Shown here one piece after another: positions 1 to 64,000 of a stretch of DNA of 64,000 bases. The stretch is from Schizochytrium sp. TIO01 (lineage: Eukaryota; Protista; Bigyra: Labyrinthulomycetes): assembly GCA_004764695.1 (NCBI GenBank), contig SMSO01000006.1, positions 1,255,859 through 1,319,858 on the forward strand, read 5' to 3'. Each line of letters begins with the position of its first letter. Within the stretch, counting starts at the first letter, position 1. Under the pieces are notes generated by a model. That model had not been told where the DNA came from. It saw only the letters and a list, made by a program, of their open reading frames with translations, and did no database searches. A program made the translations under genes and the position numbers.

Positions 1-2565
1 AAGAACGTAATCTCTGTGTTGAAAGAAGGGTCCAAGATGAAAACTTCATCATCCAAGTCCAGTAGCTCTCTGAATACTGCTAACGCTGCTCCCGGAGGTA
101 GTGGTAGTAGTGGTGGTGGTGGAAAAGACAGCGATAAAACATTATGGACACCAGGCTATGGTCATGGGAGTGTGGACACGTCTATCTCGGATCGAATGAG
201 GGAGAAGCAACAACAGGAAAAAACAGAGCGAACTCTTGCTACAATGAATGTCCTGACGAGCTTCTTGAATATGACTCCGACAACTGCGGCAAACCTCGGC
301 GATGAGGTATGGAATGAAGTTTTGGATATTCTTGAATCGTCTTGTTTGCTTCGTGTACTTATGTCGTTTTTATTTGGTAACACCATCAAGGTTGTCTTAG
401 ATAATGTGATGCTCTATCGGGCTCTTCTTCGTTTGGTCTATGTGATGGCCAAACATCCGTCATTAGGTAGAGTTTTATGTCCTGTGGATGGTATCTACCG
501 TTCTATAGAACAACTGATGGAGGAATTAGAGGATCTGATTGACGATTTAAGTGAAGAGGATGAAGCTGAAGAGGGCGTTCTCTTGCAAGAAGAGACAGAC
601 ATCGCCAAGGCGAATTGGAATGACTGTTCCAATTCTGATGGAGCATCTGCTACTAACTTGGCTGTTGGTCCGGGAGAAGGGGTCGGGAACATAACTCCTC
701 CCGCGACTGTCAAGAACTCTTCAAGTACTACTCCTACGAGAGCAAATGTGTCAGATCATCCACCCTTGGCCGATCTTAATGAGCTTGCATTTAAGGATTT
801 GGCTCGTGTTGTGGCAGGGACTGTTAAAGAGGGTGCGCACAAGTATCAAGAGGCCCAGCGAGCAGAGGAAGAGCGCAAACGGGTTGAACTGGAGAAGCTT
901 GCTGCAGAAGCTGCATCTTCTGCTGAAGGGTTAGAGACCCAAGATCAGCCAAAGAATAGCTCCACTGATAACGCTGCTGGTGATGGAGGTGAGGTAAACT
1001 TGGACGAAGAGGAAACCAAGTTCATGCAGAATCTTCACCAAATGTATGAGACTGCGCTTCGACCTGAACTTTTTGGCAATCGGGATATGAGTGATGAAGA
1101 TGGCAGGTATAACCATCATTATCGTACCCAAATTGAGGACGATATCAAGGGTAAAGTGAGCCAGACACGGATGCGGCGCCTGAACCGCGAATTGAAAGCT
1201 CTTCGGAAATCACTTCCGTTACATTTTAACTCATCTATTGCTCTTCGGGTAGATTCAAAGCGACCATTCGTTGCGCAGTGTGTGATATTCGCCCCAGACA
1301 ATACGCCTTACGATAGTGGTTGCTTTCAGTTTGATATTTACTTTCCTCCAGAGTATCCTTCGGAGCCACCTAAGATGAACCTCATGACGACTGGCAGTGG
1401 ACAGGTTAGGTTCAATCCAAACTTATACAACAATGGAAAAGTGTGCTTGTCACTTCTTGGCACCTGGCGGGGAGGTGCAACTGGCAGTGAAAATTGGACA
1501 AAGAACTCGTCTCTCTGGCAAGTTCTTGTCTCAATTCAAAGTGCTATTCTGGGATCGGAGTTTCCGTACTTTAATGAGCCTGGTGTCGAATCGCAATGGG
1601 GGACTGACCAAGGTGAGCTACAGAAAAGGGTTCACTCGAATGGTGGCTACGAGCGCCTCCGTGTAGCTACAATACAGCATGCTATGATTGGACAAATGCG
1701 GAACCCTGCTCCTGGTTTTGAGACGCTTTTGCAGGAGCATTTCCGCTTGAAAAAACACCACATCCTTACAACTGTCGATCGTTGGGTTGAGGAGGCAAAG
1801 TCTTCAGATACAAAAGGGCACCTCAAGTCCATGACAAAGCTAGTCACTGAGCTTCGTGAAGAATTGGACAAGCTTCCAACGGAGGACGTCGATGAACTCT
1901 ATGATGAGCGCGAGGCTCGTTTGCAGCAGGCGCGAGCTAAAGAGCAGAAACAGCTGGAGCAGGCGCGGCTGCTTGAAGAGGAAAAAGCTGCTGCGTCCGC
2001 AGCTTCAGCGAAAAGTGATTGCCTCGACGAGAAGGAAGGAAAGTCTGGTAGTTCATCCGGTATAGCATCCGAGGAGATCTTGGACTCTCAAATGAATGAT
2101 GGGACAAAGGTATTCCCTGCAGCATCCGGATGGACAGGACCAATGCATGTTTCTTCTTCATCTTCCCTCTCATCTTCAGTTGCTGCATCCAATACATCTG
2201 CGAATGCTGGGGGGAGCTCAAAAACTCAGGATGTAGTGCAAGACAGTGACGCAACCTTATCGTCTAGTGACAAAGTTCATTTGACTGATGATAATGCGAA
2301 ACAGGACGACGTTGATCATGAGAGTGGTGAGACGGGAGCTCAGGGAGCTTCTGTATCCGAATTTAAAGCTGCCCATGATATCATGATGGAGATGTTTCCG
2401 AACCATCCTCCTGGACTTTTACGCCATGCTCTTCAGGAGTCTCAAGATGCCGAGACTGGTGGACTTGACGTGGAAGCTGCCATGAATTGGGTGTTTGCGG
2501 AAGGTGAACAGTACTTGAATGGACACCTTGAGCTCTACACAGAGACTTGGGGCAGCAATTTTTGA
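1..2565 (+). CDS. BIRC6/BRUCE-type ubiquitin-conjugating enzyme (UBC domain) with C-terminal CUE/UBA-like domain; 5' end probably outside the window
   Basis: Frame is open from base 1. UBC core PDNTPYDSGCFQFDIYFPPEYPSEPP...VRFNPNLYNNGKVCLSLLGTW has the active-site Cys. WTPGYGHG and YFNEPG motifs resemble the BIRC6 C-terminus. C-terminal MEMFPNHPPGLLRHAL...DVEAAMNWV is CUE-like (MFP). Confidence 0.88.
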   Translation, partial: KNVISVLKEGSKMKTSSSKSSSSLNTANAAPGGSGSSGGGGKDSDKTLWTPGYGHGSVDTSISDRMREKQQQEKTERTLATMNVLTSFLNMTPTTAANLGDEVWNEVLDILESSCLLRVLMSFLFGNTIKVVLDNVMLYRALLRLVYVMAKHPSLGRVLCPVDGIYRSIEQLMEELEDLIDDLSEEDEAEEGVLLQEETDIAKANWNDCSNSDGASATNLAVGPGEGVGNITPPATVKNSSSTTPTRANVSDHPPLADLNELAFKDLARVVAGTVKEGAHKYQEAQRAEEERKRVELEKLAAEAASSAEGLETQDQPKNSSTDNAAGDGGEVNLDEEETKFMQNLHQMYETALRPELFGNRDMSDEDGRYNHHYRTQIEDDIKGKVSQTRMRRLNRELKALRKSLPLHFNSSIALRVDSKRPFVAQCVIFAPDNTPYDSGCFQFDIYFPPEYPSEPPKMNLMTTGSGQVRFNPNLYNNGKVCLSLLGTWRGGATGSENWTKNSSLWQVLVSIQSAILGSEFPYFNEPGVESQWGTDQGELQKRVHSNGGYERLRVATIQHAMIGQMRNPAPGFETLLQEHFRLKKHHILTTVDRWVEEAKSSDTKGHLKSMTKLVTELREELDKLPTEDVDELYDEREARLQQARAKEQKQLEQARLLEEEKAAASAASAKSDCLDEKEGKSGSSSGIASEEILDSQMNDGTKVFPAASGWTGPMHVSSSSSLSSSVAASNTSANAGGSSKTQDVVQDSDATLSSSDKVHLTDDNAKQDDVDHESGETGAQGASVSEFKAAHDIMMEMFPNHPPGLLRHALQESQDAETGGLDVEAAMNWVFAEGEQYLNGHLELYTETWGSNF

Positions 2566-3102
2566 ACGTAAGTTCTCCCTGATTGCGACGATGTCTCATT
2601 CTCTTCCTTTTTTAAAGCAATGTGGTCTTTTGTGTATGTACCCTGTGGTGCCAGAAAACTGAGCAAAGGATTTTATGAGAGGCAAATAATTAGACTAGCA
2701 AGATCTGTTTTGACTTAAAATATGAACTGATCATTGAATGTTAAAAAAATCAACACACCAATATATAGAAACTAAGTAGGAAATTAGTCGAACAAGATAG
2801 ACTTGCCTAGTTTGAAGGGACACTAGGTGAAGGAACAGTCTGAGAGGGCTTCAAAACATTTCCTAAGAAATAATATCAACAAGATTGAGCAGTAAGGATG
2901 ACCCGAGGAAAAAAAGCATACAGATGAGGGACATCAATTGACATTGAATTAGATATGTGGTTTCTCATATCCGTGATTGACGGGTTCTCGTGTGGAAAAG
3001 AATCAATCATCACAATGCTTAGACCATTTTAGCACTGGATTGAGGAAAGGCTCTAATAGATCATTTTGATGTGGATACTGCGTTCGCACGTGGCCGTTAA
3101 GT

Positions 3103-4540
3103 TTATTTTTTAGGTTTTGCAGTGAAGCCATAGGCGCTGAGTGCGATGCCAAATGCCTGCATTGCAGACATTGGGTACTGAAAATCAACATTGAATCGGC
3201 CAGAATCTGCTTTGCCAAGCTGAAAAATCAAACCACCGTTTGCATCATTAAGCATGAAGTTCTTTGAGGAGGCCATAAGCACGCGACGGTTACGGAATTT
3301 AAGAACGAGGCTTCCGATTTCGCTACTCCATACAGGTAATTTTGTAAATAAAGGAATGCAATCCTCATTGGAGACTGCGCTGGAAATAGTTTTGGCATCG
3401 TTCGATGTGGGCGTAGAGAACTTCTTGGGCATGTTCATTTTGTTTGCTTTAGGGCCACCTTGTTGCCAAGAAATAGATGTGGATTGAAAGTGCTCATCTC
3501 TGCCTTCATTTTCAGTGTCGTCCTTGGATTCATCTTCGTAAGTGCTTACGCTTGTATGATTAATATGGTATTCGTCCTTCTCACAGGCTTGATTTTGCTC
3601 TGATATAGAGGTATGAGAGCTTCGTATTTTCTGGTACATTTTAGTGGCGTCATCAGACGCCATTGTGCGAGGGCACCACACCACACGTTCAGTTTCGTTG
3701 ACAAGGGCAGGAAGCTGGGCGGTAAGGTATCGTGCTTCAATATGGTTCCTGTAATAATTCGTGTGGCATGCTTGACTTTTGCAAGTATCTGACGATCTTT
3801 AATTGTATCTGTAGAGAAGGCATCGCATCTAAATTTGTGAAGCATATGATCGCAAAGCTCGCAAGAGGTGCTTCGTAAAGTGTAGCTTTTATGGCAGGCA
3901 TCAAGGCGTAAAACGCCACAACACCGCTTTGATTCTGTTAAATCACCCGATGCATCAAAAGTCATAGGAAAATCTTCGTATTGTGAAATGTAATAGTCGC
4001 TGCCGATGCGCGTGGCAGTGAGTAGAAGTTCTCCAGAATAATCATCGTACATTGCAAACCGAGATTTATCTTCACTGATAATGAAGCACTCTTGCCAATT
4101 CTCCGTTTTCAAAGCTGGACTAGCACACTTGTTCGATAGGACATCACGACAAGCACCTAGCTCGAGCATTTCGAGCTCATCAATAGCCCCAGGCTCAGAG
4201 CTGGCATGTGCCATCTTGGTGATGTTAGCAAACATACTCATCGCTGCAGGCTGCTGCCTTCACTATGTGTTAATTTGAGGCAAGGCTTTGCCAAGTGTCT
4301 CGTGGCACCAAGCAATATGCGTTCTGCCAATGTAGCTTTGCTGGGCGCCTGAGTCAACGCTGAAATAGGCGTGCTTAGTTTGACTACTTGCCCAGGCTTA
4401 GCCTTTCGTATCGTCGTTGTGACGAAATGAAGTTCGGGTTTGCTGATTGAATAAGAGGAGAAAGGGACATGATGATCAATCTCACTCAATCAACTTTGGA
4501 GGAGGGCTGGTTGCCCTAGATCAATCAATGTCAAGCACAT
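3103..4540 (-). pseudogene. Tubby-like (TULP C-terminal domain) gene disrupted by one in-frame stop and two frameshifts
   Basis: C-terminus TKLPVWSSEIGSLVLKFRNRRVLMASSKNFML...FQLGKADSGRFNVDFQYPMSAMQAFGIALS is the Tub-domain signature. ORFs 4238-4489, 3546-4241 and 3103-3684 chain together. ATG at 4540 is in frame with the first via a TGA at 4490-4492. Confidence 0.75.
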
Positions 4541-7034
4541 TGGATTCCTACTACTATGAAACTAATGAGCTACTATATAATTCTTTAAAGTACCTAGGAG
4601 CGCGTAATTTTGGAAGGTTACGAGTAACAAGGAGAGCACTGACATTTAATATTCGCCGCGGATGCGCTCTGCGCGCGCGAGAGTCCATCTCGATGACTGT
4701 AACGGTGTGCACTCCCTCGATTTTCGAGAGTGCGCGCGCACTCCTCATAGGGTTTAGTATAACCGGTTAAATAGGGTCTGTGATGTAATCTCTGAACGGA
4801 TCTTCTCTAAGTTAGTTTTTCTGTGCTTTTTTTTTTTCTTTCCTTTCTTTCCTATTTCCTGTCCATTTTATCGTCTTGCAAGATTGCCTCCCTCTTATTC
4901 ATGTGACATTCTTTGATGCGCCATGAATCTGAAGACACCAGACCATGGTGTTGCGTTCGTCTTAGCGTACATGATGTGCAGCTTTTATAATAATAGACGT
5001 AGGTGGCACTGTAATTCGAAGCAAATGTTCGAATTCCTATACCGATGATAGTCTTGAAAGTAACAGCACAGTGTACCTGCTATTTACGTAGATTCGCACT
5101 GAGATCCACAATAGTCCGCGCTGGTTGCAGATGGATCGCCGCGCCAATTTTAAGAAGGTAATTACTCACTATCAGGGCTACTTCAACGGGGCGAGGGAGC
5201 TTCCGCGCGAGAAGCTAACTTGACACGTCACACAGTTTGGCCTCTCCCGAGTTATCCTGCCCGAGCTTGGACCTAGCTCCGGCCGATGTTCTTGTTGTAG
5301 CGCCAACCCATTCTGAAGGCAACGGGCGGCTCAAATGAAGTCACGAATTAGAACTTGCTTGTATTCTTAAATACCTACCTCATGATCGGTGGCGGCTCAT
5401 GAAAAGACCAAGTCGGCTCATGTTGCCAAAGACCATGATGGGTCTGATTTATACATACTGTTATGCATAGGTTGCCTCATTGATATGAGAGATATGCTTT
5501 GACCTTAACTTCAAGCCCGTACATGTGAAAGAATCGATAGGCTTGATAGATGGAAGAGTAAAAGCAGTAGATAGTTGTACTTACATACCTTCCTACCGAC
5601 TGACGGGGAATTAGAGTGGGACACGCTCGCAACTCCGGGACTCTATGATCGAGCATTTGCGTTTTCTACGACTTCGCAGAAGAACCCTAGTCAGTTTCTT
5701 CTTATGCTTGGCAAGTAAGTAAACGCACGTGGGCGCTTCAATCCATACTTTACCCGGTGGTATCGCTTTCAAGATGGCTCTTCAAGAGCCCTGCGCTGTT
5801 CCCTGAATCAAGATTGCCCCAACATTTTAGAGTTCGGCCACGGCTGCGACAACATCGTGTTCCGCGAAAAAGCTGGTGTGTGAAAAAGGCGATCTTGGTC
5901 TTCGACATCAACATTGCTGGAACGTATTCCTTGCATATTTATTTGTGTCTCTCCGATGAATACGCACTCCCCTGCAAAAATCTAGATCTCCAATACCGGT
6001 ATCCGAGCTTACCCATCATTTTTGTGAACCTTGGTTTATAGAAGATGATGCAATCAATCAATCAATCAATCCATCCTCACGATCCCTCGCGGTTTGTTAC
6101 ATTATCATCTAAAGGAAACCGACCTTTGGGGGCCAAACAACCTTAGGCGTGGACCATTTTTGTTTTAACATACGATGTTGGTGTTCAATTTGTTGATGAT
6201 GTTGCGGTAGTTTTCGTCGTCGTCGTCGTCGTCCTTGATGCAATTTTAATAATTGTAATGGAAAAATAAATATGCTAAACGTGGTGAGTTAGCTTTGATG
6301 AGTCCATCTGAAAAGCCCTCCTTTTTGACCCCGTGTCACAGGTACGAAGGCACTGCTTCGGCACTCAGAAAAACCTACGGTAATTAAAAAAAAAAAGAGT
6401 ACCAGAAGCATTGTCTCAATTTCCTTGTTCGCAAGAGAATCTCTCAACGCATGTCCATATCCAAGTCATTTCACCCTTTACAACGCCCAGCCAGCAATCT
6501 CGCTCGTCCCTCAATCGGGACCTTCATGAGACTCTCTAGATTGTCAGTTCTTGATTCACTTCCATGCAGCTAGCTCTAACTCAGGACCTTCAACTCGCGA
6601 GGCACAGTTCTCGTACCTTTGCGCGAAACCCTCGCAACCCCGTTTCATAACCTCCCCGCAACCCCCGCCTAGCCTGCGCTCCACCTTATCCTACAAGTTT
6701 ACTATGGCGGCATGGTCAAACTGAGGACGCTCCAACCTTTGCTGGGAGCAGGCGTGAAACCCGCGGGAGCGCATTCTTTGTGACTGTACGCGGGCCTTAG
6801 GCATCACAAATTTGTATTGGCGAAGGCAGATTTGTGCAGCGGTCGCCATCCATCAATGAATGCATTTTGCAATCATGGAGGCACCAGAATTAGCCATAGG
6901 TATCCATCCAAGATGTGGCCCTTTCGCTGCAACAGACCTCCACATTACCTTCGACAGTAAGAATTTTATAAAAGCAAACAATAAAAAAGCAAACAAAATC
7001 ATTCTTTTCTAATTAATACTTCAATCATGAAAAA

Positions 7035-7080
7035 CAAACAAACAAACAAACAAACAAACAAACAAACAAAAACAAAACAA
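7035..7080. repeat. (AAAC)n microsatellite
   Basis: Direct reading of tandem AAAC units. Confidence 0.95.
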
Positions 7081-9296
7081 TTGCTGATTCTTATTCATGA
7101 GAAAGGGAGAAGATCATTTTAAAACACACACTCACACACTTGGCGCCACCGTGTGTCTTGTGCTGTTGCAGGTTTTTCTTTCTATTTTAAAACAGATAAG
7201 CAAGCCTGAGGTGAGAAGAGGAGGGTTTTTAGAATTAATTGAAGAAACAATTGCTTTTTAACGAATGAGAGAAACAAGAAGAAGAAAACCGCACTATTCA
7301 AGTTCTCCTATCAATCAAAAGCACTCTTTTGGTGATTTCATGGCGAACTGGGTCTATCTATACCCGCCACCGCTCTTACCGTCTCCCTAGAGAGTGCTAC
7401 CTCAAATGAAGAAATGAAATGAAATGTAATGTAATGTAATGATGCGTGGGCCGCACAGAGGTTGCTTCTAATGCCACATAGAGCACTGCTACGCTCACTG
7501 TCCTTTTAAAACCTTCTGAAGGTGCAGCAGCAGTAAGTGCCTACTATCGCACTGTTACCACCTGTTTACGAAAGCGTGGTTTACAAACGAACGAAACAAA
7601 GCATTTTCTTTCAACCAATAAACAGTTTTCTCAAATGTCTCCTTTGCGGCGATATCTTTCTTCGAGTTATGTTATGAAAAAACTTCTATGAAGGAAGCAA
7701 TGGAAAACTAACTATAGTTAACTGTCTGTTTAGCAGTGCTTATTATCTTTGATCGAGAAACAGCAAAAGCAGAGCGATTCCCCGAAAAGGCTCTTGCTTG
7801 TGCGAAAGGCCGTTTTCTTCTGGGTTATGCATGCGTACCTGGCACAAACTGAGAGCCCGAGCATGACTCCTTTTGGATTCAAAGTCGGGGCTCGTCATGT
7901 GCAGCGGCATTTCTTTCTATTCTCTCGTTGGCGGAATTTGAGGTGAAGCCACTCCCATCTTGAAGACAGCGAAGCGTCACTCATCATTTCGATGATCTCC
8001 CTTATTATTAAATAAAACACTTGAAAAAAAAAGAAAACTTTTCCCGTTGCTCACTCACTCTTATAAAAGCCTTCATTCATTCAATTTAACTCACACAAAA
8101 TCAATTAAACATTATATCTTTATATATTTTATTATTTAATAATAATAATAATAATAATTAACAGTGAGCCGAAAAAAGAATAGGTCTTCGCTGTCTTTTC
8201 ATGTTTCTCGACAATGCCGGCGCCAGCGACTTCTCAAAGGCGGTATTTTCAGCCGCTTCCGTTCAGACTTCTTCACAGCCCCTGAGAAACCTGCGGCTAA
8301 TCTCCGCTGTCTCAATCGCTGCGGCTTTCGCCCGAGATTTCCTCACTCGTCCCATTGTTTGTTCAAGTTTCCTTGTTTCTTCTCTAGCTAGGCAGGTGTT
8401 CTGCCTGTTCTCTTCGTTCTGTTCTCTCTCGCGACGAAGCCGTGAAGAGTCAATCAATCAGCTCATCGACTGACAGACAAGCAATCTCTGTGGCTCTGCT
8501 CTTCTTCTCTGCGCGACGATACATAGGACCAATCCCGCCACCACCTCTAAAGGGCAGTGCTGGCCAGGCAAGCACTAGGTTTATGCGGTTTTGTGCCAGC
8601 TGGCTGGCTGGCTGGAGCTCTTATGGGGTCTAAGAGACAGTCGAGAGCTCCGTTTTGTCGATTTCTTGCTCGTTCTATGCCAGGAACATCGCCAGAGCAA
8701 GCTGTATCCACCCTCCGCACATTTGGTGTTCTCATGCTACGCTGCAAATAACAAAAGCGAAAGTTGCATAGTTTCATGCTGCGCTAGTTTTGATGTCTAT
8801 CCATCACCTCTGTTTCACTTTTAACTTCGAGAGGCCACGCAAACAAGCAAACCAAACGAAGAAATCAAAGAAAGAGATAGATCAAAGGTGCCTGGGAGCG
8901 AATAAGGCTTTGTTAATTTGAGGAGAGGTGAAAACAGAGAAAGTGGAATCGAATGGAAGCACAACAGCCGATCGTGTTTTGTTTGCTATTTAGCTCTCGA
9001 TTAGACTGTGCAAGATTATGTTTATATGTTTAGGTTCATTTTATGCTTCTTTGGGTTGGCGTGATTTCATTTCACTCGATCGTACCCATCGCTACGGGCT
9101 GACGCACAAGGTGACATCGAAGAGGGTTCGAGCGCGAACTTCGCCGAGAGCATCGCTTTTGACTCAAGAGATAGATATCAATCAAGGTAGATGTCCGTGC
9201 TCTGGGCCCAGAGGCAGCAGCGGCTTTCCTTGGCTCGGTCGCTTACTTTTCATTGGACTGCTTTCTCCTCTTTCTTATTTCTTATTTCTTACCACT

Positions 9297-9339
9297 ACAT
9301 TTTACATTTTACATTTTACATTTTACATTTTACATTTTA
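9297..9339. repeat. (ACATTTT)n heptamer repeat, about 6 units
   Basis: Direct reading. Confidence 0.9.
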
Positions 9340-9472
9340 TTTAGAACAAAACAGAACACTCGCCTACTTACCACTGGCAGTAGCAGTGTCCTAGTATATG
9401 TGTACTACGCGGCTCTTGGAATTATGGAGAAGCATGAGCATTCTTCACGCTCACTCACTGTGCTTTGCAAAA

Positions 9473-9504
<32 letters not shown>

Positions 9505-10236
9505 ACGCTGCTGACTCTATAATTGACTCTGGAGCTCGCTGCCTCGTAACAGTCCAAGCTTTCGCGCTACAGCACGTACATGTGGCGAGCTCGTGTTTGT
9601 GGCTGGCTGCTTGGTGGGCAGGAGGAGTTTCTTTGGTCTGGAAAGCGTCTGCCTCGAAAGCAGGTACGTATCTGAGAACCATCAAGCAACCGTGTTTGTT
9701 TGATTACCTTTGGGTCGCCCAGGATATTTTCAGGAAGATGCCAACTGCGAGGAATTACGAACAATCACTAAAGCGACGGATGCGACAGAGAAACAAAGAA
9801 ACCAAGAAAGGGACAACTTGAGTTTTTTCGACTGCAAGAAATGAATGCGACCTCGGGTCTGAATGGGACTGATATTTGATTGCGATTCCGAGTCCTCATG
9901 GCACAAAAAAAGAAACAAACAAAGAAACACACAAGCTCTCTGGCAGCCATGTTGGTTTGTAAGCTCGCAGGCATCTGCTCGCTCACGATATAGGTACATC
10001 GCCTTGGGCTGCACTCATCACCCATGAAATGCGCTGAGATTGATTGCTGTACGAGGATATCGTCACAGAGCACAGCACACGCCGAGAGCTGGCGACTACA
10101 TCATTTGGGGCACGGCACTGGAAGCTGGTCCATGGAAATCATGGGATGGATTGTGGATGGACAAACCAACCTATATAGATTGGTCTAAAGCTGAAGACGC
10201 AGCTGTTGCAAATCGTGGCGTGGCCTTGGCGGCAGG

Positions 10237-10315
<79 letters not shown>
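10237..10315. repeat. (TATC)n microsatellite
   Basis: Direct reading. Confidence 0.97.
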
Positions 10316-12360
10316 GGGTCTATTTATCTACCCAGGATCATGTTTAAGATGATGGTACCTAGCCAAAACATTTGCCTCCGCTGCAGATGATTCTGAGGAT
10401 GTGGTGGCATCGACTTGCTCTGGTCTGTCTCATAACTAAATATAACTACTGAATGAGAAGGGATTCTAAGCACTAATGGCCAGGTTGTCTGCCCTGGCTT
10501 GAAGTGGTGGTCGTCGTCGTTGTTCTTCGTGTCTCTAAATGATATGTATTATAGCCCGCACAAGTCTCGCCGCTAGCGTCCTGATCGAAGTTGAGATCCT
10601 TTGTTTTATCTTTACGTAGCTCGCGGATGCTGTGCGTGCCAGATCTCATAAGATTAGTCCCAAGGGTCGATAGATGTAGAAAGGAATGAACTAATTCTCA
10701 GACCGCACGCTCACAGCAATGAAAGGCGTGGATATCATAGCACACGGAGTAGGACCTAGCTAGCTCGCTATAGCAATAGCTCGCTAGGTTATAGCTCCCA
10801 ATCGCCGTTCCCGGAGCAGGCACGAGGATGATCGATGCGTTCCCATTGTTCACAAAACGAGCGATCGCGAAACAGTTGGAAAAGAGAGCGGGCTCAGCGG
10901 CGCTTGGCATATTCATTCCTCTCCAGTTGTCATAAATTTATTTGGAAAATGTAATAGAAACCCTTTTTTTTTTTTTTTTTTTAATAAATTTAAATTAAAA
11001 AAAAAAAAAAAACTAACAAACTTTTTCAATGCCTTCAAATGAAATGAACAACATAAAACGAAAAGGTAGAGACAATCCAATCAAACAATCAATGCATCAG
11101 TAATCATTCCATCTCCTTCAATTTCTTCTTCTTCTCCTAGTCCTACTCAAACAGCATATTCCTGCAGTCTTTGCTTCAGCTTTCATAAAGTTCTGTGATG
11201 AACGCACGCTCGCATAGCACAGTGCTCACCGTCGAGACAGCCTCGGAGTGATAAAGCACACTAATTCTGCAGGGACTCGGAGCGCAGCGCACAAATCCTT
11301 ACTACCAGTAGGAGGTGTTACATGAGTATTACATTGATTGTTACCATCAATTTATCCACTCGAAAAGAAAGCAAAAGAGAGAACTTCTGTTGAAATTAGT
11401 TGCAGAAACGGAAGTATATGCTTACTCGCTCGAAATTCTTGTACCCAGGTCTCTGCTTTCTGACTAATACACCCACTCATTCGTTGGCTTTGACTTTGAA
11501 CTCACCGATTCATTATTTTGTGCGTCTGACCCCCACTTTCTCGAGGAGAGGCGCAGGAACGGTCAGCTCTCGTTCATCTTTGACTTTCTTTTAAACATGA
11601 AATAACATTGTATGGTCAATAGAAACAAAACAAAACGAGAAGCAAAGCTCTGTCCAAGAACGGCCAAGGAGAGTCAAAAGACGCACTAATGGCAAATAAT
11701 CATATGTTAAAGCTTGCAGATGCTGGGCATTCCGTATCTACGCCTTTGAATGTGCGCCGGCGCTTTATGGATGCAGTTTGAGGGATAGTTTTAGAGACCA
11801 AGAAAGCAAACTTTGAAACCAATTGCAAAGAGAGACGGATTCTATGCAGTTTTTCTTTGCCATTAACGTTAATAAACTTGCATTGAACTCAATTGAGATA
11901 GGTAGTAAGAAGGAGGAAGAAGGAAAACAGGCTTTGTTTATTGTATTTATCTCTAGCTAGAAAAAAGAGAAGAAAAGCAAAGAAAAGAAAAGAAGAATAC
12001 AGCGTCCTACGATCGAAACTGAAAACTTTCATAGCAGATAACTTGAAACGACTGAGATAGAGAGGACACAGTTTGAGCTGAGCTGCTCAGTCACACGCAG
12101 TAAGGGAGCTCTCTCACCTTTTTGTTATTGTTGTTTTTTGGCAGTGATTTCTATTTTTTTTTTGCTAAGTTCGCACGTGAGTGTGTTTTGCAATCTGTGA
12201 AACATTCGTGCGATGCACTATGTTTAGTAGGGGCTGAACAAACATTATACAACAACAACAACAACAACATCTTACTTTTTTTCTTCGCCTGCCACCACCG
12301 GAAATAGATATCGATAGGTAGTATCTAAAACAGTAGTCAAGTGCCTTTCATGCTTTGGAT

Positions 12361-12473
12361 GTAAATTATGCAACGTGAGTTATGCAATGTAAATTGAGCA
12401 ATGCAAAGCACGCACTGCAAATTGTACAATGAGGGAGTTGCGCAGTTGAACTTGTGCAATGCAAACTGCAAAT
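12361..12473. promoter_or_regulatory. Degenerate 14-bp tandem array (consensus GTAAATTGTGCAAT) of C/EBP/PAR-bZIP-like palindromic sites ~2 kb upstream of the IPMS gene
   Basis: Units gtaaattatgcaac/gtgagttatgcaat/gtaaattgagcaat/gcaaagcacgcact/gcaaattgtacaat/...gttgcgcagt/tgaacttgtgcaat. The repeat is seen directly; the regulatory role is inferred. Confidence 0.4.
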
Positions 12474-14236
12474 AATCTAAAATACCTGCAAGCTATTCAG
12501 GTTATACAACACAATGCGCATGACAGTATTGTTGAGAGAGCAATCATAAGCCCTATCGCTATTTGGATGTCGAGCATTGTTCTAGCAGCTAACGATTTGT
12601 CGTATTGTTTATCCCATTCAGCCCCCGATTTGTTTCGTTTCCCTGAAAATCCCTTTGGTTTGTTTGGCTGTTTGTTTCGGGTTCACAAAGCTTTGTTTGG
12701 AATCTTGTAGGAAGGCTTTCTTGCTTTAGCGTTTCTTTGCTGCTCGATCACTCACGATATCTTTCCATCTGACAACCTCAGAATTAATTCATTCATCCAT
12801 TTGATTTATCTACCCACAAGCTTTCTTCACTGAGGGAAATGCATGTTGTACTGTCTGTCAACTTGGTGGAGTCTGTTGCAAAAGTCGTGTCTTCGTGGTC
12901 AGTGTTGCAGTGAGTTGGTGATCAATCGATGCCATGCTTGCACCTATTGCTTTTGCGATACGAATCACTCATCCAACCCACTTTTGCTACTTTTATTTTA
13001 TTTCAACTTTCAACTTAGAAACTTTAATTCAAAAGACTCAGGAACTCACTCACTCACTCACTCACTCATAATGCTAAGACAAAGAAAGAAAGCAGAAGTT
13101 AAAGACAGGTAAGCACAGGTAATGGAAGGGAAGGAATGACTAAGTGAGCGCATTACATTCGGTAGAAAGGCGGCGACTCAGGTACAATGGAAGTATCATC
13201 GTTGATGGCAGCAATCAATCAATCAATCAGTCAATCAATCAATGAATCAATGAATCAATCAAACAAATAAACAAAACAAACAGAAGCTGAGGAGCTCTCT
13301 CCTCGTCTTCCATCATCTTTTCTTTCCTTCAAGTTCGTTCTTTCTTTCTTTCTTTCTTTCAAGCATCGCATTTGCTCTTCTCTACGACCTACTTAGGCGC
13401 CTACCTACCATCAGAGCTAAGCTTTTTCATTCTTCTTTCTCCTTTGGGTCTGTCTAGCACCACCTTAGGCCTCGTCTATCCCCTCTCCTGCTAGCCCCAC
13501 TTAGGCTTTCGCCTAAGCCGAATTGGCGGTGCCTGCTTCTTTCTTTTCTCTATGAATCGCCAGGAGTTCTACGGTGGGATCGACTATTAGCGTTAATAGT
13601 AGGTGGGCTGGTGAGAGCCCTTTCTTGGTGCTTAGGCGCGACTCTTAGGGGTTTGGGTAGACGGGGAGAAAGGAAAAAGGAAAGCAATGAAAGAAAGAAA
13701 AAAGAGATTCTTTCTTTCTTTCTTTCTTTCTTTCTAATTGAGACTCTTGGGCAGAGAATGCAACATGACCTTTGAAGGGAAGGTTGCCTGTGAATAAACC
13801 TCGAAAGAAGACTCGTGGGCAGCATCTGTGTCCATAGAGCGGCACCTCAGAGGAGAAAGGTCGGGATGATGGAGTGGCGAGTAGGAACAGTCCTATCAGC
13901 ACGAAGATAACCAAAGTGCAATTTATAAAAATCAATCGTCTGTAAATTCTTAATCATTGTAAAGTTTGTTCAAGTCGTCGATTAAAAAATAAGTAAAAAT
14001 ATACATAAACATGGGCTCTATTATTATATATATAACATTTTAATTGTTTTTTAAAATAAATGTTTTTAACTTAATAGAAAAGGTTGTTTTCCTGAATGAA
14101 CGAATGAATTGGACGTCGAAAATGGTGGAAGAAAAAAGAAAGAAAGAGCTTGAATTTAGAGGGTAAGAGGGAGAAAGAGTGGAAATGAAAAGAATATCAA
14201 TGACAGATATATTCAAGAAACATAATATGAAAAAGG

Positions 14237-14242
<6 letters not shown>

Positions 14243-14301
<59 letters not shown>

Positions 14302-14302
14302 A
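14243..14302. repeat. (AGAA)n microsatellite upstream of IPMS
   Basis: Direct reading. Confidence 0.95.
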
Positions 14303-14458
14303 AATCGTGCATTGAATGGATCAATCAAAGAACAAAAATTCAAAGAAACAAACAAAGAATTCAAGAGAGCAAGCGCCCGTCGCTCGCCTTCTCGCTGCCT
14401 TCCACCCCTCTACACAACCAGCCAGCTCTCTTTCGTCGTTGCCTCTCTCCACGGCACC

Positions 14459-16252
14459 ATGTTGGGCGTGGCAGCCGGTCTCCGTCGCGTGGTGCGCTCT
14501 CGCGTTTCCTCTGCTAATGCTTCGTCTCTGCGCAGCCTGTCCACTGAGGCCTCCGCTGTCGTTGGCAAGGATCGCCTCATCCTCTTCGACACAACCCTCC
14601 GCGACGGTGAACAGTCCCCTGGTGCTACCTTGAACCTCAAGGAGAAGGTCGAGATCGCTCGCGTGCTCTCCCGCTTTGGCGTCGATGTCTGCGAGGCTGG
14701 CTTTCCCATCGCATCTCCCGGTGACTTCGAGGCAGTCAAGACCATCGCCACCGAGGTTGGTCCCCTCATGACCGGCCGCGAGGCCACTGGTCAGCCTATG
14801 CGCATCTGTGGTCTCTCTCGCGCTGCTGAGAAGGACATTCAGCGTTGCTACGATGCCGTCAAGCACGCTCCCTTGCACCGCATCCACACCTTCCTTGCCA
14901 CCAGCGACATCCACCTCAAGCACAAGCTCAAGATCTCTCGTGAGCAGTGCATTGAGCAGGCCGCCAAGGCCGTGGCCTTCGCATCAAGCCTGAGCGAGGA
15001 CGTTGAGTTCTCTACCGAGGACGCCATGCGCTCCGACCCGGCCTTCCTTGTGCAGGTGCTCAAGGAGGTCATCGCCGCCGGTGCCACCACCATTAACGTG
15101 CCCGACACGGTCGGCTTTACTACCCCGCAGGAGTACCAGCACATCTTTGAGTACCTCATTGCCAACACCCCCGGCTCTGACAAGGTCATTTGGTCTACCC
15201 ACTGCCACAACGATCTTGGTCTCGCCACCGCCAACTCGCTTGCCGGTATCGCTGGAGGCGCCCGCCAGGTTGAGGTCACTGTGAACGGTATTGGAGAGCG
15301 TGCTGGAAACACTGCGATCGAGGAGATCCTGATGGCTGTTCGCACCAGACCTCAACAGTTTAACGTTTACTCGTCAGCCGACGCCACCCAGATCATGAGG
15401 GCATCCAGGATGGTGACCGCCTTCACTGGTATGGCAGTTCAGCCGAACAAGGCTATTGTCGGAGAGAACGCATTCGCACACGAGGCTGGCATTCACCAGG
15501 ACGGAGTGCTCAAGCACGCAGAAACTTACGAGATCATGACACCCGAGTCCGTTGGACTTTCTACTAACTCCCTTGTCCTGGGAAAACATTCCGGAAAACA
15601 CGCCTACAAGGCCAGACTCGAGGAGCTCGGATACACGGACCTCACCCCGGAGCAGATCAACATCTTCGTCGACAAATTCAAGAGACTCGCAGACGAGAAG
15701 AAGGTTGTCACTGATGCCGATATGGAGGCTATTGTCAGCGATGACATCTACCAGCCGGAGCACGTCTGGGATCTTCGCTCCATTCACGTAACTGCTGGAA
15801 ACCTTGTCAAGGCTACGGCTACCGTGTCTCTCATGCACATTGACGGACACGAAGTCACTGAGGCAGCTGTCGGCGCAGGACCTGTCGATGCCATCTTCAC
15901 ATCCATTAACCAGGTCGTGCGTGTGCCCAACCGCCTCGTCCAGTACAAGATCAACGCAGTCACTGAGGGCGTCGATGCCATCGGAGAAGTTGTCACTAAG
16001 CTTGAGTTTGTTGAGGACTACGAAAGCCCTGAAAAGAGCCGTCGCCTCCAGCGCACCGACTCTGGCATTGATGCTGGTGAGTTCAAGAACCCCCAGACTG
16101 GATCTGTCACCAGCCGTAGCTTCACCGGACACGGCGCAGACACTGATATCCTTGTTGCCAGCGCAAAATCCTACTTGAGCGCCCTCAACCGGATGATCAG
16201 CCACAAGAGGTGGATGAGCACCCAGCAGAACAAGGCCGCCAACCTCGAGTAA
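14459..16252 (+). CDS. leuA: 2-isopropylmalate synthase (LeuA-type) with N-terminal mitochondrial-type transit peptide
   Basis: Motifs FDTTLRDGEQSPG, EAGFP, PDTVG, HCHNDLGLATAN, NGIGERAGN, QPNKAIVGENAFAHEAGIHQDG, LGKHSGKHA, plus the C-terminal regulatory domain (GAGPVDA...TDILVASAKSYLSALNR). ATG at 14459 (CACCATG) opens an Arg/Ser-rich presequence; strong codon bias. Confidence 0.96.
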   Translation: MLGVAAGLRRVVRSRVSSANASSLRSLSTEASAVVGKDRLILFDTTLRDGEQSPGATLNLKEKVEIARVLSRFGVDVCEAGFPIASPGDFEAVKTIATEVGPLMTGREATGQPMRICGLSRAAEKDIQRCYDAVKHAPLHRIHTFLATSDIHLKHKLKISREQCIEQAAKAVAFASSLSEDVEFSTEDAMRSDPAFLVQVLKEVIAAGATTINVPDTVGFTTPQEYQHIFEYLIANTPGSDKVIWSTHCHNDLGLATANSLAGIAGGARQVEVTVNGIGERAGNTAIEEILMAVRTRPQQFNVYSSADATQIMRASRMVTAFTGMAVQPNKAIVGENAFAHEAGIHQDGVLKHAETYEIMTPESVGLSTNSLVLGKHSGKHAYKARLEELGYTDLTPEQINIFVDKFKRLADEKKVVTDADMEAIVSDDIYQPEHVWDLRSIHVTAGNLVKATATVSLMHIDGHEVTEAAVGAGPVDAIFTSINQVVRVPNRLVQYKINAVTEGVDAIGEVVTKLEFVEDYESPEKSRRLQRTDSGIDAGEFKNPQTGSVTSRSFTGHGADTDILVASAKSYLSALNRMISHKRWMSTQQNKAANLE

Positions 16253-17435
16253 GTAAATTTATATACTACACATCAGCAACAACAATAACAACAACGACAA
16301 CACGCCGACGACAACGTCAGCGACAACAAAAATAATACTATCTACCTATCTACCTACCTACATAATCAATCCGTCACCATCATCCTGCTCTTTTTTTTTC
16401 TTTTGTCTTTTTTTTACCTGGGCTTCCACCCACCTATTCTTTAAAACTTGTGCACTCCCCTTATTTACTCACTCACCCGCCAATTCATATATCCAATCGA
16501 TTATTGATGACTAGTTATCTCTGAATGTATTCTGGCGATGGCGCTGCACTGCTGGTAAACTTTGCTCGTAAGTTGAAACTAAATATACATCTAAGATGTC
16601 TGTCTACGTACATTTTCGATTTCCTTACATTTTTATTTCTTCTTTCATCCTTTGCTTCTTCTGTGTTCATTCTTTGACAAGCTCCTATATTGAGAATTCA
16701 ACAGATCATTCTGCTGATTTCAATTTTGCCCCTTGCAAACATATCCTTTCTTTTTCTTTCTTTTTTTTGTGTGTGTGTGACGAAATGTGCGAAATGTGCT
16801 TAGCACGGCATTTATACTAATTTAATATTTGAAAGAAGAGACTAGAACTGTTTTTCAATATTGTTGTAGTAATCAACCCGCTCATTATGAGAGTTTGATT
16901 TGTTGCTTTCTCAATAAAGATCTGCGGTCTTCGTTAAGCTTTGCTCACTGCCTTGGTTTGAAAATGTATTTTACGAAAACAATTCATTCATGCTCGTGTA
17001 CAAATGTAATTCAACCATCAAATATAGTATTAAAGGTTTAATTTTTTGGAACTGGAATGAGATGAAACCACTCCCTGAAGATCTGTTATTTGTTCGTATT
17101 TTTTTTGTGTGAATCTTGAGGTGTCTGGAGTGAACCGTGGTGAAAATAGTAATTTGGTCTACTTTTGCAAATTGCTCTGATCGCAACAGCGCTTTCCATG
17201 GTAATACAAGAGACTGTGTTTCGTTGTTAAGTACCTCCAACTCTCGTGGGTAGGAAAAGAAATAAACACAGAGTCCGAGAGCACCCTCACTAAATGTATG
17301 CTTGAGTTTATATACACGAACAAGGGTACACAACTAGAAGCTAAATATAATTCTCTTCTATTCTTAAGAGTCAAAGTAAGTTTGTAGAATAAAGTATCTA
17401 GTAAACACAGGGAGAGAATATATAGTCTCTATCTC

Positions 17436-20400
17436 TTACGCCCAAGCTGTAAATGCACGCGTAACACGTGCACAAGCATCCACACAGGGTGTCAAATCTG
17501 TGCTGAATGAAAGATCTCGCACATACTGTGAAACGCCAGGACCAAACTTCACCGGATCTTCAGGAGGTTTGACAACCTTCGGAGGAACCACTTCGGGCTT
17601 CACCGGCATTGGAACAGGCACGACTGTTGTTTTCGGTGCAGATGGAGAGGTGTTCGCTGGTTTAACAGGGGATTCAGGCTTAATGATCTCAGACTTAATT
17701 CGCTTGGGAGCACCACCCACCTCAGCAGGTTGAGGAGCTTCACGTTTGCGATTAGTCGGCGCGCCAGGGCGAACCTGGCTTGGGACTGGTGCCACACTGG
17801 CACTGGCTACCAAAGCAGGTTTGCCAGGGGCCACCCCAGTTGGGCCCTGAGGTCTTTGGTGTTGCTTCATTTGTAGCTGATGTTGCTGCGGGTATTGCTG
17901 CTGCGGTGGTGTAGCGTTGTTAGGCATCACTCCTGCAGGGGATGGCCTTGGTTGAGGCTTCCTTACGGGAGGTACCGGCTGCGTTGGAAAGTTAGAGGGA
18001 GCAACATTAGAGGCATTAGGAGATAGCCGAGCCTGGTTTCGCTGTTGTTGCTGTTGCTGCTGCTGGCGTTGGTACGCCTGTTGTTGTTGTTGTTGTTGCT
18101 GCTGCTGCTGCTGCTGCTGTTGTTGTTGTTGCTGCTGCTGCTGCTGCTTTTGCTGTTGGAGTTTTTGCTGCTGTTGGAGTTGTTGTTGTTGTTGGAGCTT
18201 TTGCTGTTGAAGCTTTTGCTGTTGAAGTTGTTGCTGCTGAAGTTGTTGCTGCTGAAGTTGTTGTTGCCGTTGCTGCTGAAGTTGTTGCTGTTGAAGTTGT
18301 TGCTGCCGTTGTTGTTGCTGCTGCTGTTTCCGCAGACGCGCTGCTTCGCTTTGTTTAACGCGTTCCTTTTGTTCCGCAATTTTTTTCTGTTCTTCATTCT
18401 TCTTCTTCTCCTCCTCAATAGCAGCTGCCCTTTCTTGTTCTTGTATCCTTTGTCGCTCAGCGATTTTTCGTTCCTCAGCCATCTTTCTCTGCTCCTCTTC
18501 CTGTTTCCTTTGCTGCTCCTCAAGCTGCTTTTGTTTGGCCAGCTTCCTGTGCTGCTCCTTGCGTGCTTCCTCTTGCTGCTGATGAGCCAAAAGCTGCTGG
18601 TCAGCACTGCTGCTTGGCGTGTACTGCGATTGGGTTCCCGGCGGAATAGAGCTTCCGGAGTTGACGTATCTTTGACGTTGAGCTGCCGTATAATTCTGTT
18701 GTGCTTGAGCTGCACTCTGAGCCGAACGACGATAGCTTCCTTGGTCGTAGTCCGGAGGGGCCGCTCCCGGTACGTGCTTTTGAAGCTGTTGTGCACTGTA
18801 AGCTTGAGCTCCGTCGGTTTTGTTGTAACCAGGGCCTGGAGCACTGGGATGGGCTGCCTGAGGAGCTATCGTATGCTCATGACTTGGATTAGAGAGTTTG
18901 GCTTGTTTTGAATTATTTGCTTTCACGCTTTTTAACAGCTGAACGATTGATGCGTTGATATATTGCGCATGGTGAAGAAGTTTTGGATGCGCACGCTCAG
19001 GGTGCTCCAGGTCGTCAATGATCTTGCGATACTCAGCGGCTTTAGCCTCATATCGTTCCTTCTTCTCTGGGTTACTGTCAGCTTTGTTAGCGTACTTATC
19101 AAAGTGCGCAGTTGCACGTTGAACAAAAGTTAAGTACTTCTTAGCCAGCAAGGTAATGTGTTTAAAATATTCAATCTTCTGATTGAGGATATCGGTTTTC
19201 ACCTTGAAGGCGTTTTCGTATCCTGACCGATTGCGCTGATGACCTAGATAGAGTTTGTACTGCTCTTTCTCGTATTCAAGGAGCTTCTTCTGCATCGACA
19301 TGTGCTCTTCCCGAGTCATGTCACGATCCTCAGTCTTCCTAACCCGTAGCTTCTGGTATTCCAAAGCCTTACTAAACAGGGCAGATGAAGCAGCCTTCCG
19401 GATCGCTTGAACTGCTTTGAAATACTTTTGCCTCTGTTCTTCATCTGAAATGGATTGATTTTCTCCTGAACCTCGTTGACTTGTGCGCCGCGGGTCAGGC
19501 GGTGGAGAGCGCTGCTGTTGTGCTGGGACAGACTGCTGAGGGGCTTGCGACGTCTGGTGGCTATGGTGGCTAGGAGCACCCTGGGGAGGTTGCCGATGAG
19601 CCTCGTGTTGTTGCTGATGCTGCATGCTCCCATGCTGCGAATATTGACCTTGATTCGAACTGTGGTACTCGTGTTGAGGATGACTCATCGGCCGTGGGTC
19701 TTGGTGTGAACCCTGTGAAGATTGCCGCGATTGCGGTTGAGGTTGTCCTTGTTGATGTTGGCTGGGCGGTTGAGGCGATGAGCTATACTGAGAACGGCTC
19801 TGCTGCCCCTGAGCAGAAGGGTACGGATGTTGACTTCGTGGCTGCGAAGAGTGTTGCTGTTGCTGTTGTTGTTGCTGTTGTTGCTGAGGAGGAGGAACCT
19901 GTTGTTGTTGTTGTTGCTGCTGCTGCTGCTGCGATGAATGGTATGCTCGACTTGTTGGTTGGCGCTGCTGTTGCTGTGGTGGCGGTTGCTGTGGCGGCTG
20001 CGGCTGCGAAGAACGGTGTGCATGTTGTTGCGAGGAACCCTGGTGATTGTACGAAGACATGCGGGCATCTGGCGAGTTCGTCTGGTAGCCACTCGTGTGT
20101 GAGGGGGCGTATTGTGTCTGCGATGACTGTGGAGGCGCTCCGTGGTGACTGCTGTGTGTTGCATTCCGAGGAGATGGTTGTGGTGGTGCAGTGCGAGAGT
20201 GTTGAGGTTGTTGTGGGGTCGGCTCATAGTACTGAGGGTCATAGTTCGATGATCCGGAATAGTCAGGAGCGTCATTGGAGTGTGAGGGATTTTCATAATA
20301 GCTATGACTTTCATGGTGCATACTCCTTCCGGTCGGGGTTGTGGCAGGCTCGTGCGCATATGAGTGATGTTGCTGATGTTGTTGATGGCCATGCGATCTT

Positions 20401-20534
20401 TGGTGGTGCTGCGGTTGCTGTGACGGTTGCTGCTGCTGCTCCTGTTCGTAGTGTTGTGGCTGCTGAGAATAACCTTGCGAGTACCCATTGTTGTCATACC
20501 CTTGGTCATAATAGCTGTTGTATCCGTTCGACAT
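17436..20534 (-). CDS. 1032-aa Q/H/P/S-rich low-complexity protein with central helical/coiled-coil domain (possible transcription cofactor), function unknown
   Basis: Long uninterrupted ORF from ATG. PolyQ tracts use mixed CAG/CAA codons. Ordered central segment (EEQRQKYFKAVQAIRK...IVQLLKSVK) and basic NLS-like KRE/KRIK near the C-terminus. Confidence 0.85.
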   Translation of the reverse strand: MSNGYNSYYDQGYDNNGYSQGYSQQPQHYEQEQQQQPSQQPQHHQRSHGHQQHQQHHSYAHEPATTPTGRSMHHESHSYYENPSHSNDAPDYSGSSNYDPQYYEPTPQQPQHSRTAPPQPSPRNATHSSHHGAPPQSSQTQYAPSHTSGYQTNSPDARMSSYNHQGSSQQHAHRSSQPQPPQQPPPQQQQRQPTSRAYHSSQQQQQQQQQQQVPPPQQQQQQQQQQQHSSQPRSQHPYPSAQGQQSRSQYSSSPQPPSQHQQGQPQPQSRQSSQGSHQDPRPMSHPQHEYHSSNQGQYSQHGSMQHQQQHEAHRQPPQGAPSHHSHQTSQAPQQSVPAQQQRSPPPDPRRTSQRGSGENQSISDEEQRQKYFKAVQAIRKAASSALFSKALEYQKLRVRKTEDRDMTREEHMSMQKKLLEYEKEQYKLYLGHQRNRSGYENAFKVKTDILNQKIEYFKHITLLAKKYLTFVQRATAHFDKYANKADSNPEKKERYEAKAAEYRKIIDDLEHPERAHPKLLHHAQYINASIVQLLKSVKANNSKQAKLSNPSHEHTIAPQAAHPSAPGPGYNKTDGAQAYSAQQLQKHVPGAAPPDYDQGSYRRSAQSAAQAQQNYTAAQRQRYVNSGSSIPPGTQSQYTPSSSADQQLLAHQQQEEARKEQHRKLAKQKQLEEQQRKQEEEQRKMAEERKIAERQRIQEQERAAAIEEEKKKNEEQKKIAEQKERVKQSEAARLRKQQQQQQRQQQLQQQQLQQQRQQQLQQQQLQQQQLQQQKLQQQKLQQQQQLQQQQKLQQQKQQQQQQQQQQQQQQQQQQQQQQQAYQRQQQQQQQQRNQARLSPNASNVAPSNFPTQPVPPVRKPQPRPSPAGVMPNNATPPQQQYPQQHQLQMKQHQRPQGPTGVAPGKPALVASASVAPVPSQVRPGAPTNRKREAPQPAEVGGAPKRIKSEIIKPESPVKPANTSPSAPKTTVVPVPMPVKPEVVPPKVVKPPEDPVKFGPGVSQYVRDLSFSTDLTPCVDACARVTRAFTAWA

Positions 20535-21800
20535 GATTTCTGTATGGTTTGGTCACCAACCTAAGGAATGATGTAGTTGTAGACAATTTTGATAATTTTC
20601 AATTTCTAAATGCACTACAACACGGGGTTAAACGCAGTTGGATTTACAGGCTTTCTTGAGCCCTTCTCTATTGTCTTGCCTGGAGTCGCTATGATCCAAA
20701 ATCTTTTGATGTAGCGTGCGCAGTACAACTGCCAATTATTGCAAGAAATAACTGCTTCAAGAATCAATTGGTATCAGCAAGGAGATCTCAGCTAATTCGC
20801 GCCGACGATATCGCTGCGCGTCTCCGGGAAGCTAATCCCCACTGCTGTAGCAGCGCAGTGTTTGTTGCACCTGATCTTTGGTCGCTTGCCTGCACTCTTG
20901 AACTTCCACGGAGCTTCAGCAGACAAAGCAGCTGATCGAGCAGGGATGCATGCACAGCCAAAGCGAGCTCGAACTTTCTGCAAACCAGATATGAGAATCA
21001 GGTTTTGCCTCGAGTGAGATTGGTGCTGCGAGCGAGAGCGTCGGAGAGTGCAGCCAACAGGCTCTGAAGGAAGGAAGAAACTCGCTCTTGAAAAGGAGAC
21101 AATTCAATCGATCAGTCGAATAAAGAAAAACAAAGAAACAACTTGAAGAAAGACAACACAAAGGCAACGAGCGAACGAATGAATGAGCGGAGGGGCCTCG
21201 GCCGCTGTCGCTGTCGCTGCGCAGTTATGTGCGCCACGCTGCTGACGAGGGCCTCGTGCACGACGCTCTGCGGAGGTGGGCTGCCTGCTACCTGTCTGGC
21301 GCCTGCTGTTGCGGGCGGAGTTGCCGTGTCTCCTGTTACTTCTTTGATGAGGATTGTTTCTTCTTATTTTATTGTCGTTTGTTAATCTGATCATTACTTT
21401 CATTCTTACATTTCTTTCCAAAAAAATTAATCAAATTTAAAAACTAACTTCTTTTTACGAATCGGCTTAATAATTATTGTCTTTATCCATTTACTACAGA
21501 GAATCACATACGCTTATTACTACACATATTCTCTCTCGATGGCACTTACTGTGCCGAATCCCTTTAAAATACTCCTTGTTTTTGCTCATCAATGCTCCCC
21601 TTTTAGATACCAATAATGCACGGCGGGGGCGAGGAAATCATTCGAGTGCTCTCTAGGGGTCCTTACGCCTTCGATAGGCCTCTGCAGAAAACTACTTTAC
21701 TTTAAAAAGGCTGAATGAATACTTAGCAGTGAGTGAGTGGGTGAGTCTTATCGGCGCCTAGGAAGTACCGCTAGTAGTAGGTCGAAAAGAAGGGTGCTCG

Positions 21801-21837
21801 ACTGACTGACTGACTGACTGACTGACTGACTGACTGA
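21801..21837. repeat. (ACTG)n microsatellite
   Basis: Direct reading. Confidence 0.95.
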
Positions 21838-22552
21838 CCTGAAAGTTGCATGCGTGCGTGAAGATACAGTAGACAATCCAAAGTAAACTAGGTTATAGAG
21901 GGCGGTACAGTAGACAATCGCTGGGGATACTTCACTATTCTCCCACGCATTAAAAAAGAACCGGCGAACAAATAAGCATCGCTGCTTCATCACGATCGAG
22001 CAACTAAAGGGTAGGTTAAAAGGCACATAGCACTGCCTATGCGGTGCTTAGCGAGCGCGAGCTCGAAGGAAAAAGAGGGAAAGAGAGAAAGAAATAAAAG
22101 AAGAACAGAAGAAGAAGAGAACGCAGAATCAGAACAGCTTTGTTTCTAAGAGCACTCTCTCTCTCTCTTCAGATGTGGTGCTCTTCGAGGGGCTCTCCAA
22201 ATGACTCTGGGTTCGAGCCAAACGAAGCTCCACCCTCTCTCCAAAGTCACAAGATACGCTCTTCGGCCGACGCTTTCTTTCTCCGTCGTCCATGTATGCA
22301 AGAGACACAATCGATTGAATGAATGAACGAATGAATGAATTCATGTATCACAAGGACAAACGAACTTCGAAGCTCCAAAGACTTACGCAGAAAGCGCACA
22401 ACAGTGGGATAATTAAACAAATAAATAAATAAACAAATAAACAGCGCCCGCCCTTTCGTTACAACATGAACTCGCGGGTCGGTAGAGGTCCTTTAGGCGA
22501 AACTTACGACCCCATACTTATATATTCTTTCGATGAATAGGTCACTTCCTTT

Positions 22553-22602
<50 letters not shown>

Positions 22603-22860
22603 TTCTTTTCTTATCTTTTCTTTCTCTCTTTCTTTCTGTATATCTCTCTTCATATTACAGAGGTGGAAGCGCGAAATGAGAGACGTCCTTAAGCGCGAGT
22701 TGTTGAGTTGTTGAGGGGCGCAGCGAAGAGGAGAGCTCTCTCTCTCTCTCTGCCTGTCCGTCTGTATCTCTGTCTGTCTGTATCCCTGTTGAGGCTGTGT
22801 CTCAGAGCGCTCTCTCTCCGCCTCCTCCTCGATTTCTTCAGATTTTGCGTCCGTCGTATG

Positions 22861-22895
<35 letters not shown>

Positions 22896-23153
22896 CGCCT
22901 TAGAATTAGTATGTTCTATTACGTTTCTTTCTTCCTTTCTTGGCTTTAGTTGTTTGACTTACCACTCACAATAGGCCTTTATTAACCGCCTTCTTCTGTT
23001 CCGTTCTAACCCGTAGTGTTCTAACATGTTCTGTTCTGGTCTGTTCTGTTCTTTGCTGTTCTGTTCCTCCTCTCTTCTGTCCTATTTTGGTTCAATACCT
23101 GGAACCCTAACAGTGCAAGGCCGCGATGGAAGAAAGAGGTTTTGTATTCTCTC

Positions 23154-23270
23154 AAGATAGCACAAACTATGTTGGATTGATTTCCATTTGCTCTTGCTTA
23201 TGTCATGGCTTAAAAGGAAGGCGAAGATAGCACAGACTGTGTTACATTGATGTCCATTTGTTCTTGCTTA
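23154..23270. repeat. Two diverged 47-bp direct repeats with 70-bp period
   Basis: aagatagcacaaactatgttggattgatttccatttgctcttgctta (23154-23200) vs aagatagcacagactgtgttacattgatgtccatttgttcttgctta (23224-23270), 6 mismatches. Confidence 0.85.
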
Positions 23271-23630
23271 CTATTTAGCTATTTCGTTGTTCGTGTTGAA
23301 TTGTTGAATTCGATAAACTTAGAAACTAAAGTCATAGTTGTCGGAACTTAGCAATTCTTTCAATTCAGTAGACCGCTCACTCCGCCGGCGGATGTGCTTT
23401 GGGCAAACTCATACAAACTTAACGTGGGATCAGCATAAAAGAACTGCTTCTCACACTTTGATACAAAATTAGAGGGACGAAAGGGGGGGCGCAGTTCCGG
23501 ACCGCTGATGCCCCCCTCATACTCCTTCTGCGGGCTTCTCCGCCTCGATGCACTTCGCCCTGCCTTGCGCAGCATAAACTGAGATTAAGCGGCACCGGCG
23601 GAAAAGAACGCCTCCGCTTCTTCGCCGCCT

Positions 23631-23737
23631 CTGAAGGGCTCTGAAGGGCTCTGAAGGGCTCTGAAGGGCTCTGAAGGGCTCTGAAGGGCTCTGAAGGGCT
23701 CTGAAGGGCTCTGAAGGGCTCTGAAAGGCTCTGAAGG
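23631..23737. repeat. (CTGAAGGGCT)n decamer minisatellite: 9 perfect units, 1 variant, 1 partial
   Basis: Direct reading. Confidence 0.97.
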
Positions 23738-24069
23738 TACGCCAAAAGAGCGCTCTGAAGAGGCCAAAGCAGAGAAACAAACAAAGATTGAGGCCGCTTT
23801 GAGAGGCGCGCTCCGTTCCAAAGGGCTCCGTTCTGCTTTTATTGCTTTTTTCTTTTCTTTTCTTCTTAAGTTTAAATTATAAAAAGTTAATTGAAATGTT
23901 TTAATTTTTTTTTTGAATAAAATAAACAAACCGTTTTATGAAGTGAGGTGTATGTATTGTTAGGAGTGAATAGGTAAATGGAGTACGATCGATTCATTTA
24001 GGGCGTATTTTTGTTCATATGGTAAAAGGAGAATGAGAAGGACAAAGAGGCTGAGTAAATGGGAAAAGG

Positions 24070-24117
<48 letters not shown>

Positions 24118-24119
24118 AT

Positions 24120-24193
<74 letters not shown>

Positions 24194-24371
24194 ATCTTAC
24201 TTACTATCTTACTTACTTACTTTCTTACTATCTTACTTACTATCTTACTTACTTACTTACTTACTATCTTACTTACTATCTTACTTACTATCTTACTTAC
24301 TATCTTACTTACTATCTTACTTACTATCTTACTTACTATCTTACTTACTATCTTACTTACTATCTTACTTA
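24070..24371. repeat. (ACTT)n microsatellite grading into a 12-bp higher-order repeat (ACTTACTATCTT)n
   Basis: Direct reading. Confidence 0.97.
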
Positions 24372-24599
24372 TTAGTAGACCGTAAGTAGGACTACCCTAC
24401 TGAGTAGGATAGTCGCTTTCCATAGAGAGAAAGGAAAGTTTGTGATCGGGATACGAAAAGACTGTTCAGACCTCATTTCGAGCGGTTAGAAGGGCTTTCG
24501 AGAATGACCGCCGCAGAGCAGAAGTGCAGCGCCGCTGCGATTGACGACGATAGATGTGGCGTGGAAGCGCTACTTAGATTGGCGTCATGCTGGGAGCTG

Positions 24600-25320
24600 G
24601 GAATTGGCGTGGTTTTGGCTGACAGGCGCCGAAGTATCGAAGTGGAAAATGAAGTGTAAAGCCATATGGAGCGCTCTCAATTCTTGGCCAACGGAGGATG
24701 ACAGGGATATGATTGGATGGGCCAGTGGAAGTCAATTGGAAGTGGTCGCAAACGCGCCAAGGTTTCGAAGATCCTCGCGAGAACTAGATGATGATGGTGA
24801 GAACATATATCTCAGGGAGCCTGCCGGAGAATGCTTCCGTGGGGGGTCAGTTTGAGATAAGGGACTTGAAGTTCTTCAGTCGCAGTGTCCGAGATTAATT
24901 GAGGTATTGCCTGCAGAACGTTTGTGTTTCTAGCATATCACACGTCGACCTGGATGAAAGTAATGTAGGGAGAAACTGGCCACTACTTCGTCAGGTTTGA
25001 GCAAGCAGTAGAGAAGCTCTTTCCGGATGGAACAAAGAATTCTTGATTGCAGGCAGACTAAGTAGAAGCAGAAACCTGGAGCCTCGCTTGTCTGTCGATA
25101 GTTACCACAGCGTGTGACAAGAAGAGAAGATGACGCCTGTGCTCTTGAGGCATTTTCAGAAGATAGAGTAGAAACGATGGAGTTCGGAAAATATGCACAG
25201 ATTTATGTTGTGTTATTCAGCTCCATGAGGAGGGGGAGGGGGGGGGAATAGCTCCCCCCGCCTATTCAAGGCTGAGATGATGAGGCCGAGGGGCCCGAAC
25301 TTGGTCCACAACGACATGGT
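24600..25320 (-). mobile_element. Decayed APE (EEP-fold) endonuclease remnant, probably from a non-LTR retrotransposon ORF2
   Basis: Minus-strand translation across frameshifts gives, in the expected order: ICAYFPN (~25190; YxPN), CGNY 25 aa later (~25105; GDFN-like), PTEAFSGRLPEIYV (~24820; SRLDRIYV-like) and PSNHIPVIL (~24710; SDHxPV-like). All catalytic Asp residues are altered. Confidence 0.45.
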
Positions 25321-26057
25321 AGGCTTCCCGATCAAATCGGGTTTAGGGTTTAGTTATGTATAGTTTTCTTTTTGGCGGATCGGGAAATGAAGAGAGATCA
25401 TCGACGTTGAGAACAGATGCACTGAAAGACTGTGTCTAAATTGTAGGTTCAATGCAGCATACCTGTAAATGTAACCCGAAATGCCAGGCACGGTGGTGAG
25501 AAGTCTGGTGAAAACTTGAGTAGTAACAAAAAACGTGGGTGCATTGCGGTTCCTAGACTTTTGGTTATGATTTTAAATAAACAAAGATAAGAAAAGAGGA
25601 AGAGATCTCAGCCTTTTTTGCTAGGATTCTGAGTTTCGTAACTCTAAGGGATATGTAAGAAGGGTCTTCTATTCATGGCTATGTTAAAGAAATAGTCATG
25701 ACCATGGTCATGGTTTGAAAGAGCAATGCACACTGTGTCTATCGAAGCATGCTTGACACGTGTCGTCGTGAAGCAGGAAGTCTCCACTATAATCCAATTG
25801 GCTAAAACTTAATTCAAATCTCGTAATTTGCACGGTAACATTTCATGAACTTTTTCTGTAATACGACCAAAAACAAGGAATTCCAAAGAATTGATCACCG
25901 CGTGGCTGTGGATGGAGTTTTTCTCATGAACAGCATAAATAGAACACTCCATTTTTAAGACAGAAAAAAATAACAACAACTAAAACTCAAGGATGCAAAT
26001 TGCTTTGCCAAGAAAACGTATTTCATCATGTGTTACATAAATCCATCCATACTTAGT

Positions 26058-26897
26058 CTATCGCGAAGAAAAGTGAATGTAGTTCACACTTGTATCATGC
26101 GAAGTTGACCAGGAGTTAAAGAGCGGGTTGTAATGCATGCCCACAACTGAGTCTGTATGAAGGCCATGTTGGTGAATGACTTCTTCAATTTCATAAGGCT
26201 GCACAAACTTTGTCCAGTCATGAGTTCCCGTTGGTACCATTCGTGCTACGTATTCAGCAGCAACGATGGCAAGCAAGAAACTTCGCACCGAACGGTCAAG
26301 AGTAGAGATGGCGAGGACATTGTTAGTCATCTCCGCACAACTTTCCAGGAAAAGCTTCGGGTCGCTGACGTGCTCAATCACTTCAAGAGAAAGAACCATG
26401 TCAAAGCTGCGAGAACCCTCCATCTTGAAGAGGCCTTCTGCAGTGGTGCAGCGCCCCTCAAAGGTGCCCTTGTACTCGCCACCCTCCTTGATCTTGTTTG
26501 CAGTGTACTCAACGTTACTGCTGGCCACGTCCACTGCAACCACATCAGCGCCAAGCTCCATGAGAGATTGTGAGAGTAAGCCACCACCGCAGCCAATGTC
26601 AGCCACCCGCATGCCCTCCAAGTTATCCCAGCCATGCCTTTCAGAGAGATATTTTCGCAGAGCTCCCATCCGAGTTTCGTGCATCAATTTGAGCTGGTGA
26701 CCTTCATCGCCACTCCATTCGAGACCTGCAAATTTCGCTGCCTCAAAGGCATCCACCGTCGAGCGAACCTTGCCCTTGTCTTGGGAAGAAAATCCTCTAC
26801 TCCATGCAGCAGCGGCAGCCAAATTTTTCTGCGCAAGGCCATTTCTCCGGGCCCATGAGCTCGCAACTCGAGCGGATGTGCTGCTTACGCGTCGCAT
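26058..26897 (-). CDS. COQ3: Ubiquinone biosynthesis O-methyltransferase (COQ3/UbiG), mitochondrial presequence
   Basis: SAM motif VADIGCGGGLLS, FDMVLSLEVIEHV, IVAAEYVARMVPTGTHDWTKFVQP, YNPL...VNY. Likely ATG at 26897 (MRRVSSTSARV, Arg/Ser-rich). Confidence 0.93.
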   Translation of the reverse strand: MRRVSSTSARVASSWARRNGLAQKNLAAAAAWSRGFSSQDKGKVRSTVDAFEAAKFAGLEWSGDEGHQLKLMHETRMGALRKYLSERHGWDNLEGMRVADIGCGGGLLSQSLMELGADVVAVDVASSNVEYTANKIKEGGEYKGTFEGRCTTAEGLFKMEGSRSFDMVLSLEVIEHVSDPKLFLESCAEMTNNVLAISTLDRSVRSFLLAIVAAEYVARMVPTGTHDWTKFVQPYEIEEVIHQHGLHTDSVVGMHYNPLFNSWSTSHDTSVNYIHFSSR

Positions 26898-29220
26898 CTT
26901 GGTCCTTCTGTAGTACAGTGATTTCTTGGTGAAGTTGTCTATCGAGATCAATGACCCCTTGCTGCAGATTCAGAATCTGTGCGAATAAGCTTCAGAAAGA
27001 GACAAATCGCAGCCGCTGCAGCAGCTGCTCAAGTGACAATTTTGATGAAGCTACTAATTTCTGTGGAATCAGTAGGCCGTCGGGCGCTGCTTTCCTGAAA
27101 AAGCCTCGCAGAGGCGTATGGCCAAGCTATCGGTGCTTTGCCGTATCTACGAAGGTGCTCACAGCTGCGTGAACTTCGGATTGTAGCTTTGCCTGTGCGT
27201 CCGAGTGAGGTCTAGTCGCTCTTCTCTTCGATCTTGTTTTGTGCTTTCTTTATTTACTGAATGCATAGCTACATACTTCATTAGTTAAACTAGCTAGGTA
27301 AAATTTAGTTTAGCATTCATTCATTTGGCATCCTGTGTGAACAAGCACTGATAAACCATCAACTGGATATTAGACGGCTTACCAGCCTGACATTTTGCAG
27401 CTGCAGAGTGAACTATGCAGAGCAAAGGTCATTTCGCAACAACCAACAAATTGTCGCGAAATGGCCCTTTTCTATTTGAGTCATTGTCTGCAGCTTAGTG
27501 GTCCTTACTGATATCCTAGTAATTAACCTATACAGTTTGCAAAAGTTGCATTTCTTAAGGTGGCCTATGACATGGGCGCTAAGGCCCAATTTGGGCTTTA
27601 AAATAACTCGGGCTCAAGCACATTATAAAGTTATGTCCTTGTACAGATGATACAGAAAGGTGCCTCTGTCCGCGAAGATATCACGGCCGGCTACCTGGTT
27701 GCATTGGGGTTATCTGAAGACTTTTTCTTTACCGTGTTCGATGTGAATGAGTCCGCATTCGTGGCAGGTTTCTGAAGTGAAAGCCTCTCGACAAAGAACA
27801 AATTTACATCAGGAGAAGCGTTGTCTTTATTGCTCGACTAGTACCAGAAATGCTTTCTTGGATCCGAATCAAAGTTGGCCTTTTGTACAGTTGTAATTCA
27901 GAACAGTAAGCACTATACAGGTCTGAGTCAGCCATGGCATAAAGTGAAGAATGAATGACGAGATTGGAGTGGAATGGAATTTACAGGGCATGCCACACGC
28001 AATATCGGTGAAAAGTGTTGTCTTTAAAGTGAAGTGAGACAAACTTTTTACGGCAATGTTCCGACTTGCATGGAGAAAGAATAAGGTGATTTTCAGTTGT
28101 GGCCATGAAATCCAAATCGCGACGAAGCTTCTCATATTTTAATACTTGTGGCAATTTATTTCAGTGCATTCAGAGGACGAGAAGATTATTTTGAAACATC
28201 TACAGACTTGCTCTTATTCTTCAACGAGATATCCATTGAGGAACTGACTTGCTCATTTGAAATTAAAACAAGTAAATGCAGCAACCTGCTCGTAACTTTT
28301 AAATCAAGCTAAGTTGTTATTTGAATCAACGGGCTGAGCTTGTTCATCTGAATAAATGAACCATAAGATACCAAAGCTGGTACTCTGGCGTATGAATTTG
28401 ATGCTCTTCTTTGAATGCGCCTCAGGATATCTGTGCAAGGCCTTTCTTTGACAAGCTCGAGCTCTCAAATTGAAAGAAAGCAGCGAGATTCTTTCTCAGG
28501 AGAAATTTAAAAGCTTCACGTCATCTTTTTAATAATAATAACAATAACGAATTGTAAATCAACAGATTTCGGGTCTCATAAATTTAATGATTTGTTTGAC
28601 ACAAATCATATTACTATGTAATATCGATAGATTCCTTGTAACGAGTTTATGTCTTTGACCCGAACTAGATGATGGTTTTGTTTCTTTCTTTTTCAGCTGA
28701 TACTCCCGAAACAAATCGAGCCAACATGCTTCAACTGTTTGGGCTATCCAACATACCCAATCTGGCTGAACTTTTATCCCTTCGTTTCTATCCAATATTT
28801 GCTATCTATTATGAGTGAATGAATATTTTCGTAAAATCAAAAGAGACTTCCAACTGCACGTATTTTGTGATCGGTCGAAGTTTACTTTTCTTCCCAATGG
28901 GTTTCTAAGTTCTCCAAATAACAGAGGACTTGGCCCCTTCCCAGGTATGATTTTGAGCTCTATTCCAAGATGCTGTAATTGTTCTTTACAAAGAAGACAT
29001 GGGATTCCTTTTTTATCTTTTTGGCGGCAATGATCATATTTGAGAGACTGCACACTGTGAAAGGCCTAAGCGATTCTAGTGCCCATATTAGATAGGTCTT
29101 TTACCCATATAAAGAATAGGCGCACGCATGTTGGCACGTGGTGCACGTGCTGAAGAGCGCAGTTCCGAATCGACGCTTCAGGTCGGCATCAAAGCCTACC
29201 GGCAGCTTTTGCTCACCACC

Positions 29221-31098
29221 ATGGCGGACGAAGGCGCCGTGGGCGCCACCTCGTCACGAGACTCTCTTCTGCGTCGCTCCATGCGGGCTTTTATGGGTCC
29301 CGTTGCTGCTCTCTCGCGTGCTCACAATGCAGAGGCCCACGATGGCCTCGACGACGTTCAAAACGAAGACGCCAACCAAGGTCTTACTTCAAGTGAAAGT
29401 GCTAGCACTGACCATGGGGAATTGGAGAACGATACTGGTGTAGAGAATCATCTGCAAGCTGTCTTTAAAGACGCAACGAAAGACTCCATGAGCGCTGAAA
29501 ACGCGGCACCATCGAGCTCACCTCACACACGTAGCAGTGGCAAAACCGGACCTTTAGTGGCTCCGAGGAGATCACTTGTGCCTAAAACTCTCTCACGAAG
29601 GGTGTCGGGAGTTAGAATTGTTGGGCGGACGTTTCGTAAACGGGTTGCTGTCGTCGAGCACCCCAACTCACCTTGGATTGCTGAGGTTTGGGGTATATCT
29701 GAGGATGATGATGTTGAGGATCCGATGCCCTCAGAGCGGGTTCGCCTTCAGCGTATCGAGGTTTACCTCGAAGAAGCAAAGTCAGAGGATCCCGAGGCTC
29801 GAATAGTTGGTTTGAGATGCATCAGGCACCTTTTTATGGCATCAGGGAGAGTTCCAATATGGTTGTTGCTGGAGTCAGATTTGCATAGCTCACTAATTGA
29901 AAACCTCAAATCTGGCGCTGATGAAAAACTACTTTTTGAGACCATGTGGGTTGTCGCACAGCTGGCTAAGACTCGCTCTCGAGCAAATATGATGGCACTT
30001 CTGAACAAAGATGCAATTGGAGAAACTGCGCGTATTCTTGATATGTTTGTGAGTCCACGAGTATCCGAGCAAAGCTTACGAGCTCTCAGTCGACTAGCGC
30101 GGACTAGTCTGGACGTCCGTGACCAGATCCTCGCCAATGAGAAAGTTATTCCTGTTTTGACCAGAATTTCTGTCGCGACAGGTCCTACATCAATGTACTG
30201 TGCTCTAGCTTCCGCCATTTGCAGTCTTGTCCAAGGTTCACCTGCGCCTAGCACAGATGCAGTTGTAGACCCACTTATGCCAACTCTTGCTCGTCTCTTT
30301 GAGATACAAGATATCCATGCTATCAATAGCGTTCTGTTCTCCCTGGCTTATCTTTCTGAGAGCAACCCTTCAAGTCTTACTACGATGGTAGAGCTGGGTA
30401 TGACTCCAAAAGTGGCCGCAGCTTTAGATGGCACATTGGCACAAACCTTGAAAGACTTTGAGATGTCTGGATCGCCCGATCATGATGAAAACGAGGACCG
30501 TGAGGATACTGAACTTATGCTCTTAACTCCAGCGTTACGTACTGTTGTCGGTGTTGCATCTACTGGAGAGGACTTCATTCAAGCCATTTTAGATACTGAT
30601 GCGGCTGGCAGCATTGTGCAACTCATTGAACATCCTCGCCGAGACATTCGGGTTCTTGCTTCTAAAGCATTGGCAAACATGTCACTCGGCTCACAGGCTC
30701 AAATTCAAATATTGCTTGATTACGACCTTGCTAAATTGCTGCAAAACCATTTCGAACGGGAAGTGCACGTTACAGTAAAGAAAGGTATCGCTACGTTTCT
30801 TGCAAATGTTTGCACGCGAGGTTCTTCCGAACAAATATCTGAGGTGACTTCCCATGGAGCAGTTCGTATCATGTGGCATGTTGCTAGCCTCATTAATGTA
30901 GGGCGAACTACAGACTTGGTAGTTTCTGCCACTGAGGCAGTACTTGCAAAGATTGACCCTGCAAACATTCGCCAGGTCTTGATTGATATTGAAGAATCGG
31001 GTACATTCGAAGTCCTTGATCGTCAAGATATCAGCGAAGATTATTTTGAGCGCCTGACCGAGGCGATGTTTATGGCAGAGTCTAGAATTGTGGACTAA
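29221..31098 (+). CDS. Importin-alpha-like armadillo-repeat protein (divergent)
   Basis: ARM repeats align to importin alpha (FETMWVVAQLA, EQSLRALSRLA, FSLAYLSE, TPALRTV, ALANMSLGSQAQIQILLD, FLANVCTRGSSEQI). ORF is open from 29128; ATG 29221 has CACCACC context. Confidence 0.8.
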   Translation: MADEGAVGATSSRDSLLRRSMRAFMGPVAALSRAHNAEAHDGLDDVQNEDANQGLTSSESASTDHGELENDTGVENHLQAVFKDATKDSMSAENAAPSSSPHTRSSGKTGPLVAPRRSLVPKTLSRRVSGVRIVGRTFRKRVAVVEHPNSPWIAEVWGISEDDDVEDPMPSERVRLQRIEVYLEEAKSEDPEARIVGLRCIRHLFMASGRVPIWLLLESDLHSSLIENLKSGADEKLLFETMWVVAQLAKTRSRANMMALLNKDAIGETARILDMFVSPRVSEQSLRALSRLARTSLDVRDQILANEKVIPVLTRISVATGPTSMYCALASAICSLVQGSPAPSTDAVVDPLMPTLARLFEIQDIHAINSVLFSLAYLSESNPSSLTTMVELGMTPKVAAALDGTLAQTLKDFEMSGSPDHDENEDREDTELMLLTPALRTVVGVASTGEDFIQAILDTDAAGSIVQLIEHPRRDIRVLASKALANMSLGSQAQIQILLDYDLAKLLQNHFEREVHVTVKKGIATFLANVCTRGSSEQISEVTSHGAVRIMWHVASLINVGRTTDLVVSATEAVLAKIDPANIRQVLIDIEESGTFEVLDRQDISEDYFERLTEAMFMAESRIVD

Positions 31099-31149
31099 AT
31101 GCCTCTAAATGTCTGTGTCTACCTTCACCTCTTTGTTTGAATAGCTAAT

Positions 31150-31580
31150 TATGTGGAAGAACATTGAGCGCACTCTTATCTCTGTCGCTGGCATTTGTTG
31201 AATACGATAAATTCCAAGACTCCAAGTGGATGGCTGCATTGATAAACATCAATCCTGTTTATTCTCTACGCGTGTAGCTATATCATTTTATCCGTGTAGG
31301 AGGGGTACATTACCCACTGATAAACCGAATATCTCGTGAATTTGAAATAGTTCCTTTGAAGCTTTAATCGGATTCTTTGAAGAGGGAGGTGAGAGCGCAT
31401 GCTTTGCGCCTGCATGTGACGACGAAATTCTTCCCTTTCGGTCAGAATCCTTATGGCGGTGAGATGCGCAACACTGCGCAGTGTTTCCGTGCATGCTCGT
31501 ACTACAATCGCCACTTTCCAGAAATGTGTGCGTACCTGGGCGGTGAGTTCCCGCCGCGTCCCGCCGCTTTAAAGGATTGA
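31150..31580 (+). pseudogene. Possible decayed coding relic, unknown family
   Basis: Protein-like fragments broken by stops and frameshifts (EYDKFQDSKWMAALININP...REVRAHALRLHVTTKFFPFGQNPYGGEMRNTAQCFRACSYYNRHFPEMCAYLGGEFPPRP). Confidence 0.25.
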
Positions 31581-31656
31581 TTCCAACTAAAACTTAAATG
31601 TTAAATGTTAAATGTCAAATGTTAAACTTTGCTTGTCTTTTTGGGACTTCTTATTA

Positions 31657-33545
31657 TTATTCAACAAACGCAAAGAGTTTGTCAAAAGCAGCATTATCAT
31701 CTGCAATCATCTTGTCACCTGCTCCAACCGTTGCCATGCCGAAGTCAATCACCCTCACCGCTTCAATGTGGTCAACGACAAAGTTGTTCAACCGAATGTC
31801 ATTGTGCGCAACGCCATACTCGTGCACAGCTGACAGTGCTGCACGCGCCTTGTGCTTGATCTCACTAGTGATCGACGCTTTCGGTAACTGAGAAAGTGCA
31901 TCACCGTGGTACGAGACTGCAATCAGTAAATCGTTGAACATGTGCCTTCCACCGAACAAGTAGAACGGGATGTAAATGCCCATCAGCGGTCGCAGTTCCT
32001 CATACACAGCCATTTCATTCTCGAAGCTTGCAATCGCATCCATCTGATACTGTCTAGAGTCGTTCTTGGGAGTCATAACTTTGGCAACATAATTAACACC
32101 GAATGCCACTGTATGCGCCGAGATTGAGTACTGACCCATCGGGTACTGCTTAACGACACCTTCAAGTCCGCCTCGATACGGAAACTGTGCAACAGTGTAC
32201 GGCAGTGGGTCTTGGAGAGCTTTCAGCTTCTTGATCATTGATTCATCGCCGTCGCTCGAGGAAGTGGTAGTATTCATATTCTGAGTAGCACCCTTGTTAC
32301 CTCTACCCGTGATGCGCTTTGCTGCTTTGACCACTGAGGAAAGAAAACTACTACTACCACCATCACTTTTGCTGCAAAGCATGTCGTACGAGCCTTGCCA
32401 TTGCGTCATATCCTTGATCGCCGTATCACCGACAAACGGAACGGAAGCGAAGATCCTTTCTCGCTCCACATCATTCAAATCAAGTTTTGCATTTTTCAAC
32501 GCGTTCACAATAAAAGCAGCGTATGTAAGCTTGACAGATTTTTCTTCTGTATGCCAGTGCCATAAAATACCTGCGAAACAAGTAATATGTTGTCTGGGTC
32601 CAGTCTCAGAAACCACGTGCGATCCGTCGTACTCAAGACACCGCAGCGGACGCACATACGGAGCATGTACACATAAACCTGTACAATGGGCCACCTGAAG
32701 TCTCTAATTCGGGCGTCCGAGTACTTCTTGACTTTCTCGAAGTGATACCAGTAGTCCTCTAGATCATCATGCACGTTATGAAGAACTTGTTGTTGGAGAA
32801 CTTCTTGAATTTCAACGTGTTGTTCAGATGCGACTTCTTCAGCTTCTTTGAGAACGTCAGCTCGTTTGACGGAGTTGGGAAATTTAGCACAGGCTTTGTG
32901 TTCGTGCACAATTATAGCGTGTCGCAATTCGGGGCCCGTTGCTGGCATACCACAGTGCACGTCTACGCTGTCGGTGGGGACATTAGGATTAGCTGCTCTA
33001 GCGATCGTCCAATCGGTTCGATAACCAGGATGCACGTCTTCGCCGAAAAATTCCAGACCATAACGAGCGAATTCCTCGTTTGTATGAACAACATCATCTA
33101 AGAATGGACCAGTCAACATCCGGTCCATTATAGATACACAAAATTTTTCATTCGGCGTATTAGCATGTCTTTCTGTATTGAAAGGACGGAACAAAACGTT
33201 AAGGACTTGTCCATTCAGGAGCCCCTCTTGACCATCCATGATTTCTTCGATCCTCATTTCTTCGTTGAAGGTACACCACTTTTTCACCGCAGAGGGTACT
33301 AGGTTAAACTTTGACTGAGCGCTAGCTGCCGGTGGGTTGGCATCTGGGAGGCGTCGAGTCAAACTACTTACAGCCCCAGACTCACCGTAATCATGAGTCG
33401 TACCTTCACGAGCCTGTGCTGAGGCCTCTATAGACTCTATCTCTGTGAGTGCGGTTGGTTTCCAAAGTGTTATCAGCATATTAGTGACAAGTGGAAACTG
33501 ACACAACGCCTTGTGTGCCGGTACGAACTCTACGTTGTACGACAT
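31657..33545 (-). CDS. PD-(D/E)xK (REase-fold) nuclease plus minimal protein kinase fusion, Crinkler/Spok-like architecture; split by one frameshift near 32540
   Basis: ORF 32505-33545 has RTD...IIVHEHK...IVQVYVYM...CGVLSTTDRTWFLRL. ORF 31657-32694 has YVAKV, FENEMAVYEELRPLMGIYIP, VAHNDIRLNNFVV, VIDFGMA. One extra base, for example in the T5 run at 32539-32543, fuses them into 629 aa. Confidence 0.8.
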
Positions 33546-33973
33546 TGCTCCTAACCCGACTCATCTCAACACACTTCGATTCGACTCGACTCAACTCAAC
33601 TCTGCTCGCGATTCCCCAATTGAGGCTTTGCTTGCTCTTCTTTCTGCTTCGTGTTCACGTCACGTTGCGCGACGCTTTTGCCTGTGTGTTGCGCTACGCT
33701 TTTTGTCCGTGTGCATTCCGCTTTTATCTGTATCACCCGTTGCTCAACTCAACACAACCCGACTCAACTCAACTCATTCTGCTCGCGATGGCCCATTTGA
33801 GGGTTTGCTTGCTCTCTACTTCGTGCGCACGTGACGTTGCGCCACGCTTTTGTCTATGTTTTGTGCTACGCTTTTGTTGTCTCCATTCCCCTTAATCTGT
33901 ATCACCCGTTGCTCAACTCAACTCAACACAACCCGACTCAACTCAACTCAACACAACTCAACTCTGCTCGCGA
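33546..33973. repeat. ~180-bp tandem repeat (about 2.3 copies) containing (ACTCA)n arrays, abutting the nuclease-kinase start codon
   Basis: TCTGCTCGCGA recurs at 33601, 33778 and 33963. ATCTGTATCACCCGTTGCTCAACTC and ACGTTGCGC-ACGCTTTTG recur in both full units. Confidence 0.92.
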
Positions 33974-34417
33974 CGGGTATCATTAAACAAGCGCTTGTAG
34001 ATTGTGTTTCCTCTCAGCACGTACTGGTTCTTAAAAACATATCATTCCCCATATAGTGTATGTTGTATTGAATTACTATTCCTTTTAATCTATAGTGATA
34101 TTAATTGTGCTTCATTCCTGTAGCACCTGAAACGAAAACCTCTCACGATGATTGATCATTGCCACGCGAACCATCCTCGCTCGTGGCAGCAGGCTAATGT
34201 TCTAGGTGATTATGAGAATGACGCCGAGAGTCACAGCACCGCTACCGTCACGATTGAAGACAATTTGACATCCATGAGTGTCACCAGCACTGATGAACAA
34301 TAGGAAAGGGAGAGCTTGAATCAAATTATGTGGGCTAGGAAACGCCGACATTTACAATATGTACCACCACATGGTCTACTCTCAATGCATTGTATAGAGA
34401 ATGAAACTAAACAATCA

Positions 34418-35344
34418 ATGGCGGTAGACTTGGAGAAAAAAGACATTTACGTTCTTATCGATGGAGAACTTCGCGTCACCATCCATGCCGATAACATTCA
34501 AGCTACTCGTGTATCTCTTGATGGACCGGCTACGCGACTAAATAAAATTAAGCTTGATATTGCATGTGAAGCGATCGAGAAGATGAAGACGAATGTTGAC
34601 CATGGTTTGGTTAAATATCTTACCGAGGAAATTAATAGACAGGAAGAAAACGTCGACAAGCTGCAAGAAAAACAGCACATCCTCTTTAAGCATGCCATTG
34701 GAATTGAGAAAAGGCTACAACTGGAACGTGATGCACGCGAATTTGAAAAGGTATGCATCAATGCTATGTACCAAGGAGCCATAGATGTTAGCGAAGCATT
34801 TACTCTGAGGGCTCGTTACGAAGCAGTCAAAGATGGTGACGGAAATTATCCCAACAGCAAAGTTCCAAAGTTTTACTCTAACAATAAAAAGAATTTAGCT
34901 AAAGAAGAACCCAACAGACAAACCATTAAAAACGCGAAATTTATCGTTCTCAACGTTTTGGAGCCAGAGAATGTTAAGCAAGATCAGCGCATTAAAGTGT
35001 CTGAACAATTAAGCACGAACAGTATCGCAACAGATTTTGGAGGCAGCGATGAACTCATAGAAGCAATGAGATACATAGATGGACTCAAGAAGGAACGTGG
35101 CAATGAAGTGTATGGAGACGCACATTGGAATTTTATGAATATTTTGAATGGAAAGCTTGAGATTGATAAATACCGTCAAACATTCAAAAAACTTATTGAA
35201 AAAGAAACCAAGGAAGTCTATACATCGCTTGAATATAGAAAGGAGAAACTAGAAACGTTTGAGCGCATGATGGATATTTTGTCAAAGTTACGCAAATACC
35301 TCATGTTTAAAGAGCCAAAACCTCAGCAAAATAAAGAAAACTAG
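34418..35344 (+). CDS. Hypothetical A-rich alpha-helical/coiled-coil protein, divergent from the nuclease-kinase gene
   Basis: 342-codon ORF (34316-35344), K/E-rich, no recognised family. Plausible ATG at 34418. An in-frame 51-codon ORF (ATG 34148) ends at a single TAG at 34301. Confidence 0.65.
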   Translation: MAVDLEKKDIYVLIDGELRVTIHADNIQATRVSLDGPATRLNKIKLDIACEAIEKMKTNVDHGLVKYLTEEINRQEENVDKLQEKQHILFKHAIGIEKRLQLERDAREFEKVCINAMYQGAIDVSEAFTLRARYEAVKDGDGNYPNSKVPKFYSNNKKNLAKEEPNRQTIKNAKFIVLNVLEPENVKQDQRIKVSEQLSTNSIATDFGGSDELIEAMRYIDGLKKERGNEVYGDAHWNFMNILNGKLEIDKYRQTFKKLIEKETKEVYTSLEYRKEKLETFERMMDILSKLRKYLMFKEPKPQQNKEN

Positions 35345-35431
35345 AGCATTTATAAAACGATTTTTTTTGTTTAAGGTAGGTAAAAGTATAGATAGTCCAT
35401 TTGACTACGTGTGCAAGCTTGATGCAATTCA

Positions 35432-36400
35432 TTAGTTTGCATGTGAAACTTGAACAAGCACTCGGACAATAAATGGCCTTGAAGACCCCGTGTGCATTTC
35501 AACGGCATTCACAAACCTCCAGAGGTTTTCGAGGTATCGAGGGTTTCGCAACGGCCAATGATACATTTTGAAGAGCGCCAATGCGAGAGCCTGTGAGGCG
35601 GATGCAACACTGGCTTGCGTAAGAGCATTAACGATGCCTGTTACAGAGCGTACTAGTTGCGTAACGAAGGGGTCGAGTTGGTCTCTTGCATCTTTGCGGC
35701 GCTGCACGCCAACAGAAGGTCATTTATGCACTGTCTCTTAGGACACAAGAATTCGTCTCAAAAAGTCAGTGCCTGTAGATTCTTTGATATTGTATTTCTT
35801 TTCCATCCCTGTTCGTCACACAATAATCAACAGTAAATTTATAACACAAAATTGAATACCAGACGAGAGTTAGCACGCATCATAGTTCTAAGTTGCATTC
35901 TGCACCATGAAGCAATCGGACACAACATCCTTTTCTACGATCATGGCTTCAAATAGCGAGCCAAAGCAATACAAAGGAGTCATGTCCATATAAACTGTAC
36001 AAATATCCTTGCCTGAATGTCTAAACTATAAAATTATCAAGCTAGCGATCGTAAGCATTTTCCAACCAAGTATATTCAACGTTTACACTCATAGTTGCTT
36101 CCAGAGCATGCTGAACTATTCTGTGCCGTAATGTTCAATACAACAAGTGAATTGGTCAAGTATATGATGTATGAGCAGCTTCCAAATAGGAGTCAAATTA
36201 TATTCAATAGGATACTGATTTTCTCTGTGATTCTTTGCAATTTGTCTGAGGTAATCCGTAGATTTGACAGACACCTGTTGGAGAGTTCACCATTCCATGA
36301 AGATACTGGATGGTTTTGTCAGTTATTTGGTCGATTCCAACACATTACCTTTCAAGAAAACATTTTAGTAGCTTAATTGATTGCGTTGGCTGGGCACTCA
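35432..36400 (-). pseudogene. Possible decayed coding relic, unknown family
   Basis: Protein-like minus-strand fragments (STDYLRQIAKNHRENQYPIEYNLTPIWKLLIHHILDQF ~36150-36270; RDQLDPFVTQLVRSV...NPRYLENLWRFVNAVE 35432-35707) separated by stops. Confidence 0.3.
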
Positions 36401-37567
36401 ATCAGTTGTGAACAACACCTGAAAAGTTTCGAACAGTAACAAAAAAACGAGCTCTGCTACCTCTATGATGAAACGAGTGCCGTCAGGTGCACTACTACCT
36501 ACAGATAGGAGAGCTGCACTGATAGGGGATGAAAAGCAAACATGTTTCAGTGAAACTAGAGCTGCTGCTACAGGCTATATGCGATATTTGCAGTACATAT
36601 TTCGATTAAAAGTCTCCTCTCGTGTACCTGCTATATGTTGACACAGAGGTTACACTATTCTTTCTCTCTCAGCGTATGAGCGTTGATAAAGGGACAAGAA
36701 AAGAAAAGCCTCCTCAGCCCCTTCCAAATTAAAGCTAGCTCGAGGGATTCTTCTTGCCAGTTGCTGGGCTTGATTCAATATGTTTTGGGAGGATCTTTTA
36801 AATCGGTGACCTTCGACTTCAAGTTGAAAAAAATTAAAGAGATAAAGACCTTCTGCACCTTATTGTTTTAGCATCGAGGAATGCCTTTGTTAAAATCATA
36901 ACTCCGAACGTTATAAAATGCTATCCTGCATTTCATAAAACTCTGAGCCCGTGCAACCATTCGGGCACGTCTAAAACCTTACATGATTTCTTCAAGTTGC
37001 TGGCCTCTCCCTATTATTCACTGCTCAGGCTTCATAGTTGTTCCACCCATGGTAAACTGCATACATCTTAACGATGTTGTTGCTACTTTCACAGGCATTC
37101 ATACTTAGGCTTATTCCAATTGGAATTTATTAAAGACGTAGGTACCACATGCTACTATGAGTGATTGTTGTAACTTGAGTTTTTACCAATCATGTCAAAG
37201 AATTGCGATGAGGAGCCTCTGACTAGTGAGAGTGCTTCGCCTCTCATGGTGGCATTGTTCCGGGAATGAGCTAAGGGCCTTTAGCAGGTCGTACTAGTAG
37301 CACAAAAAGAAAAGAAAAAGAAAAATGTAATAGAAATAGTGAACGAATGACTGACTGAATGAATGAAAGTGACATTAAATTCACGGCTCGCTCGGAATCA
37401 CTGCCGCCGAGATGAACTTCTCATTCTGAGCTGCGCAAACCTGGGTTTGAGTAAATCCCAAACTAGTGGCTTCACATAGACCTCATAGCTTTGGCAGGCA
37501 GAGCAGCTACGTTTGCGAGTGTAGAAGCAACAGACGTAGTTCTTACTTTCGTGAGGTAAAGGACAGA

Positions 37568-38640
37568 ATGGGTGGCGGTGCAGAGGAAAATGGCGGCGAT
37601 GTGGTCGTAGGCGTGCTCGCGCTTCAGGGTGCTTTCAAGCAGCATGTGCAGCTATTTGAAAAGCTTGGCATCAAGGCCATGGAGATCCGTGTGCCGGAAG
37701 AGCTTGCGCAAGTCAACGCTCTTGTACTCCCTGGAGGTGAGAGTACCGCCATCGCGCTCGTGGCTCGCCGCACCGGAATGGTAAGTGCACTGAGAAATAA
37801 TACAACGCGTACTACAAGGTAAAATGTCCTACGCAACGCACTGCAACATAGCCTAGTGCATCGAAGATGGAATGGGATCTAAATGTGATTGAAAAATCTG
37901 TGAAGAACTCAGGAAAACGTATAAGACTATTGAGGATGGACAACGTGGATGACTGACATGCTTGCAACTGGTTATGTGAATGAACAGATGGAGCCCCTTC
38001 GCGAGTGGGTGGCCAGTGGCAAGCCGATTTGGGGTACATGCGCTGGCATGATCCTTCTTGCCGATAAGATCACTGGCAAGATGAAGGTACGAGAACCTGT
38101 GAGCTGAAGACCCGACTCCAATTTGTATCGCCTTGTTGATCAATATATGAAATCAACGAGGAGCGGGTGCTGTCTCTGAGAACCAGGGCCCATAGACTAA
38201 CTTATTCGCACACTTTCATGTGTGGATTCCCTTTTTTTACATGCCTGCAATATTAAACTCGACAGGAAGGCCAAGAACTTATTGGTGGCTTCCATGGCGT
38301 TGTGAGCCGTAACTTCTTTGGTTCTCAGCTCGGCAGTTTCTCTGCGGATCTAGAGAGCCCTTTGAATGACCTCGACTCCTCGGAGAAGAAGCACTACCGG
38401 GCTGTCTTTATTCGTGCCCCGGTTCTTCTTGAGTATGGTGATGATGTGAAGGTTCTGGCCACTGTTATCCCGCACAAGGATTCTCAGGAAGCTGATGCTA
38501 AGGTTGATGCTCATGAGCCTGTGGTCGTGGCCGCTGAGCAGAAAAGCATCCTTATTACATCTTTTCATCCCGAGCTGACTGAAGATGCTACCTGGCACCA
38601 ATACTTTTACCACTTTGCTAGCAAGGTCCTCAAGGCCTAA
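37568..38640 (+). CDS. PDX2: Pyridoxal 5'-phosphate synthase glutaminase subunit (PDX2/SNO), 228 aa; exons 37568-37780, 37988-38086, 38266-38640
   Basis: Motifs [30 protein letters not shown] (catalytic Cys), RNFFGSQ, AVFIRAP, SFHPELT. Two phase-0 GT-AG introns (GTAAGT...CAG; GTACGA...CAG) join the frames cleanly. Confidence 0.95.
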
Positions 38641-39414
38641 GGTGTGCAAGCTTACCACCTTTGCTTTCACGGAAGGAAATCTCATTCAAGATTACTATGC
38701 GGGGCGCTCAAGTGTTACGTTTCGCAAATTATGTATGGTATGCGCATAGGCAAAATATTCTGTTTTGAACTCGCTCTTTTTCTCGATCCTACCGTTTTGC
38801 TTAAAATGAAACAATGTGCTCAACTTCACATTGTTCATCTTGTTTTCAAATCTGTAATGACGCATTCATGAAAGCTCCATAGCATTTGCTTATGAGTCTC
38901 ACCATATTTCAAGAGGCCGGAAAAGGTACTCCTTTCCAAAGTGCCATCGGTTTGCCATATTTCGCAGTATATATATGCAGTAGACAACTGTCTAGGTAAA
39001 AAGTCAAATTTGCGAATGGGAGCCTATATGGAAAACAATCCCATGACTGCCTCAGTTCAACTGTCGCTCGCTCGGTGGTTGTGCATCTATAAGGCTCATG
39101 CGGTAAAGAGCATTAAGAAAGAATTGTTTAGTATCTCGAAGTAAGAAAAATGACATGCTTAAAATATTATCTTGAAAAAGAGCTTGTAAGTAAAATATCA
39201 TTAAGAGTATTTATTACATAGTAGGCTTTTATGCTAAGCTAGAGACTACTCACAGTCAGAGTTGACCTGTTTATATCCGGTGAGGGTACAAACATTTCAT
39301 TTGCCACTTGAGCTGTTGTTGTCTTACCAGTTCACAAAAGTATTATATATATTAAATTGTACCTTGACACTAAAGTAAAGAGGTAATGGATCAGGTGTAC
39401 ACATCTTTAAGATC

Positions 39415-42306
39415 ATGACAGAGAGGCGTAGCGAAGATACGAAAGCACCTTTGATGAACGTAGTGCCACGTCCACGAAGGACGGAGCACCATGCTAAGCT
39501 TCCACCGGCCCCGCGTGATCCTCTCGAGCGCCGCACTACATTTATGCTTCGATGGGATGTGATCCAAGATGATATTCTAAAAGCTCAACCGCCAAGCAAA
39601 TCAAGCACCATGACACCTATACCGTCCATGTCATCTTTACCATCGTTCCGGCGTGGCCGCTCTACACGAAAGAGTGTCTTCGCTCGCAACCAAGCTCCAT
39701 CAACTTTCTTTCGAAGTATACGAAGGAATTCTCTAACAGAGGATGATGAGGATCCCGCAGAAATTCTGAATTACAAACTTCAAAATGATGACGTGATGTA
39801 CGAAAACCCTCTAACCTGCATCCAGAAAGTGCTTTCACTGTTCTTTACTACTCAACAAGGATTCGTCGTTCCCTCGAGCGAGGGTCTGGTGGCATGGTCA
39901 TTTCTAATTGGCTTTGCTATGTTGTATATCTTGTTGATTGCCCCCATGCGCTTAGCCACGAATGACTTAACATCATCACCTCCAGCAATTTATGTGGTGT
40001 TGGATGTATGCACGACCTTGATATTTATTAGTGACATTATTATTCAATTCCATTTAGGAGTGGTAAATCCGCGAACTCGCGAAGAGGATATAGAGCGAAT
40101 CCGTCACCGTTATATTCATACACGAATAATTCGCGATGTCCTTGGGTGCATTCCAGTTGAGATTCTTGCGATTCTCTTTACCGGGTCACATCAAAGCGCA
40201 AAATCTTTTTTCCGATTTCTAGGTGTATTACGTCTATCGCGTGGTACACATGTTTTAAGGCTTGAAACAGTGCTTGCTGGAGAACTGTTTAACTTTAACC
40301 GTGGAGTTCGCCGTCTGATTGTCACAGTAGTTTTTGTCCCACTACTATCGCATCTGGCAGGTTGCCTTTGGCTTTTCCTTTCGAATAATAAACATAATCC
40401 GAACGAGGTTGATTCATGGTGGGAAATTGCAGAACAGAATGTGTTCAACTATGTTGGGACTTCTGTAGATAAATATATGGCATCTATTTTGTGGTCTGTG
40501 TCAACGCTTACTACAGTTGGGTTTGGAGAATTCACAGGAGCAAACAGTGAAGAATATTTTATTTCATGTCTCACCTGCGTAAGCGGTTCTGTAATAAGTG
40601 GAATTCTCATTGCTCAGACGAGTAGTATCGTCCAAGATATGAACGAAGCCAGGCATCAGATTGAACTCCGAATGCATTCGTTACGTGCGTATCTACGTTA
40701 TCGCCGTGTGCCAAAGGAGCTACAAATCCGCCTTCTCAGGTATTTTAGACATCTCTATGAACGCCGAGCACATTTCGATGAAAAATCTATTCTGGAGTCG
40801 ATGACATCGGATTTACGTCGTGCTTTAAGTCTTTATTTATTAGAAGATACCCTCCAGGACTTGGACATTTTTCGTGGCATTTCCGACACACATCTAGTTG
40901 CTCGATTGCTTGCAGTGCTCAAACCAATGTCGATTACTTCAGGTACAATTATTATTCGAAAGGGAGAACCTGTCACAGAAATGTACTTTATTGTTCGAGG
41001 AACTGTAGAAGTGTTAGCAAGTGAGCCGAATAGCAACATTTCACCCGCTGATTCAGAGATTGAAAATAATACTAGAGTCATAGCAACATTGGGTGCAGGC
41101 AACCACTTTGGAGAGTTGTCATTGGGAGGTCTCGCAGCTAAGCGGAGCTTGCATTTGGTTACCGTGAGGGCAATAACAAGCGCTGATCTCTTTTCATTGT
41201 CCCAGCAGCACCTTATTGAACTTGCCCAGAAGTTCCCAGTTTTTAAAACAAGATTGGAAAGTTTTAAGAAACACAAGGAAGCAGCATTGAAGGCATTAGA
41301 AGAAGAGTGTAATGCCACGAAGGTTGTGGATGTTGGAGATAAAGTTGACTTGAGTAGTCTACAAGCCAAGTCAAGCAGTGGGAAAAGGCAAAGTATCATT
41401 CGTTCCTCATTTGAAAAGCTTCAGTCATCTTTTAAGCATGGTTTGCCATCTTTCGAAAAAAGGCCTACCGATGACTCTCTCTCTGAAGTACCAGTACTTC
41501 GGTCTGATAAAATGAAACCTGTTTCAAACCCTACGCGAAACTCAATAGTGTATACCAATTCGAAAACCGATACACTTGCTCTTTTATCAGTGAATATGAA
41601 CCTTGCTACGCAAAGTTCTACCTCAAGTTTGCCAATTATATCTGGAGCCGCGAGTGGAGAGGAGTTTCACAGCAAGCGTACGCAACACAATTTTGATACA
41701 GAAATCGAAAATGCAACAGTGGAACCCAAATTATCTATTAGAGGTAGTGATTTCCCAGAAATGTCTTTAGGAAATGATATTGCCAAGGGTGGGGACACAT
41801 ACAAAGAACATGATACGGTACCCTGGCCAGATCCAACTCAAGATGATCTTTTAGAACAGTCTGACATTCTGTCAATGACAGAGCCAACAGAGGCATGGTC
41901 TCCGAAAACAATAATGAGTCCAGAAGCCCCTTGGAATATGCCTGTGAGTCAACTCTATAAGCCACAACTTTTAAGCAGTGTTCTGGATGCTTCGGCTACC
42001 ATAGCAACAGCTAGAACGCTCAATATTGATCAAGAGGAAATCCCGATTCCCACATCTCCAAGTCCTGTTCCCGGTTTGCATCTTGAAAACATGACTGTCT
42101 TACCTCCAAACATTTTATTTTCTGACGAGGAAAATACTTCCATATCTCGGAGCACAAGTATCTGGTCCGGAGATTCTGAAACACAACGACATGAGTTGCT
42201 GCAGGATCTATTACAAGTGGCACATGAGCAGAGTACAAAGATTTCTCATTTAAGGGAGATGTTGCTGCGTCGCCAAAAGGTAAAAAGTGTAATTAGCCTG
42301 ATTTGA
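39415..42306 (+). CDS. Voltage-gated K+ channel with cyclic-nucleotide-binding domain (EAG/HCN/CNG-like)
   Basis: Six TM segments, S4 RFLGVLRLSR, pore WSVSTLTTVGFGE, C-linker YLRYRRVPKELQIRLLRYF, CNBD EMYFIVRGTVEV...LGAGNHFGELSL, long disordered tail. Confidence 0.92.
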   Translation: MTERRSEDTKAPLMNVVPRPRRTEHHAKLPPAPRDPLERRTTFMLRWDVIQDDILKAQPPSKSSTMTPIPSMSSLPSFRRGRSTRKSVFARNQAPSTFFRSIRRNSLTEDDEDPAEILNYKLQNDDVMYENPLTCIQKVLSLFFTTQQGFVVPSSEGLVAWSFLIGFAMLYILLIAPMRLATNDLTSSPPAIYVVLDVCTTLIFISDIIIQFHLGVVNPRTREEDIERIRHRYIHTRIIRDVLGCIPVEILAILFTGSHQSAKSFFRFLGVLRLSRGTHVLRLETVLAGELFNFNRGVRRLIVTVVFVPLLSHLAGCLWLFLSNNKHNPNEVDSWWEIAEQNVFNYVGTSVDKYMASILWSVSTLTTVGFGEFTGANSEEYFISCLTCVSGSVISGILIAQTSSIVQDMNEARHQIELRMHSLRAYLRYRRVPKELQIRLLRYFRHLYERRAHFDEKSILESMTSDLRRALSLYLLEDTLQDLDIFRGISDTHLVARLLAVLKPMSITSGTIIIRKGEPVTEMYFIVRGTVEVLASEPNSNISPADSEIENNTRVIATLGAGNHFGELSLGGLAAKRSLHLVTVRAITSADLFSLSQQHLIELAQKFPVFKTRLESFKKHKEAALKALEEECNATKVVDVGDKVDLSSLQAKSSSGKRQSIIRSSFEKLQSSFKHGLPSFEKRPTDDSLSEVPVLRSDKMKPVSNPTRNSIVYTNSKTDTLALLSVNMNLATQSSTSSLPIISGAASGEEFHSKRTQHNFDTEIENATVEPKLSIRGSDFPEMSLGNDIAKGGDTYKEHDTVPWPDPTQDDLLEQSDILSMTEPTEAWSPKTIMSPEAPWNMPVSQLYKPQLLSSVLDASATIATARTLNIDQEEIPIPTSPSPVPGLHLENMTVLPPNILFSDEENTSISRSTSIWSGDSETQRHELLQDLLQVAHEQSTKISHLREMLLRRQKVKSVISLI

Positions 42307-42470
42307 TAATAGTATGTTCCAATGATTCCATTCCTTGCAATGAAGCAAGGGAAAACGGATTTGATCATGTTTCCTATCATACCGTTCAGGGTTGCTTACA
42401 TTGGAAGGCAGGAAATTAATCACAAAACTCGTACAAATTAGCATTGAATTTTACTTAACATGGAGATTTA

Positions 42471-44081
42471 TCAATTGCCGCTTCCTAATTGAATTTGTTT
42501 TCGATACCAGTCTTCAATATTTGAAGCCATGTCGTCGTCAGCATCGGTGCTCGTTTTCAAAGCGCCAGGTGTTGAATATTGGTCTTTATAGTGAAAGTTG
42601 GCTTCCATATATTTACTCTTGTGTGCAGCGGTGGAAGCGGCTGGTTCTATATTATCATTTTGGGGTGTCTTGGTTTTAGTATCCAACAAGTCACCATCTT
42701 GATGGTACGCTGAATAGAAGTCTGTAGAAAAAACATCTGAAAATGCAGTGCTACTTGGAAAGTCATCGGAGCTCGTTTTCGTTTGTATGGGCTGATCCCA
42801 GAGAGATGAGGATTGTTGTTCTGTTACTGAATCCACATCTTTAAGGCTATTCTTCTCGCCGTCTATTGGTGTCGTTGGGGCAAACGGTAATGAAAATTCT
42901 GGGGCAGGAGACTTGAGGAAGCTCATGTCATGAGGTAGTAAGCCTCCATCGGATGATGAGAGAAAATCTTCGGCTCCTTGGATTGCATGACCATTTTGTA
43001 CTATCTGCCTTGCCATTTCAACAATGTCACTGTCGCTCATTTTCTTTGCGCTCTTTTTGGTCATTCTTTTGCTGCCTTTGTTGTTATTATGGAGACTGTC
43101 TGACGATTGATCCCTGGGAATTTGACTAGCTCGTTGTTTCGCATGCTTAACATTGTTTGCAGAATTCACCTCGTATGAACTCTTGATTTGCTGAATTCTT
43201 GAGTTAAAGTCTACTGGGACTGTCAAATCTGCAGCAGGATCTTGGTATTTAGAGGCGTCTGCTTGAATTGGTGGCAGCTTTGTAGGCCGCTTATGCCGAT
43301 TGGCCTCTTCATGTTCTCGTAGCTGTTGAGCGTAGCGCTGCTGACGTTCCTTGAGTCCACGATCTAGTTCACGTTTATGCTTTTCTTTCCTACGTTGCTC
43401 TTTTCTTTTCTTTTGTGTTTCCTCTGCCTGAACTGAGCGCTTCCATTCAATGAGTTGCTTAGATCGTTCTTCTCTCTCTTTATCAAATACTCGGCGTCGC
43501 CGTTCTTGTTTAAGACGCTCACCTTCTGCTTCTTGTTCCCGTAGAGCCTCCAAATCTAGCTGAATTTGTTTCCTTTGGCGAATTTTCTCTTCAAATCGTT
43601 GTCGAGCACGGGCAACAGCCTCTGACTCAGCATTGTCAGAGGCTGGCAAGGATGCAGTGCTGCCGCTGCGATGAGTTGAAGACCCGGAGTTTAAATAGCT
43701 TGAAGCAGATGCTGCACGCATTTTCTTTTGGTTGAATGTGCGATCCTGATGTTGGGACTGGTGGTCATTGTTGTTGTTATTATTATTACTATAAATGCGG
43801 CTGTGGCTACTAGCAGAACCCAGGCTATTCGAGCTCGTGCTGCGTGGTATAATTTCATGGTTTCCATTGGGAGAGACATCAGATTTTAAGCTTCGAAGCT
43901 TGCCCCCCCGCACAACTTCCCGAGCTTGTAGGCCAGCAATGACTTCTTTCGCTGATCTTGAGCGCTCTAGCCTTTTCACGAGAGCTCCTTTAGTCATTGT
44001 GCTGCTTCCGCCTGAATGTTGATCGCGTGTGGACCCACCCAGCCGTTCCACCAAAGGTTTACGCATACGATGATACTCCAT
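42471..44081 (-). CDS. Hypothetical protein with charged coiled-coil region
   Basis: 548-codon ORF (open to 44117, first ATG 44081) with an E/K/R-rich helical core; no family recognised. Confidence 0.75.
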   Translation of the reverse strand: MEYHRMRKPLVERLGGSTRDQHSGGSSTMTKGALVKRLERSRSAKEVIAGLQAREVVRGGKLRSLKSDVSPNGNHEIIPRSTSSNSLGSASSHSRIYSNNNNNNNDHQSQHQDRTFNQKKMRAASASSYLNSGSSTHRSGSTASLPASDNAESEAVARARQRFEEKIRQRKQIQLDLEALREQEAEGERLKQERRRRVFDKEREERSKQLIEWKRSVQAEETQKKRKEQRRKEKHKRELDRGLKERQQRYAQQLREHEEANRHKRPTKLPPIQADASKYQDPAADLTVPVDFNSRIQQIKSSYEVNSANNVKHAKQRASQIPRDQSSDSLHNNNKGSKRMTKKSAKKMSDSDIVEMARQIVQNGHAIQGAEDFLSSSDGGLLPHDMSFLKSPAPEFSLPFAPTTPIDGEKNSLKDVDSVTEQQSSSLWDQPIQTKTSSDDFPSSTAFSDVFSTDFYSAYHQDGDLLDTKTKTPQNDNIEPAASTAAHKSKYMEANFHYKDQYSTPGALKTSTDADDDMASNIEDWYRKQIQLGSGN

Positions 44082-45007
44082 TGCGTTCTCTTCCCTCTCC
44101 AAATTCAAGCTTGCCAATGAGCTTGCCCTCCCCAGCGATTATGCCGCGAGGTAAAGGCCTCGGCGCCTTGGCTTACGCGTGAGATGATCTGTTCTTGGGC
44201 AATGTGTCAGCCAGTTCTCCTATTTCGAGCGTTCTTAAAGCGCAGGTTTGCGATCCGTTGAGATATTGTCATTTCCATTAGTTCTACTCTAATTTTTTCA
44301 ATTTATTATTTCCACTTTATTTACATAAAGTTTCTTTTAAAAATAAAAAGAAGATTCAAGTTGTTCAAGTTGAAGAAGCCAAGTTTTTAAAATCAAGACT
44401 AACATGGAAGGATGCTCTAGAAGAACCATGGTAATTTACTGCACGCACACACATTAAGAATGAATCTAAACAGTCCCTTGACTTGGAATCAAACAAGACA
44501 AGCTACCTCTGCAATATCTGTGATTAAACCTTTATTATAGTACATTTGCATTACTCTACAGTAGTAATTAAGGATCCTGCAATCGTTCCGGGATAGTGTT
44601 CTACACAAATGGATTGCACCAAGCCTTGTCTATCATCTGAACTATTTTAGTTTTCTGAGTAGCAAAGCTCTACTTTAGACAGGTAAGGTATCGTAGCAGT
44701 GCTATGAGATCTATTTTTTTTCAAAATTGATGTATTATTGTTTTTACAAAAGTCTATCAGTAGATTTGATGCAAAGTATCATCTGTTATTTTATCTTGTT
44801 CATATCAAGTGCACTATCTAACCATGTCAACCCTTTATTTGCTCTTTACACAGACTGGGTCATCTTCTTTGTGAAGTTCTTTATTCTAATTGATGGGTTG
44901 CCTAAGGTTAACAACATGTTGGTCTTCTATTTAGCATGCGTGTTTTGTTAGCGGAATCTCGTTCAATTCAGAACTCAACGTAATACTAACGTTTCTTTGT
45001 TAATTGC

Positions 45008-45811
45008 TCAGGCAGCTGCATCCTCGGCAAGCTCTTCTGATATCTCCTGGATTCTGGGTTCACTATCTTCTGCAGCAGCAGAGCGCTCAGCTGCGGCCTT
45101 AGCTCGCGCATGGTGACGTTTGGCAAGGACGTCGGCAAGGTTCTTGGCCCATACAAGCTCACGCTCGTCCGATGGTTCTTCGATGTCTCCCAAAGGAAGC
45201 CAATCCGCAAACTCCCGCTCAATTTCCTCAATCGAGGAATCCAAACTTTTGGCAGACACATCAACTTGGGATCGAATTTGGGGCCAGACAATAGGAAGAT
45301 ACGAGGCTCCAAGAGTTTTCGTGATCTTGGCAGCGTTGCCTTGGCTTTGTACCTTGCCTGAGACGAAGTGCGCGACTTTGTATGCCATAATCTCATCCAT
45401 TCTGCTTGATGCAGATTGGTTTTCTTGTTGACCACTGGCATTTGACCATTGAAGTGGGTCTTGCAATGCATGAGCATTGATTGAGCGCAGTACAACTCCT
45501 GCAAGCTTGAGACGCTTAGCCGCATCCATCTGAGAAACCTTGGGTTTATCTTTGTTGAAATAATCTTCGATTTCCTGGCTGTCGAGCTTCTTTAATTTTC
45601 CATCAGCTCCAATGGTTGCTCCACCACGTGGGAATTGAGCCTTCACTTGCTCCGCAGATATTTCCGGTGCTTTATTTGGTGCTGTCTGTGCTTGTGCCAT
45701 GCGCAAGCTTAGCAAGTTTCGCATGGCGCTATCGAGTTTGGGCTGCTCTTGCAACAGGTCCGAGGCCGCTTCTTGCATACGGACCTCCGCCGATTTAATT
45801 GGGGCTGCCAT
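45008..45811 (-). CDS. Hypothetical protein, 267 aa
   Basis: ATG in AAAATGG context, protein-like composition, no recognised motif. Confidence 0.75.
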   Translation of the reverse strand: MAAPIKSAEVRMQEAASDLLQEQPKLDSAMRNLLSLRMAQAQTAPNKAPEISAEQVKAQFPRGGATIGADGKLKKLDSQEIEDYFNKDKPKVSQMDAAKRLKLAGVVLRSINAHALQDPLQWSNASGQQENQSASSRMDEIMAYKVAHFVSGKVQSQGNAAKITKTLGASYLPIVWPQIRSQVDVSAKSLDSSIEEIEREFADWLPLGDIEEPSDERELVWAKNLADVLAKRHHARAKAAAERSAAAEDSEPRIQEISEELAEDAAA

Positions 45812-48800
45812 TTTGTCAGTCCTATGCAGTCGCCGTCGGCTTTTGCGGATGCCGTGCGAACTTCTACGCTTGGCGACACAGTACCTAGGGGCTAAGTTTT
45901 TGCCAGACTTGTCGCGCTAAATGCGCAAAACGTCGAGAAGGATTATTGAGAACACTACCACTTTTATCTACTAAGGGTCCTTATAACTATCTTAGGATTT
46001 AAAAATATTAAAAACAATCTCCTGTGCCACATCATGGAGAAACTCTCCAAAGCTTATCATCTCGCGTTTTATTTCTCGAAGAGGCAGGCGCACTGAGAAG
46101 TTCTCCTTGCCGTATTTATTCGGATTCAGAGTTAACACAAAGAGGTCGACGGGGTTGGGGGCAATTATTTAGCATGCATATGATGCAGACCACTTTTTCC
46201 GAAGACAGCGTCGCAAATGTTGTTCGCGTCGCCTGAATTTGGCCGTCAGAGATCACTCAGAAGTCATAGAAAATATTTTCTTCAAAATTGAGCTAATATA
46301 TTGATGTGAAGAAAGTCTTGGCATGCATGTACACATGAGTGTGCTGTAACCATTCTAAATGTTGGCTACAAATATGGAACACTCAATTCTCTCAAATCAA
46401 AACAGTTTCGGTGATTCAGCAGATGGCAGTATACGAAAGAGTATATCATACACATGCCTGGAGTTATAATGTACTGCCTGTTTGCTACGCTATATTGTTA
46501 TTGTATATAGGTGAACCAATTATGTGCATCATCATCTTCTTCAAAATGTAGAGAGCAGCAGTGAGATTTTTATAATGAACTCCACAGAAATGAATAATTA
46601 TTTAAAGAATAATCGTACCAAGAGTATGTCTGATCTTCACACCTACATTGCAATTTTGCTAGAACCATGGGTGGTACATATGGCTGCTTAAAGTAATCAA
46701 GATCTATCATTCATGAGAAACGTGTACTTTTTCGCTTGCTTCTGGATTGGAATTGAGTACATCTCTTGTACTCCGCAAGACGTACTCCGCAAAAAGAAAA
46801 TGTAAGTACTCGTTAAATGCTTTCTTTTGATGAGTACTTCTGGGCATCGTACCTTTGGTAGAATCAAAATCATCATGATATTCTTCAAACTTGCTCTGCC
46901 TTGTGCGATTCCTTTAAGCGTTGAAAACCATAACATTAAAAGCCCATTCGTATGCAGCCGACTGCAATTTCTGAAAGTGCGTTATATTCTTGGTAGGCTG
47001 CTTGAAATTTATTGAAGTACATCTAATTTAAATTGAAGCCTTGCAAGGGTTGCAACTAGGCGGACTTTTCCTGATAAGTCCAGAATATTTTCCACAGCCC
47101 CCCCCAAATAAATTTAGAATGAGCTATACCGAAACAAGATCTGCATTCAAACCGTCAATTCTCGGCACGATATTTCAGCAGTTTTAGGAAAAGGTAGCAA
47201 CTCTTGAGTTAGTACTTAAAAAAGAAAAGAAAAAAAAGGATACAGACAGCACAAGCTGGAAGGATGGTGAAAACTATTGAAAACTTCAAAAATGTGTGGT
47301 GTTGTTCTCTAAATAATGTAGTTGCAGCCTACAATTAACGCCGATGGAGAACATGTTTCTGTAATGACGGAATGTCTGACCTTTTAGAGTCTTACAGTTC
47401 ATGGATTTAATTCGCTAAGGCGCCTGCCATAGTGTGGAATATTCGAAACGATTTAATGACCAAGATCCACCCTGCAACTTTTCGATTTTGATTCTGAATT
47501 AGTACGATTACAGGATGGACAGAAATGCTTTTATGAACTGAGACGAGGCAGTGAAGTGGACAATTCGTTTTATCAACTGAAGATGGGAATCCATATGTTC
47601 TGATCGTTTTATTTCACGAAGCAATACAGACAAAATAAGCAGTCTTTTTATTTGTTTACTTTTTGAGGTGGGTCGACTAGGTAAAATCCAGCCCGACCGT
47701 TTTCACCACACTTGAGCCGATGTTTTCTATTGTTGAGAGCACTTAAAAGATCATGATAGGGGGGAGGGTCTTGTTTGCACTTTGAGGGCACTCTGGCTAT
47801 TAATTTAACTTCAATTTTAAAGATTTTTTCGTTTTTGCTTTAGGATCATTGCGTTTGTAATCGCTGATCATGCAGTCTAAAGAATGAAAACTGATTGCGC
47901 AGGTATTCTGGAGCGGAGTATTTTTCATTATTCCGAGTGCTTCCAATTTACATTATAGGTAGCCAATGACAGCATTTATATGTGCCTCATGCTAAACTTC
48001 TTCCCTTCTCTCACTAGCTATCTGGCAGTAATAGCGAAGCCTCAAGTAGGTAAAGTACCCTACCTACTTAACTAGCTACTGGGGTAGGCCACGCCAGAAG
48101 CCATTATAACATTTTGAAGTATGCTTATCAGGAAATAAAAAGACATTGGCTTTTGTCTGTGCGAGTCAAAGGATAGGCTGACCAAAATATTGGCGGCAGC
48201 ACAGAGCGGACAAGGGATCGTTTAAAGTTTCAAGTAACAGACCGAAAATGATAAAAAGTAGCAAAAATTGTAAGCAAACTATGCCGCATTTGTCCCAATG
48301 CAAGTCAAGTCCTACTGTAGTAGATAGCAACCTATTATGTACTTGAGAAGTTTTGCTATTTAGAGGAAAAACAGTCAGCCAGTAAAACGAGGACATATTC
48401 AATAGCATCGTCTTGTTGGATTACCTCCATCCGTTGGAGCGAAATAGCTCAATACTGAGGAAGTTGATTCAAATAATGATGGTTGCTAAATAGAGACGAT
48501 GGATAGTGGCAACCGTAAACTCTTCCGATTTCGGGCTGCACAGGATTCAAGAAACGGTTTGACTTCTATTAAGCGAGCAAGAGAAGACAAATACTGGAAG
48601 GTATAGGAAGCGTATTTCCTTTCATTTCAATTTGATTAAACAAACTCAAAGCTACGCAGGCAGCTCAAATGAAGTCCATAACTTAACGAAATCGCATCGT
48701 AAAAAGAGGGCGTGCCAGAAGTAAGTTCGCCATGTAGTTTATCACTGTATTATGACCAGATCCCCAACTGTCAAAATCATTTATAAGAGTTATAATATAT

Positions 48801-50690
48801 CTGAAAAACAAATTAATTTAATAAGAAGAAAATGCCAAGAAGGAAAATAGTACAGCAATTAAAATTAAAGAAAGGTAAAAGTAAAAAGATATAGACAAAG
48901 GAAGAGAAAAGGCAACCCTTCAATTACAAAGGTATTGATTGATTCCTTCATCAATCAATTGCAAGCAAGGTGGCCATCGTTCAGTGATACACAAATGGTG
49001 TTCCACCTCAGACGATGTCAATACCTTAATATGGCGAGCAGGACTGCATGTTGTCCCATTAGATGTTGGCGTAACAACGAAACAAAAACTCAAATAAATT
49101 GGATTGAGAAAAAAGACGTCGCCCTGTTCCCTGCAAGCCATGACTCATCAATGGGGATACAACTAGCGAATGAGGTTAAATGCTTCCCAGTATTTGTATA
49201 TGCTTAATTGGGTTAGGCACATGTCTGAAAATTAATCAAGGCACCTTCATTAAACCGAAAAACGAAGGCGGTCCCTAATTCATAACCAGGCAAAATCAAA
49301 GCACATCGAAAAGCCATAGATTAATTACGTTCATGCTGCTCTAGAGGTCATAATGGCTCCTGCTATGCTCTGCACTATCCACTTTCATTCCATTTCGACT
49401 CATCGAGATTGTGATTACGCATAATCCTGAATTGCCAATCAAGTTTAGAGAACAAAACAAAAACTAGCCCGTGGAAAGTATCATCCTTGGAGGAATGCAC
49501 TGTATTGAGCAATGCAACGAGCACAGCCTGAAATAGTATCTACCAATTCTGCTGCGTTATCACGTTTGTCTGTACGATCACCTGCTTAATCTCACTCGCC
49601 TAGAGAGGGATGATCTGTATTCCGGACCTATCTATACTCACATTTCCACAACAGCACAAGAAGCGGAAAAAGAGTAAGGCAAACGAAATCGAAGACGAAT
49701 ATCAAATGCCTGGTGGTTTCGCTAAAGCGAGCCCGCGATGCATCCAGCACCATCGTCTTGCCAAGCGAAGATACCACTAAACTTTTATATTGCATGGATC
49801 CTTCTACAGATGCGCTGTTACTTCGCTCAAATGGAGCGGTATCACACCCAAAACCAATGATAACAAAAAACATAACATTCCTCTTCTAGCTTACTCGTTG
49901 TGATCCATTGTAATAAAAAAAGGCCCTTCGCTACGATTTCGTCATTCCTAGACAGCTCTCAAAAAGGCGGCTTCATATTACACTTGCGAAACCCAAGAAG
50001 TGTTTGTCCTACTTGCACTGAGAGGGCGGATTGTCAATTCATTTCGATATTGCTCAGAGGAAAGCGCATAAACGTGCTGGTACCTAGTATTTTCATTAAA
50101 AAAAATAAATAAATGACTAACAATATTCAACAAAGAATGGTGGCATGTGTGGATTGAGTCTCGCTAGCGAGTTTGCAAACCGTTACTCTGTAGTACATCC
50201 CACTTTCACTGTCATGACTCACGCCAGTGACTGACTCTGCGCTTAGTTCCTACCTATTGTTTCCTCAATCGCTAGTGCCCCAATCAATGACTGGCTGCCC
50301 GATGGCAGGTTTGCCGTATAGCTCACTGGCTGGTTCACTCTTTCAAGACTCGCTTCACAGAGGCCGAGATCGTTCGTTTTGCCAGCGAAGCAGAAGCGCC
50401 TGCAGAAAACGAAGGAATATCCGGACTTCAAGTTACCAAACCAGCACGCCTTTGCGACCCCTCTGATCTTTCAGGTACCTAGGTGCTAACAACTCTGAGT
50501 ATGGAAGTCGAACAACTATGACTGAGGAAAGAGGAAGAGCAGAAGTAAGTGGAGTGGGATGCTCCAGCAATGCTGGTCTTCGGCTGTCTTTTTGAGGCAT
50601 TGTGGTTTCAACTCGACTGTGAGACTCAATCTCAGAGTGCATCAAACAAACCTATAATCAAACAAACCCAACAACAACAACAACAAAACA

Positions 50691-51070
50691 ATGGGAACTT
50701 TATGAGCAGTTTCTAATAATCCTCCCAACAAATAAAAAAGGGAAAAAACGAAGAGGAAAAACCAAATCAGGTGATTTCAGGAGGAGTAAAGAGCTCTGCA
50801 ACACTTAGGCGAAGTTTCCATCCCATCCATGTACCGACGTGAGCATTAATACCCTATGGATCATTAGCTACTATGATTAAAAAGGCGGCTAGAGATCATC
50901 GTGCTTCTTTGAAAGCGAAAAGCGAAAAAGTGATTCAAGCCAGAAAAAAGAGGTTTGCGGCGTTAGATGTGGGTTCTCCCCGCAGTACTAATTCCGAAGG
51001 GTGTAGATCCATTGATGCAAGCCATTCACTTCTCGATGAAAATGAGATGAGAGGGGATCCTTCTTCCCTT
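50691..51070 (+). pseudogene. Possible small-protein pseudogene
   Basis: A CAA-rich leader precedes ATG 50691. Adding one base gives MGNFMSSF**SSQQIKK...VPT*ALIPYGSLATMIKKAARDHRASLKAKSEKVIQARKKRFAALDVGSP, in frame with ORF 50873. Confidence 0.35.
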
Positions 51071-54000
51071 TTTAAATTCAATTATCTACATATTAAATTT
51101 AACGTTTTTTTTATTATTTTCTTTTAAATTATATACAATAAAAACAACATGTTAAACAGTTTTCTTTTCTTTTCGATAATAATATTGAATAAATGTATCA
51201 ATTTATTGACAAGCTTGGTAAGATTGCATGCAATGACTATGTTCCTCTCTTCGAAACCGTCTTCTGCAATATATAACTAGCCGATAGTCTGGCGAGCTTG
51301 CATGCATGCCGCATTTCTTCATAGGTTGCACATCTCGATTTGATTGATCCCTCTGCGCGCTCCTTTGGGTAAGTTTGCCTATGCTAATGCTTATAAGCGA
51401 CTGGATGAGAAGTCAAGTCAATAAAGGGTCATGGTTTGTTCTTTACGAATGATTATGTTCAGAGACTGAGAAATTCAGCGTTTGCAAGTCCACCATACAG
51501 ACCATTACAGCACCTGTCAAAGGCAGCACTGATTACTGCCCTGACATCCCCTGTCGGAAAAGTAAGACAGTGCCTGGATTAAGGGTTGTTAGCCAACATG
51601 AATACAATAATGAACAGCATTTCCCCAAGTAGTAAAACATCACAGAAAACAAATCGTATATTTTCACCCTCCGCTATAAAAGAAATGATTGATACTGTAC
51701 CAAAGGCCCAATAGTATCTCTGCTGAAAGACTAAAGTTAAAACCACTGCTTTAGAATTTTCGTCGGTACATTCAACAAAGAATGTTGGAGAAAGCTCGTT
51801 CATTTCGATTTGTTAACATACAATCTTAGCTGCTCTCTTTATGAAACCACTGTTAATTTTTTTTTTTTCCTAAAATAATATATATATATTAACATTTTTT
51901 TCAACTTAAAAGTTAAGAATGAGAGCCAGGATGAGATGAATAAATACTAGCAAATAAATGAATAAATACATATAAATAAATAAATGAATGAATGAGAAGA
52001 TGATCTATAATAAAGAGAAAAGTGGAAAGTGCTAAGTTCTCAATTTGCCTGTTTGCGACGTTGTCACTCTTGCTGGGAAAGAACAGTGTCTCAACTCGTG
52101 AACTGAGCAGTGTGCAACCGTAGAGAACCTCCCGCGGATGATAAATACAGAGCTATATTCGTAACCAGATAGTTGAGGCCGGCTTCGAGTTTGTCTCTCT
52201 GCCAGGTATGCATCAATGTGTATGAGTGTGATGAATGTATGATTGTAGCTAGCTAGCGAGCTTGCTACGCAGAAAGAACAACTCTGTCGCCGCTCACACC
52301 AATCTCAGTGCCTACATTTCCGTTGTGTTCCATTCTACAAAGGTCACCTCGAAATGTTAAGGTGAATGAATCTTTACCTTTCTGTGTATACGTCATTAAT
52401 TGATTGAAGATACCTTCCCCCGAATGTAACATAATTTAGCTGAAGTGCCAGAAGATCCACTGACCTGAGTCACTTTCGAAAAGAAAGAAAGAAAGAAAGA
52501 AAGAATGATGCTGCAAAGTGGCACTTCTTATTACCAGAGATTGCCATTGATGCTTTCTGGCTGTAGCGCTTGCCCTCAAGCGAAAGTTCTTCACTTCACC
52601 TAATTAAAACAGTGTCTTAGGCAGGTAGATGTCAACGCCCTGCAAAATCGACGATGCACGGGTTTGACTCATTCACGCAAAGTTAGTGCTATCGATTGTC
52701 TTTTTGTTGCCTCCCACCGGAATGCGCTATCCCTAGGTGCCTGGTTAGGTAGTTACCTACCAAGTTGATAATCAGACTGAGCCAACTGTAACCCGCCTCA
52801 TTCGCTCAATAACTCGCAGTGCATATGTATCTACGAGCTTGCTAGCTAAATTGAATCACTGATGGGCTGCCTTCTTCGCGCTATTCCCCGTGGTTTATCA
52901 CTGCAGCTCGCTATCTACTCCGCCTTGCGCGATGGATGTGCATGCGATGAGTGGCTCAAAGCTCAAGGCACACGAGAGAGGGAGACAGGGGCCCGCTTTC
53001 CGCCTATCCACACAGCTGGTGGTTGATTAGAGATGTCACGTGGAAACCATGTGCTTTCAATAGCTGCCACTGTGGGCTGGGGGAGTGTTGAGGGGACCCG
53101 ACCAGCAAGTTTTGATATCATCATTGAAAGCACTTCCCATGATCGAAATTAAGTTTGATACTTATTATGGTGGAGTAATTTTGAAACGATCACGTCCGTG
53201 GGAAGATTTCTTATACATTTTAAAACTATCAAAGGAAAAGAAAGGGTAGTATTTCTTTTGATCAAACAAAAGAATAAGAAACAAGTGGCTAGCCAAAAGT
53301 TGTCGCAGGAAGGCAGAGAAATAGAAAAGATGCCATCGTGTGATTTCATTGTTGGCTTTTCGTCACAACAGAAGATCAACATGCGCGGAGAACTGCGGAG
53401 CGGGCTTAGAAGAACTTTAGAAGCACAGATATCTTTTAGGGGCATCAAACAAAGAAACAGACACAACATGTGCTTCAACTCCACTTTTGATACTACGGCA
53501 AGCCAGAAACCAGTTTGTTGCTCATTTCTGCTACAGAAAGACGCTAACAAGCATCAACGAGAATACTTTACTACTTGGCGATGTGTCATGATGAAAATTC
53601 ATTTTTAAAAACAATAGGGACGCGTTTAGGTTTTTTAAATGATAGGGATGAACACCTTGGTTAGCATCTTGATGGGCTATGCTGAGTAAATCGGTTGACA
53701 TATGGGATTTGGCTGTGTAGTTATTCATATTATTCCTGTAATAAATCTTTGCATGTTTACAAATACATCAACATCAGTAAACAAATGTCCTTGTTTGATA
53801 TTACTCATGGTATCTTGGCAATCTAATGTAAATCTTTCAATCAACAGCTGAAGATCCTTTCGTAAATGCTTCATTTTCCCGGTATTTAAAGATACTCATA
53901 GTTGTAAACAAAAAATGAAAAAGAAAAGAGATTAGATTTCATAGAATACTCAATCATAGGGTTCGATTAGACTTCAGCAGATATGTTTTATTGATATCTA

Positions 54001-55918
54001 TTTAATCATGGCTATTCCCTTTAAAATGTAGGATTCCAATAATGCAATTGAGGCCTCTAATTCGTTCAAATCTGTTCGTTTTGAAAGCCCTCTAGAACCT
54101 TGCATTTTTCTATATCAAATAGAAATCATCACGAGTCTGCGGTCCTCAAATTGTCTTACAACGCTCAATGATGGAAATATCTTCCCATTATGTATAACTT
54201 TACGTCATGGTAGGGCGATAGCAAAAAATTGGCATTACAACGAATCGAAAATAATAAAAAGATGATCTAAATGTCATCGTACTTGCGGTATTGGTTGACA
54301 ACAATTATGGCATTCTCTGAGTGCTTGCTATGAGCGTTTGGGCAGAATCATTCTGATACAGAGACATCAACATATTCTATTTAAAAAAGAAAGCTATAAA
54401 ATAAATAATAGCATGACCATTTTATTTCGAGGTATTTATTTTTAAAATGAAAACTTTTGTAATGTAGTTTAAAAAAAAGAAAAAAGAGGAAAGATCGTTT
54501 AAGTTCAGAATACAATATCGACAGACTTAGGCATGAGGCGCGTGTACAGACTGTGGGTGTGCTGATCTCATTGGAAGACTATTTGGGGCGAGTCATCATC
54601 TCACATGCCTAGAACCATTTTTGCGAAAGGTCTCGCAATGAGATACTACATGATTAATGATAGATATAAACTCACCTGTTTGTTAAAGTTGTGATAAAGT
54701 GTTAGACGTGCTCTCGGTAGAGCGGACGCAAGATCTCAGAAGCTCAAAAGATTGAAGAAACAGTTTTTGGAATATAACTTTTTTTTTCTTTTTTCATCTG
54801 AAGCATTTTAAAAACGTTTTTAAAATAGGACAGTTCTAGCTAGATGAAAGGGAAAACTGCGCCATCGCAAATCAGGCACGCAAATAGTCAGGCGACACTC
54901 TGATAACCTGGATGCTTAAGGGAGGATGTACTCTGCAACCACTGGTAGTGCTCTATTTTGACCGGACGGCTTGCGAAGAAATATGCACGGCACCAAGGCA
55001 CAGAAGGCAACCTAGTCCCAATTTTTTTTAATTTTATTTTTTAACTACCTGCCTAGAATAATATTAATAAAATCAATAATATGCTTTGTTTAATCTTGAA
55101 AACAGTATTATATAATATTTGTAATATCACTTCGGAAACCATTGCCCCCCTTAGGCTAGGGGCTTGAGAGTTATTTATTAGAAAAAAATGATCATATTTT
55201 AGTACGATTATTTCTTTTAGAGTTAAAAGTAGACTTATACTGACAAAATTTATTGTTTTCTTTATTTTAAAAATAAATAAATATGAGAAATAGAGAGAGA
55301 CCCATAGTGGAGTTTGTTCTCGCTGGAAAGGAAAGGAAGTTGTGATGTTATTCAAGTTTAGCACAAGTGCAGGTCGAGAGGAACCTTCTTTGTAAGTAGG
55401 TATATTTCCAAAGCAATGCTAATTCATGTGAGCCAAAGTGCCTCCCCACTTTGATGAGTACTAGTCCTTTTGTTTCTTCGTTAAAAGTGCACTCAGTAGT
55501 TGCGAAATGGAAGAGCGGCGCTGTTTCTGCAGGTACCAAGAACTTGGTCGGGGCAATCTGTTGAAAAAGCACTCGAGGAAATACGCTTGTTGCGTTATAT
55601 GCTTTGGAAGCAGACTATGTGAGCTTGCTTCCGCACAATCTTCTCAGGCTACTGAATGCGGAGATTTACAAGTGAGTAGTAGAACGGAGGGTTGTTAATT
55701 GAACATTACGTTTGCTCCAGCTGCCAGCTGACCCCCGAGGCGACTGGTTCAACACCGCGCCAACATAGTGTGGAGCTGTCCTAATGAGTGGTAAATGGGG
55801 CTACATAGTGCATGCTTTCCAGAAGAGGTGCCATCGTGCCAGCTTAATCAATCTCGTCGGCGGCTACCAAGCAGGCAATTGCCATTGATGGTGCCTGGAG
55901 AATGAGGGCCCGTGCACC

Positions 55919-55960
55919 TTCTTCAGGCGAATCACTTGGTTCTTCAGGCGAATCACTCGG
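55919..55960. repeat. 21-bp tandem duplication
   Basis: ttcttcaggcgaatcacttgg / ttcttcaggcgaatcactcgg. Confidence 0.9.
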
Positions 55961-58900
55961 AGCTCTGAGTTACTGAAGCTCATCTATGATAAACCCTACG
56001 AGTGCACATAGACCTGACGTTCGTTTTCTGAAGCATAACATTGTGTGGCCTCGTTACAAATTCGGAAACTGCACTTTCGAGGTTCATTGCTTCGTATTTG
56101 CTGCTCTGCGCTGATCATGTTCTTCAGTTTGGGCACGATGTAAGTTGTGAAGAACTAAGTAAACAGCAATGTTACGGTCGGGGGATTTTCTGGAGAAACG
56201 TAAACGAAAGTGTTTTGCAGCTTTGGGACATCTCGCTTCAGCCTAAGCTGGACTGTTTGCTGTGACTGGCTCACGGAGAAAAGGTCCACGAGCTCAGTTT
56301 GTACACCTTACTATATTCCAACTTCGTACTCTAAACATCAAAATCACCCGCCCAACAAGAGATTTGTGAAGTTTAGGAAAGCTTAAATTCTAGGTATCTA
56401 TCTACGTAGTGAATTTGCAGTTGCTCCTAGTGCTTTGATTTTATTTGCCTGCATAGATGATAATAGTATATCATTGACTTTCTACGGTGTACTCTGGAAA
56501 TGCAAACTCTAGTGTGTGACGGGACCAAAAGTGTTCTATACGCTTCAACCTTTGATGCGTCGCTTTTTTTGTGATAATGTCCAATTGCCATTGACGCAAA
56601 ACAGACACACGAACAAAACACGCTAACGACGCATTGATTTTTCATACAGAAACAGTGCTATTTCATAATATAGATTTGCGAGGAAGTCAAATAAAAAATG
56701 CGTTGCATCAAGTATTGGAAAACCACTCTTCCTAACTACGACCTATAATTTAAATCAAACAAATGCGCTAAGAGCTGCTACTTGGCTCCAAACCGAGACC
56801 CGTGCGAAGACTCTTATTTAAGATGTTCAGAGGATGAGAATATTTCTACCGTAAAACTACACGGAGGAATCGGGAAAACAAAACCCAAGCGGTGCGGTTA
56901 CATGATAGCGTCATGATCTACATGTTCTACTGCTTCAATTGGGTTCTCCACTCCAACAGCAAAGTATAAGCAGCACATTTTTATCTTTAAAAACAAATAA
57001 TAAAAAGATTCTGTGACAATGTTAAAATATACCTACCTCTGAGCTTGTCTCTTGCAACTGCTTCTGTATTAACTGTAGACCATCTGCGATAACACCCTGA
57101 TAGAAAAACTTAATTATTCATTTGATGAATGACTCAAGCGTTTCTGCTTTTAAAATCCAAGTTGTATATGTCACATAGATCAAAGTTGAAAGGCCAATAA
57201 ATGACAAACCTTGCGTAGAAAGTTCCGAAGATCAAAATAGAAAGGTTTCATCGATGCAAACCGCTAAGCTATAGCTTTAATAGAACTCAACATGATGCAG
57301 AGTGAAATGATATAGTATATAAATATATAATAAAAGTTTCATTCGTAAAAGCAATTACATTTGTCAGATATGAAAAACATCATTTTAAGATGCATGAAAT
57401 CGCATGTACTTTCAATTGAATGAGAACGTTATGTATATTTCTCTGAAAATTCGAGAAGGTATACTTAGAAGCTCATGGTATTGACATTTTATATTTAGGA
57501 CCGTTCTCGATTTTCTCAAAGGCTATAGTTTTCAATTATATTTTCTGATAGAACATCGCTTGCAAATATCAAGTTTGAATTCAGCATCTTCAATTTTACA
57601 ACGCAGATTCTACTCAGCAGTAAAATTAACAAATAGACCATTGCTATTCTTTAGGATGTTGATGGGGAAACGCGTAGATAGGTTTGTGCAGGCGACCTAT
57701 AATTTCGCTTCATTTGACAAAATAGAAATCACTATCTTAGATTTTAAAGAATGCTCTTATGGTTTAAATATTGGTTTATATATTCTTTTAGAAAGGGAAG
57801 GAAACAAAATCAGAATAAAAAAGCGATATTTTTAGTTTTTATTAAAACAATATGTATATATAAAATAAAATGAAATGAAATATTTTCATTCTACAAAGTA
57901 ATGTTTTTTTTTTTGTTTTTTTTTTTTTTAAAATTAAATTAAAATACATATACAAAAATTGAAATTAAACCAGCACTTACTTTCTCACTATCCCCGTGCT
58001 AGAGTAAATTTTAGGAAGTAAGTAAGCAAAACTGACGAACCGTCTACTTATCTTAAAGAGGCTGAAAGCTCAAAGCAAGGAACTTCCCTCATATCCCGGA
58101 AAGCACATGAACAATGGAAGAAAGAGCTATTCATCATTTTGAACATCTAACAAAATCATCGTTTTGAAAATGTCATGAGAAGAGCATGCTTTTTATTTCA
58201 TTCTTTTCCTTTACGAGTATGTGAGTATTTCCTTTGAAAACTTTCCTCAGTAGACTAAAGTAATAATAAAGTCAAAGAGAGCTTTTTCCCTCTCCCTCCT
58301 GCCTTTGTTTTAGATTAAATCTTATAAATTATAAATCATGAAGAAAAGAAAAGAACTCCGTGTTCGAAAGAGTTTAATTGAACACATATTGAACTTAAAC
58401 TTCGTGCTTCAACCTGAGAGTAAGTGGTTGTAGTCCTGCCTGAATCCACAGATTGCAAGCCAGCCACCCCAGGATTCAACCACCTTCAAGAGATTGTTCA
58501 CTCGATTGGTTTAGTCGCATTCTGAAGAGAAATCACAATGCGTTTTGCAATTATACAGATTACCACGTAGACATACCCATCCCGAGTGAGCTAAGATTGT
58601 GAAAGAAAGGCAAGCGGCAGACTCGAGAGGACAGGATTCACGCATGTCGAGCCTGAGCCGAGAGCCGCTGTGCGGAGTTTAGTTTTCGTGCTCCAAGGTT
58701 AGTTAAACGTGTAGTGAAGATCCGAGTTCCCCAAATTCTAAAAGCAACTCAGCCAACACATTGCAGATGTCATCGCAGCACCCTGCTATCGGAGTCGCGG
58801 CTGCTATGAAAGGCCGTTGACTCGACACATGAAAAGGTCTCAACGAGGGTGCTCTCTATCGCTCTCAGCTTGAAATATTGGCTACAGATATAGTAATTCG

Positions 58901-59379
58901 TACATCATTCAAAGACGCATTGCATTACATTCTTAGAACAGCGCAAGGGAAAACGAAACGAATTCATGCATGCATGCCGAGACAGCCAAACAATTACGAG
59001 TCTTGAAGTGCTCTCACCGTTGCTAGTGTGCTTGCTCGGACTCCAAGTAAGAGCCAGGCTCTAACGCCATCCCGACCGAGTTCGTCGAACAACTCCTGGC
59101 ACCAACCGTGAGAAGCTTTCCTTGGTGCAAAGGTCATTCATTTACAATCACAAGGACTGCTGCTGCTGCTGCTGCTGCTGGCTGCTGCTGCTGCTGGAGG
59201 TCTGCCGATTTATTTGTGTCTGTGACAATGAGCCCGAGGGACGTTTGTTTGTTTGTACGTGTAAGCCACGTGGCCTTCCTGCCACAGCAGCCTGCGCCCA
59301 CACAGCTCCAGCAACGGATGGCCGTGCGTAATGCTCTGCGAGGAGTCTCACAAGTGCAGTGCACGTAGTAGAACATAGT

Positions 59380-60950
59380 GAGTGCAGTGCAGCGCAGCGC
59401 AGACAAGCTGTCCCTCTCTCGACCTCGGACTACACGGTCAGCTTTCGACCGCTTTGGCACTCCTGCAGACGACAGATGAATCATTCGTCTCGATGGCTGG
59501 TTTCTGGCCGACTCGTGTGCTCTGCTTGAGGACGTCGTGGCGGCGGGAGGTCTTACACCAGTGGGCTCGATCCAAGCAGTGGGCACTTGGCACGACCAAT
59601 CGTGCTGTGTTGGATTCTGTGGGTGGATAGGCACATACATGCTTCTACAACGTTGTCTACGAAGATGTGTAGGTAGGTAGCAAATTGATTTGAGCAGACA
59701 CTCGGTAGCAGGCACCTGCCTTTATCTTAAAACAGCAGAAGACCCCACGGATACCACGAAAAGTTCCCTTTCCCTCTTCTTCCCGGGCATGCATGGCCCA
59801 GGAGTCATCACAATTTCTCCGCAGGGAAAGCAACATGAAATTATGGCGGAAGCTCCCGTTCCGAATATCAGGGCATTCACTCACTCCCTTGGATGGAGGC
59901 ATTCCTCGGTAGGGACATATTATATTGCGAGGCATTCTATGATGATAAATAACGTCAGTACAGAGGTACCTACTGGAGGAAACAGTCAGCTTTTGTAATT
60001 TGGAGATAACTGTAAAATTGTGCTGCAAGCTTTAACCGCCGGGAACTTATTGGAGCAAAGCAGGATTTCAAAGTAGCCACTTACTTTCGAATCAAGCACG
60101 CCCCGGATCGGTGTGCAAATGGAGACGAAATAACGTTGCTTACGACTTCTTCACGGAGTGATGAACTTTCACATGAAATATCCCGAAGTGATTCTTTCAC
60201 ACATAACGTCTTTTTGTAAGTCTTGACCACCCAGATATAGTTAAGGTTTGGTTGACTCTTCGGTGTAGATCAAAGCCTCTTGAGTAATGGCTGTGCACTG
60301 GTCCAGCATCAAAAATAGTCCTACGCAGTATACAATTCAAGTTTGTCTCAACGAAGAACTCTTTCTGACGCGTTAAGCTTGGTGAGCTTATGTAAGTAGA
60401 AAGAATCCCTTCGCTTTGCTGTACTGCACTTGAACTCCAGAAAAAGCTTCATCAACAGCCGCTATATGCTTAAAATGAAGCGTCAGCGGTAGAAGATGGA
60501 AGCGATACTCAAACCCTGTAATTTGTCCAAACTTGGTATTGTGTAAGGCGGATGTGCAAATGTACCAGAACTGCTACTACTACTTCTCCTGCGCAACCTC
60601 TGACACTGCGTTTGACACCTGCACCGACCACCTCGGCCCGGACTCGGGCTGCTTTGGCATTCGATCATATCCTCCGGACTTTGAAGCCGGGAGCGTGCCC
60701 TGCAGCTCCCAAGCTGTTGCCTGCAGCGTTGGGACCCCTGTCCGCTTTTGAGCTCGATCAGTCTGAGAACGCATAAATAAGCTGCAAGCTTGAGCGGAGC
60801 CTTTCGTGGGGATATCAGACCTTCTGTCTTGTAGCTCCGAGTAAAATACAGCATGGATGCATCGTAACTGGCAGCCCAAGCGGGCCCGAAGTACGAGCTC
60901 GAGCTCTAAGGACTGAGGCACGCGGTAACCTGTACCGGTGCTAAGCAAGT
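59380..60950 (+). pseudogene. Decayed gene for a Cys-containing, possibly secreted protein
   Basis: Fragments with C-ending codon bias like host genes (YQNCYYYFSCATSDTAFDTCTDHLGPDSGCFG at 60560-60660; RLDGWFLADSCALLEDVV; CFYNVVYEDV), broken by stops and frameshifts. Confidence 0.35.
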
Positions 60951-63021
60951 CTCGCCGGATTTTCAGTTTGATTTTCGTTTCATGTATATTCTCTTTTTTT
61001 CTTTTTTATTGTAAATAAATAATTAAAAAGACTTTATTTATTCTAGAGAGAATTTGAATGAAAGCTGTATTCATAAATGAAGATTCTATTAATTTTTAAA
61101 AATTAATAAATAAAATATTTAATTCATGATACTTCTTATCTATGCCCTTATTTCAATTGACTACTTTACAATTAACTATTTTGAGCTAAGAAATTAATTT
61201 TTTTGTCCAAGTCTTTATTTATTTGAAGAAAAAAAAATTAGAAAAAAAATTGAAAGTAGAGTAGAGAAGTTTATTAAGAAGAACCAACTAAAAGGTATTC
61301 TTTTCCCTGTCGAAAAAACTCCAAGAGTGGGTCTTTCCCCAAGTTAAAGAATCGATTAATAGTACTAGGTAATAAATAATCCCTCTAGTACTTAGTGGCA
61401 CCTCGACAAGCCTTATTCCTATCGGATCTTCGTTGACATATATTCTGCTCGAAACAACTTTTCTGAAACAATGTATATATAGAGATAGGAAATCACCAGG
61501 GTATAAAATCATATAATGTGACCAAGCCTGGGCTACACTCTCTCAAGCGAGTCATTCATTAGTGATGCTTCACAGTATGAGCAACGCTCATTGCAAAGGC
61601 GTTTGTTGCCTTGAATATGCAAGGCCATTATGAATTAAGCGATGATACTTCAAAGCACTGGGTTTTCGTGAAATTTTACTCAAATTATGACTAGATTAAG
61701 GAATATTCTAAAACTCCACTAGACATTTTAAAAGTAGTCTGTCCTATGGAGCCTAATAACTACACCGAATAAACCATCACGAATATAAACATAATAAGAC
61801 CATGCCAAGGGAGATAACGTCTGTAACGTTCATAGCGTCCGTAGCATTTGCAACTAGCACTTTACTATATATAAGCCCGACTTGTCAAATCTGGCATTAG
61901 GGTTTTTAACTTATCAAATACCTTTTTGGTTGTAGAGACGTCTACTCTCATGTTAATTTTAGTCTTTAAAGGATAAATATTTCTAAACTTTTAGTTGATG
62001 AAATCTCCCCTCATTAATTCGAAACAGCTTGTCGAATTAGTTTATTCCTTGCCATAACTACTCACAATTTCATATACGAATTCGTTGTACATTGCAAGGT
62101 ATGCAAAGTTGAATCTTTTCATCGTGGGCATGTGAACGCATGGCAGCGAACAAGAATAGTCTTGTTGCTGTGTATTTCCAAAAGATATGTCTGTACTCTT
62201 GTGACTTCGAATCAGAGTATTCATTTACTCTTCTACTTTACACCAGTAATCAGGAATGGGTTCGCGGAATAAACAAAGCAACGAAACGCACAAGGCTTCA
62301 TTCAATGGTTGTGGCATAAAGTGGAAATTTCAACTGCTAACGCCTTATTGTTGATTCATGTGAAAAGCATCTCCTCCATGGTTCTCATTTACCGCTGTGA
62401 GACCAAACTTCGAGAATTCCAGCTTCGTTATCCCTCCAGCTTCTCTACACAATTAGTCAGAAACCGTTTGACATACCAAATTAAATCGCCTCAGACGCCC
62501 CGAGTCATGATTTGTGAGTGACCCATCCACGCATGTATCATGACCTCCTCTCTGTGACTAAGAAACCCCCTTCTCGCAGGCCCTTTCAAGTTGCCTCTTA
62601 TTTATAGGGACAGGTCGGGTCAGTCATTCGTCCTGCAGATTGCCGTTCCAGAGGCCATCAGAAGCATCTGAGAACAGAACACCTTACTCAGTTTGCCTCT
62701 TAGTACTCATTAACAGGTGCCAAGGCATTCATAAACGCTTATACCACGAGATTGCTTTTTACTCGGGACTGCAAGAACTTTTTTCACATTGAAAGGTTGG
62801 GCCGGTGGGCAGAGTCTGTGTCATGAGAGGAAGAGCCGTGCTGTCTCAGGCGTCCTCAGTTCCCTGGTTAGCTTTTGCAGATGGTAGCAGTATAAGTAGT
62901 CAGTAGTCTTTCGATTCATTGCCTGCGGGTTTAGCTGTTTCGACTGCTTTGGTCCTTTACTTGTTCATTTACGTATTACTATATTTTAATAGAAACATGA
63001 GTATGAATCATTTTTTATTTT

Positions 63022-63108
63022 AATAAAATAGAATAAAATAGAATAAAATAGAATAAAATAGAATAAAATAGAATAAAATAGAATAAAATAGAATAAAATA
63101 GAATAAAA
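63022..63108. repeat. (GAATAAAATA)n decamer repeat
   Basis: Direct reading, about 8 units. Confidence 0.95.
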
Positions 63109-63590
63109 CTATTTATACATTTTTTGAGGTACTGTGCTGAGGAAGCTCTGGCGTTTGATGAACTGCTCGCTTCCTGGCACTTCCTTGAGGAGCTCATGCC
63201 GAGGGTTGAAACCCTTTCTAAACATCGAGGTATATATATAATCATTCATGCGGACACATAGAGTCCGTTATCTGGGCCAGCTTGCTACTGACACCGGCGC
63301 AGGCAAACTTTGAAGGTTCAGGTGCGACATTTTAGCGCAAGGTATCCATCCCGCGGTTCCTTTTGTTTGTTTTGACTCTTTTTCGTTGATTAATCTTTTC
63401 AATTATACTAAAAACCCATTCCTTCTGCAGATCAATACCTTAGTAATCAGCAGATGAAGCCTATAATAGTATATATATATTATTAAAAAAAGAAAAGAAA
63501 TAAATGCACATTGTTAATGATTTTTAATGAAACATAAATACAAAGCTGAAATTAGCCATTCGTTCTTCGCATCGATTTAGAGGCCTCGGA

Positions 63591-64000
63591 TTATACAATT
63601 AAGCCAATTAAACCATCTCTTTCTTTGATTAAATCGATGATAGCGTCGCCTTCGTGTTTGTCTTCGTCTTCGTTGCGGAGGCCTTTTGCCACCTCTGCGC
63701 TGGTTCTCTGCTCTGGTTCGGAAAAGTAAGAGTTCGCAGCTTTTGGATTCACAGCATCGATGCATGAAAGAATGAATGGATGAATGAATGGATGAATGGA
63801 TGGATCGATGGGTGTGTGGTCAGTATCAGGGTTCCCCATGAATAAAAGCGACGCCAAATTAGAGAGGGTCGATCTCCAGGTTCTCTTCTTGGGCGACGAC
63901 GGGATACCCGAGCGTTGCATCCGATTGGCACAAGAAGAACCCAGAGAGGGACAGTGCCGCGGCTGAAGTCGATGTCCACGATTGGTTGATCGGTTGGAGT
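63591..64000 (-). pseudogene. 3' part of a gene or gene relic running out of the window
   Basis: Protein-like segments (PIVDIDFSRG; SDATLGYPVVAQEENLEIDPL; AANSYFSEPEQRTSAEVAKGLRNEDEDKHEGDAIIDLIKERDG) lie in different frames, interrupted by an ATCC/ATTC microsatellite. Confidence 0.3.

What the first reader, a model, noticed from the sequence alone, without database searches (positions are those of the whole stretch)
31657..33545. Nuclease-kinase fusion of Crinkler/Spok type in an accessory island: candidate selfish toxin or effector system
Seen: an REase-fold motif set (RTD, EHK, QVYVYM, GVLST..TWFL) followed by a kinase with intact VAK, alphaC Glu, HNDIRLNN and DFG but a very short C-lobe; there is no signal peptide. 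Known: REase plus kinase pairs occur in Crinkler-class effectors and in Podospora Spok meiotic drivers, where the nuclease kills and the kinase confers resistance. Inferred: an intracellular toxin/self-immunity or antiviral module in a marine protist, inserted between housekeeping genes and flanked by gene relics. The single frameshift separates nuclease from kinase and is repaired by +1 in an A5 run, so it may be an error, an inactivating mutation or a slippage switch.
Basis: partly seen in the sequence, partly recalled or inferred. Interest (0 to 1): 0.78.

Follow-up and report, generated by a model that had tools for sequence, protein, structure and literature searches.

The report
Spok-like nuclease-kinase gene family, marine protist
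A marine protist carries a multi-copy gene that joins a predicted DNA-cutting domain to a kinase, the layout of fungal spore-killer genes, so it likely acts as a selfish poison-plus-antidote; the break in this copy is absent from several other sequenced samples.

Summary
The minus-strand gene at 31657-33545 encodes a nuclease half and a short Rio/ELK-like kinase. The predicted nuclease fold best matches restriction nucleases: BpuSI (Z 8.8) and Vibrio HsdR (Z 7.9), the protein also reported as SPOK3's best HHpred hit. Catalytic motifs are conserved among homologues.

One point is corrected. The frameshift lies near 32553, upstream of the A5 run, so slippage there is unsupported. Contigs from three other studies, probably four, carry this copy in one frame, and intact 627-628 aa relatives exist. 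It is probably an assembly error, otherwise a rare null allele.

The gene is likely transcribed and belongs to a multi-copy thraustochytrid clade with many decayed members (11 Hondaea records on 11 contigs). It lacks the Crinkler header and the Spok cysteine cluster, so it is filed as neither. It is a header-less member of the known REase+kinase (CR) class.

Best reading: an intracellular, selfish toxin-antidote gene working like Spok (about 45%). Toxicity, drive and presence/absence between strains are untested; the 'accessory island' is not shown.

The parts
32559..33545 (-). 5' half of the gene: about 78 poorly structured residues, then a predicted PD-(D/E)xK (HsdR-like) nuclease domain (about 33317-32559) with D (RTD), E-x-K (EHK) and QxxxY
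32550..32558 (-). Frameshift in the window's copy. It falls just before the last conserved helix of the nuclease domain and is not seen in the matching contigs of three other studies
31657..32549 (-). 3' half: last nuclease helix, variable linker, then a short ELK/Rio-like kinase domain (about 32205-31660) with VAK, alphaC Glu, HNDIRLNN and DFG
33545..33970 (.). Upstream block of about three 170-178 nt units containing CTCAA pentamer runs. Unit number varies between runs, and the pentamer part occurs at many other loci
   Evidence: joint 33626-33804, loose ends at 33911-33969; joints 33626-33804 and 33742-33917
31217..31570 (.). Downstream block shared (about 85-90% alike) with one other locus, with similarity ending sharply at 31217; possible end of a mobile or duplicated unit (inferred)
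   Evidence: loose ends at 31217 with the same letters in X3, X14 and X13; no Rfam hit

Best explanation
This is an intronless, multi-copy thraustochytrid gene for a header-less nuclease-kinase fusion that likely works inside its own cell as a one-protein poison and antidote, as fungal Spok does. Shown: the two domains in this order, conserved catalytic motifs, several diverged copies and an intact form in other samples. Predicted: the PD-(D/E)xK fold. Inferred by analogy: the nuclease damages chromosomal DNA unless the kinase activity keeps it off. Nuclei or daughter cells that inherit the protein but not the gene would then die, which would favour keeping and spreading the gene. A shared cytoplasm, such as a multinucleate sporangium cleaving into zoospores (recalled thraustochytrid biology), would be the natural arena. 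The window's frameshift is probably an assembly error (about 60%), otherwise a rare null allele (about 35%); programmed slippage is unlikely (about 5%).
For: FOLD: nuclease half matches BpuSI (Z 8.8, rmsd 3.1, 121 aligned) and V. vulnificus HsdR 3h1t (Z 7.9, rmsd 2.8, 106 aligned); most of the top 15 rows are PD-(D/E)xK nucleases. The HsdR protein and a QxxxY motif are what PMC6660238 section 17 reports for SPOK3. ATLAS: clusters carrying PF27653 SPOK2_N at 0.92 for the nuclease half (rank 14; 76% of members) and at 0.95-0.96 for P0001 (98% and 44%). CONSERVATION: both active sites. 50 of 154 proteins held show both domains in this order. MULTI-COPY: DNA runs X9 and X11 lay 148 and 143 contigs, many under 95% alike, with a diverged copy inside 7.7-kb and 4.5-kb contigs from another locus. 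Eleven Hondaea records lie on 11 contigs of different length, most partial or with degraded motifs. P0001, P0003 and P0004 are block mosaics, 65-100% identical by 40-residue window. 26 of 35 listed variant sites are non-synonymous, in line with dN/dS 0.66-0.98 among Spoks (PMC6660238 Table 2). NO DELIVERY HEADER: Pfam Crinkler is absent from P0001 but present on 4 of 43 scanned proteins. PRECEDENT: Spok kinase-dead alleles kill through DNA damage (PMC9972908), and Spok also removes vegetative cells that lose it (bioRxiv 10.64898/2026.10.04.756499).
Against: No functional data exist for this clade. The best structural Z values (8.8, 7.9) are only at or just above the level the tool calls common, and Foldseek gave nothing at E<=0.001 for the nuclease. 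The Spok cysteine cluster, needed for resistance in Spok3, is absent in 3 of 3 proteins tested. No named Spok protein came back from any sequence search (names looked up for 20 hits only). The top Atlas neighbours are unnamed or plain 'kinase' fungal clusters, so the REase+kinase class is much wider than Spok. The copy sits at the same locus in the runs that bridge its junctions, and no empty site or transposase was found. A near-neutral share of non-synonymous sites also fits simple decay, and the site list is truncated. The mosaics may be transcript-assembly chimeras. One X14 contig (depth 11.5) covers 32553 without the indel being listed, so the broken form may exist elsewhere.
Confidence: 0.45

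Rival explanations
1. Defence nuclease: the kinase keeps the nuclease off until foreign DNA or a virus signal appears, then it cuts the invader's DNA or kills the infected cell.
For: Restriction-enzyme-like fold, no export header, fast divergence of the nuclease half versus 95-97% identity in the kinase core. PMC5289972 section 11 reports the proposal that some CR proteins target intracellular invasive DNA.
Against: No sensor domain was found and there is no infection data. The tested homologues (Spok, CRN8) are killers or effectors, not defences.
Confidence: 0.2
2. A decaying, mostly functionless family left by an old toxin or mobile element, still transcribed from retained promoters.
For: Many Hondaea members are truncated, fused or have lost catalytic residues. 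26 of 35 listed variant sites change the amino acid. The window's copy is frameshifted.
Against: Intact full-length frames with both active sites persist at 33-38% identity across the clade (P0001, P0155, P0156), and this copy is in frame in other studies.
Confidence: 0.15
3. An exported effector or toxin used against prey, hosts or competitors, like CRN8-type Crinklers.
For: Same REase+kinase C-terminus as Crinkler-header proteins among the hits (P0049, P0062, P0063, P0072; nuclease-profile scores 16-33 bits against a shuffled maximum of 3.1). CR headers are varied and need no signal peptide.
Against: No Crinkler header or LFLAK motif. Residues 1-78 are predicted at pLDDT under 50. The thraustochytrid clade (support 99) is separate from the header-bearing rows.
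Confidence: 0.1
4. A domesticated, non-toxic regulator (DNA repair or signalling) in which the nuclease fold binds DNA and the kinase signals.
For: Likely transcribed in several studies and fixed at this locus in the runs that bridge it.
Against: Multi-copy turnover with many broken members and low cross-genus identity is unlike a housekeeping gene.
Confidence: 0.1

Closest known systems
Spok spore-killer proteins of Podospora and Fusarium (PMC6660238, PMC9972908, PMC12693581)
   Same: HsdR-like PD-(D/E)xK nuclease with QxxxY, then a linker and an ELK-like kinase in one intracellular protein; several diverged, mosaic copies; feature similarity to SPOK2_N clusters.
   Different: No cysteine/histidine cluster before the kinase; short, low-confidence N-terminus instead of a coiled coil plus folded domain 1; stramenopile host; no Starship or other carrier seen; killing and resistance untested; no direct sequence hit to a named Spok.
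CR (Crinkler-RHS) REase+kinase proteins, e.g. Phytophthora CRN8 (Zhang et al. 2016, seen only through PMC5289972 and PMC12693581)
   Same: The REase+kinase C-terminal architecture, reported as about one sixth of CR C-termini and present in free-living eukaryotes; detectable sequence similarity to Crinkler-header proteins in both domains.
   Different: No ubiquitin-like Crinkler header or LFLAK motif; forms a separate thraustochytrid clade.
Hondaea fermentalgiana hypothetical kinase-domain proteins (FCC1311_066552 and ten further records)
   Same: Same clade; 33% identity over 95% of P0001 for the best record; same HEHK, QxYxYM and GVLSTTD motifs.
   Different: Annotated only as hypothetical or kinase, with the nuclease unrecognised; most records are partial, fused or degraded.
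AACRNL, a Crinkler-like selfish element of free-living eukaryotes (PMC12957317, abstract only)
   Same: A toxin-derived CR protein with a degenerate delivery domain acting as a genomic parasite.
   Different: It carries an ADP-ribosyltransferase, not a nuclease-kinase pair, and spreads with flanking hAT transposons.

Membership tests
Spok | PD-(D/E)xK nuclease domain related to type I HsdR | tested here: met
   Predicted model; top VIA matches BpuSI Z 8.8 and V. vulnificus HsdR Z 7.9; D, E and K conserved. Z values are moderate.
Spok | QxxxY motif after the catalytic core | tested here: met
   QVYVY; Q in 85 of 90 and Y in 83 of 90 rows.
Spok | C-terminal ELK-like kinase with catalytic Asp | tested here: met
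   HNDIRLNN and DFG; matches to RNase L, Rio2 and Rio1 kinases at Z 15.6-16.6.
Spok | C-x3-C-x13-C-x5-H-x7-H cluster before the kinase | tested here: not met
   No match in P0001, P0155 or P0156; one Cys in residues 340-480 of each.
Spok | N-terminal coiled coil plus domain 1 (SPOK2_N, PF27653) | tested here: inconclusive
   Atlas lists SPOK2_N clusters at 0.92-0.96 but gives no alignment. The local Pfam copy gave no such hit and may predate the model. Residues 1-78 are low confidence.
Spok | Nuclease-dependent killing, kinase-dependent resistance, biased inheritance | not testable with these tools
   Needs expression assays and crosses.
Spok | Frequent carriage on a large transposon or accessory region | tested here: inconclusive
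   No genome held; no empty site in 8 laid runs, which were chosen for holding the gene; a shared downstream block with a sharp edge at 31217.
Crinkler (CRN) effector | Ubiquitin-like header with LxLFLAK (PF20147) | tested here: not met
   No PF20147 hit on the window's half or P0001, while 4 of 43 scanned proteins have it; no LFLAK motif.
Crinkler (CRN) effector | Translocation into a host cell nucleus | not testable with these tools
   No assay possible; only a crude hydropathy check.
CR-type REase+kinase class (broad) | REase domain followed by a kinase domain in one chain, homologous to those of CR proteins | tested here: met
   50 of 154 proteins carry both domains in order; the nuclease profile scores 16-33 bits on the four Crinkler-header proteins against a shuffled maximum of 3.1.

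The most novel reading that the evidence does not exclude
Thraustochytrids carry their own family of single-gene, Spok-like killer-antidote drivers, the first outside fungi by the searches run here. They would act among nuclei of the multinucleate sporangium or after cell fusion, diversify by block exchange into mutually non-protecting copies, and achieve kinase-based self-resistance without the Spok cysteine cluster.
Probability: 0.3. Interest if true: 0.72.

Novelty: new member of a known kind. Interest (0 to 1): 0.42.

Why it matters
How the Spok kinase protects against the Spok nuclease is stated to be unknown (PMC12693581). A compact member with no cysteine cluster and no header, from a culturable non-fungal protist, would be a good comparative test of that mechanism. 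If it kills non-carrier siblings, single-gene drive or addiction would extend to stramenopiles and could affect strain stability and cryptic sex in thraustochytrids. If it does not, it is one more unannotated branch of a class already known to be widespread.

Tried and rejected
No whole genome is held, so copy number, synteny and element ends could not be read directly. No RNA holder is on record in the run list. X1, X3 and X14 have no cover at 34072-35339, where DNA run X9 has cover; noted only, not used as evidence. No related loci in viral contigs, metagenome contigs (43, 86) or prokaryote genomes (88); the right-hand 346-aa ORF also found none in viral contigs (70). Foldseek of the full model returned only kinases; the nuclease model had no match at E<=0.001. 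Sequence searches of the PDB returned only kinases in the rows shown. Rfam found nothing in 30900-37600. No terminal inverted repeat pairing the two ends was found. Complex prediction of nuclease with kinase gave no verdict (score 0.01, alignments not used). The IQ-TREE run did not finish; the FastTree result has long-branch warnings, no Spok rows and no true root. A slippage switch at the A5 run was rejected. An intron at the break was rejected: no joint is listed there, and the frames match intact relatives without a gap. The taxon number on record P0002 resolves to a fungus; that it is a mistyped Aurantiochytrium limacinum number (87102) is my recall, not a result. Zhang et al. 2016 could not be read; its supplements may already list thraustochytrid members. 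Earlier-findings look-ups by sequence, words and nearby place found nothing on this family.

Full report
WHAT IS THERE. The minus strand holds two overlapping frames, 32505-33560 and 31657-32703, starting at ATG 33545. Pfam sees only a weak kinase in the 3' half and nothing in the 5' half. A search with the 5' half among longer proteins returned one hit, P0001, an intact natural 628-aa protein, 77% identical over the whole query. Its cluster has four members. So the fusion is real, and P0001 was used for all full-length work.

THE BREAK. Against the intact relative P0004 the frame changes between 32558 and 32550, and the A5 run at 32539-32543 is already in the kinase frame. In one search, 3 of 4 runs (X1, X3, X9; three studies) show a small indel at 32553 in all of their depth there. 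The fourth, X14, has one contig of depth 11.5 over the place without that row; 14 indel rows were hidden, so its state is open. In one search, X13 record 10 (32496-32900) has the same tally of differences as X1 and X3, which fits the same allele; X11, X17 and X20 cannot be read at this place. Apart from two substitutions at 32587 and 32616, X1 matches the window across 31631-33618. Three differences within 64 of 1,988 bases would cluster so by chance about 0.3% of the time. Another window-only insertion at 35464 (X9, X14) and a cluster at 29390-29485 (X1, X9, X14) suggest patchy assembly errors or a private haplotype. I put error at about 60%, real null allele at 35% and programmed slippage at 5%. 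If real, the product would lack the kinase and the last conserved nuclease helix (337-351 in the model).

EXPRESSION. No run is on record as RNA (20 of 24 listed hold the stretch, 8 studies). However, X1, X3 and X14 contigs skip two GT..AG introns of the neighbouring SNO/PDX2 gene (37779-37987, 38084-38264), which DNA run X9 does not (table 5), so they contain spliced RNA. X1 and X3 cover the gene unspliced from about 31631 to 33618 or beyond. Transcription is likely; its level and strand cannot be read from contigs.

FOLD. The full model of P0001 has pLDDT 72.8 and pTM 0.71, with residues 1-78 under 50. Its kinase matches RNase L (Z 16.6), Rio2 (15.9) and Rio1 (15.6). The window's own nuclease part, folded alone (pLDDT 81.4), best matches BpuSI (Z 8.8, rmsd 3.1, 121 aligned), V. 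vulnificus HsdR 3h1t (7.9, 2.8, 106), a Spirosoma REase-fold protein (7.8), two mitoribosome chains (7.2), DrdV, EcoR124I HsdR and Cas4. These Z values are moderate and Foldseek found nothing at E<=0.001. But the list is dominated by one superfamily, and D178, E215 and K217 sit on the expected two strands. PMC6660238 section 17 names the V. vulnificus HsdR as SPOK3's best HHpred hit and the same QxxxY motif.

FAMILY. phmmer with P0001 over 1.84 billion representatives gave 572 hits at E<=0.001, 49 at 1e-10 and 7 at 1e-30 (best 150 listed). Of 154 proteins held, 50 score over 15 bits for both domains in the right order. Catalytic positions are conserved in 85-100% of rows with a residue; the first Asp aligned in only 8 rows there and in 7 of 7 rows of the close alignment. 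Names were looked up for 20 proteins: 9 are Hondaea fermentalgiana, and adds two more. These 11 records lie on contigs of 11 different lengths, and most are partial, fused or degraded. On a FastTree of 82 two-domain rows, 11 rows (three close relatives, five Hondaea, two transcriptome records, one unnamed) form a group with support 99, apart from the four Crinkler-header rows. Cluster duplicates were left out; the root is a midpoint and long-branch warnings apply. The host is therefore likely a thraustochytrid; Aurantiochytrium rests on my recall of the MMETSP label on P0002. Atlas neighbours are eukaryotic, mostly fungal clusters, including SPOK2_N, Crinkler and DUF5898 sets (no alignments).

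COPIES AND CONTEXT. DNA runs X9 and X11 lay 148 and 143 contigs, 50 and 64 of them under 95% alike, and a diverged copy lies inside 7,661- and 4,482-base contigs from another locus. Depth is no copy number, so I say only 'several'. P0001, P0003 and P0004 alternate identical and 65-79% blocks, which fits gene conversion or assembly chimeras. The window's kinase core is 95-97% identical to them and the nuclease half 57-90%. Of 35 variant sites shown in the coding region (a truncated list), 26 change the amino acid. Upstream is a variable tandem block with CTCAA runs. Downstream, 31217-31570 is shared with one other locus and ends sharply. X11 and X13 bridge the left junction and X11 the right one, so the copy is in place in those samples; no empty site was seen, but the runs were chosen for holding the gene. 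GC is 47%, as in the left neighbour. An accessory island is therefore not shown.

MECHANISM. In Spok, the nuclease Lys is needed for killing and the kinase Asp for resistance (PMC6660238 passages). Kinase-dead Spok1 kills E. coli and yeast with DNA damage (PMC9972908 passages). Spok also removes vegetative cells that lose its chromosome (bioRxiv 10.64898/2026.10.04.756499 abstract and Discussion). For CR proteins the REase is thought to be the toxin and the kinase its regulator (PMC5289972 section 11). With both active sites intact, no header and multi-copy turnover, the best reading is an intracellular selfish toxin-antidote gene (0.45). Rivals: defence against foreign DNA (0.2), decaying relic family (0.15), exported effector (0.1), domesticated regulator (0.1). 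Every functional step is inferred.

MEMBERSHIP AND NOVELTY. It is not a Crinkler (no header) and is not filed as a Spok (no cysteine cluster; domain 1 inconclusive), but it plausibly works like Spok. The nuclease-kinase architecture is described as widely distributed (PMC12693581 passages). Searches for a thraustochytrid or protist report found none: Aurantiochytrium + Crinkler, 0 papers; Spok + homologs + stramenopile, 26 papers, the 10 listed unrelated by title; Spok + spore killer + kinase + protist, 1 review, listing only. Zhang et al. 2016 and its supplements could not be read and may include such members. PMC12957317 was seen as abstract only. Verdict: a new, unannotated member of a known kind; interest 0.42.

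Noticed in passing
window 31217-31570: Block shared with one other locus. The contig from that locus has very high depth in X14 (548) and X13 (about 375-430) and ends near 31500-31570, so it may be the end of an abundant transcript. No Rfam hit.
   Followed up: partly
window 33545-33970: Tandem units of 170-178 nt with CACGTG/TGACGT-like motifs and CTCAA pentamer runs. Unit number differs between runs, and the pentamer part is very high-copy genome-wide.
   Followed up: partly
window 31931 and 35565: One X9 DNA contig joins sequence like 31931 to sequence like 35565, so another locus may place a kinase-end fragment beside the short 35432-35719 frame.
   Followed up: no
window 34304-35344: 346-aa plus-strand ORF, coiled-coil-like, 40% GC region, no hit above cut-off in Pfam, none in PHROGs or viral contigs.
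   Followed up: partly
window 35464 and 29390-29485: Differences private to the window against all runs that cover them, suggesting local assembly errors or a private haplotype.
   Followed up: partly
P0005, P0017, P0022: Family members predicted as fused to unrelated domains (a second kinase, an esterase, Dam methylase-like and TM2 domains). These may be insertions next to or into other genes, or gene-model fusions.
   Followed up: no
window 37451-38640: SNO/PDX2 glutamine amidotransferase gene with two GT-AG introns confirmed by spliced contigs.
   Followed up: yes
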